The translations under genes and the position numbers were made by a program. From Hyperthermus butylicus DSM 5456 (GTDB lineage: Archaea; Thermoproteota; Thermoprotei_A; Sulfolobales; Pyrodictiaceae), in contig NC_008818.1 of assembly GCF_000015145.1 (NCBI RefSeq), positions 330,001 through 362,000 of the forward strand: a DNA stretch of 32,000 nt, given 5' to 3'. How positions within the stretch are numbered: the stretch's first letter is position 1; each line of letters begins with the position of its first letter. Shown here one piece after another: positions 1-32,000 of this stretch. The notes beneath the pieces are model-generated. The model searched no databases. It was not told the DNA's origin and saw only the letters and a program-made list of their open reading frames with translations.

Positions 1-447
1 TCCCCCGAAGGGTGGAGACAACGAATCATAAACGCCGACTCACAATGCCCCGAGGGACTCTGGTACTTCTTCGCCACAAGATTCTCCAAAGCCTACTACT
101 ATCCCGCAAGCACCTACACCGCCGAAGAAGCATTACAAGCAACAATAGCTCAGACCGGGATCCCAAGCAGAGTATACACCATGGACGACTTCCTCTACAG
201 ACTTGCACGGGCCGGTGCTCCTGCCTGCATCTCCGCAGAATGGAGAGATGCTATAACCCCAAGCTTCAAACTATACGATGTACCAGTCATAGGCGCGAGA
301 GTAACATACTATGAAGATAAGCCAGTCCGAGTAGGACTTATATTTGCAGGCTTTGGTGGCACAACATACAGTAGTGGCACAACATACCGTGAAACTATAG
401 TAAACCCGCAACAACACACATTGCAGAGCCCTATTAATGGAGAATAA
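1..447 (+). CDS. hypothetical protein, 5' end cut by window edge
   Basis: Frame 1 is open from base 1 (SPEGWRQRIINADSQCPEGLWYFF...) and continues through the ORF-track segment 181..447 to its stop. No recognisable motif. Tyr/Thr-rich. Lies in a lower-GC region. Confidence 0.4.
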   Translation, partial: SPEGWRQRIINADSQCPEGLWYFFATRFSKAYYYPASTYTAEEALQATIAQTGIPSRVYTMDDFLYRLARAGAPACISAEWRDAITPSFKLYDVPVIGARVTYYEDKPVRVGLIFAGFGGTTYSSGTTYRETIVNPQQHTLQSPINGE

Positions 448-494
448 AATCGCTCAGTATATATCCCGAGCAGAGGTACTGGCAAGGCTATATA

Positions 495-1037
495 ATGGTT
501 CCAACGATCTACTACCTTCAAGCGGATGGAGTTATAGTGGTATATGATGTTGACCGAGTCTATGACGGTGTTTGCTACTACTATCGTGTAGTGCCAGTAG
601 TAACGTTTATCCCGCTCTACATGCAATATGTAATGGTAATTAACGATGTATATCCGCTGGGAATGCCATTGGATGAGCCTCCACCGGAAAGTTTCAATGA
701 TTTACTATGGAGTCCATATGCCGTTGAAGTACTAAGTAACTATTACACATCCGCTAATGTTGGCCAAATACTCTACGAGGATGTGACTGTTGGAGGTACA
801 GTGTGGGGCGAGGTTGCTGGCGTTGGTACGAACCCACTGAAAACGTATGTTGATGTAGTGCTTAACGGCGTGTTTGGTGCTGTTGGTGAGGTTGGCACGC
901 TTACATCCATATTCTACACCATTATCAGCAACTCGATATCGCATGCAGAGTTTAATGCCGGATTTGCAGCCATAGGAGTAGATATAGTTGTTGAAACAAC
1001 AGCTTCAACATACAATCTTGCTTTATACAGTTTATAA
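495..1037 (+). CDS. hypothetical Val/Tyr-rich protein
   Basis: 180-aa ORF with ATG start and no recognisable motif. Composition suggests a beta-rich protein. About 44% GC by hand count of 481-600. Confidence 0.4.
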   Translation: MVPTIYYLQADGVIVVYDVDRVYDGVCYYYRVVPVVTFIPLYMQYVMVINDVYPLGMPLDEPPPESFNDLLWSPYAVEVLSNYYTSANVGQILYEDVTVGGTVWGEVAGVGTNPLKTYVDVVLNGVFGAVGEVGTLTSIFYTIISNSISHAEFNAGFAAIGVDIVVETTASTYNLALYSL

Positions 1038-1188
1038 GTCTACGCTGCTGGATGCTGCTACGTCGTCCTACATGCCGTTAATCGGCTACTATACTGTTGA
1101 GGTTGGCACGCCCTAAGCTCCTCCGCCGGGTGCGCAGTCGAAAAGAAGCTGTAGGAGCTCCCTGAACTCTTGTGAGGGCTTCTATACT

Positions 1189-1207
1189 GGGTTCACGTTT
1201 TTGAACC
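1189..1207 (+). terminator. candidate terminator hairpin with T-run
   Basis: GGTTCA(1189-1194)/TGAACC(1202-1207) inverted repeat. The loop contains TTTTT (1197-1201). Sits downstream of the 495..1037 ORF. Confidence 0.3.
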
Positions 1208-1298
1208 TTGAAAATCTTTCTTTATATCCCGGCTATATCTTTTGCACACGCTAGACTTTCTATGTGTGCTTCTGGTTTGCTATTCTTCTCGGGGCTGT

Positions 1299-2096
1299 GT
1301 GTTGGCTGGGGAGGACGGGTACGGGATTCCGCGTAGCCACCCGCGCTACTGGAGCCTCGTGATACGTGAGAAGCTTGTCGAGGCTTTCCGCGAGGGCATA
1401 GTTGTACCGCAGGGCCTCATAGCTCATGGTAGGGGTGAGTGCTTCGACTACCTGATAGGCGAGGAGACGCAGCCCTTCGCCCAGGAGGCTATAGAGGCTG
1501 CAGCTGCGGCGCTCCTCCTCGCGGAACACCCTGTGATATCTGTTAACGGGAACACGGCCGCCCTAGCGGCTGAGCACATGGTACGCCTCGCGGAGCTTCT
1601 CGGTGCGCCCCTGGAGGTGAACCTATTCTACCGCACCGAGGAGAGAGCGCGGAAGATAGCTGAGCTGCTAAGGAGGCATGGCGCGCGCCGCGTCCTAGGC
1701 GTCGAGGATGCCACTGCGAGGATTCCTGGGCTGCCGAGCCCGCGGGGGATGGTTAGCCCCAATGGCATCTACCGGGCCGACGTTGTCCTCGTAGCGCTCG
1801 AGGATGGCGACCGCACCGAGGCGCTCCGGAGGATGGGTAAAACCGTTATAGCAATCGACCTCAACCCGCTGAGCCGCACAGCGAGGACAGCAAACATAAC
1901 CATTGTTGACAACATCGTCCGTGCCGCGCCGAGACTCGTAGAGGCCGTGGAGAAGCTAAGGAGCAGGCCGCGGAGCGAGCTTGAACAAATACTGGCAAGA
2001 TACGACAACAACCGCGTACTCTCCAAGGCCCTCCAGCATATAGCCCAGAGGCTAATGAGGCTCGCGCAGATGGGCATAGCTATCGAAATAGGCTAA
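1299..2096 (+). CDS. archaeal phosphopantothenate synthetase (4-phosphopantoate--beta-alanine ligase, COG1701/DUF137 family)
   Basis: The N-terminal block [13 protein letters not shown]...[18 protein letters not shown] is the signature I recognise for archaeal PPS. The longest ORF starts at TTG 1242, but residues before GTG 1299 / TTG 1302 look non-native and TATA-like boxes sit at 1221-1240, so I placed the start at GTG 1299. Confidence 0.7.
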
Positions 2097-2400
2097 TGGG
2101 GCTCTCAGCCTGGGAGGACTACATCACAGAGCCCCGGCTCCTCCATGCTGGGCTCTCAGGGGGCTGGAACTCAGCACCGATAGTGGCTGGACGCCACGTC
2201 TAATTTTGGGTATGTATGTTATTGTTTTGTTCTTAGCTATAACCGTGTTTCTGTGTAAAGTATTTCTCTTGTCGGTCGGAAACTATCAGAGGTGGAGCCC
2301 TAACCCATATCTCCAGGGCCCAATAGATTCCACGTTGAGGGGGTTCGGGGATTACCTTTAGTCCCTCTTAGCGAGGACGTAGAGTGGGGGTAGGGCCGGT

Positions 2401-3282
2401 GTGCCTATAACGGTCGCGCTTACCCATATGAAGCTCAGACCATTAGCCAAGAAGTCTAACCTGGAGAAGGCTAGGAAGCTCGTGAGAGAGGCTGCCCTTA
2501 AGGGTGCTAAGCTCGTCGTACTGCCATCGTTTGTGAATATCGGCCATTTCTTCCTCCACTATCCGAGGACGCGCAGCCGGGCTATCACCAGGAACCAGGC
2601 TGAGCGAATCCCGGGCAATACCTTCGAATACCTCTCCATGGTTGCACTAGAGAATGGAGTCTACATAATCGCCGGCCCCATCATTGAGAGGGCTGGGCCA
2701 AAGATATTTCTCACAACAATGGTTATATCGCCGAATGGGAGCTTGATAGCCAAGTACCGGAAGGTTGCAAGCAACGGTCTTGACGAGGAGCTAGGTATTA
2801 GCCCCGGCAAGCAGACAGTCGTGATAGACGATATTGGTAGGAGTATAGGGGTCATGGCTGAGGACGACATACTTTACCCTGAGATCGCGCGAAGCCTGCT
2901 CCTCGAGGGAGCCACAGCCCTCATCGTAACGCTCCGGCCGGGGGAGGACGTGAATAGGGTTAAGCTCGCCCTCATGGCCCGAAGTATAGAGAACAATGTG
3001 CCTATACTTGCTGTTGGCTCCGTGTTTGAGGCTGCTGAGAGAGTCGTAGAGATCCCGACTATGGTTGTTGATCCACAGAACGGTATTGTGGAAGAGGTTA
3101 ACGAGCCCAACGACACCTACATACTGGTGGAGGTTATGGAGCAGCCATCCAATATCCAGGACATTGTGAGGACTAGCCTCATGGCTAAGGCGCTCGCGCC
3201 AATATACTGTAAGGCTGCCAAGGAGAGCCTCGTAGAGAATCTGGCTGGCCGTCTCAAGGCTGGTAGCAGTGGCGAAGACTGA
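2401..3282 (+). CDS. carbon-nitrogen hydrolase (nitrilase superfamily) homolog with degenerate catalytic residues
   Basis: Family-typical layout: NLEKARKLVREAALKGAKLVVLP.., YRKV (Lys present), IGVMAEDDILYPEIAR. The expected Glu is Ser (LVVLPSF, codon 2527-2529) and the expected Cys is Glu (codon 2860-2862). Confidence 0.7.
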   Translation: MPITVALTHMKLRPLAKKSNLEKARKLVREAALKGAKLVVLPSFVNIGHFFLHYPRTRSRAITRNQAERIPGNTFEYLSMVALENGVYIIAGPIIERAGPKIFLTTMVISPNGSLIAKYRKVASNGLDEELGISPGKQTVVIDDIGRSIGVMAEDDILYPEIARSLLLEGATALIVTLRPGEDVNRVKLALMARSIENNVPILAVGSVFEAAERVVEIPTMVVDPQNGIVEEVNEPNDTYILVEVMEQPSNIQDIVRTSLMAKALAPIYCKAAKESLVENLAGRLKAGSSGED

Positions 3283-3919
3283 GCCCAGCTTCGCCCTCTT
3301 TGAGCGGATGGCTGACCGATACGATACATGGTACGAGCGTAACAAGGTTATTGCGGAGAACGAGGCCCGGCTCGTGGAGGAGTTCCCAGCTAGGCCTCCA
3401 AGTGTTGAAGTAGGAGCTGGCACCGGCTACTTCGCCTCAAAGCTGGGCGTAGACGTAGCTGTAGAGCCCGCACTCTCCATGCTTACGAGGGCCTGGAGAA
3501 GGGGTGTTGAGGCTGTCCAGGCTGTGGGTGAAAACCTCCCGCTAAGGAGCGGCAGCTTCAACACCGTGTACATCATTGTTACGCTCTGCTTCCTAGATAG
3601 CCCAGAGCCCGTCGTGGAGGAGGCCGCCCGTATACTCACGCGTACTGGGAGGCTTGTATCCTGCATCGTGCCACGGGATAGTAGCTGGGGCCGCTACTAC
3701 ACCGAGCTAGGGAGGATGGGTCACCCACTCTACAGTGTAGCGAGATTCTACACTGTCGAGGAGATGAACGACCTCTTCGCAGGCGTGGGCCTAAACCCTG
3801 CGAAGATCATGGGCACATTATCGTTTAAGCCATGGGAGCCCCCGAGACCTGAAGAGCCAAGGCCCTGGAGGCCAGGAGCTGACCTGGGGTTTGTCTGTGT
3901 GGAGTACCGGTGGAGCTAG
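3269..3919 (+). CDS. class I SAM-dependent methyltransferase
   Basis: Motif I VEVGAGTGYFA, followed by a Methyltransf_11-like core. The GTG start overlaps the upstream hydrolase gene by 14 nt, suggesting an operon. Confidence 0.75.
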   Translation: MAKTEPSFALFERMADRYDTWYERNKVIAENEARLVEEFPARPPSVEVGAGTGYFASKLGVDVAVEPALSMLTRAWRRGVEAVQAVGENLPLRSGSFNTVYIIVTLCFLDSPEPVVEEAARILTRTGRLVSCIVPRDSSWGRYYTELGRMGHPLYSVARFYTVEEMNDLFAGVGLNPAKIMGTLSFKPWEPPRPEEPRPWRPGADLGFVCVEYRWS

Positions 3920-6060
3920 CTCCACCAACTATCAGGCTCCGAGGCTTCGCGGGCACCAACTGATAGTATGTCGTCAAGTATTGCTCTCAGCAGCACCGCC
4001 ACCATGCGGACACAGCTGCCGCGATCGCTGCATGATGCTGCGCCCAGAGGCACCCTTACATCGCCATCGTAGCCCAGGCCATGCACCTCACCGTAGAGTG
4101 TTGAGGTTAGCTCGTTAAAGCTTGCCCAGACCTCCCCGTGGACTAGGAGCCGGAGAGCCTCCTCCACCACGTCGCCGGGCACGCTGACGCCAAGGATTTC
4201 GCCAAGGGCATCAGCTAGGTCTACGCTGCGTTCCCCAAGGAGCTTCGCTATCTTCTCCTCGACGCTCCTCCGGTACTCTTCGAGCAGCTTTAGATCCTCA
4301 AGGCTACCCGCCCATGCCTCTACTAGGCTTATGTCTCCACCACTATAGTCTAGCACGCGGTCCCTGAGCCTTATCATGAGGGGCGAGGGGGCTATCGGGC
4401 CAACCACGACAGCCTCGCCGGTGTTCAGGCCGGGAAGGTTCTCTAGGAGGTCCTGGCTTACCTGCTCGCTAGAGTCACGTATAGCCTCCTGGTCCCGGGG
4501 GTTTACGACGCGGAGTATTATCTGGCCCTGCAGCTGGCTCAACACATCCGGGTCTATCTTGCTTGGCCTCTGGCTTATCGCAACAAGGAACACGCCGAAC
4601 TTGCGGCCCTCACTCGCAATCGTAGCCGCCACGTCGCGGCTACGGGTTTGCGCCTTGTTGCGGGGCGGCATGAAGCGGTGAGCCTCCTCCACGACGACTA
4701 CAACGGGGTACGGATAGCTCTCCCCCTCCAAACCCCTAACATACCTCATCCTAGCATTGAATATCCGGAGTAAGATGTTGTATGCTAGGTGGTCCTGCAC
4801 CTCCTCCCTCAGCCCTGCAAGGTTTACCACTGTCACAGTGCCGGGCTCGAGGAGGTAGCTCAGGGGCAGACTCTTAACGCCATAGACCCCTATGCGGCGC
4901 AGCTCCTCCAAATACCTCATGGCCCCGAAGGCTGGCTCCACGTCGCGGTTAAGGGCTAGCCATAGCCTGCGCAGAGCCCTTCCATACTCCTCCTTAGATG
5001 CATCAACCATTTGTAGCTCGGCGTCTATCTCACGTGCATCCCGGCCAGTGTGCTTCGCTGCCTGCTGGGCTATGAGCTGGTTGAAGCGGCGGGCGAATGC
5101 TTCGAGGCTTCTACCCTGCCCCCGGGCTAGTATCGCTGCGTCAGCTGCTGTCTGTACAATTCTTATGATGCCCTTTAGTCCTAGCCATCTCTTCTTGTCG
5201 CCTGTAGCCTCGGCTATGTAGTGGGAGAGCTTCTTCGCTGCGGATATAACGCTCCGTATCTTCGAGGCTTTGGGGGGTACGCGCGCAACACTCATCAGCT
5301 CCTCGGCCGTCATCTGTGCAACGCTAACCTTGTACTGTATGTCGCCCTCCTGATCCCTCCTACCCTTAACAATCCTAACCCTATCCGCGAACGCCGGGCC
5401 CAGCCGGGCTGCAGACCTCTTCATAGCAGTGTATTCTCCGTGAGGGTCGAGGACAACCACCGTGGCGCCCTTCTTGAGCAGCTCCTCTATGAGGATGACG
5501 CTAGCCCATGTTTTGCCTGCACCGGTGGCAGCTATTATGGCTACGTGCCTCTTAAGCCCCTCAACGTCGAGATATGCTGGCACCGTGGGCCTGGATATCA
5601 GCGTGCCTACGTGGAGCCTCCTCCTCTCCTCGACGGAGAAGAAGTCTTCGAGGAGACTGTCCGGCGCGAGGTAGACCCAGGACCCCACGGGCGGAGCCCT
5701 ACGGGGGAGGTATATCCTGTTCCTCCACTTGTAGCCGAGGATCCTTGCAACAGCAACCACTGTATCGCTACCGCGGGGTATACTGAGGTTTCGGAGCACT
5801 GTCCAGGGATGCTCGGGGGTTACGCCGACAGCTAGTCTGCGTATGCTTCGTATCTGTGCGAGAACCTTCACCAGTACCGATGTGTCGGAGCCCGGCGGGG
5901 TTTCAGAGACCTCGACATAAACATAATCGTAGAGCGGCGGGATATTGTTCGGGTCGACTGTAAACACAAAGTAGTCTGGCCTTGAGTCCCCAGTGACCAT
6001 ACCTATGGGCTCTATGGGCCTCTCCTTCCCCTTCAACGGGGTCTCCTCCAATCCCGTCAA
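3916..6060 (-). CDS. HerA/FtsK-like hexameric ATPase (DUF87-type) with about 130-aa C-terminal extension
   Basis: Walker A AIIAATGAGKTWA, then DPHGEY, and Walker B VVVVVEEAHRF. The N-terminal barrel-like region is PIGMVTGDS...FVFTV. TTG start at 6060, with an alternative ATG at 6000. Confidence 0.8.
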   Translation of the reverse strand: MTGLEETPLKGKERPIEPIGMVTGDSRPDYFVFTVDPNNIPPLYDYVYVEVSETPPGSDTSVLVKVLAQIRSIRRLAVGVTPEHPWTVLRNLSIPRGSDTVVAVARILGYKWRNRIYLPRRAPPVGSWVYLAPDSLLEDFFSVEERRRLHVGTLISRPTVPAYLDVEGLKRHVAIIAATGAGKTWASVILIEELLKKGATVVVLDPHGEYTAMKRSAARLGPAFADRVRIVKGRRDQEGDIQYKVSVAQMTAEELMSVARVPPKASKIRSVISAAKKLSHYIAEATGDKKRWLGLKGIIRIVQTAADAAILARGQGRSLEAFARRFNQLIAQQAAKHTGRDAREIDAELQMVDASKEEYGRALRRLWLALNRDVEPAFGAMRYLEELRRIGVYGVKSLPLSYLLEPGTVTVVNLAGLREEVQDHLAYNILLRIFNARMRYVRGLEGESYPYPVVVVVEEAHRFMPPRNKAQTRSRDVAATIASEGRKFGVFLVAISQRPSKIDPDVLSQLQGQIILRVVNPRDQEAIRDSSEQVSQDLLENLPGLNTGEAVVVGPIAPSPLMIRLRDRVLDYSGGDISLVEAWAGSLEDLKLLEEYRRSVEEKIAKLLGERSVDLADALGEILGVSVPGDVVEEALRLLVHGEVWASFNELTSTLYGEVHGLGYDGDVRVPLGAASCSDRGSCVRMVAVLLRAILDDILSVGAREASEPDSWWS

Positions 6061-6219
6061 GATGCGCTATTTACCCGCCGCCTAGCCTGTGCACCCTGTC
6101 CCAGCCCAGTATCACCGATGGTATTACCATATGTTCTTTGGAGGGGGCTCCAGGCTAAGAAATACGTAGGCTATACTCTAAACACTAGAATATCTAGGGT
6201 GTGGGGCGACACGTGAGCT

Positions 6220-7527
6220 ATGAGGAGCATAGAGGTTCACGAGGTACATATACCCCGTAGGGCACGTCTACTAGCCAAGACAGCCTCTCGCATGGCACTT
6301 TACGCTGCTGAGAGGTTCTTCAAAAGGCTCATAAAGAGGGGTGTTGATCCCGAGGAGCACGTGAAGACTATTCGCTCCGCATCGGGACACTATGCCCTCT
6401 ACATACACATGCCCTTCTGCCACAGGCCGCTCTGCACCTTTTGCTGCTTTGTCCGCTACCCCTTCCACGAGAAGAGGCACCGGGAATACATCGACGCACT
6501 ACTCCAGGAGATATCGTGGCTAGCCTCGACCGCCGAGGGAGCCCACATTGAGACACTCTATATTGGCGGGGGTACGCCCAGCATAGACGTCTACAGCCTT
6601 GCAAGGGTTATCGACGCTGTACGCGAAGCCTTTGGCGGCAAGGTGCAAGTGTCTACCGAGGCTAATCCCAGGGACCTAACCGACGAAGCGGTCTCCGTGC
6701 TGCGCAGCGCCGGCGTCTCAAGGCTGAGTATAGGGGTGCAAGCACTGGAGCAGAAGAGGCTCCTAGAGCTCGGCCGGCTAAACAATACCGTCGAGGACGT
6801 CTACCGCGCCGTGGACCTGGTTAAGGGCAAGTTTGAGACGGTAAACATCGACATTATATGGGGGATTAGGAGCGACACCCCGGCAGTTGTTGCGAGGGAG
6901 GCTGCCAGAGCTCTAAGCCTCCCAGTGGACCAGGTAACATTCTACCCCCTCATGCCCGCACCGGGGCTCCGGGAGCTGGAGAAGAAGAGACGGGAGGGAC
7001 CCTGGCACCCCCTCGAGCACCGGCTCTACGGTGTAATTCTCGGAGAGGCTCTCAGCAGGGGTTTCAGACCCGCTACGCCCTGGTGCATGGATAGGGGGTC
7101 GAGACTTATAGACGAGTACGTGGTGGACTATGATAAGTTTCTGGCGCTGGGTATTAGCGGGATAGGCCGAGTCGGCAGCTACGTCTACGTGAACACCTTT
7201 AGCCTCGAGAAGTACTCTCGACTAGTCCGCGAGAGGGGGTTCCCCACCGTTATCGGCTCCATGGTCTCAACTAATAGCGACATGCTCTACTACTCGTTTA
7301 CAGCCGCCTTCGGGCTCCGCTGGCCGCCGCCCAGGATAGACCTCTATGGGCTGCGTGGCTACCTCCTAGCATCCACCGGCTCCGCTGTGCTGAAGCTCCT
7401 TGGCGAGAGGAGGGGCAGCAACAAGATTACACAGCCTGGCAGCCTCTACCTGCTACACAGCATACAGAGAAGCATATACATGGCCGTCAACATGCTAAGA
7501 GAGTACGGCATGCAGGTACAGATCTAG
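6220..7527 (+). CDS. radical SAM protein, HemN/HemW (oxygen-independent coproporphyrinogen oxidase-like) family
   Basis: HMPFCHRPLCTFCCF cysteine cluster, LYIGGGTPS, and RLSIGVQ motifs typical of the HemN-like family. Confidence 0.75.
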   Translation: MRSIEVHEVHIPRRARLLAKTASRMALYAAERFFKRLIKRGVDPEEHVKTIRSASGHYALYIHMPFCHRPLCTFCCFVRYPFHEKRHREYIDALLQEISWLASTAEGAHIETLYIGGGTPSIDVYSLARVIDAVREAFGGKVQVSTEANPRDLTDEAVSVLRSAGVSRLSIGVQALEQKRLLELGRLNNTVEDVYRAVDLVKGKFETVNIDIIWGIRSDTPAVVAREAARALSLPVDQVTFYPLMPAPGLRELEKKRREGPWHPLEHRLYGVILGEALSRGFRPATPWCMDRGSRLIDEYVVDYDKFLALGISGIGRVGSYVYVNTFSLEKYSRLVRERGFPTVIGSMVSTNSDMLYYSFTAAFGLRWPPPRIDLYGLRGYLLASTGSAVLKLLGERRGSNKITQPGSLYLLHSIQRSIYMAVNMLREYGMQVQI

Positions 7528-8450
7528 CTCTGCCTCGCCGCAGCCCACTTTACTAGTCTAACACCCCAGCTGCGCTCCACCATGTAGGGGCCGCCTCCCT
7601 GCGCCACAGCCCTCCTCACATAACTACACACCGTACGGTCAATGTATATTCCTGCCACGATTGACGCTGACAGCCTCCAGGCTATCCTAGGGTGAAAGCT
7701 CGAGGAGGCACCGACAAGGACTATCTCAGCACTCCTTGCACTCTCGAGCAGCGGGAACAAGCTCGGGGGATCGATGAGCGCTGCACCAGAGACCACAAAC
7801 ATATCCGCATTTGCTGCCACATGCTCCAGCTCCAGGCCCCCAATAACTGGGAACCCGTCAATGGAGGCCTTCGCTACGAGCCTCCTCTCAAGCTCCGTGA
7901 CGTATACCTTGTACCCCATCTTCCTCAGCTTCCTGGCTATCGGCGCCATATAGCCCACGAGGATTACAGTGCCGCTGCCGGACTTGACCAGGTCCAGAGC
8001 ATCGAGGCCGAACTCTATGCCTGGCTCGGTAGTACACTCTATCCAGGCATTCGTAGCAGCATTAACAGCTGCCAGGGCTAGTGAGGCTGCGAGACTGTTC
8101 GCTGTTTTCTCCACTAGCCTCGCGAGCATCCGTGGCGTAGCATCCTCCAGGGCCTCCGCTAGGGGCTCATGACGCCGGCCGCTCCAGTAGGGTGCAGCAG
8201 CAACGCCACACCAACCGCCTTCGAGCTGGACATAGGCGTATTGGAACCCTATGAAGTAGTCTACAACCGGGAGCCCAGCCCAGCTGCGCAGCGAGGAGTC
8301 TAGCTCGCTCCTAAGCGCCCTCGCCAGTCTCAGCCAGTAATCCTTCTCCCCCAATCCTCCCGGACACCCCCAGGCTCGCCGCTCCAGCCTCTGGGAGACG
8401 GAGCCATACAACCCTCTGGGGGAACGGTATCTCCACACCTGCCTCATCAA
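7524..8450 (-). CDS. Rossmann-like domain protein resembling the DUF364/DUF4213 (putative metal-chelation) family
   Basis: 308-aa ORF. The central block GTVILVGYMAPIARKL..GYKVYVTE resembles the DUF364 Rossmann-like core. This assignment is from memory only. The N-terminus overlaps the upstream MscS gene. Confidence 0.45.
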   Translation of the reverse strand: MMRQVWRYRSPRGLYGSVSQRLERRAWGCPGGLGEKDYWLRLARALRSELDSSLRSWAGLPVVDYFIGFQYAYVQLEGGWCGVAAAPYWSGRRHEPLAEALEDATPRMLARLVEKTANSLAASLALAAVNAATNAWIECTTEPGIEFGLDALDLVKSGSGTVILVGYMAPIARKLRKMGYKVYVTELERRLVAKASIDGFPVIGGLELEHVAANADMFVVSGAALIDPPSLFPLLESARSAEIVLVGASSSFHPRIAWRLSASIVAGIYIDRTVCSYVRRAVAQGGGPYMVERSWGVRLVKWAAARQS

Positions 8451-9222
8451 GGGCCTTCTTGATCTTCTCCAGCAACTCCCAGCGGACGCGCAGCCACTTG
8501 GTGCTTGGAGTCCAAAATATAACCCTCAGCACCACGGCACTATCGCCCAGCTCCTCGACATAGACTACCGGCTTGGGCTCTGCTAGAACCCATGGATGAT
8601 CCTCTAGTATCCTGAATATTGTCTCACGTGCAACATCTATGTCGCTGGAGTAGCTTATGCCCACCAGGTATTCAACCCTCCGGGCCTGGTGGCTGTAAAG
8701 GTTCTTTATCACGCTACGGAATATGCTCTCGTTGGGTATCCTCACCTTGAGCCCATCAAGCGTTGTTATCCTCGTGGAGAACAGAGTGATATCCTCCACA
8801 ACCCCCATTATGCCAAGGTCAGGCAGCTCAACCATGTCCCCCGGCTTTAGCGGCTTGTCAAAGTAGAGGAATAGGCCGCTAAAGAAGTTCGAAGCCACGG
8901 TCTGGCTGGCAAAGCCCAGCGCAACACCTATCAAGCTGCCCGCAAACGCGAAACCTGTCACATCAAACCCAGCGACACCAAGGGCTATAACACCTGCCAG
9001 GGCGACCAAGAGGTAGTAAACCATCTTCGACGCTATATCCACGACAGTATGGGGAAACTGGCTAAACTCCAGCGTACGCCTAATCATCCTACGTATAAGC
9101 ATGGAGACCGCTATACCAGCAACCATAACAACCGAGAAGACAACGATCTTGTAAATATAGCTGCCCACCGTCTCCAGCAGCGCCGCCAACGACTCAGCAG
9201 CCAACCCTACACCATCCCACAA
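8311..9222 (-). CDS. small-conductance mechanosensitive channel (MscS family), paralog 1
   Basis: Three N-terminal hydrophobic helices, then the MscS core GFASQTVASNFFSGLFLYFDKPLKPGDMV...RIPNESIF and C-terminal GVEIPFPQ. Confidence 0.85.
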   Translation of the reverse strand: MWDGVGLAAESLAALLETVGSYIYKIVVFSVVMVAGIAVSMLIRRMIRRTLEFSQFPHTVVDIASKMVYYLLVALAGVIALGVAGFDVTGFAFAGSLIGVALGFASQTVASNFFSGLFLYFDKPLKPGDMVELPDLGIMGVVEDITLFSTRITTLDGLKVRIPNESIFRSVIKNLYSHQARRVEYLVGISYSSDIDVARETIFRILEDHPWVLAEPKPVVYVEELGDSAVVLRVIFWTPSTKWLRVRWELLEKIKKALDEAGVEIPFPQRVVWLRLPEAGAASLGVSGRIGGEGLLAETGEGA

Positions 9223-9625
9223 AACACAATCAGCCCGCGAGATCCCAGTTTAACCCCCAGCCCACAACACGGAAGCAAGTAACGCTACAAACAGCCAGAG
9301 GCGAAGGAAGCCCAGGATACAGCTAGGCTAAAGAGGATAAGTACAGCTATGAGCACCTATCCAATGCTCATAAAACTTGTGTCTTCATTTACTTGATAAT
9401 TTTTACATTAACGCTCTCCTCATACAAATTAGTCGTTGCAAGGATTCCGAGAGCAAGTATCAATAATCTTCATGTGGGGACTAGCCTTCAGCTCTGTTGC
9501 TTGCGACTTCCCAGTGTATACGGTTTGGTATTGTACAACTTTGATTTATCGTTGGGCTAGCAGTTGGTCTTCATGCAGGGTTTTAGTGAGGTTTATTCCG
9601 GGGTAAGGGTGATTGTTCTGTTGCT

Positions 9626-9711
9626 CGGGCGGGCGGGCGGCTCACCCGCCCGGACTCCGGGGCGTCACCCCGGTTGGGTGAGGGCGGGGTCCACAGGGGC
9701 GGCGCCCACCC
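9626..9711 (+). ncRNA. candidate structured RNA or cis-element: three consecutive GC-rich hairpins
   Basis: H1 is CGGGCGGG(9630-9637)/CCCGCCCG(9645-9652). H2 is CCGGGG(9657-9662)/CCCCGG(9668-9673). H3 is GGGTG(9676-9680)/CACCC(9707-9711) plus inner GGCG/CGCC. The element is 72/86 G+C against about 32% GC in the flank 9361-9420. A TATA-like TTTATT sits at 9592-9597. The strand call rests only on one G-U pair in H3. Confidence 0.3.
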
Positions 9712-9807
9712 TTCTACCCTCATTTATGCAGTTGAGTACTGTTTATACGATTTGGATTTTTACTAGTAGTATCCCCTAAACTGTTCCTGGAAGAGGTGCT
9801 TCCCGTT

Positions 9808-11643
9808 ATGGCTAGCGAGAAGCTCTTCTCCTGGTTCAAGCGCATCTTGTGGGTTGACCTCTCAAGGGGCGAGTTTCGGGAGTGGCGCTATCCCGGCGAG
9901 ATGGCTAGGATGTTTGTTGGAGGTAGGGGCTATGCGATCAAGATACTCTGGGACCACTTGCCGGAAGGTGCTGACCCCCTGGGTCCCGACAATTTGCTAA
10001 TACTCGCTGTCGGACCTCTCACCGGGCTTCCTGGCCCCTCTACCGGGAAGATGGTCGTGGCTGCTAAAAGCCCGCTAACGGGCGGCTACGGCGACGGCAA
10101 TATAGGTACCAGGGCTGCTGTCAACCTACGAGCCGCCGGCTGGGACGCAGTGGTCATTCGGGGCGTGGCCAGGAAGCCCTCTATACTCGTGATAGAGGAT
10201 GATAAGGCCTGGCTAGAGCCCGCCGACGACCTATGGGGCCTCGATACGTTCCGGGCTGCTGACAAGCTCGAGGAGAGGTTTGGCAAGACCGCAGGCATAC
10301 TGTTGATAGGGCCTGGCGGCGAGAACATGGTACGCTATGCAACCATCGTATCGCAGAAGGGCCGCTCCGGCGGTAGACCAGGCATGGGCGCTGTTATGGG
10401 CTCCAAGAAGCTGAAGGCGATAGTTGTAAGGGGCACGAAAAAGCCAGAGTTATTCCATCCGGAGGAGGAGCTAAGGATAGGCACAGAGGCCATTAAATTT
10501 GTCAAGAGTAGCCCGAACTACGAGTTCTGGATGAGGCAGGGCACGATGATGACAATCGAGTGGTCGCAGAATGCCAGCGTACTGCCAACCTACAACTTCC
10601 GCGAGGGCGTCTTCGACGGATGGGAGGGGATAAGCGGTAACTACATGGAGAAAGTAAAGGTTACCACGAAGAGCTGCCCACTATGCCCGATGAGCTGTGG
10701 CCATGTGGTAAAGGATGCTGAGGGCCAGCCCTCCGAGCTAGACTACGAGAATGTGGCAATGCTCGGCAGTAACATAGGAATATCCAGGCTCGAGGATGCT
10801 GCGCTGCTTAACAGGCTAGCAGACATGTACGGCATTGATACGATTAGCCTGGGGAACACTCTCGGCTACGCACTTGAGGCGGCGGAGAGAGGTAAGCTAG
10901 AACTAGACGCCACTTGGGGCGAAACGAGGAAGCTCGCAAAGCTTGTAGAGGACATAGCCTATCGCCGCGGCGTCGGCGACCTCCTCGCAGAGGGTGTGAA
11001 GCGAGTCTCCGAGAAGGTTGGCGAGACCTGGTATGCTATGCATGTCAAGGGCCTAGAAGTGAGCGCTTATGATTGTCACGCAGCCCCGGGCATGGCACTG
11101 AGCTATGCTACGAGCCCGATTGGGGCACACCATAAGGATGCCTGGGTCATATCGTGGGAGGTGCAGCACGGCAGGTTCAAGTATGGCAGGGAGAAGGTGC
11201 TAAGGGTTATCGAGCTGCAGAGAATACGCGGTGGCTTCTTCGAGACAGCAGTAACCTGCAGATTTCCCTTCGTAGAGCTGGGCCTCGCACTAGACTACTA
11301 CGTGAAAATGTTCCAGGCCGCAACAGGGCTCAGCTACAGTCTCGAAGACCACTTCACCGTCGCCGACCGGATCTACACGCTGATAAGGCTGTTCTGGGTG
11401 CGCGAGCACGGTGGCTGGGGCATAGAGATGGACCTGCCGCCGGAGAGGTGGTTCCGCGAGCCCCTGACCAAGGGCCCGCTTAAGGGCGCCAAGCTAGACA
11501 AGGACAAGTTCATCGAGATGCTGAAGATATACTACAGGGAGAGGGGCTGGGCTGAGAACGGTGTACCATTGCCGGAGACGGTGAAAAAACTCGGTCTAGG
11601 CGAGGATGCTGTAAGGCTAGCAGAAAGATACTCATCAAAATAA
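9808..11643 (+). CDS. aor: tungsten-containing aldehyde:ferredoxin oxidoreductase family protein
   Basis: Collinear with the AOR family along its full length: WFKRILWVDLSRGEF, GGRGYAIK, KSPLTGGYGDGNIG, GPGGENMVRYA, CPLCPMSCGHV (4Fe-4S ligands), YATSPIGAHH. I preferred ATG 9808, preceded by GAGGTG at 9793-9798, over the longest-ORF GTG at 9796. Confidence 0.9.
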   Translation: MASEKLFSWFKRILWVDLSRGEFREWRYPGEMARMFVGGRGYAIKILWDHLPEGADPLGPDNLLILAVGPLTGLPGPSTGKMVVAAKSPLTGGYGDGNIGTRAAVNLRAAGWDAVVIRGVARKPSILVIEDDKAWLEPADDLWGLDTFRAADKLEERFGKTAGILLIGPGGENMVRYATIVSQKGRSGGRPGMGAVMGSKKLKAIVVRGTKKPELFHPEEELRIGTEAIKFVKSSPNYEFWMRQGTMMTIEWSQNASVLPTYNFREGVFDGWEGISGNYMEKVKVTTKSCPLCPMSCGHVVKDAEGQPSELDYENVAMLGSNIGISRLEDAALLNRLADMYGIDTISLGNTLGYALEAAERGKLELDATWGETRKLAKLVEDIAYRRGVGDLLAEGVKRVSEKVGETWYAMHVKGLEVSAYDCHAAPGMALSYATSPIGAHHKDAWVISWEVQHGRFKYGREKVLRVIELQRIRGGFFETAVTCRFPFVELGLALDYYVKMFQAATGLSYSLEDHFTVADRIYTLIRLFWVREHGGWGIEMDLPPERWFREPLTKGPLKGAKLDKDKFIEMLKIYYRERGWAENGVPLPETVKKLGLGEDAVRLAERYSSK

Positions 11644-11686
11644 CCCATAGCCAAGGGAGCGAGCCCGATGAGGGTTCCCGGCCGCG

Positions 11687-11692
11687 TTTTTT
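11687..11692 (+). terminator. oligo-T tract downstream of aor
   Basis: TTTTTT lies 44 nt after the aor stop, in a 69-nt convergent intergenic gap. Archaeal terminators are typically oligo-T. Confidence 0.3.
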
Positions 11693-11712
11693 CCCAGCTC
11701 ATCCTCGCCCAT

Positions 11713-12603
11713 CTATGGTTGCTCCGGGTAATGGTAGAATGTCACCGTGTCGGCCTCCAGCAGGGCTGCACCAGCCCTCATGCCGTGGTAGAGGCTCGAG
11801 AATACCGTGACCACCTTTCCCTCCAGCTGGTCTATCGTGTAGCTGCCGTGTAGGCCCTCGACAACGTTTTCCCGGCCCGTCAGTCTGACCGCGTCTACTA
11901 CCTCATGGGCGCGTATGATCAGCCTCGCATTGTTGACTTTGAGGAAACTGGTCCAGGACCTCCACCCGTAGTAGTAGGTGCCGGGGCCACGTATGTTGGG
12001 GGAGAACCAGTCTATGGAGGGACTAGGATCGTTCCAGAGGAGCTGGAATACTAGTGGGTCAGCCGGGCCTAAGCCATCCCTTCTACAGTACAGCTCCCCC
12101 ATCCTAGAAGCCAGCTCGCTCATACCTATGGGGTCTTCGGGCTCGCCAGTGCAGCGGCGGCAGGGCACACCACCATGGAGCATTATTATGTCGCCACGCC
12201 TAGCAATGTATGGTAGGCACGTGTAGAGCCTCCATATATCGTCGAGAATCTCATAGCCAAGCTTGTTTGCGACCTCGTCCCGAAAGCCGTAGTAGTAGTT
12301 CATGTCTGGGCTCTCATGGTTTCCTCGGAGTAGCACTAGTCTCCCGGGCTCCTCGACAAGCTTTGCCAATAGAAGCTCTAGGTTTTCTACACCACGGCTT
12401 CCACGGTCAACATAGTCCCCCAGGAATACTATGCGGTCAGCTCCCAGGGCATCCGCGAGGCGTAAAGCCCATTCTGTGGCCTCGGGGTAACCGTGGGTAT
12501 CCCCTACAACCAGGACCTTCTCGTCCGCCCCTAGTTCGACGACTGGCCCCATGTGGGATAGTATGTCGAGAGCATCGCGGATTAGCTCCAGGAGCCTAGC
12601 CAT
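11713..12603 (-). CDS. PPP-family serine/threonine protein phosphatase (PP1-arch type metallophosphoesterase)
   Basis: Canonical motifs GDTHG, GDYVDRG and LRGNHE are present in the correct order and spacing. Confidence 0.85.
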   Translation of the reverse strand: MARLLELIRDALDILSHMGPVVELGADEKVLVVGDTHGYPEATEWALRLADALGADRIVFLGDYVDRGSRGVENLELLLAKLVEEPGRLVLLRGNHESPDMNYYYGFRDEVANKLGYEILDDIWRLYTCLPYIARRGDIIMLHGGVPCRRCTGEPEDPIGMSELASRMGELYCRRDGLGPADPLVFQLLWNDPSPSIDWFSPNIRGPGTYYYGWRSWTSFLKVNNARLIIRAHEVVDAVRLTGRENVVEGLHGSYTIDQLEGKVVTVFSSLYHGMRAGAALLEADTVTFYHYPEQP

Positions 12604-12727
12604 ACCAGGACACCCATCCCGGAAGTATGGGGGTGTGGTGGAAAACTAGACTAGCCCCTACTTGTATACGCGCGTGTTCGAGGGTGAATAATGCGGCAAG
12701 GGTAGGAGTGGCAGGTGCTGCTGTGCC

Positions 12728-13489
12728 TTGGTGGATCCGGCTGCTAGGGTTGTTAACTTGTTAAGGGTTATCTACGATATTCTCGGAGAGAGCGTAGGGT
12801 TTCCACGCCTAGCTCTTGGGGCTTCTGGCTCGCGGTTCTACCGTGTACGGGCCAGGATACGTGTACCTGTTGCTGGTATCGTTGCGAGACGCTTCATAGG
12901 CGGCAGTGTTGAAGGGTTTAACGTGATGGTTCTCCGCGGCGCTATACATGTTGAACCCCTGCTAGCTACGGGGTTCCCCACAATAGTGTCTATCGGTGCT
13001 AGGAGACTCTACAATGCCGCCTATAGCTCGATAGCTTTGATGGCTGATATGGAGGCCTACCGGAGGATACTCAGCGCTGCAGGGCTATGGGCTAGGGAGG
13101 TTAGGGAGTACGCGGAGGCTCTGGCTGAGGGTGTTAGGGAGTGGTTTGAATCACGGCAACCACCGAGCGGTAGGCTGCAGTCGGTGGAGTATGGTGTCCG
13201 GAGGGTTACTGAGAACGCCGTGTTTATTGGGCCACAGGGGTCCCGGACGTGTTCCAGGATGATCGTATCGGGCCATGTAAGCTTCCATGAGCCAACCGGT
13301 ATACTACTACGCGTAGACTGTGATGGCGAGCTTGTGCTGGCTGTGCGGGAGGCTGCATCACCCGTAGAGCTTGAGGGCGACGTAGTGACGGTGCTTGAGG
13401 AGCTATATGACATGGTGAGGGAGGATCTGGAAGACATAGAGAAGCTCCGCGAGACAATACACGCAACTGCACGAAAACTGTCGGGCTAG
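12728..13489 (+). CDS. hypothetical protein
   Basis: 253-aa ORF with coding-like composition and no recognisable motif. It ends 15 nt before the next co-directional ORF. Confidence 0.5.
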   Translation: MVDPAARVVNLLRVIYDILGESVGFPRLALGASGSRFYRVRARIRVPVAGIVARRFIGGSVEGFNVMVLRGAIHVEPLLATGFPTIVSIGARRLYNAAYSSIALMADMEAYRRILSAAGLWAREVREYAEALAEGVREWFESRQPPSGRLQSVEYGVRRVTENAVFIGPQGSRTCSRMIVSGHVSFHEPTGILLRVDCDGELVLAVREAASPVELEGDVVTVLEELYDMVREDLEDIEKLRETIHATARKLSG

Positions 13490-13504
13490 AGGGTGTAAAG
13501 GGTC

Positions 13505-14992
13505 TTGGAGAGAAGTTTACAGCTGAGAAGCTTTGCAACACCAATAGCGCTATGGGAGGATGAGGTCCCCTCGGAAGCGCCACACCATGTGGCAGCTGCA
13601 TCGATACTGTACTATGTGGAGCTGAGGAGGAGGCGCAGAGGCTTATTCTCAGGGCCTGAGAGAGTCTCAAGACTCTCAATAGTCTACTGGCCCTTCTTCA
13701 TAACACGCCGTAGTGATGGAAGAGTTCTCCTCGTAGATCTCCTCGGCCTACATGTGTTCAGGTCGCGTTACCCCGTTCCAGCCAGGCTTTCGGAGGCTAT
13801 TGCTCTTGCACAATCGATACCAGAAGTTGGCCCCCACAAGGCGCTAGACTTTATGAGGGATCTCTGGAGGCTTCTCGACAATGTATTTGAATATAAGACT
13901 GTAGAGGTTCCAGGCCTCGTTGAGGATGTCGAGTCTGTCGAGGATCTCGTCACTGTCTCCAGGGAGGCCACTGTTAGGCAGGACTGCATAATAGGCCCTC
14001 TACTCAACCCCTACGATGCCGAGAAGATGCTTGAAGTTCTTGACAAGGCTTGTATGGAGATTCTCCACACTTACAAGATGCTAGAACAGCTCCAGCAGAT
14101 AGTTATGAGGGCTACACAGCTTGTAGTAGAGGCTCTCGACCGTGAAGCTGAGCACATAACGGGCGAGTATGGTAGGGCTATACAAGCCGTTCAGTCCAGG
14201 ATAAACGCGAAGATGGCTAATGTTAAGCCGGAGCTGGAGGATATAGTTGGTAAGCTCTGGGACCGGTACTCGAGGCGCATGGCGGAGATAGCCACACGTA
14301 TCGAGGAGCTGAAGAGGCGTGGGAGGGTTGAGGGAGAGAGGGCTAGGGAGGTCGCGAGGCTTGAGAAGGAGCTACAGAGGCTGAAGAGAAGGCTCGAGGA
14401 GGAGACCGAGACCGTTAGGAAACGTTACTCTAAGAGGATTGAGGGCGAGGAGAAGGAGATCCACAACCTGGTCCGGGAGCGCGAGAGAAAGCTGGCAGAG
14501 GTTAGGAAGCTAAAACATAAGGCTGTCACGTTCTCCGACGAGCTTCTAGAGGCTATAAACTCTCTACTAGATAGGGTTGCTGCCAGCCGCTCCACACTCT
14601 GCGGCGCCGGTATGATTCAACGCCAGGTCCTCGGCGAGGGACCAGCACTACTCCACGTCGCTATCGGTGTTGCAGAGTTGAGGAGGGGGAAGGGAGGCCG
14701 GAGGCTACTACTCGTACCCCCACTAGCTGCTCAGAGGGAACCCCTGTGGGGTAGAGAGCCCATCAGCTCGTGGAGGGCCAGCTCTCGGCTCGTGGCTAGG
14801 CTTGAGGAGGCAATCCATGCCATGAAGAGGTTCGGCGAGACAGTCGAGCCAGCAACGGAGGCATGTAGGGTGGATCCGAAGGAGTTTAAAAGGCTTGCAG
14901 CTCGCGGCCTCGAAGAACTGGTAAGCCACGGCGTCATAGCCGGGGATAGGGCCGAGGAGCTACTAGAGGCGCTTCAGGGGTACTGGTTCTAG
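13505..14992 (+). CDS. hypothetical protein with central charged coiled-coil
   Basis: 495-aa ORF. It contains a long Arg/Glu/Lys heptad-like stretch (RIEELKRRGRVEGERAREVARLEKELQRLKRRLEEETETVRKRY...). No enzymatic motif recognised. Confidence 0.55.
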   Translation: MERSLQLRSFATPIALWEDEVPSEAPHHVAAASILYYVELRRRRRGLFSGPERVSRLSIVYWPFFITRRSDGRVLLVDLLGLHVFRSRYPVPARLSEAIALAQSIPEVGPHKALDFMRDLWRLLDNVFEYKTVEVPGLVEDVESVEDLVTVSREATVRQDCIIGPLLNPYDAEKMLEVLDKACMEILHTYKMLEQLQQIVMRATQLVVEALDREAEHITGEYGRAIQAVQSRINAKMANVKPELEDIVGKLWDRYSRRMAEIATRIEELKRRGRVEGERAREVARLEKELQRLKRRLEEETETVRKRYSKRIEGEEKEIHNLVRERERKLAEVRKLKHKAVTFSDELLEAINSLLDRVAASRSTLCGAGMIQRQVLGEGPALLHVAIGVAELRRGKGGRRLLLVPPLAAQREPLWGREPISSWRASSRLVARLEEAIHAMKRFGETVEPATEACRVDPKEFKRLAARGLEELVSHGVIAGDRAEELLEALQGYWF

Positions 14993-16026
14993 AGGCTTAG
15001 GCTTAGCCTCCTAAGCTCCTCCTCCAGCTGCCTCATATCCACGCCACTGCGCAACTTCACTACCGCCAAGCCGCCATGCCCACCAATGTTTTCTGCTAGA
15101 CCTTCCCGCATGAGGCCAGCCGCCACCCTGTATGCTCCACGCCCACGGCTACGGATTATGAGGAGAAGGGCGCCATCACCCCTCTCGACGAGCAGAGCCA
15201 CCGGCTGGCGTAGAACCTTATACAGCTTAGATGCAAGCGCGCTTGCTCCACGGCCGCTCCACTTGCCGCGGGCATCCACGAGCTTTATGTAGCCTATCCT
15301 CCTAGCAGAGAACGCCAGCTCCCTGGCCTTATCCATTATCTCCCTATCGCTCTCCTCAGCTATTCTTATGACGCGCTCAACCATCTCCCTATCTATAGGC
15401 AAGTCTTGGGGCAGTGGACTCGCGAGCCACCGCACAAGCTTTCTCCATAGCTCAGCATCGCGTAGAACAGTGGAGGCCTTTGATATGCTTGCTGCAAGCT
15501 TTACTATCCTCGCCTCCGCTTCTGTTAGCGGCCTCCTACTCCTCTCAAGCACCCCGACAGCATTCATGAATGCTTGTAGTCTCGGTGTGAGCCTCTGAAC
15601 TCCGAGACTGCGCAAGAGATGATACGTCAATATCGCTGTTGGCTTGTGGCCAAGGTAGATCTCTTCGCTTAGCTCGTAGAGCTTCTTCGACATGTAAAGA
15701 GTGGAGAAGTGGTGATCTATGTAGACTAGCCTTAGCCCCTTACACTGGGACAGCGCGTTTCGGAGTGATGAGTAGACACGCTCGGTTAAAGGTATATCAA
15801 GTACTGCTATGACATCGGGGCATCCATAAGCTTCTAAGTGCTGGGCCAGTGTGTCGGGAAAGCTTCGAGGTCCAGCAGGCGCGAGATGCATGTCATGTCT
15901 GCCGCGGAGAGGATACACTTTCCGGTAGTACTGCGCATAGTATATCATGGCAGCCGACGTGGCGCCATCCGCATCCCAGTCAGCAATTACTAGTACTGGT
16001 ATGCGTACAGCAGTCTTAGCCGCCAC
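14989..16026 (-). CDS. DHH-family phosphoesterase (RecJ/Cdc45-like or NrnA-like)
   Basis: DHH motifs I and II (VLVIADWDADG), VLD, and motif III (YIDHHFS), with a C-terminal GGHGG typical of DHHA1. The stop overlaps the convergent upstream gene by 4 nt. Confidence 0.7.
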   Translation of the reverse strand: MAAKTAVRIPVLVIADWDADGATSAAMIYYAQYYRKVYPLRGRHDMHLAPAGPRSFPDTLAQHLEAYGCPDVIAVLDIPLTERVYSSLRNALSQCKGLRLVYIDHHFSTLYMSKKLYELSEEIYLGHKPTAILTYHLLRSLGVQRLTPRLQAFMNAVGVLERSRRPLTEAEARIVKLAASISKASTVLRDAELWRKLVRWLASPLPQDLPIDREMVERVIRIAEESDREIMDKARELAFSARRIGYIKLVDARGKWSGRGASALASKLYKVLRQPVALLVERGDGALLLIIRSRGRGAYRVAAGLMREGLAENIGGHGGLAVVKLRSGVDMRQLEEELRRLSLSL

Positions 16027-16353
16027 GCGTAAACCCCAAACAGCTAGGCCCCAGGGAGCCCCCTATCAAGCCAGCCCCAGCTGCGAATCGGGGGCCCTTG
16101 GGACAGCACTTGACCCCACTCTGACCCTCTCATCAATACCGCATTGGGTTCAGCGCCTATGTTGCGGGCATCGGGCCCCCTCTACGCTACACATTACTAT
16201 TCCATTGGGGCTTAACGTTTACGTCGAACACTACACAATGCGTCTTTGCTGATTCTGCAGAGAGCACCAAGATAGACATGCAAAAGGGTTTTCGGAGTCG
16301 ATGAGGATATCAGAATATAACACTGCAGATGTAGCTATCCTAATTTGGCATTG

Positions 16354-17088
16354 ATGGTGTCTGGCGAGATTTTTAACGAAGGGCTAGCCGCTATGCTTCA
16401 GAGTAGCCGTCGCGGTGGCATTGCATTGTTTGAGCTAAAGCCTGGCAGCACTCTAGAGTATGGGCTTGTACGTGCAAACTATACAGAGAATGGAGAGCTT
16501 GAAGTCTGTGATCCCTACGGCTGCACTAGGGCACGGATTCTCGGCTCTACAAGGGTTGGCTTGCAGCCAGTAGCCCCAGTACATAGGCCTTCGAGAATTT
16601 CGAACTGTATCTACCTAGAGTTTCCCGAGCCACTCGTAGTCCACAGTGGTACGCATATCTGGGCTGTCGTGCCGTTCGATCTAGCTGTCATGACTAGGAG
16701 CGTTGTAATAGGCTATGTAGCGCCTCTTCGAGTAAAATACACCCTTATTGGTGATATAGTTGATGGCAATATTTGTAGGTACTACCGTACACGTATAGCC
16801 AAGGAGCCAGCTGTCCTCAAACTAGAGCCAGGCGAAGCTGTAATGGAGATAATGTTTCGCGGCGAGGAAGCATCACTTTCAGGCGTAGGCTTCCACATTG
16901 CCGGCCTACAATTCTATAGCGATGGCAGCATTATATACTATCCAAGGCTCGAAGTAGTTGTTTCGGGGCAGAGAGCGGAGTCAAAGCTTTCGGGTAGACC
17001 AAACGTGGAGGATCTGAGACCGCTAGGTGCTAGAATGCACTTGCCACGCATCCCCATAACTCAGACGTTCGTAACCCCCCTCGGGTGA
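16354..17088 (+). CDS. hypothetical protein
   Basis: The ORF opens at TTG 16345, and the first ATG is at 16354. No motif recognised. It ends 6 nt before the MscS paralog 2 start. Confidence 0.5.
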   Translation: MVSGEIFNEGLAAMLQSSRRGGIALFELKPGSTLEYGLVRANYTENGELEVCDPYGCTRARILGSTRVGLQPVAPVHRPSRISNCIYLEFPEPLVVHSGTHIWAVVPFDLAVMTRSVVIGYVAPLRVKYTLIGDIVDGNICRYYRTRIAKEPAVLKLEPGEAVMEIMFRGEEASLSGVGFHIAGLQFYSDGSIIYYPRLEVVVSGQRAESKLSGRPNVEDLRPLGARMHLPRIPITQTFVTPLG

Positions 17089-17094
17089 CCATGC

Positions 17095-17997
17095 ATGGGC
17101 CAACAGGATGGATTGATAGCTGGTCTAGAGGCATATGCCGGTAAGATACTTGCATCCATGGCGATAATAGTAGCAACAGTCTTCATAGCAGCAATGGCAA
17201 AGCATGTTATAAGAAGGAGTCTACAGCAACGGCTACCCCTCCACATCTACAAGACAATAGAAAACATAGTCTTCTACAGTATAGTTGCAGCAGGGGCCAT
17301 ATCTATACTAGGCCTATTCGGCGTCAGCCTCTCCGGCCTAATAGTTGCAGGCGGGTTCGCAGGCCTGGTCGTAGGTCTTGCCAGCCAGCAGACAATCTCA
17401 AACCTCGTTAGCGGTATCTTCCTACTAATAGAGCAGCCGCTCCGTGTGGGAGACCCAGTAAACATAGACAATGTTGGCGGCATCGTGGCAGACATAGGCA
17501 TACTCTCGACGAGAATAAGAACTTGGGATGGCTACATTGTACGGATACCAAACTCAAAAGTGTTCGACGCAAAAATAGAAAACTACCAACGCACCAAAGC
17601 CAGGAGAGTCGAGTACGAGGTCGGGATAAGCTACCGGAGCGACATAGAGAAAGCCATTGAAGCCCTCAGAAAGATGATTGAGGAGCATCCCTACTGCCTC
17701 GTAAATCCCGGCCCACAAATATTCGTGGACCGCTATGCCGATTCAGCCGTAATCCTCAAGATTCGGTGTTGGACCCCGCCGCAGGTTTGGTTTAACACCA
17801 AGATAGAACTACAGACGATGACAAAGAAGGTACTGGAAGAAGCTGGTGTCGAGATACCATTCCCACAGCTAGATCTACACATAAAGGATTCAACAACGAT
17901 ACCAGTAGAGTTCTCGCCTATGGAGAGAGAAAAGGAACAAAACCAAGAGAGCATAAGAGAAGACAATAAAAACACAAGCATGGTAGGAGACTCCTAG
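17095..17997 (+). CDS. small-conductance mechanosensitive channel (MscS family), paralog 2
   Basis: MscS core GLASQQTISNLVSGIFLLIEQPLRVGDPV...RIPNSKVF...GVEIPFPQ. Clearly homologous to the 8311..9222 product. Confidence 0.85.
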   Translation: MGQQDGLIAGLEAYAGKILASMAIIVATVFIAAMAKHVIRRSLQQRLPLHIYKTIENIVFYSIVAAGAISILGLFGVSLSGLIVAGGFAGLVVGLASQQTISNLVSGIFLLIEQPLRVGDPVNIDNVGGIVADIGILSTRIRTWDGYIVRIPNSKVFDAKIENYQRTKARRVEYEVGISYRSDIEKAIEALRKMIEEHPYCLVNPGPQIFVDRYADSAVILKIRCWTPPQVWFNTKIELQTMTKKVLEEAGVEIPFPQLDLHIKDSTTIPVEFSPMEREKEQNQESIREDNKNTSMVGDS

Positions 17998-18014
17998 TAT
18001 TATATCAACAATAT

Positions 18015-18076
18015 GGATGATGACCTTTCGGTCGCCCCGAAGCCAGTCTCGGTGTGGACATTTCCTCCCTCTGACC
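18015..18076 (+). ncRNA. candidate C/D box sRNA
   Basis: GG-ATGATGA(18017-18023)-13 nt-CCGA(18037-18040)-12 nt-TGTGGA(18053-18058)-12 nt-CTGA(18071-18074)-CC. The C and D boxes are perfect and the D guide is exactly 12 nt. The C' and D' boxes are degenerate. A 2-bp terminal GG/CC stem is present. Confidence 0.35.
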
Positions 18077-18225
18077 GGGGGGTTCCCACTTGTGGTCCAG
18101 CCAAGATCTATACCATTCACGGTTTACTCGCCACGGTTGCTCTTGCAAGAGTGTTCCAGCGAAAATACGCAAAAACTATAAGTTCACTAACGCTTAAACA
18201 CTACAATGCAACTGTTCCAACAGAG

Positions 18226-18585
18226 GTGAATCGTGGGTTGGGTTTCGGGCTTGGAATAATCGTAACCTTCATTCTCAATATTCTGCTAGGCTGGATACCT
18301 GTCCTGGGTAACCTGCTTGCAGGTATTGCAGGCGGATACGCTGCAAAGAAGGGTGCAGGAGGCGGCTTCCTAGCAGGATTTCTTGGAGGCCTCCTCGGCG
18401 GAATAATCCTTGCCATAGTCGTAACATTGCTTGGCGGAATGTTTGCCGGCCTGGCTGGCGCTCTCGTAGGAGGATTAATAGGGCTCAAATTCGTCGCCGC
18501 GAGTCTAATAATCGCGTTGATCTGTGGTATTGGAGGGCTGATAGGAGGGGCTATAGCTGGGAAGAAGGCCGAAAACCAGCAGTAA
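18226..18585 (+). CDS. glycine-zipper small membrane protein
   Basis: Gly/Ala/Leu/Ile-rich hydrophobic repeats (GIAGGYAAKKGAGGGFLAGFLGGLLGG...GGLIGGAIAG). In-frame GTG at 18226 lies within the sequence GAGGTGA. The upstream 71 codons of the longest ORF (from 18013) look non-native and overlap the sRNA candidate. Confidence 0.55.
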   Translation: MNRGLGFGLGIIVTFILNILLGWIPVLGNLLAGIAGGYAAKKGAGGGFLAGFLGGLLGGIILAIVVTLLGGMFAGLAGALVGGLIGLKFVAASLIIALICGIGGLIGGAIAGKKAENQQ

Positions 18586-18837
18586 CATCGAGATTGCAAT
18601 GTCTGGAGTACATGTAGATTTCAGGGCGTGTTCTATGGGTTTTCACGCTGCATCGCTTGCCCAGTTCCAAGGAATTGGAATAACGCCACAGCATGAACAC
18701 TAGCTTGAGCCTAGCTAAGGCTTACCCAGGTTTATGGAAGACTCGCACATACTACTTACCGCAGGAGGCCTACAGGTGAAAGAATTTAATTCATGTCGTG
18801 CCGAGCTTAACACACTACATCATATATATCGATTTTG

Positions 18838-18899
18838 TGTCAGTACTCAAGACCCTCTTCATTGCTCTTGTTTGCTCTGAAGGCGCGGGGTCATCATTC
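18838..18899 (-). ncRNA. candidate C/D box sRNA
   Basis: Read on the minus strand: ATGATGA(18897-18891)-11 nt-CAGA(18879-18876)-13 nt-ATGAAGA(18862-18856)-12 nt-CTGA(18843-18840). The C and D boxes are perfect, C' has one mismatch, and D' is weak. Confidence 0.35.
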
Positions 18900-18981
18900 T
18901 CCAGCGCTCTATGTGGATGTGTCTGAGGGTTTTTACTTGCTTGCAGCCCGGCTATGTAAGATTACATTTTGGGGTCTATTA

Positions 18982-21693
18982 TTGACTGCTAATGGTCGCT
19001 GTTTTGAGAGTGGATGGTGCGACCTTAGCCCGGAACATGAGAGGATTAGGAGGGAGCTTGAGGGGCTTATCAAGTGCTATGTTGAGGGTTGCGCTGAGGA
19101 GTATTGGATGCCAGTGATTGTTGCACCTTACGGTTCTGGTAAGACTACATTGCTCCGCTATCTTGAAGAGTTTGCTAGGGGACTTGGTGTTGCTGCGCTC
19201 CGTGTAGAGCTTTCGGAGATTGTAGACTTTATCGTGGAGAGGTATGGGACCGTCCATGAGTCTGACCTGCCTCGGGTCATTGAGGAGTTTGCTGCTAGCA
19301 GGCTTGGCGAGTCAAGTGTCTACGTGCTGCTTATTGACGAGGTAGAGGAGAGCTATGACCTGCTACGCGGCGTTGTAACCTATGAGACGTCGCCCTTCCG
19401 CGGCGTGGCAGAGGCTATTAGGACTAGGGCTTCAAGAGCTTATGTTGTCCTTGCTCTCGGTCCATCATCTACACTTAAGGAGGCTGTATTCGGCCCTGTC
19501 GCTTGGCGTAGCCGTATCTACACGTTGCCGTTGCTGCCTAAGAGTGTTATCAAGCGCATGGTTGAGGTTGCTGTCAAGGATGATGCTGACGCCCAGGTTG
19601 TTGAACTGCTAGCTAACATGGTTTGGTGGGCTTCTAAGGGCCGTATAGCATGGGCGAAAATGCTCATAGACAACGTTGTGCCAAGGCTCTACGAGGCTCT
19701 CCTTGCTGGCCCAGAACATGTTGAGGCCCTGCTGCTTGGGGAGGAGGCTCTCGGCAGGGAGATTGTGGAGGGTGTGCCGCTCTTCGACCGCACAGGGTTC
19801 CGTGAGGTTAAGAGGCTGTTTGAGGATAAGGCTCTCACTCCCTTCCTAGCAGTGTTGCCCGGCCCTGTACCAAGCAGCCTACTCTCAAAGCTTACCGGCA
19901 GGGAGGTGCTGCCGGAGCCTAGCCTGGCCGTGGTGTTCTCTAGGACGGTTACGAGTGTTGACGAGCTTGTCGGCGAGGCCCAGGCGTGGATGGAGAGGTT
20001 TGCTAGGGCTCGTGGCTATGGAATGCAGAGTGTGGAGCACGCGTTAACAGCGCTTGAGCACGTCGTAGCCGCCTGGAGCCTTGACGGCTGGGTCGTGTTT
20101 GAGCCCCAGGCCCTAAGGGAGCTCTTCAGCCTAGCCGCTGACGTCGCCCGCGAGGTCTACGCGGATGACCCCCATGCTGCCCAGCTTCTTGAGTCGCTTA
20201 ACCCTGACCTTCTCGCGCCAAGGGTCGAGAGGGGGAACGAGGTATATGTTGCGCTGAGGCCTTCGAGCATTGCGAGGCTCTACCCCTCGGCGGGCAGTAG
20301 CCCCCTAGTGGGCTGCGCACGTAAGGCTGGTGCGCGGCAGGTTGTAGAGGTTGTTGAGAGCCTCTCCCTCGACGAACTCGTAGACTATAGTGGCCGTGTC
20401 GCAACCCTCACCGGCGCCGACCGCGTACTGGAGCGCCGCGAGCTGCAGCTACTACTGCTGCCGGCTAGGCTCGCCCAGGCCTATGCCTCAGAGCTAGCAT
20501 GCAGGATGGCCGGCGGGGAGAGGCTGCTGGTACTCCTACTATCCCCCAACGGGCGCGGCTCCGGCATCCCCGGAGGGCTCGAGGCCGCTGCGAGGCTCAC
20601 CGGTTCAATAGTCGCGGAAGCTGGGCCTAGGCTCAGCATGTTCCTCTACAGCCTCCTCTACGGCTACGCCGTGGGCACCGAGGGCTGCAGCCCCGAGAGT
20701 CTAGCAGGGCCAGACCGCAGGGTGTTGAGGCTCTATGCGGAGCTACTACGCAGCCTCGTGCTCGACTCGCTAGCCGAGCCGACTGGGCCGGCGAGCAGGG
20801 TAGCCGCCTCCGCAAGGCTCCTCGAGGAGAGGTACCCAGCGCTGGCCAGCCCTGCAGCCTACACTGTCGCAGCCGGCGGCGGGGCAGCAGGACATGCCGA
20901 GGAGGTTCTCAAGCAGCTCACACAGCGGGTCTCCAGCATCGAGGCTGGGGCCATAGAACTGCTGGGGAGCAGGAGCTGGGACACGCCCGGACTCGAGGAG
21001 CCTCTGGATGCGCTGAGGGAGGCCCAGAAGCTCTACCAACTAACTGAGGAGGAGGGGCTCCTTGAGGCTCGCAACATAGCAGCAGGCTGCAAGGCCACGG
21101 GTATACCGAGGGTGCTAAGGGTGCTCCTGGGCTTCGAGGAGCCACCACCGCCCCCGAGCCTTGAGAGGGCCGGTGAGGTGATAGCGAGGCTTGCAGCTGC
21201 GGCCCGCGAGCTACCACGTGAGGGGCCGCTTGGGAGGCTGGCCGAGCTAGCCAATGAGGCCGAGGCTATCCTCCAGGCCCTGGAGGACGCCATCCAGAAG
21301 CTCCGTGGGGCTGCTGGGCTCCTGGAACCCCATGTAAGGGTGCTGGAGGCCGCTGTCTCGGCCCTAGCCGAGAAGGCTGCCGCGGTAGCGAGGCTCTACG
21401 CGGCTGTGAGTTCCAGCATCCAGAAGCTCCCAGACACACTGCGGTCCAGAGCTGAGGAGGCAGTGGCCGCAGATCTAAAGCAGCTCAACACGCTGGACGA
21501 TGTCGCAGCATACATGGAGCGGGCTGTCCAGGCACTGGCGGAGCTTGTGGGGCTCGCTGAGAGACACGAGGCGTTGAGGCTTGAGAAGCTGCGTGGAGAT
21601 CTCCTCTCCAGGCTAGACACGATTATTTCTAGCCTTGAGGGCGGCGCGCCTGCCAGACAGGAGAAGGCTGAGGGTGAGGCGCTGGCAGGGTGA
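18982..21693 (+). CDS. large P-loop NTPase (AAA+/ORC-like or BrxC-like N-terminal ATPase) with about 700-aa helical C-terminal region
   Basis: Walker A APYGSGKT (19123-19146) and Walker B VYVLLIDEVEE (19318-19350). The C-terminal two thirds are Ala/Leu/Glu/Arg-rich helical sequence with a PPPPP linker. The start is uncertain: longest ORF at TTG 18835, TTG 18982 chosen here, or ATG 19108 preceded by GAGGAG (19096-19101). Confidence 0.7.
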   Translation: MTANGRCFESGWCDLSPEHERIRRELEGLIKCYVEGCAEEYWMPVIVAPYGSGKTTLLRYLEEFARGLGVAALRVELSEIVDFIVERYGTVHESDLPRVIEEFAASRLGESSVYVLLIDEVEESYDLLRGVVTYETSPFRGVAEAIRTRASRAYVVLALGPSSTLKEAVFGPVAWRSRIYTLPLLPKSVIKRMVEVAVKDDADAQVVELLANMVWWASKGRIAWAKMLIDNVVPRLYEALLAGPEHVEALLLGEEALGREIVEGVPLFDRTGFREVKRLFEDKALTPFLAVLPGPVPSSLLSKLTGREVLPEPSLAVVFSRTVTSVDELVGEAQAWMERFARARGYGMQSVEHALTALEHVVAAWSLDGWVVFEPQALRELFSLAADVAREVYADDPHAAQLLESLNPDLLAPRVERGNEVYVALRPSSIARLYPSAGSSPLVGCARKAGARQVVEVVESLSLDELVDYSGRVATLTGADRVLERRELQLLLLPARLAQAYASELACRMAGGERLLVLLLSPNGRGSGIPGGLEAAARLTGSIVAEAGPRLSMFLYSLLYGYAVGTEGCSPESLAGPDRRVLRLYAELLRSLVLDSLAEPTGPASRVAASARLLEERYPALASPAAYTVAAGGGAAGHAEEVLKQLTQRVSSIEAGAIELLGSRSWDTPGLEEPLDALREAQKLYQLTEEEGLLEARNIAAGCKATGIPRVLRVLLGFEEPPPPPSLERAGEVIARLAAAARELPREGPLGRLAELANEAEAILQALEDAIQKLRGAAGLLEPHVRVLEAAVSALAEKAAAVARLYAAVSSSIQKLPDTLRSRAEEAVAADLKQLNTLDDVAAYMERAVQALAELVGLAERHEALRLEKLRGDLLSRLDTIISSLEGGAPARQEKAEGEALAG

Positions 21694-21698
21694 TAACC

Positions 21699-21830
21699 AT
21701 GTACGCGGTTGAGCACCTGGTTGAGGAGTACCGTGTGAGCCTCGCAGACGCCGAGGCTAGGGCCGAGAAGCTAGCCTCAATGGGGAGGCTGCTGGACGCC
21801 ATAGAGGGGCTCGCAGCCCCTGCTCCCTGA
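21699..21830 (+). CDS. possible 43-aa small protein
   Basis: ATG lies 5 nt after the NTPase stop. Hand translation gives MYAVEHLVEEYRVSLADAEARAEKLASMGRLLDAIEGLAAPAP. It is below the ORF-track size cutoff and looks helical. Confidence 0.3.
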   Translation: MYAVEHLVEEYRVSLADAEARAEKLASMGRLLDAIEGLAAPAP

Positions 21831-21865
21831 GGGCCAGCCGCAGCGACATAGTCTACGAACTCCGT

Positions 21866-22822
21866 ATGGCCCGTGACTACCTCGCCGCGGGCAGCTACGA
21901 GGAGGCCGGGGCGAGGCTAGAAGCAGCTTGTAGGAGGGCTGTCGAGCAGCTAGCCGCGACGATAGCCTGGAACGGCCTCACCGCCGAAACCTGCCCGGCG
22001 CCACGGGCGGTGCAGCTGCTAAAGGCTATCCTGGAGGCTAGTGGGCCGCTGGCAATGATTATACACTCGATACTAGCAGCCGGCGTGGAGAAGGCAGACG
22101 ATGTAGTACACAATGCTGAGAAGCTTGCTCCCCACTGGGGCTCAGTTGCTGAGAGGCTGGTAGACGTCTATCGGGCGGCGAAGCTGCTGGAGAAACGGGG
22201 GCTGATAAAGTGGCCTGATACGGTCGTGCTGGTCTCAAGGCTTGTCCGAAGCGAGAGCGTTGAGGAGGCCATTGCGAGGCTCGAGAGGGTCTCTAGGCGC
22301 GTATCAGAGATAGCTGGGCTCATGGACTCGATAGCCTCTAGCATGAGCGAGGTAACAGAGGCGACGCTAGCTTGTAAAGAGTACAGCGCGACGCTAGGCG
22401 AGCTACCCTACTGCAACTGGTTATCCACACTACTATCCGAGATAGTAGCAGCGCAGGATGCTGTAAAGGAGCTACCACAAATAGCTAGCGTGGAGAAGCT
22501 AGATGCGACAGCCGAGACGGTTAGGAAGGCATACGAGAGGCTCAACAACTCCCGGAGGATCGTAGAAAAGCTCCTAACAAGGCTCTCCCAGAGCCTAGAC
22601 ATGAAATTTGAGGGTGAAAGCCTGGTAGCAGCAGTAGAGGCGCTATTCCAGGCGCGAGCCAGGCTGGGCTTCACGGAGCTAGAGGAGGAGCTGATGATAA
22701 AGCTCGGCGAGGCTGATAGGCTGGACCTTGCCGAGCTAGCTAGCAGCAATCCAGCATACATCGACGCAGCACTGAACCTCTGCAAGCACGGAATAGCCTT
22801 CTGCGAGGTAAGACTGTACTAG
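21866..22822 (+). CDS. all-helical hypothetical protein with PaREP1/HEPN-like N-terminal pattern
   Basis: The N-terminus ARDYLAAGSYEEAGARLEAACRRAVEQLAATIA resembles the helical-bundle opening of PaREP1-type proteins. No Rx4-6H motif is present in the sequence. Confidence 0.55.
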   Translation: MARDYLAAGSYEEAGARLEAACRRAVEQLAATIAWNGLTAETCPAPRAVQLLKAILEASGPLAMIIHSILAAGVEKADDVVHNAEKLAPHWGSVAERLVDVYRAAKLLEKRGLIKWPDTVVLVSRLVRSESVEEAIARLERVSRRVSEIAGLMDSIASSMSEVTEATLACKEYSATLGELPYCNWLSTLLSEIVAAQDAVKELPQIASVEKLDATAETVRKAYERLNNSRRIVEKLLTRLSQSLDMKFEGESLVAAVEALFQARARLGFTELEEELMIKLGEADRLDLAELASSNPAYIDAALNLCKHGIAFCEVRLY

Positions 22823-22885
22823 CACACAGCAGCTGCCAGATAAATAACACACATTCCTAATCCCCCTACTAGTTTTGGGGATCAC

Positions 22886-23242
22886 GTGTTGGCGGCTAGT
22901 GGGCTGAGACAACTACTCATATCCAGCGGACTCTGCAGCAAGGCCGTAGCTGTAGAGGAGACAAGTTCGTGCACCCTGCTCTTCTGCGAGTCCCGGGTAA
23001 ACATGCTCATAGCCTTCTCGACCTATGATGACTGGGTCTACATTAAGGCTGTCCCAGAGCTTGCTGTGCAACCCCACATGTGGCATTGCAATGAGGTCTA
23101 CTACACACCATACGGCCTCTACGCCTTTGCGAAAAGCCACAGGGAGCTTATAGAGAAGCTGAAGGCGAAGCAACACCTACTAGCTGCACAGCACAAGCTT
23201 GCAATCGAGAGGCTTAGCGCTATAGAGGAGGCAGGGTTCTGA
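22886..23242 (+). CDS. hypothetical small protein
   Basis: 118-aa ORF from GTG 22886, or 79 aa from the internal ATG (MLIAFSTYDDW...). It has a C-terminal amphipathic helix and no recognisable motif. Confidence 0.4.
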   Translation: MLAASGLRQLLISSGLCSKAVAVEETSSCTLLFCESRVNMLIAFSTYDDWVYIKAVPELAVQPHMWHCNEVYYTPYGLYAFAKSHRELIEKLKAKQHLLAAQHKLAIERLSAIEEAGF

Positions 23243-23263
23243 GAGGAGGGAGGCGGGGTAGGC

Positions 23264-23965
23264 TTGTCTGATACACGTAACGATTACCGGATACTGGTAG
23301 CCGAGCATGCAGTTTCGCTTCTAGAGAATATTGTTCGTGCCCGCCGTATACCCATACCGGTTAATTGGCATGAAGTCGAAGCCCTTGTCTCCGAGCTACG
23401 CTCGCTGATTGTAAGGATAAAGTACAGCTTCATACCGCCAACAATGCTCGCGGGATCCGAGGAGGTTGAAAGGGTTAGGGAATACGCTGGAAAGCTGGCA
23501 AAAACGCTGCTCTCAAAGGAGCGCCTCGCTGGAGCAAAGCTAGACTCGAAGACAAGAATGGCTATTGCTGAAGCTCGCTACGCGCTACGCACCCTCTATG
23601 GTCTGGGGTATAGGCTCTCACTGGGCGATGAGAATGACGCGCTACACGCTGTTGATATTGAGTGTGTTGAGGTGCTTACTATAACAAAGCATCCAAGCGC
23701 AGAGAAGCTCTTCGTTACAAGGGCTCGCGGGGTACTAGGCTACACCATTGTAACCAACCTACCCGACGTGAGGAAGGGCGAACTGCGAGCCGCAGCAATA
23801 CTACCCCCACGGGAGTTCTACGGCGAAATAAGCGAAGCCATGTATTGTAGCGGGCCACTAAACACCGATGTCTGCAAGCCTGGCCGAAGGCCCCCTGCAA
23901 ACCTTATCGATAGGGGTAGTGTGGAGGCTGTAATCTACAACATAGTTGGGAGAAAGGCTAGGTAG
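23264..23965 (+). CDS. protein with C-terminal tRNA-binding OB-fold domain (Trbp111/CsaA/EMAP-like)
   Basis: KHPSAEKLFVTRARGVLGYTIVTNLPDVRKGELRAAAILPPREFYGEISEAMYCSG matches the KHPnAdKL...G..SeGM pattern of tRNA-binding domains. The about 130-aa helical N-terminal extension is unassigned. TTG start preceded by a GGAGG-rich sequence. Confidence 0.65.
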   Translation: MSDTRNDYRILVAEHAVSLLENIVRARRIPIPVNWHEVEALVSELRSLIVRIKYSFIPPTMLAGSEEVERVREYAGKLAKTLLSKERLAGAKLDSKTRMAIAEARYALRTLYGLGYRLSLGDENDALHAVDIECVEVLTITKHPSAEKLFVTRARGVLGYTIVTNLPDVRKGELRAAAILPPREFYGEISEAMYCSGPLNTDVCKPGRRPPANLIDRGSVEAVIYNIVGRKAR

Positions 23966-24082
23966 GGCTTCGTGGAGAGGGCTTCGGCCAAGGATGCGGT
24001 CCTCACTCCACCCCGCCGCGTGGTCAGTGGGCGGTCCGGCCCGTGTCCGCTCCACATAGCCCTCTTCGGATAGCCCCATGGA

Positions 24083-24871
24083 TTATATTAATATATGACT
24101 ATCACTTATATGTATGTGGCGTGCGACTGGTATTGCCGCTTCACCATAGACCTTGCGGAGGATTTCTACGCGGAGCACTTCCGACGGCTTACCGTGGGCT
24201 ACTATCCTCTTGTTGACCAGTACAATGTAGTCCGTGTAGTCTATTAGCAACATCGGGTCATGACTCGTGACCACTATGAGCTTGTCCTTGGCAAGTTTTG
24301 CTATGAGGCGGGCTAGCTCACACCTCCCCTGGGGGTCTACGGCGGAGAAGGGCTCATCCATAAGCAATATCGGTGGGTCGTGCACCAGTGCGCGTGCTAT
24401 GAGTGTCCGCTGTCTCTGCCCGCCACTCATCTTGGATATCGGCTTCGACCAGGTCTCGCGTCCTAGCCCGACTTGTCTCAGCACAGCCTCTACCATAGTC
24501 TTGTCCTCTGCACTGGCTAGCAGGCGTGGCTTCTTACCGATTCTGAGGAGGTATTCGAACTCGATGAGCTCCCAGCTGGTTACCGGGAAGTGGGTAAGCG
24601 TGCGTGCCAGCTGGGGCACGTAGCCTGTAAGCCTACCTGCCGCTGCAGGGTTGCCCGTAACGTCCCTACCGCAGACGGTGACCCTACCTCGTAGCGGTTT
24701 TATGAGACCAAGTATCGTCCGGATTAGCGTGGTCTTCCCGGCACCGTTGGGGCCTAGCACCTGGACTAGTGCTGGACCCCGCAGCTCTAGATGGTCTACA
24801 ACTAGCACCGGATCGCCGCCATAGCTTACGGCTACGTTGTCGAGTACTATGCTTGGCTCTCTACACTCCAT
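24083..24871 (-). CDS. metal (Zn/Mn/Fe-type) ABC transporter ATP-binding protein
   Basis: Walker A GPNGAGKTT, signature MSGGQRQR and Walker B ILLMDEP. I preferred ATG 24871 (MECREPSIVLDNV) over the longest-ORF start at 24895, which would run into the promoter repeats. Confidence 0.85.
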   Translation of the reverse strand: MECREPSIVLDNVAVSYGGDPVLVVDHLELRGPALVQVLGPNGAGKTTLIRTILGLIKPLRGRVTVCGRDVTGNPAAAGRLTGYVPQLARTLTHFPVTSWELIEFEYLLRIGKKPRLLASAEDKTMVEAVLRQVGLGRETWSKPISKMSGGQRQRTLIARALVHDPPILLMDEPFSAVDPQGRCELARLIAKLAKDKLIVVTSHDPMLLIDYTDYIVLVNKRIVAHGKPSEVLRVEILRKVYGEAAIPVARHIHISDSHILI

Positions 24872-24888
24872 CCTAGGGCTACCCCAGC

Positions 24889-24932
24889 TGTGCACAGTTA
24901 ACTAGAAACCCTTATATAAGGTGTGCACAGTT
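24889..24932. promoter_or_regulatory. bidirectional promoter: palindromic TATA box flanked by two 11-nt direct repeats (candidate operator)
   Basis: TGTGCACAGTT occurs at 24889-24899 and again at 24922-24932, 33 bp apart. The repeats bracket CTTATATAAG (24911-24920), which is its own reverse complement. The element lies between the divergent ABC ATPase and substrate-binding-protein genes. Confidence 0.5.
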
Positions 24933-24961
24933 GCGGATAGCCTCCGGGGCAGGTAGATGCC

Positions 24962-25867
24962 ATGTCTAGACTTGTAGCCGCTATAGCGGCCACACTGGTA
25001 CTCGTAGCTGCAAGCTTTACAGCATACACGATACTCAGCCGTGGCGGTAATTGGACTAGCAGTAAGAACCAGGGACTCATAGTTGTCGTGTCTTTTCCAA
25101 ATCTCATAGACGATATTCGCCAGATAGTCTGTAGCGACGATACAGTCTATAGCCTGGCACCGCCGGGCGTGGATCCCCACAGTTACCAGCTAACACTGCG
25201 CGACTACGAGCTGCTCCGTAGGGCAAGCATAGTAGTCTCTACGGGGCATGCACCCTTCGAGACTGCACTAGCCGAGAAGGCATCTTCCGACAAGCTGATA
25301 GTTATACCGGACATTCTTCGCGAGCATGGGGGCCGTATACTAGTCAATCCTGATACTGGAAAGCTAAACCTCCACATACCAATATACAATCCGTACAACT
25401 ACAGAATATTCATAGGGTACCTTGGTGAGAGGCTTGCAGAGCTTAGGCCTAGCTGCGCAGAAGTTTACCGGTCCAATGTGGCCAAGGTGTTGGAGAGGCT
25501 TAACAATATTACCACTGTAGCCCCACAGCTTAACGTTACCGCTGTGGGCTCTACGCCTTCCATCCAGTACGCCGTAGAGTGGCTTGGCATCCACGTGGTG
25601 AAACTACTAGTGAGGGAGCACGGTGTGGGCACGTCAACTGAAGACCTGGCCGAGGTTAAGAGGCTATTTGAGGCTGGTAAGGCTAAGCTGGCAGTGGTAA
25701 TGGTTCTAGAGAACGGTAAGCCTGCAACCCCCGCCGATGAGAAGCTAGCCGAGCTTGCAGAAGAGTATGGCATACCTATCCTGCGTGTCCCCGCCCCCTA
25801 CATGGCTGGTAGCGTGCTTGACAAGCTCGAGGCAGTCGTGGCTGAGGCTCGCAACCTAAAGGGCTAA
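24962..25867 (+). CDS. metal ABC transporter substrate-binding protein (ZnuA/TroA cluster-9 family)
   Basis: N-terminal hydrophobic signal or anchor. The block PPGVDPHSYQLTLRDYELLRRASIVVSTG matches the family motif DPHxYxxxPxD. Confidence 0.75.
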   Translation: MSRLVAAIAATLVLVAASFTAYTILSRGGNWTSSKNQGLIVVVSFPNLIDDIRQIVCSDDTVYSLAPPGVDPHSYQLTLRDYELLRRASIVVSTGHAPFETALAEKASSDKLIVIPDILREHGGRILVNPDTGKLNLHIPIYNPYNYRIFIGYLGERLAELRPSCAEVYRSNVAKVLERLNNITTVAPQLNVTAVGSTPSIQYAVEWLGIHVVKLLVREHGVGTSTEDLAEVKRLFEAGKAKLAVVMVLENGKPATPADEKLAELAEEYGIPILRVPAPYMAGSVLDKLEAVVAEARNLKG

Positions 25868-25881
25868 GGAGGAGTGGAGGC

Positions 25882-26763
25882 GTGGCTGCAATGAACATCC
25901 CTGTTGTGTCTCAAGTTTTGGCTGTGCTTGCTGCCGCGGGGATGCTATGGCTCTTCGCATTGAGCGTTGGTTACACTGCTGCGCTCAGCATGGCTGCTGC
26001 TAGCCTAGCTTTCAGCGCTATGAGTGTTATTGTGGCTGCACGCCGCCTCTACTTCCTCGCTGGCGCCTCGCCGCACTCTGCACTACTAGCAGCAACTATC
26101 GCCATACCACTCGCCTACAGTGTTGGAGGAGACCCCTACCTCTATGCTGTCCCCCTCAGCGTACTGCTGGTTTACATCGCTGGCTACATTATATACCGTG
26201 GCGTGGACCCCGATATAGCAACGTCGATACTCGTAGCCCTCTCAGCTTCTGGTTCCGTCACCGCCGTCTACTATGTTAAGACAGCGTTCCCGGTTAGCTA
26301 CGATGTCTCAGCCATAGTGTTTGGCGACCCGTTGCTAGTTACGAAACGCGAAACGTACATGGCTGTAGCAACTGCTGTCCTAGCTCTCGCACTGACTCTA
26401 CTAACCTACGTCGAGAACGTCTACCTTGGCGTCGACCGGGATTCCGCAAGGATTACAGGGCTGAGGGTGTGGCTCTACGACCTCCTGTTCTTCACTCTTC
26501 TAGGCGTGGTTGTGGCGGTTATGGTTAAGGTTGTAGGCTTTATCCTCGAGCACGTATTCATGCTTCTGCCTGGCGCTGCTGCCTCAGTGTCGGCTGGTAG
26601 TGCCCGGAGAGCGCTACTACTATCACTAGTACTCTCCTTCACAGCTATGGGACTGGGTGCTGGGTTGAGCCTGGCAACTGGTTTATCCCCATCGGGTGCT
26701 TCGGGCTTTGCAATGCTCGGCCTCTATGTTGTAGCCGTACTGGCAGGCAGGGGTCGCCAATAA
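25882..26763 (+). CDS. metal ABC transporter permease (ABC-3/ZnuB family)
   Basis: Polytopic hydrophobic 293-aa protein containing VDRDSARITGLRV, an EAA-like loop typical of ABC-3 permeases. It follows the substrate-binding-protein gene. Confidence 0.75.
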   Translation: MAAMNIPVVSQVLAVLAAAGMLWLFALSVGYTAALSMAAASLAFSAMSVIVAARRLYFLAGASPHSALLAATIAIPLAYSVGGDPYLYAVPLSVLLVYIAGYIIYRGVDPDIATSILVALSASGSVTAVYYVKTAFPVSYDVSAIVFGDPLLVTKRETYMAVATAVLALALTLLTYVENVYLGVDRDSARITGLRVWLYDLLFFTLLGVVVAVMVKVVGFILEHVFMLLPGAAASVSAGSARRALLLSLVLSFTAMGLGAGLSLATGLSPSGASGFAMLGLYVVAVLAGRGRQ

Positions 26764-27176
26764 TGCCTAGAAGGCGTAGGTTTGGGGTTTCGCTGCCGGA
26801 GAGGCTAGCAGAGAAGCTTGACGCGTTAACGAGGATAATGGGTGTTGACCGGTCTAAGCTTGTTGAGAGGGCTGTACAAATCCTCATAGAGGACTACGAG
26901 CACTATATCAGAGAGCATACCTGCTATGGCGTCATGATAGTCGTGCCCGGGGTTGATAACCAACACATCAGCGTCGGCAGGGTGTTCGAGAGCTTTAGGG
27001 ACATAGTGTTAGCATCATCCCATTACCACGTAGACGGGAGGTGTGTTGAAGTCGCCGTTGTCCGGGGCCCCTCGAAGAAGATTGCTGAGCTACACACCGA
27101 GCTTGAAAGGCTTGGGTGTAGGGTTAGATACGTACCCCTAGCCGGGCTCCCCGAGGATGGTGTAAACAATGGCTAG
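26763..27176 (+). CDS. nikR: NikR-family ribbon-helix-helix metal-responsive regulator
   Basis: The N-terminal RHH is RFGVSLPERLAEKLDAL...DRSKLVERAV. The C-terminal block SHYHVDGRCVEVAVVRG parallels E. coli NikR HVHINHDDCLEIAVLKG. The ATG overlaps the permease stop by 1 nt. Confidence 0.8.
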   Translation: MPRRRRFGVSLPERLAEKLDALTRIMGVDRSKLVERAVQILIEDYEHYIREHTCYGVMIVVPGVDNQHISVGRVFESFRDIVLASSHYHVDGRCVEVAVVRGPSKKIAELHTELERLGCRVRYVPLAGLPEDGVNNG

Positions 27177-27996
27177 CAGTGTGTGTGGATTTAGGCCGCG
27201 CTGGGTGCTGCTGGGGAGGCTCGCTGTCTCCGGCATGCCGTGCCAGGATGATGTCCCAAGGATAGCTTCTGTCTTCCGCACGGTTGTCTCGCTCTCGACC
27301 CCAATAGAGCATAGCAGCGGGCTTGCCTACGACCCCCGAAGCCTCCGGGGCCTCGTCGAGAGGCTCGTATGGCTCCCCGTGGGCGAGTATAACGCGCCGA
27401 GGCTTGGCGAGCTTGTAGAGGCTGTTGAGCGTGCTGTTGAGCCGGTACTTGTCCACTGCTACCGGGGCTGCGGCCGATCATCGGTCTACGCTGCTGCGTG
27501 GCTGGTGGCGCGCACCGGCGCCAGGCTCCCCGAGGCGCTGACCGGGGTTTCCTCGGCTACGGGCTGCAACGTGGAGACACGGCCCCAGCACGCAGTGCTC
27601 AGAGCCTTTGATACCCTCTACCAGCTAAGGGATAGGCCAGAGAGGCTCGGGGCCAGGGAGGAGTATGCATTGCTCCTCTACAGGGAGCTAAGGCCGAGAC
27701 TAAACAGTACTAGCCCCTTCAGCCCCGAGCTCATGGAAGCTGCTGGCCTCCTCGAGGAGAGGACGGGCTACAACATCGCCGATATAGAGGCCCGGCTAGC
27801 CCGGGACAGCATAGAGCTACGGGTCACCTGCTGGGTCGAACGTGGCGCTCACCCTGCTGCCGCAAGGAGCTGGGGCTGCAGACTCTCCGAGAATGATGTC
27901 ACGTCACTAGCTAGAATCCTTGGGAGGCTCGTGGGTGTGGATAAAATCCGCGTTAAGGTCGTTAGCTTGGAGCCGGAGCGTGTACCCTGGCTCTAG
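27169..27996 (+). CDS. Cys-based protein tyrosine/dual-specificity phosphatase domain protein with about 125-aa C-terminal extension
   Basis: HCX5R(S) signature VLVHCYRGCGRSS (27454-27480). The start overlaps the nikR stop by 8 nt. Confidence 0.7.
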   Translation: MASSVCGFRPRWVLLGRLAVSGMPCQDDVPRIASVFRTVVSLSTPIEHSSGLAYDPRSLRGLVERLVWLPVGEYNAPRLGELVEAVERAVEPVLVHCYRGCGRSSVYAAAWLVARTGARLPEALTGVSSATGCNVETRPQHAVLRAFDTLYQLRDRPERLGAREEYALLLYRELRPRLNSTSPFSPELMEAAGLLEERTGYNIADIEARLARDSIELRVTCWVERGAHPAAARSWGCRLSENDVTSLARILGRLVGVDKIRVKVVSLEPERVPWL

Positions 27997-30074
27997 ACTC
28001 TACTTGCAACAACTCCAAGCGCTATCCCTAGCGCTAGGAACACCAGAGCTACAAGCACCATGTTCAACGCCGGGACTAGGGGGACGCCTCCACCCGCAAC
28101 CGCCACTCCGGTACCCGTAGCGTTGGCTGTAGTTGTTGCCTCCTGCTGCGTCCCAGCTATAGTGGTTGATGTATTTGCTGTGTTTTCTGCTCCACCTGCT
28201 ACCACTGGCTGGCTAGACTGCACCGTTGCCGGATATGTACAGTTACAGCTACACGTAGCATTGGCTGGCTGTTGCGCGCCCTGCTCTGGCGGTGCCGCTG
28301 GCTTGGCGGCTAGTGTTGATAGTAGTATTGTGTAGCTTGCAGCCTCGACATAGAGCGCTAGTTTGGCCTGCATGTCGGCTAGCGTGCCTGCATATTCGCG
28401 ATACATGAGGGGTATTAGTGGGGTTACACCCTGCCGCCTCAGCACCAGCGCTAGTAGCTGGTTTAGGCTCACCTCGGCAGCTGCCACAGCATTCTCAACG
28501 CTAACGCTGAATGCACTGTGTAGCAGCGCTGCCAGGTCTGCGAGGCTGCGGACTGTCAGCGAGAGGGCATGGAGCATATCAAGCACGGTGTTTGCCTCTT
28601 CCAGCACCGCGTATGCTTGTGATATAGTCTGCATTAGCTCTGACGTGTCTACACCGAGCGTCTCCAGGTACTCCGCGCCAGACCTAGCGAAGTAGAGGTA
28701 GGTGTGTATAGCCTCGGTAAGCTTCTCCACTGTAACTGGGCTCCCATAGCTCCTAGCCTCGCTGATTAGCTTTGCCCACTGGAGGGCTGTGAGGGCACGA
28801 TAGTAGCCGTAGACGCTATAGTATAGCGCCTTTAGCGCGTATACCGGGGCTGTATACCTATCCGCTACAGCTACAGCCCTCACGTACTGCTGCGCACGCT
28901 CCACCGTATCATAGGCATCTTGCAGCCTCGAGTAGGCTGTTATCGCTATCTGGAGTGCAACATCCGTCAGATTACCGTTAACACTTGAAACCACTGTCTG
29001 ATTGGCTTCCCCGAGAAGTGTCAAGCTGGCATTAACAAGCCTCTCTGCATCATTAACAAGTTCTCCAACAAGATTTCTTGACGCCAACGCCTTGCCTGCA
29101 AGGCAGGCATAGGTAGCGCTTATAGCTGCTCTAAACGCTGCCGAGGCCGCGCTATAGTATGAGCCGTTTCCGAGATATTGCCTGCTGAGCGCTAACAGTC
29201 TCGCCGCCTCCCCAGCCACGGCTTCCAGGTCCGATATCAGGCTCGGGGGTAGCCCCGCCAGCCCCCTAGCCAAGCTATTCCAGCACGTGAGGTTGCCCCC
29301 GGCGAGCGCTGCAAAGCGAGCAGCTGTATCGTTAAGACTCTCGGCGAGCCAACCTGGGTAGCTTAGCGACCACACCCAGACAGTATCCTTCGCAAGCTCT
29401 CTATCACCCGTGGCTGCCACGTAGGCGTCGAGTATTGTCAGTGTGGGCTCCACCTTGACGCCAAGTTGCTCACCGAGAGCCCTGACATCAACTAGACCAC
29501 CAGTATTAAGATCATGGGCAAACGCTTGGCTTGCCGGGATAACGAACAGCTTCACACCCTTCTCGGCGACAGCCTCGAGCTTCTGCGGTATACCGCCAAC
29601 CGGCCCAAGCGTGGCATCGGGGTCAACCATACCGGTCATCGAGAAGTTTGAAGGTATACTCTTGCCGCGGAGGGCAGCAAGCACCGCGACAGCCATAGCA
29701 CCACTAGCACTAGGCCCACCAACGATCGGCGACTCAGCCCTCAAGTGTATGAAGTAGTCGTAGGAATGGTAGTCCACGCCGGCAAGCATAGAAGCCACGA
29801 GGACAGCCATGCGGGCGGCAGCTTGTGTGTCAAGCTCGGTCAGCGGATCAGCAGCAAAATACACCGTGCCGTTACCAGGCCATGCAACAGTCACAATAAG
29901 CTCCGACAGAACCCCAACATAGCGACCATCAACCATAGCAACAGCTGGTACAATAACATGAACACTACGCATCCAAACATACCCGCTAGACCCGCCAACT
30001 GCACCAGCAGCGACAGGCAGGGCGAGAGAAGCAGCTAAGAACGCCAGAACCATAGCGGCCAGGTACACTCTCAT
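27993..30074 (-). CDS. exported S16 (Lon protease C-terminal domain-like) serine peptidase with long helical region and C-terminal membrane anchor
   Basis: GGPSASGAMAVAVLAAL (Ser site) and GPVGGIPQKLEAV (Lys site). The signal-like N-terminus MRVYLAAMVLAFLAASLALPVAAG starts at ATG 30074, while the longest ORF starts at GTG 30182. There are at least 12 N-x-S/T sequons, a Thr-rich stalk and a terminal TM helix. Confidence 0.65.
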   Translation of the reverse strand: MRVYLAAMVLAFLAASLALPVAAGAVGGSSGYVWMRSVHVIVPAVAMVDGRYVGVLSELIVTVAWPGNGTVYFAADPLTELDTQAAARMAVLVASMLAGVDYHSYDYFIHLRAESPIVGGPSASGAMAVAVLAALRGKSIPSNFSMTGMVDPDATLGPVGGIPQKLEAVAEKGVKLFVIPASQAFAHDLNTGGLVDVRALGEQLGVKVEPTLTILDAYVAATGDRELAKDTVWVWSLSYPGWLAESLNDTAARFAALAGGNLTCWNSLARGLAGLPPSLISDLEAVAGEAARLLALSRQYLGNGSYYSAASAAFRAAISATYACLAGKALASRNLVGELVNDAERLVNASLTLLGEANQTVVSSVNGNLTDVALQIAITAYSRLQDAYDTVERAQQYVRAVAVADRYTAPVYALKALYYSVYGYYRALTALQWAKLISEARSYGSPVTVEKLTEAIHTYLYFARSGAEYLETLGVDTSELMQTISQAYAVLEEANTVLDMLHALSLTVRSLADLAALLHSAFSVSVENAVAAAEVSLNQLLALVLRRQGVTPLIPLMYREYAGTLADMQAKLALYVEAASYTILLSTLAAKPAAPPEQGAQQPANATCSCNCTYPATVQSSQPVVAGGAENTANTSTTIAGTQQEATTTANATGTGVAVAGGGVPLVPALNMVLVALVFLALGIALGVVASRV

Positions 30075-30307
30075 ACCACAGACCCCCAAACCGGTACAGA
30101 GAAGAGCTAAGGGGATAAACGCATAGCTCCCCTCAGCCTCCGCCGTATATACGCTCACAGCCCCCGGCCCAAGGGCTCGCACCTAGCGAACGCTCATCAC
30201 CAGCCGGACACCACGAGAAACACATAACCCCATGAACCGTAAAGAATTTACTCCACGCCACATAGAGTGAAGGATTACCGTGGAGCCCACAGCCCGGGAA
30301 AAGGGCT

Positions 30308-30385
30308 GGGCCCGTCGTCTAGCCTGGTTAGGACGCCGCCCTTACACGGCGGAGGTCCGGGGTTCAAATCCCCGCGGGCCCACCA
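30308..30385 (+). tRNA. tRNA-Val: tRNA-Val (anticodon UAC), CCA encoded
   Basis: Hand-folded cloverleaf. Acceptor stem GGGCCCG/CGGGCCC, D stem GTCT/GGAC, anticodon stem CCGCC/GGCGG with loop CTTACAC, T stem CGGGG/CCCCG with loop TTCAAAT, discriminator A, then CCA. Confidence 0.9.
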
Positions 30386-30669
30386 TGTACAACATAGTTC
30401 TCCTCCCTTCTCCATTTCGTCGTGCCCTCAGAGTCAAGAGCATTGGTTCATGTATTGCAGCTTTCCTAAATAAAGTGCTGTTGTATACGCTACCACCTCC
30501 AAGCAACGGGAAATAGTGTATCTAGGGCTTAGAGGTCGGCGCTCTGTCTTGGCTGGGCTATGGGCCCATTGTCTCCCAGTGTCTCTTAATACAGCACCTA
30601 TCTGCAGTAATTAGGTTAATAATACTCTCCACTGCCTCTCCTACTGAGTTTAATGCTACAATGTTGCCC

Positions 30670-31065
30670 TCAGCTTCTGCTGATACCGCGGTCAGCTTCA
30701 ATATACACTATACAACCACCCAATGCTCTAACATAGTCTGCAAGTTCTCTAAATCCCTCCACCACGATGACTTGAACTCCATGACTTAGGGCTAAATCTA
30801 GGGCGTATTCAAGCCCTATAGCTCTCCTTACCACAACCATGTACTCTTCAGGTGAGACCGCGATAACGGGTGATGCGCCAGCCTCAAGGTATCTACCGGT
30901 ATCCTTTACGCGATAGTCCACGTGAGGTTGGTGGATATGTTTAATTGCAGCAACGTGATAGCCTTGCTCTGTTAAGTGTCTTGTAAGCGAGGTACCTAAG
31001 AGAGTCTTGCCGTGACCCCGACCTGCTGCAGTAATGAGAACTATGGACTTGCAGGCTGTTCGCAG
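30670..31065 (-). CDS. mobB: MobB-like molybdopterin-guanine dinucleotide biosynthesis adapter P-loop protein; start codon non-canonical or gene degraded
   Basis: Hand translation upstream of the track ORF gives SIVLITAAGRGHGKTLLGTSLTRHLTEQGYHVAAIKHIHQPHVDYRVKDTGRYLEAGA...VIVVEGF. This parallels E. coli MobB (GTGKTTLL...IKHTHHDMDVDKPGKDSYELRKAGA...LVEGF). The proposed CTG start at 31065 lies 8 nt after GGAGGTG (31080-31074). Confidence 0.55.
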   Translation of the reverse strand: MRTACKSIVLITAAGRGHGKTLLGTSLTRHLTEQGYHVAAIKHIHQPHVDYRVKDTGRYLEAGASPVIAVSPEEYMVVVRRAIGLEYALDLALSHGVQVIVVEGFRELADYVRALGGCIVYIEADRGISRS

Positions 31066-31143
31066 TCTACTAGCACCTCCAGGAGTATGGGCTGGAGGCT
31101 TGAATAGTTAAAAATACAAGAGCTTGATTTGTGTAGCAGAGTT

Positions 31144-31151
31144 AAAAAAAA
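31144..31151 (-). terminator. oligo-T tract (T8 on minus strand) after the membrane-protein gene
   Basis: A8 on the plus strand, equal to T8 on the minus strand, begins 16 nt downstream of the stop at 31167. Confidence 0.35.
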
Positions 31152-31166
31152 TGTGGGGAACAGACT

Positions 31167-32000
31167 CTACCGGAATAATAGCAGCCTTCTAGGCTTCTCG
31201 TAGGGTTCTACAGCTAGTATTTGCAGGCCAAGCACATATAGCAGGAGCCATAGCCCTATTGCGCCTATGACTGAGGCCAGCTCTGCTCTGCTCGTTAGTA
31301 GCTCGTGCAGTGCTTCTTCTGCATAGTTCTCGCCTATAGAATGTAGTGCTAGTGCGTGGTAGTCTTCTAGTGCTTCAAGCCTTACTACCTGGCCAGCAGC
31401 GACAACACTATGTAGTAGCGTGAAGCCGCCCAGCACAGCTAGTACTGAGGCTAACAGTAGTGCTGCACCAGCCTTTCTCCACGTAGCTATGAGACCTAGT
31501 GATATAGGTACTATAACAGCTAGCAGTATTGAGAGCCAGAAGAGCCCCGCCAACTCACCGGACGTCAGTATTTCTGCCGTCTTTTCTGCGAGCCCCCATC
31601 CTGTCTGCTGTAGTAGCATCCACCCAGTAATGAATCCTACAGCGAGCGCCATACCTGCAAGCTCCTTAGACACTGATGGTATATTGTGACGCCACTCTTC
31701 AAGAGAGAGCTTCGAGGCAGCCCTCGCAACTACTCCCAAGCCTATTGCTATCCATGCAGCACCAAGCATGAATGCTAGCGCTATATTGAACACGCCCAGT
31801 GGAGCGGCGAACCAGCCTGGTATAGCGACGTTGTAGCCGAATGCTAGCGCAAGGTTGTACTCTAGCGCTAGGCTTGCTAGCAGCCCTCCCACTAGCAGCG
31901 CCTTGCCAAGCCCTGTGTAGAGGCTGTCTTCTCCCTTGTTAAACACGTAGACCATTGTCGCTAGTAGGAATGCCGCGTACACTATGTATAGTATGCCGTT
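31167..32000 (-). CDS. polytopic membrane protein, possibly an NrfD/PsrC-type anchor subunit of a molybdopterin oxidoreductase (5' end outside window)
   Basis: The reading frame stays open to base 32000 (..NGILYIV..). It has multiple hydrophobic helices and sits directly upstream of the mobB-like gene. The family call rests on general resemblance and context only. Confidence 0.35.
   Translation of the reverse strand, partial: NGILYIVYAAFLLATMVYVFNKGEDSLYTGLGKALLVGGLLASLALEYNLALAFGYNVAIPGWFAAPLGVFNIALAFMLGAAWIAIGLGVVARAASKLSLEEWRHNIPSVSKELAGMALAVGFITGWMLLQQTGWGLAEKTAEILTSGELAGLFWLSILLAVIVPISLGLIATWRKAGAALLLASVLAVLGGFTLLHSVVAAGQVVRLEALEDYHALALHSIGENYAEEALHELLTSRAELASVIGAIGLWLLLYVLGLQILAVEPYEKPRRLLLFR

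Follow-up and report, generated by a model that had tools for sequence, protein, structure and literature searches.

An AAA+ ATPase and helical partner pair of Hyperthermus butylicus as a candidate reduced form of an archaeal defence module

Gene organization of the H. butylicus cluster

The analysed window is a stretch of 32,000 nucleotides of the H. butylicus DSM 5456 genome. It possesses a cluster of five co-directional ORFs on the forward strand separated by gaps of only 5, 35, 63 and 21 nt, exactly as described in the original prediction made from the DNA alone. The first ORF (18982..21693) begins with a TTG codon and encodes a 903 aa AAA+ ATPase which is annotated as hypothetical protein. 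It is followed by a short ORF of 43-46 aa, starting either at an ATG (21699) or at a GTG (21690) and ending at 21830, and by an ORF of 318 aa (21866..22822). The last two ORFs are gene 4 (22886..23242), encoding 118 aa with four invariant cysteines and a histidine, and gene 5 (23264..23965), encoding a putative tRNA-binding protein of 233 aa belonging to the PH0536 family. The predicted bounds were also found on both sides, as the ATPase gene is preceded by about 400 nt of non-coding DNA and a convergent ABC-ATPase gene (24083..24895, minus strand) lies downstream of the cluster.

The short ORF, which had been listed as a separate 43-aa gene and is deposited in RefSeq as an individual hypothetical protein (WP_267195211.1), aligned with the N-terminus of a partner gene which is single in the relatives (367-375 aa). 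DNA alignment with an intact relative of 87% identity placed a frame disruption at 21813..21835, where H. butylicus has two extra nucleotides. Frame 0 ends in H. butylicus at the TGA in 21828-21830 and the homologous reading goes on in the -1 frame; in the relative, the same junction translates without interruption. From the two extra nucleotides and the read-through of the relative, it follows at the level of sequence that the cluster comprises four genes instead of five, and that the 43/46-aa ORF is the N-terminal part of a split partner gene of ~370 aa. Both flanks of the disruption are under purifying selection (dN/dS 0.26 and 0.065). The frameshift may also stem from an error in sequencing.

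Features of the ATPase and its partner

The motifs predicted in the ATPase, Walker A (APYGSGKT, residues 48-55), Walker B (VYVLLIDEVEE, with the motif at 116-123) and a PPPPP run, are all present in its sequence. Alignment of 33 homologues showed that both Walker motifs are invariant, as are the lid residue R221 and W175-R176 at the arginine-finger position, and that the sensor-1 position (S162/S163) is nearly so. The N-terminus also carries a W-C-D..E-H motif. The catalytic set thus appears to be complete, and along with the invariant arginine at the arginine-finger position it suggests that the ATPase would act as an oligomer.

In the AlphaFold2 model (pLDDT 87.8), the first ~575 residues fold into an AAA+ core with its lid and into domains of mixed alpha/beta structure, the middle region being made up of winged-helix-like and alpha/beta domains. 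The C-terminal helical stalk (residues 577-885) is the only all-helical part, and the 700 aa of helix claimed earlier was therefore an overestimate. In Foldseek, about 280 N-terminal residues, representing the N-terminal third, matched FtsH, p97, RuvB and PAN; the probability for RuvB and for classical AAA+ proteins was 1.00. Comparison with the 87%-identical relative gave a dN/dS of 0.097, indicating strong purifying selection. The ATPase gene of a close relative contains an in-frame TAA, which could be a sequencing error given the assembly coverage of 5.6x.

The 318-aa fragment of the partner is all-helical. It had been likened to the PaREP1/HEPN bundle, and the profiles of these families matched neither this protein nor six of its orthologues. 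Search of Pfam and PADLOC also assigned the partner to no family. Its C-terminal region carries a conserved motif (E-E-L-L..L....L-D-L-A-E-L......L-C..G-I..C-V) common to short-form and long-form loci, which may represent a winged-helix-like end.

Wherever a locus offered enough sequence, the ATPase and the partner lay side by side, in short and long forms alike. The two genes overlap by up to 11 nt (L004) or are at most 6 nt apart (L001), and in H. butylicus the GTG start of the partner overlaps the ATPase stop codon (GTGA). These overlapping or nearly abutting codons suggest that both genes are translationally coupled and that their products would form a complex. Except these two, no genes of the cluster are linked in every locus. 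The claim of a five-gene unit is therefore not supported, and the module itself consists of two genes, AAA+ ATPase and helical partner, with genes 4 and 5 as neighbours.

Distribution of the short form and of genes 4 and 5

Among the loci examined, the short form of the pair was seen only in Pyrodictiaceae-like genomes. In a neighbour-joining tree without bootstrap support, it formed a single clade that nests within the long forms (1000-1170 aa), and this clade roughly tracks taxonomy. The short-form slot is a fixed chromosomal site flanked by a C/D-box sRNA and by gene 4, with a downstream order (ABC ATPase, ZnuA, ABC-3, NikR, PTP and Lon) kept across genera. Such a stable neighbourhood, rather than a variable island, is uncommon among immunity genes and equally compatible with housekeeping genes. 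At this slot in three loci (L036, L038 and L042), the sRNA directly abuts gene 4 and the pair is missing. With the slot empty in some lineages and the frameshift in H. butylicus, the short-form pair appears to be dispensable.

Gene 4 was predicted to encode 79-118 aa without any recognisable motif. The 118-aa form was borne out, and nine orthologues with 59% column identity revealed a strong Cys/His signature (C17, C29, C34, H67-C68, PHMWHC and PYGLYAF). AlphaFold2 modelled it as a small alpha/beta protein (pLDDT 81.6). It is conceivable that gene 4 joins ATPase and partner in a minimal three-gene immune module, taking the place of the helicase and nuclease either as an effector or as a regulator. 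Gene 4 adjoins the pair in about ten loci and is read in the same direction in the window, L001, L030 and L003, the most divergent short-form locus; it was seen only where the short form occurs, and its four cysteines, histidine, lysine and glutamic acid are highly conserved. Its adjacency is weak evidence because the whole neighbourhood is syntenic. In addition, gene 4 is inverted relative to the pair in five loci, L014 and L016 lack it next to the pair, and it is kept without the pair on at least three contigs, the same L036, L038 and L042. It also has a TATA-like element of its own (ATAAATAA, 40 nt upstream), and fold searches gave no match and hence no known nuclease or toxin fold. On this evidence such a three-gene immune module is unlikely. 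Gene 4 is not an obligate member of the ATPase module but a frequent neighbour, and at most a candidate member.

Gene 5 showed a clear match with Pfam PF18489 (E 1.2e-39, 135.8 bits against a cut-off of 32.4) and a match with tRNA_bind just below the Pfam cut-off (E 9e-05, 22.9 bits against 27). Its residues 1-196 align with PDB 2e8g (E 5.7e-25), the PH0536 protein of Pyrococcus horikoshii, which possesses PF18489 plus tRNA_bind. These matches bear out the predicted architecture of a helical N-domain followed by a tRNA_bind (EMAP/Trbp111-type) OB fold. A Shine-Dalgarno-like GAGGAGGGAGG run precedes its TTG start. Adjacency of gene 5 was confined to the window, L001, L030, L036 and L038, representing H. 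butylicus, two species of Pyrodictium and two Pyrodictium-like contigs, and it lies beside the pair in only three of the ~13 short-form loci. Genes 4 and 5 are kept together on contigs without the pair and probably form a separate transcription unit. By these matches and its adjacency limited to the Hyperthermus/Pyrodictium clade, gene 5 is a PH0536-family neighbour outside the ATPase module.

The original prediction had tentatively joined all five ORFs in one defence or translation-surveillance system, in which an NTPase sensor would be combined with HEPN-like and tRNA-binding proteins. The tight co-directional spacing, shared by H. butylicus with two Pyrodictium species, agrees with it, and the OB fold of gene 5 is real. 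Against these stand the 43-aa ORF being a gene fragment, the missing PaREP1/HEPN signal, the rarity of gene 5 beside the pair, its conserved stand-alone family, and the persistence of genes 4 and 5 together where the pair is absent. In related genomes, ATPase and partner stay linked and genes 4 and 5 are scattered. A single five-ORF system is thus very improbable, being largely refuted by comparative gene order. Among the earlier observations, the ORFs, the motifs and gene 5 stood, and the gene count, the extent of helix and the HEPN likeness did not.

Relation of the pair to defence systems

The ATPase family comprises 264 representatives at E<1e-10 with motifs in common. No model of Pfam, NCBIfam or PADLOC covers this family, in agreement with its earlier description as undescribed. 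Long forms with helicase operons were found in Vulcanisaeta, Caldivirga, Culexmicrobium and metagenomes. In six loci (L004, L006, L022, L023, L024 and L025), the pair is followed by a split DpdJ/DrmA-like (YprA-family) helicase (PADLOC DpdJ 1.9e-31, NCBIfam DpdJ 3e-27) and a DpdK/DrmC-like PLD nuclease (DpdK 3.5e-11). In the second operon type (L028 and L029), it is followed by a DrmD/HmaA/BrxHII-like SNF2 helicase (HmaA 3e-71, DrmD 6e-68) with methyltransferases nearby, in defence islands carrying TIR-LRR, HEPN_Swt1, methylase and HinfI genes. L031 adjoins BrxB and BrxC. All the more distant relatives examined sit in helicase/nuclease operons or defence islands. ATPase and partner thus belong to a broad undescribed family whose longer members head helicase-nuclease operons of antiviral type in other archaea. 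The earlier idea of a BrxC/PglY-like, possibly defensive ATPase proved a good lead, since the relatives lie beside helicases and PLD nuclease in defence islands, holding the operon position of BrxC/PglY or DpdH-DpdI.

In gene order, the long-form operons resemble the Dpd 7-deazaguanine restriction system. DpdH-DpdI also consists of a ~1000-aa NTPase with N-terminal Walker A followed by a small helical protein, and bacterial Dpd operons have the same gene order and sizes as the archaeal long-form operons, in which the pair lies directly upstream of DpdJ-like helicase and DpdK-like PLD nuclease. The helicase is split into ~1000 + 850 aa as on a Deinococcus plasmid, and TGT-like genes lie alongside in L004. 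However, the DpdH models of NCBIfam and PADLOC did not match the ATPase, the partner did not align with DpdI, and the H. butylicus locus has no DpdJ, DpdK, DpdE or any deazaguanine genes. A sequence relation of the family with DpdH was detected at the P-loop only (hhalign probability 3-24%).

DpdHI was equated with BrxC by Bell et al. 2025 ('DpdHI/BrxC'; bioRxiv 10.1101/2025.09.15.676423). Like BrxC/PglY of BREX, the ATPase is large, with an N-terminal P-loop, a long helical C-terminus and no enzymatic effector domain, and it has relatives in defence islands, including one beside BrxB and BrxC. BrxC_BrxD and BrxD models gave sub-threshold matches at the P-loop (Pfam BrxC_BrxD, E 0.11, 11.8 bits against a cut-off of 22.2). 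In profile comparison, the alignment with a BrxC sequence covered 44 residues at the P-loop only; PglX, PglZ, BrxA and BrxB are absent from the H. butylicus locus. In hhalign comparison with DpdH, DpdI and BrxC, the P-loop alone aligned (probability 3-26%) and homology was not demonstrable.

Other named systems resemble the pair in part. The AAA+ core and lid followed by winged-helix-like domains recall ORC/Cdc6, PF01637 and STAND proteins; ATPase_2 (PF01637) matched nine of 42 wider-family members, with faint nSTAND_NTPase5 matches, and AAA_22 was above threshold in one homologue. The ATPase differs from Cdc6 in having no Cdc6 lid or WHD profile match (ORC-CDC6-like E 0.18), and from typical STAND/Avs proteins in having neither N-terminal effector nor C-terminal repeat sensor. 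The length of 900-1170 aa, the helical stalk of ~300 aa and the obligate partner gene also separate the family from this whole neighbourhood. Wider-family members precede a DrmD/HmaA-like SNF2 helicase beside a C5 methylase, as in Hma and DISARM class 1, but the ATPase has no HmaC or PADLOC match and those genes are missing from the H. butylicus locus.

The short-form pair may instead serve as a housekeeping complex of Pyrodictiaceae, chromosome-associated or structural and acting for example in DNA organisation, with its defence likeness due to shared ancestry only. Its fixed position and synteny across genera, the single clade running roughly along taxonomy, the ATPase dN/dS of about 0.1, the long stalk and the winged-helix-like end of the partner would all suit such a role. 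Likewise, tblastn detected no helicase, nuclease or methyltransferase in the H. butylicus window, leaving no effector enzyme linked to the locus, and no relatives were found on viral contigs. The empty slot in three loci, along with the frameshift in H. butylicus and the stop codon in a close relative, speaks against an essential role, and the distant relatives examined all have the defence or helicase/nuclease surroundings described above. A housekeeping function is given a minor though real chance.

On balance, we are inclined to regard the pair, which stands alone in H. butylicus, as derived by reduction from a defence module of ATPase and partner and as dispensable. This keeps the earlier notion of an undescribed defence-related ATPase and drops the five-gene system. 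Long-form pairs occupy the operon position of DpdH-DpdI in Dpd and of BrxC/PglY in BREX and, by analogy, the pair would most likely act as an ATP-driven, nucleic-acid-bound sensor or scaffold complex controlling partner enzymes. The short form of Pyrodictiaceae, nested among the long forms, would have lost helicase and nuclease, with genes 4 and 5 as a neighbouring unit of their own. In these organisms the pair may work with unlinked effectors, or it may have been repurposed.

Architecture of the ATPase-partner pair

The cluster was originally predicted to hold five separate genes. All five plus-strand ORFs are present (18982-21693, 21699/21690-21830, 21866-22822, 22886-23242 and 23264-23965) with gaps of 5, 35, 63 and 21 nt, and the cluster is bounded by about 400 nt of non-coding sequence upstream and by a convergent ABC-ATPase gene downstream. 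They represent four genes, since the 43/46-aa and 318-aa ORFs are pieces of one split gene. The ATPase gene of Pyrodictium delaneyi, P. occultum and several MAGs is followed by one gene for a protein of 367-375 aa, named here the partner. The 46-aa ORF of H. butylicus aligns to the N-terminus of this protein and the 318-aa ORF aligns to the remainder. In the metagenomic relative L005, whose ATPase is 87% identical, the junction is read through in one frame (...SIEGLVSLLPEASRSDVIYVLRMARDYLAAG...), and compared to it the H. butylicus gene carries two extra nucleotides at ~21815-21832. Against the same relative, dN/dS of the flanks on either side of the junction is 0.26 and 0.065. This purifying selection on both flanks indicates that the lesion is recent, is tolerated as a split protein, or is a sequencing error. 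Programmed frameshifting was rejected as the site, GCT CCC TGA, has no slippery heptamer; moreover, the needed shift is -1 and a +1 slip on CCC_UGA would give the wrong frame.

The two pieces have separate RefSeq entries as hypothetical proteins (43 and 318 aa). The 43-aa ORF (21699-21830) is the stand-alone entry WP_267195211.1 and is a fragment of the split partner gene. This ORF and ABM80232 should be annotated as one frameshifted gene, which corrects the H. butylicus annotation. In L005, codon 33 of the ATPase (308-316) is TAA, being TAT in H. butylicus, which led to a gene call shortened by 42 codons. As coverage of this contig is only 5.6x, the stop could be genuine or erroneous. Taken with the frameshift of H. 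butylicus, it may reflect decay of the pair in the Hyperthermus lineage.

The ATPase (18982-21693, plus strand, 903 aa) is annotated as a hypothetical protein. The Walker A (APYGSGKT), Walker B (VYVLLIDEVEE) and PPPPP run noticed earlier were all found in it. Pfam, NCBIfam and PADLOC gave only sub-threshold P-loop matches (AAA_22, AAA, BrxC_BrxD, BrxD and ORC-CDC6-like), and PADLOC-DB v2 has no model for the ATPase, the partner or gene 4, with only weak P-loop or coiled-coil matches (BrxD 0.0037, mad8, LmuB). The homologue P0029 matched AAA_22 with 30.6 bits, above the cut-off of 27, while the STAND model nSTAND_NTPase5 reached at best 24.6 bits (cut-off 34), in homologues only. The proposed ORC/Cdc6 resemblance did not hold, as the ORC-CDC6-like match has an E of 0.18 over 18 residues and Cdc6_lid and WHD_Cdc6 gave no match. 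PDB sequence searches with the ATPase and with profiles A5 and A7 returned compositional coiled-coil matches or nothing.

An AlphaFold2 model built on 33 homologues (pLDDT 87.8, pTM 0.69) is composed of an N-terminal hairpin and helix, an AAA+ core with a lid up to about residue 258, winged-helix-like and alpha/beta domains up to about 575 and an all-helical stalk at 577-885. Foldseek against PDB matched FtsH, p97, RuvB and PAN with a probability of 1.00 over about 280 residues, and no match outside these residues. K54, D119-E120, W175-R176 at the arginine-finger position and R221 in the lid are invariant in the 33 sequences, and S162/S163 are nearly invariant. Motifs, model topology and Foldseek thus place the protein in the AAA+ superfamily, with Walker A and B, sensor 1, arginine finger and lid all present, and we infer that it is an oligomeric AAA+ enzyme. 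No ATPase relatives were found in the viral contigs searched.

The partner was earlier likened to the PaREP1/HEPN-like bundle. This was not recovered, as the 318-aa protein has no PaREP1 or HEPN match in Pfam at E<=1 and six orthologues have none at E<=0.05. Its PDB sequence search also gave compositional coiled-coil matches or nothing. A C-terminal motif, ...LDLAEL......LC..G...C.V, is common to the partners of the ~900-aa Pyrodictiaceae ATPase (the short form) and of the helicase-PLD form.

Linkage of the pair and its neighbours at a conserved sRNA slot

Linkage was compared by tblastn in 42 fetched loci. The ATPase and partner genes adjoin in every locus long enough to judge, and the distance between the ATPase stop and the partner start is small, ranging from an 11-nt overlap (L004) to a 6-nt gap (the Pyrodictium locus L001). 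They form a two-gene core. Gene 4 (22886-23242, plus strand) adjoins the pair in about ten loci, sharing its direction only in the window, L001, L030 and L003. It lies on the opposite strand in L002, L008, L009, L010 and L015, and is missing beside the pair in L014 and L016. For gene 5 (23264-23965, plus strand), adjacency is limited to H. butylicus, two Pyrodictium species and two Pyrodictium-like contigs. The downstream block of ABC ATPase, ZnuA, ABC-3 permease, NikR, phosphatase and Lon genes is kept across the genera compared. Since the entire downstream neighbourhood is conserved, adjacency alone is weak evidence of function. Ordinary neighbours in the window include a tRNA-Val(TAC) (30308-30385) downstream of the Lon gene and a 190-aa glycine-rich predicted membrane protein (18013-18585) just upstream of the non-coding stretch.

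The candidate sRNAs expected in this non-coding stretch were borne out by a conserved minus-strand C/D-box sRNA at ~18839-18900, shortly before the ATPase gene. It has canonical archaeal boxes: C box AATGATGA, a 12-nt guide CCCCGCGCCTTC, D' AGAG, C' ATGAAGA, a second 12-nt guide GGGTCTTGAGTA and D box CTGA. A promoter-like GTAAAAACCC is located nearby (~18925-18935, minus-strand sense). Its match to Rfam sR5 reaches only 15.5 bits. The boxes and the two guides are kept in nine loci with 80-92% nucleotide identity, far above the flanking genes. In L036 and L038 the sRNA lies directly upstream of genes 4 and 5 with no ATPase or partner in between, and in L042 it directly adjoins a divergent gene 4. 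At this slot the pair therefore acts like a cassette that can be dispensed with, and genes 4 and 5 are independent of it.

The short form thus occupies a fixed slot with occasional loss, and it is under strong constraint, the dN/dS of the ATPase against a close relative being 0.097. A purely housekeeping role for the pair is a serious rival explanation here, to be weighed with this constraint and the conserved neighbourhood on one side and with the losses from the slot and the operon contexts of relatives on the other.

Gene 4 was earlier given as 79-118 aa. The 118-aa form is retained and the 79-aa form was rejected, because the N-terminal 40 residues are conserved and include three invariant cysteines. 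As word-indexed homologue searches gave 2 matches each for gene 4 and the partner, orthologues were taken from the fetched loci. C17, K19, E24, C29, C34, W50, K54, E58, M65-W66-H67-C68 and P75-Y76-G77 are invariant in nine gene 4 orthologues, a residue pattern that suggests a putative metal site. An AlphaFold2 model from the single sequence (pLDDT 81.6) predicts a small alpha/beta protein ending in a long helix, with no significant match to PDB or viral structures. The homologue in L042 (31-354), in the slot without the pair, has lost several conserved Cys/His residues (PHMWHC to TTAWTC). In L038 all the conserved Cys/His positions are kept though the pair is missing.

Gene 5 was described as a helical N-domain coupled to a tRNA-binding OB fold, and it was confirmed as a member of the PH0536 family (PF18489, 1.2e-39, 135.8 bits, cut-off 32.4). 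The tRNA_bind match is just below its cut-off (9e-05, 22.9 bits, cut-off 27), PDB 2e8g matched over residues 1-196 with 5.7e-25, and the database annotation is 'RNA-binding protein, C-terminal EMAP domain'. A literature search for 'PH0536' found nothing relevant. In H. butylicus a TATA-like ATAAATAA is present ~40 nt upstream of the gene 4 start and gene 5 is preceded by a Shine-Dalgarno-like run, GAGGAGGGAGG; these elements suggest a separate gene 4-gene 5 transcript.

A three-gene system of the pair and gene 4 is a further serious rival. The roughly ten loci where gene 4 adjoins the pair are consistent with it; the reversed orientations, the absences and the slots holding gene 4 without the pair point the other way. 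The original prediction of a five-gene defence or translation-surveillance system is not supported, as gene order varies and genes 4 and 5 are independent of the pair. Overall, its observations were partly confirmed and its interpretation found partial support.

The wider ATPase family and its operons

A profile search of 1.84 billion representatives, each standing for a cluster at 50% identity, found at least 264 ATPase-family representative proteins at E<1e-10, mostly 1000-1190 aa long. Their common motifs are W.DL..H, YGSGKT, LL.DE.E..Y, PLR, AFG..S.YE and NF.WW.SRGR.GW. Apart from generic AAA or coiled-coil models, nothing in Pfam, NCBIfam or PADLOC matched any of 42 sampled members. The two-gene core belongs to a large unannotated family, and its relatives occur in helicase, nuclease and defence-island contexts.

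The first context was found in L004, L006, L022 (Pyrodictiaceae MAG), L023 (Culexmicrobium), L024 (Vulcanisaeta) and L025 (Caldivirga). Downstream of a long ATPase and its 370-430-aa partner come a DEAD helicase of ~1000 aa (PADLOC DpdJ 1.9e-31, DrmA 2.5e-15; NCBIfam DpdJ 3e-27), a ~850-aa protein matching the middle of DpdJ and a PLD nuclease (DpdK 3.5e-11, DrmC). On the other side of the L004 operon are TGT-like, DUF6884 and BrxD-like genes. This block of the archaeal hot-spring contig (263-4657, minus strand) is divergent from the ATPase-partner-helicase-PLD operon and encodes a TGT-like protein, a 316-aa BrxC_BrxD-matching ATPase, a 212-aa unknown protein and a 626-aa TGT+DUF6884 fusion. 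This arrangement is suggestive of a Dpd-like locus for base modification and restriction in an archaeon.

In the second context (L028 and L029) the ATPase and a ~510-aa partner are followed by a SNF2 helicase (HmaA 3e-71, DrmD 6e-68, BrxHII, DpdE), with C5 methylase, HhH-GPD glycosylase, TIR-LRR, HEPN_Swt1 and HinfI genes in the vicinity. Directly downstream, the HhH-GPD glycosylase and C5 DNA methylase genes recur together on the opposite strand in both loci (L028 17308-19508, L029 15027-17223) and may be part of the same system as the ATPase and SNF2 helicase. In L031 an ATPase relative adjoins BrxB and BrxC.

In a neighbour-joining tree of the N-terminal 520 residues, built with no bootstrap, all 16 short-form proteins formed one clade nested among the long forms. 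The Pyrodictiaceae form would then be a reduced derivative, which may act with unlinked effectors or may have been repurposed.

Comparison with Dpd and BREX systems

Dpd is said to contain 'DpdHI/BrxC', the YprA-family helicase DpdJ and a PLD nuclease, and uncharacterised Dpd-like classes are mentioned (Bell et al., bioRxiv 10.1101/2025.09.15.676423); the supplements of this paper do not mention these archaeal genera. Annotated bacterial plasmids carry, in order, dpdG, dpdH (1030-1070 aa), a small protein (235-280 aa) and dpdJ, and in a Deinococcus plasmid dpdJ comes as two parts of 1027 and 736 aa, with a PLD after them. This order and these sizes are the same as in the archaeal long-form operon. 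The position upstream of a DpdJ helicase and a DpdK PLD is seen in the long-form loci L004, L006 and L022-L025; both genes are absent from the H. butylicus locus.

The DpdH models of NCBIfam and PADLOC gave no match to the ATPase family. In hhalign, profiles A5 and A6 scored a probability of 3-11% against a five-sequence DpdH alignment, the partner scored 0.5% against a DpdI alignment, and against a BrxC sequence the P-loop alone was aligned with 26%. As these comparisons with DpdH, DpdI and BrxC show P-loop similarity only (0.5-26%), the ATPase family is not a demonstrable member of the DpdH/BrxC families with these tools. The BrxC/PglY-like character proposed earlier accordingly fails in sequence (PF10923 E 0.11, 11.8 bits against 22.2; BrxC-PglY_N gave no qualifying match) and stands in the operon position of the relatives. 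PglX methyltransferase, PglZ phosphatase and BrxA/B were found neither in the window nor in any short-form locus. The ATPase family is a positional analogue of DpdHI/BrxC and, judged by this analogy, probably a functional one. As a separate family, the pair joins the large ATPase modules without an effector that are known from BREX-, Dpd- and DISARM-type systems. Like BrxC/DpdHI, it would bind nucleic acid as an oligomer and serve as an ATP-dependent sensor or scaffold.

A more far-reaching reading, which we regard as a rather doubtful possibility, is that the pair is a widespread control-module family for prokaryotic immune operons, BrxC/DpdHI-like in function with an undetectable sequence relation. 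The short form would then either be exapted, having lost helicase and nuclease and been retained at a single slot over hundreds of millions of years for a host DNA function, or be a minimal defence system using the four-Cys protein of gene 4.

Among the components of BREX-, Dpd- and DISARM-type immunity, large effector-less ATPases (such as BrxC/PglY and DpdH) are the least well understood. The unannotated family described here occupies the same operon position and combines with two different helicase types, and its natural 'ATPase-only' form occurs in cultivable hyperthermophiles (Hyperthermus and Pyrodictium). The stand-alone pair offers a simple system to ask what effector-less ATPases do by themselves, and the short form would exemplify an immune module that is either decaying or repurposed.
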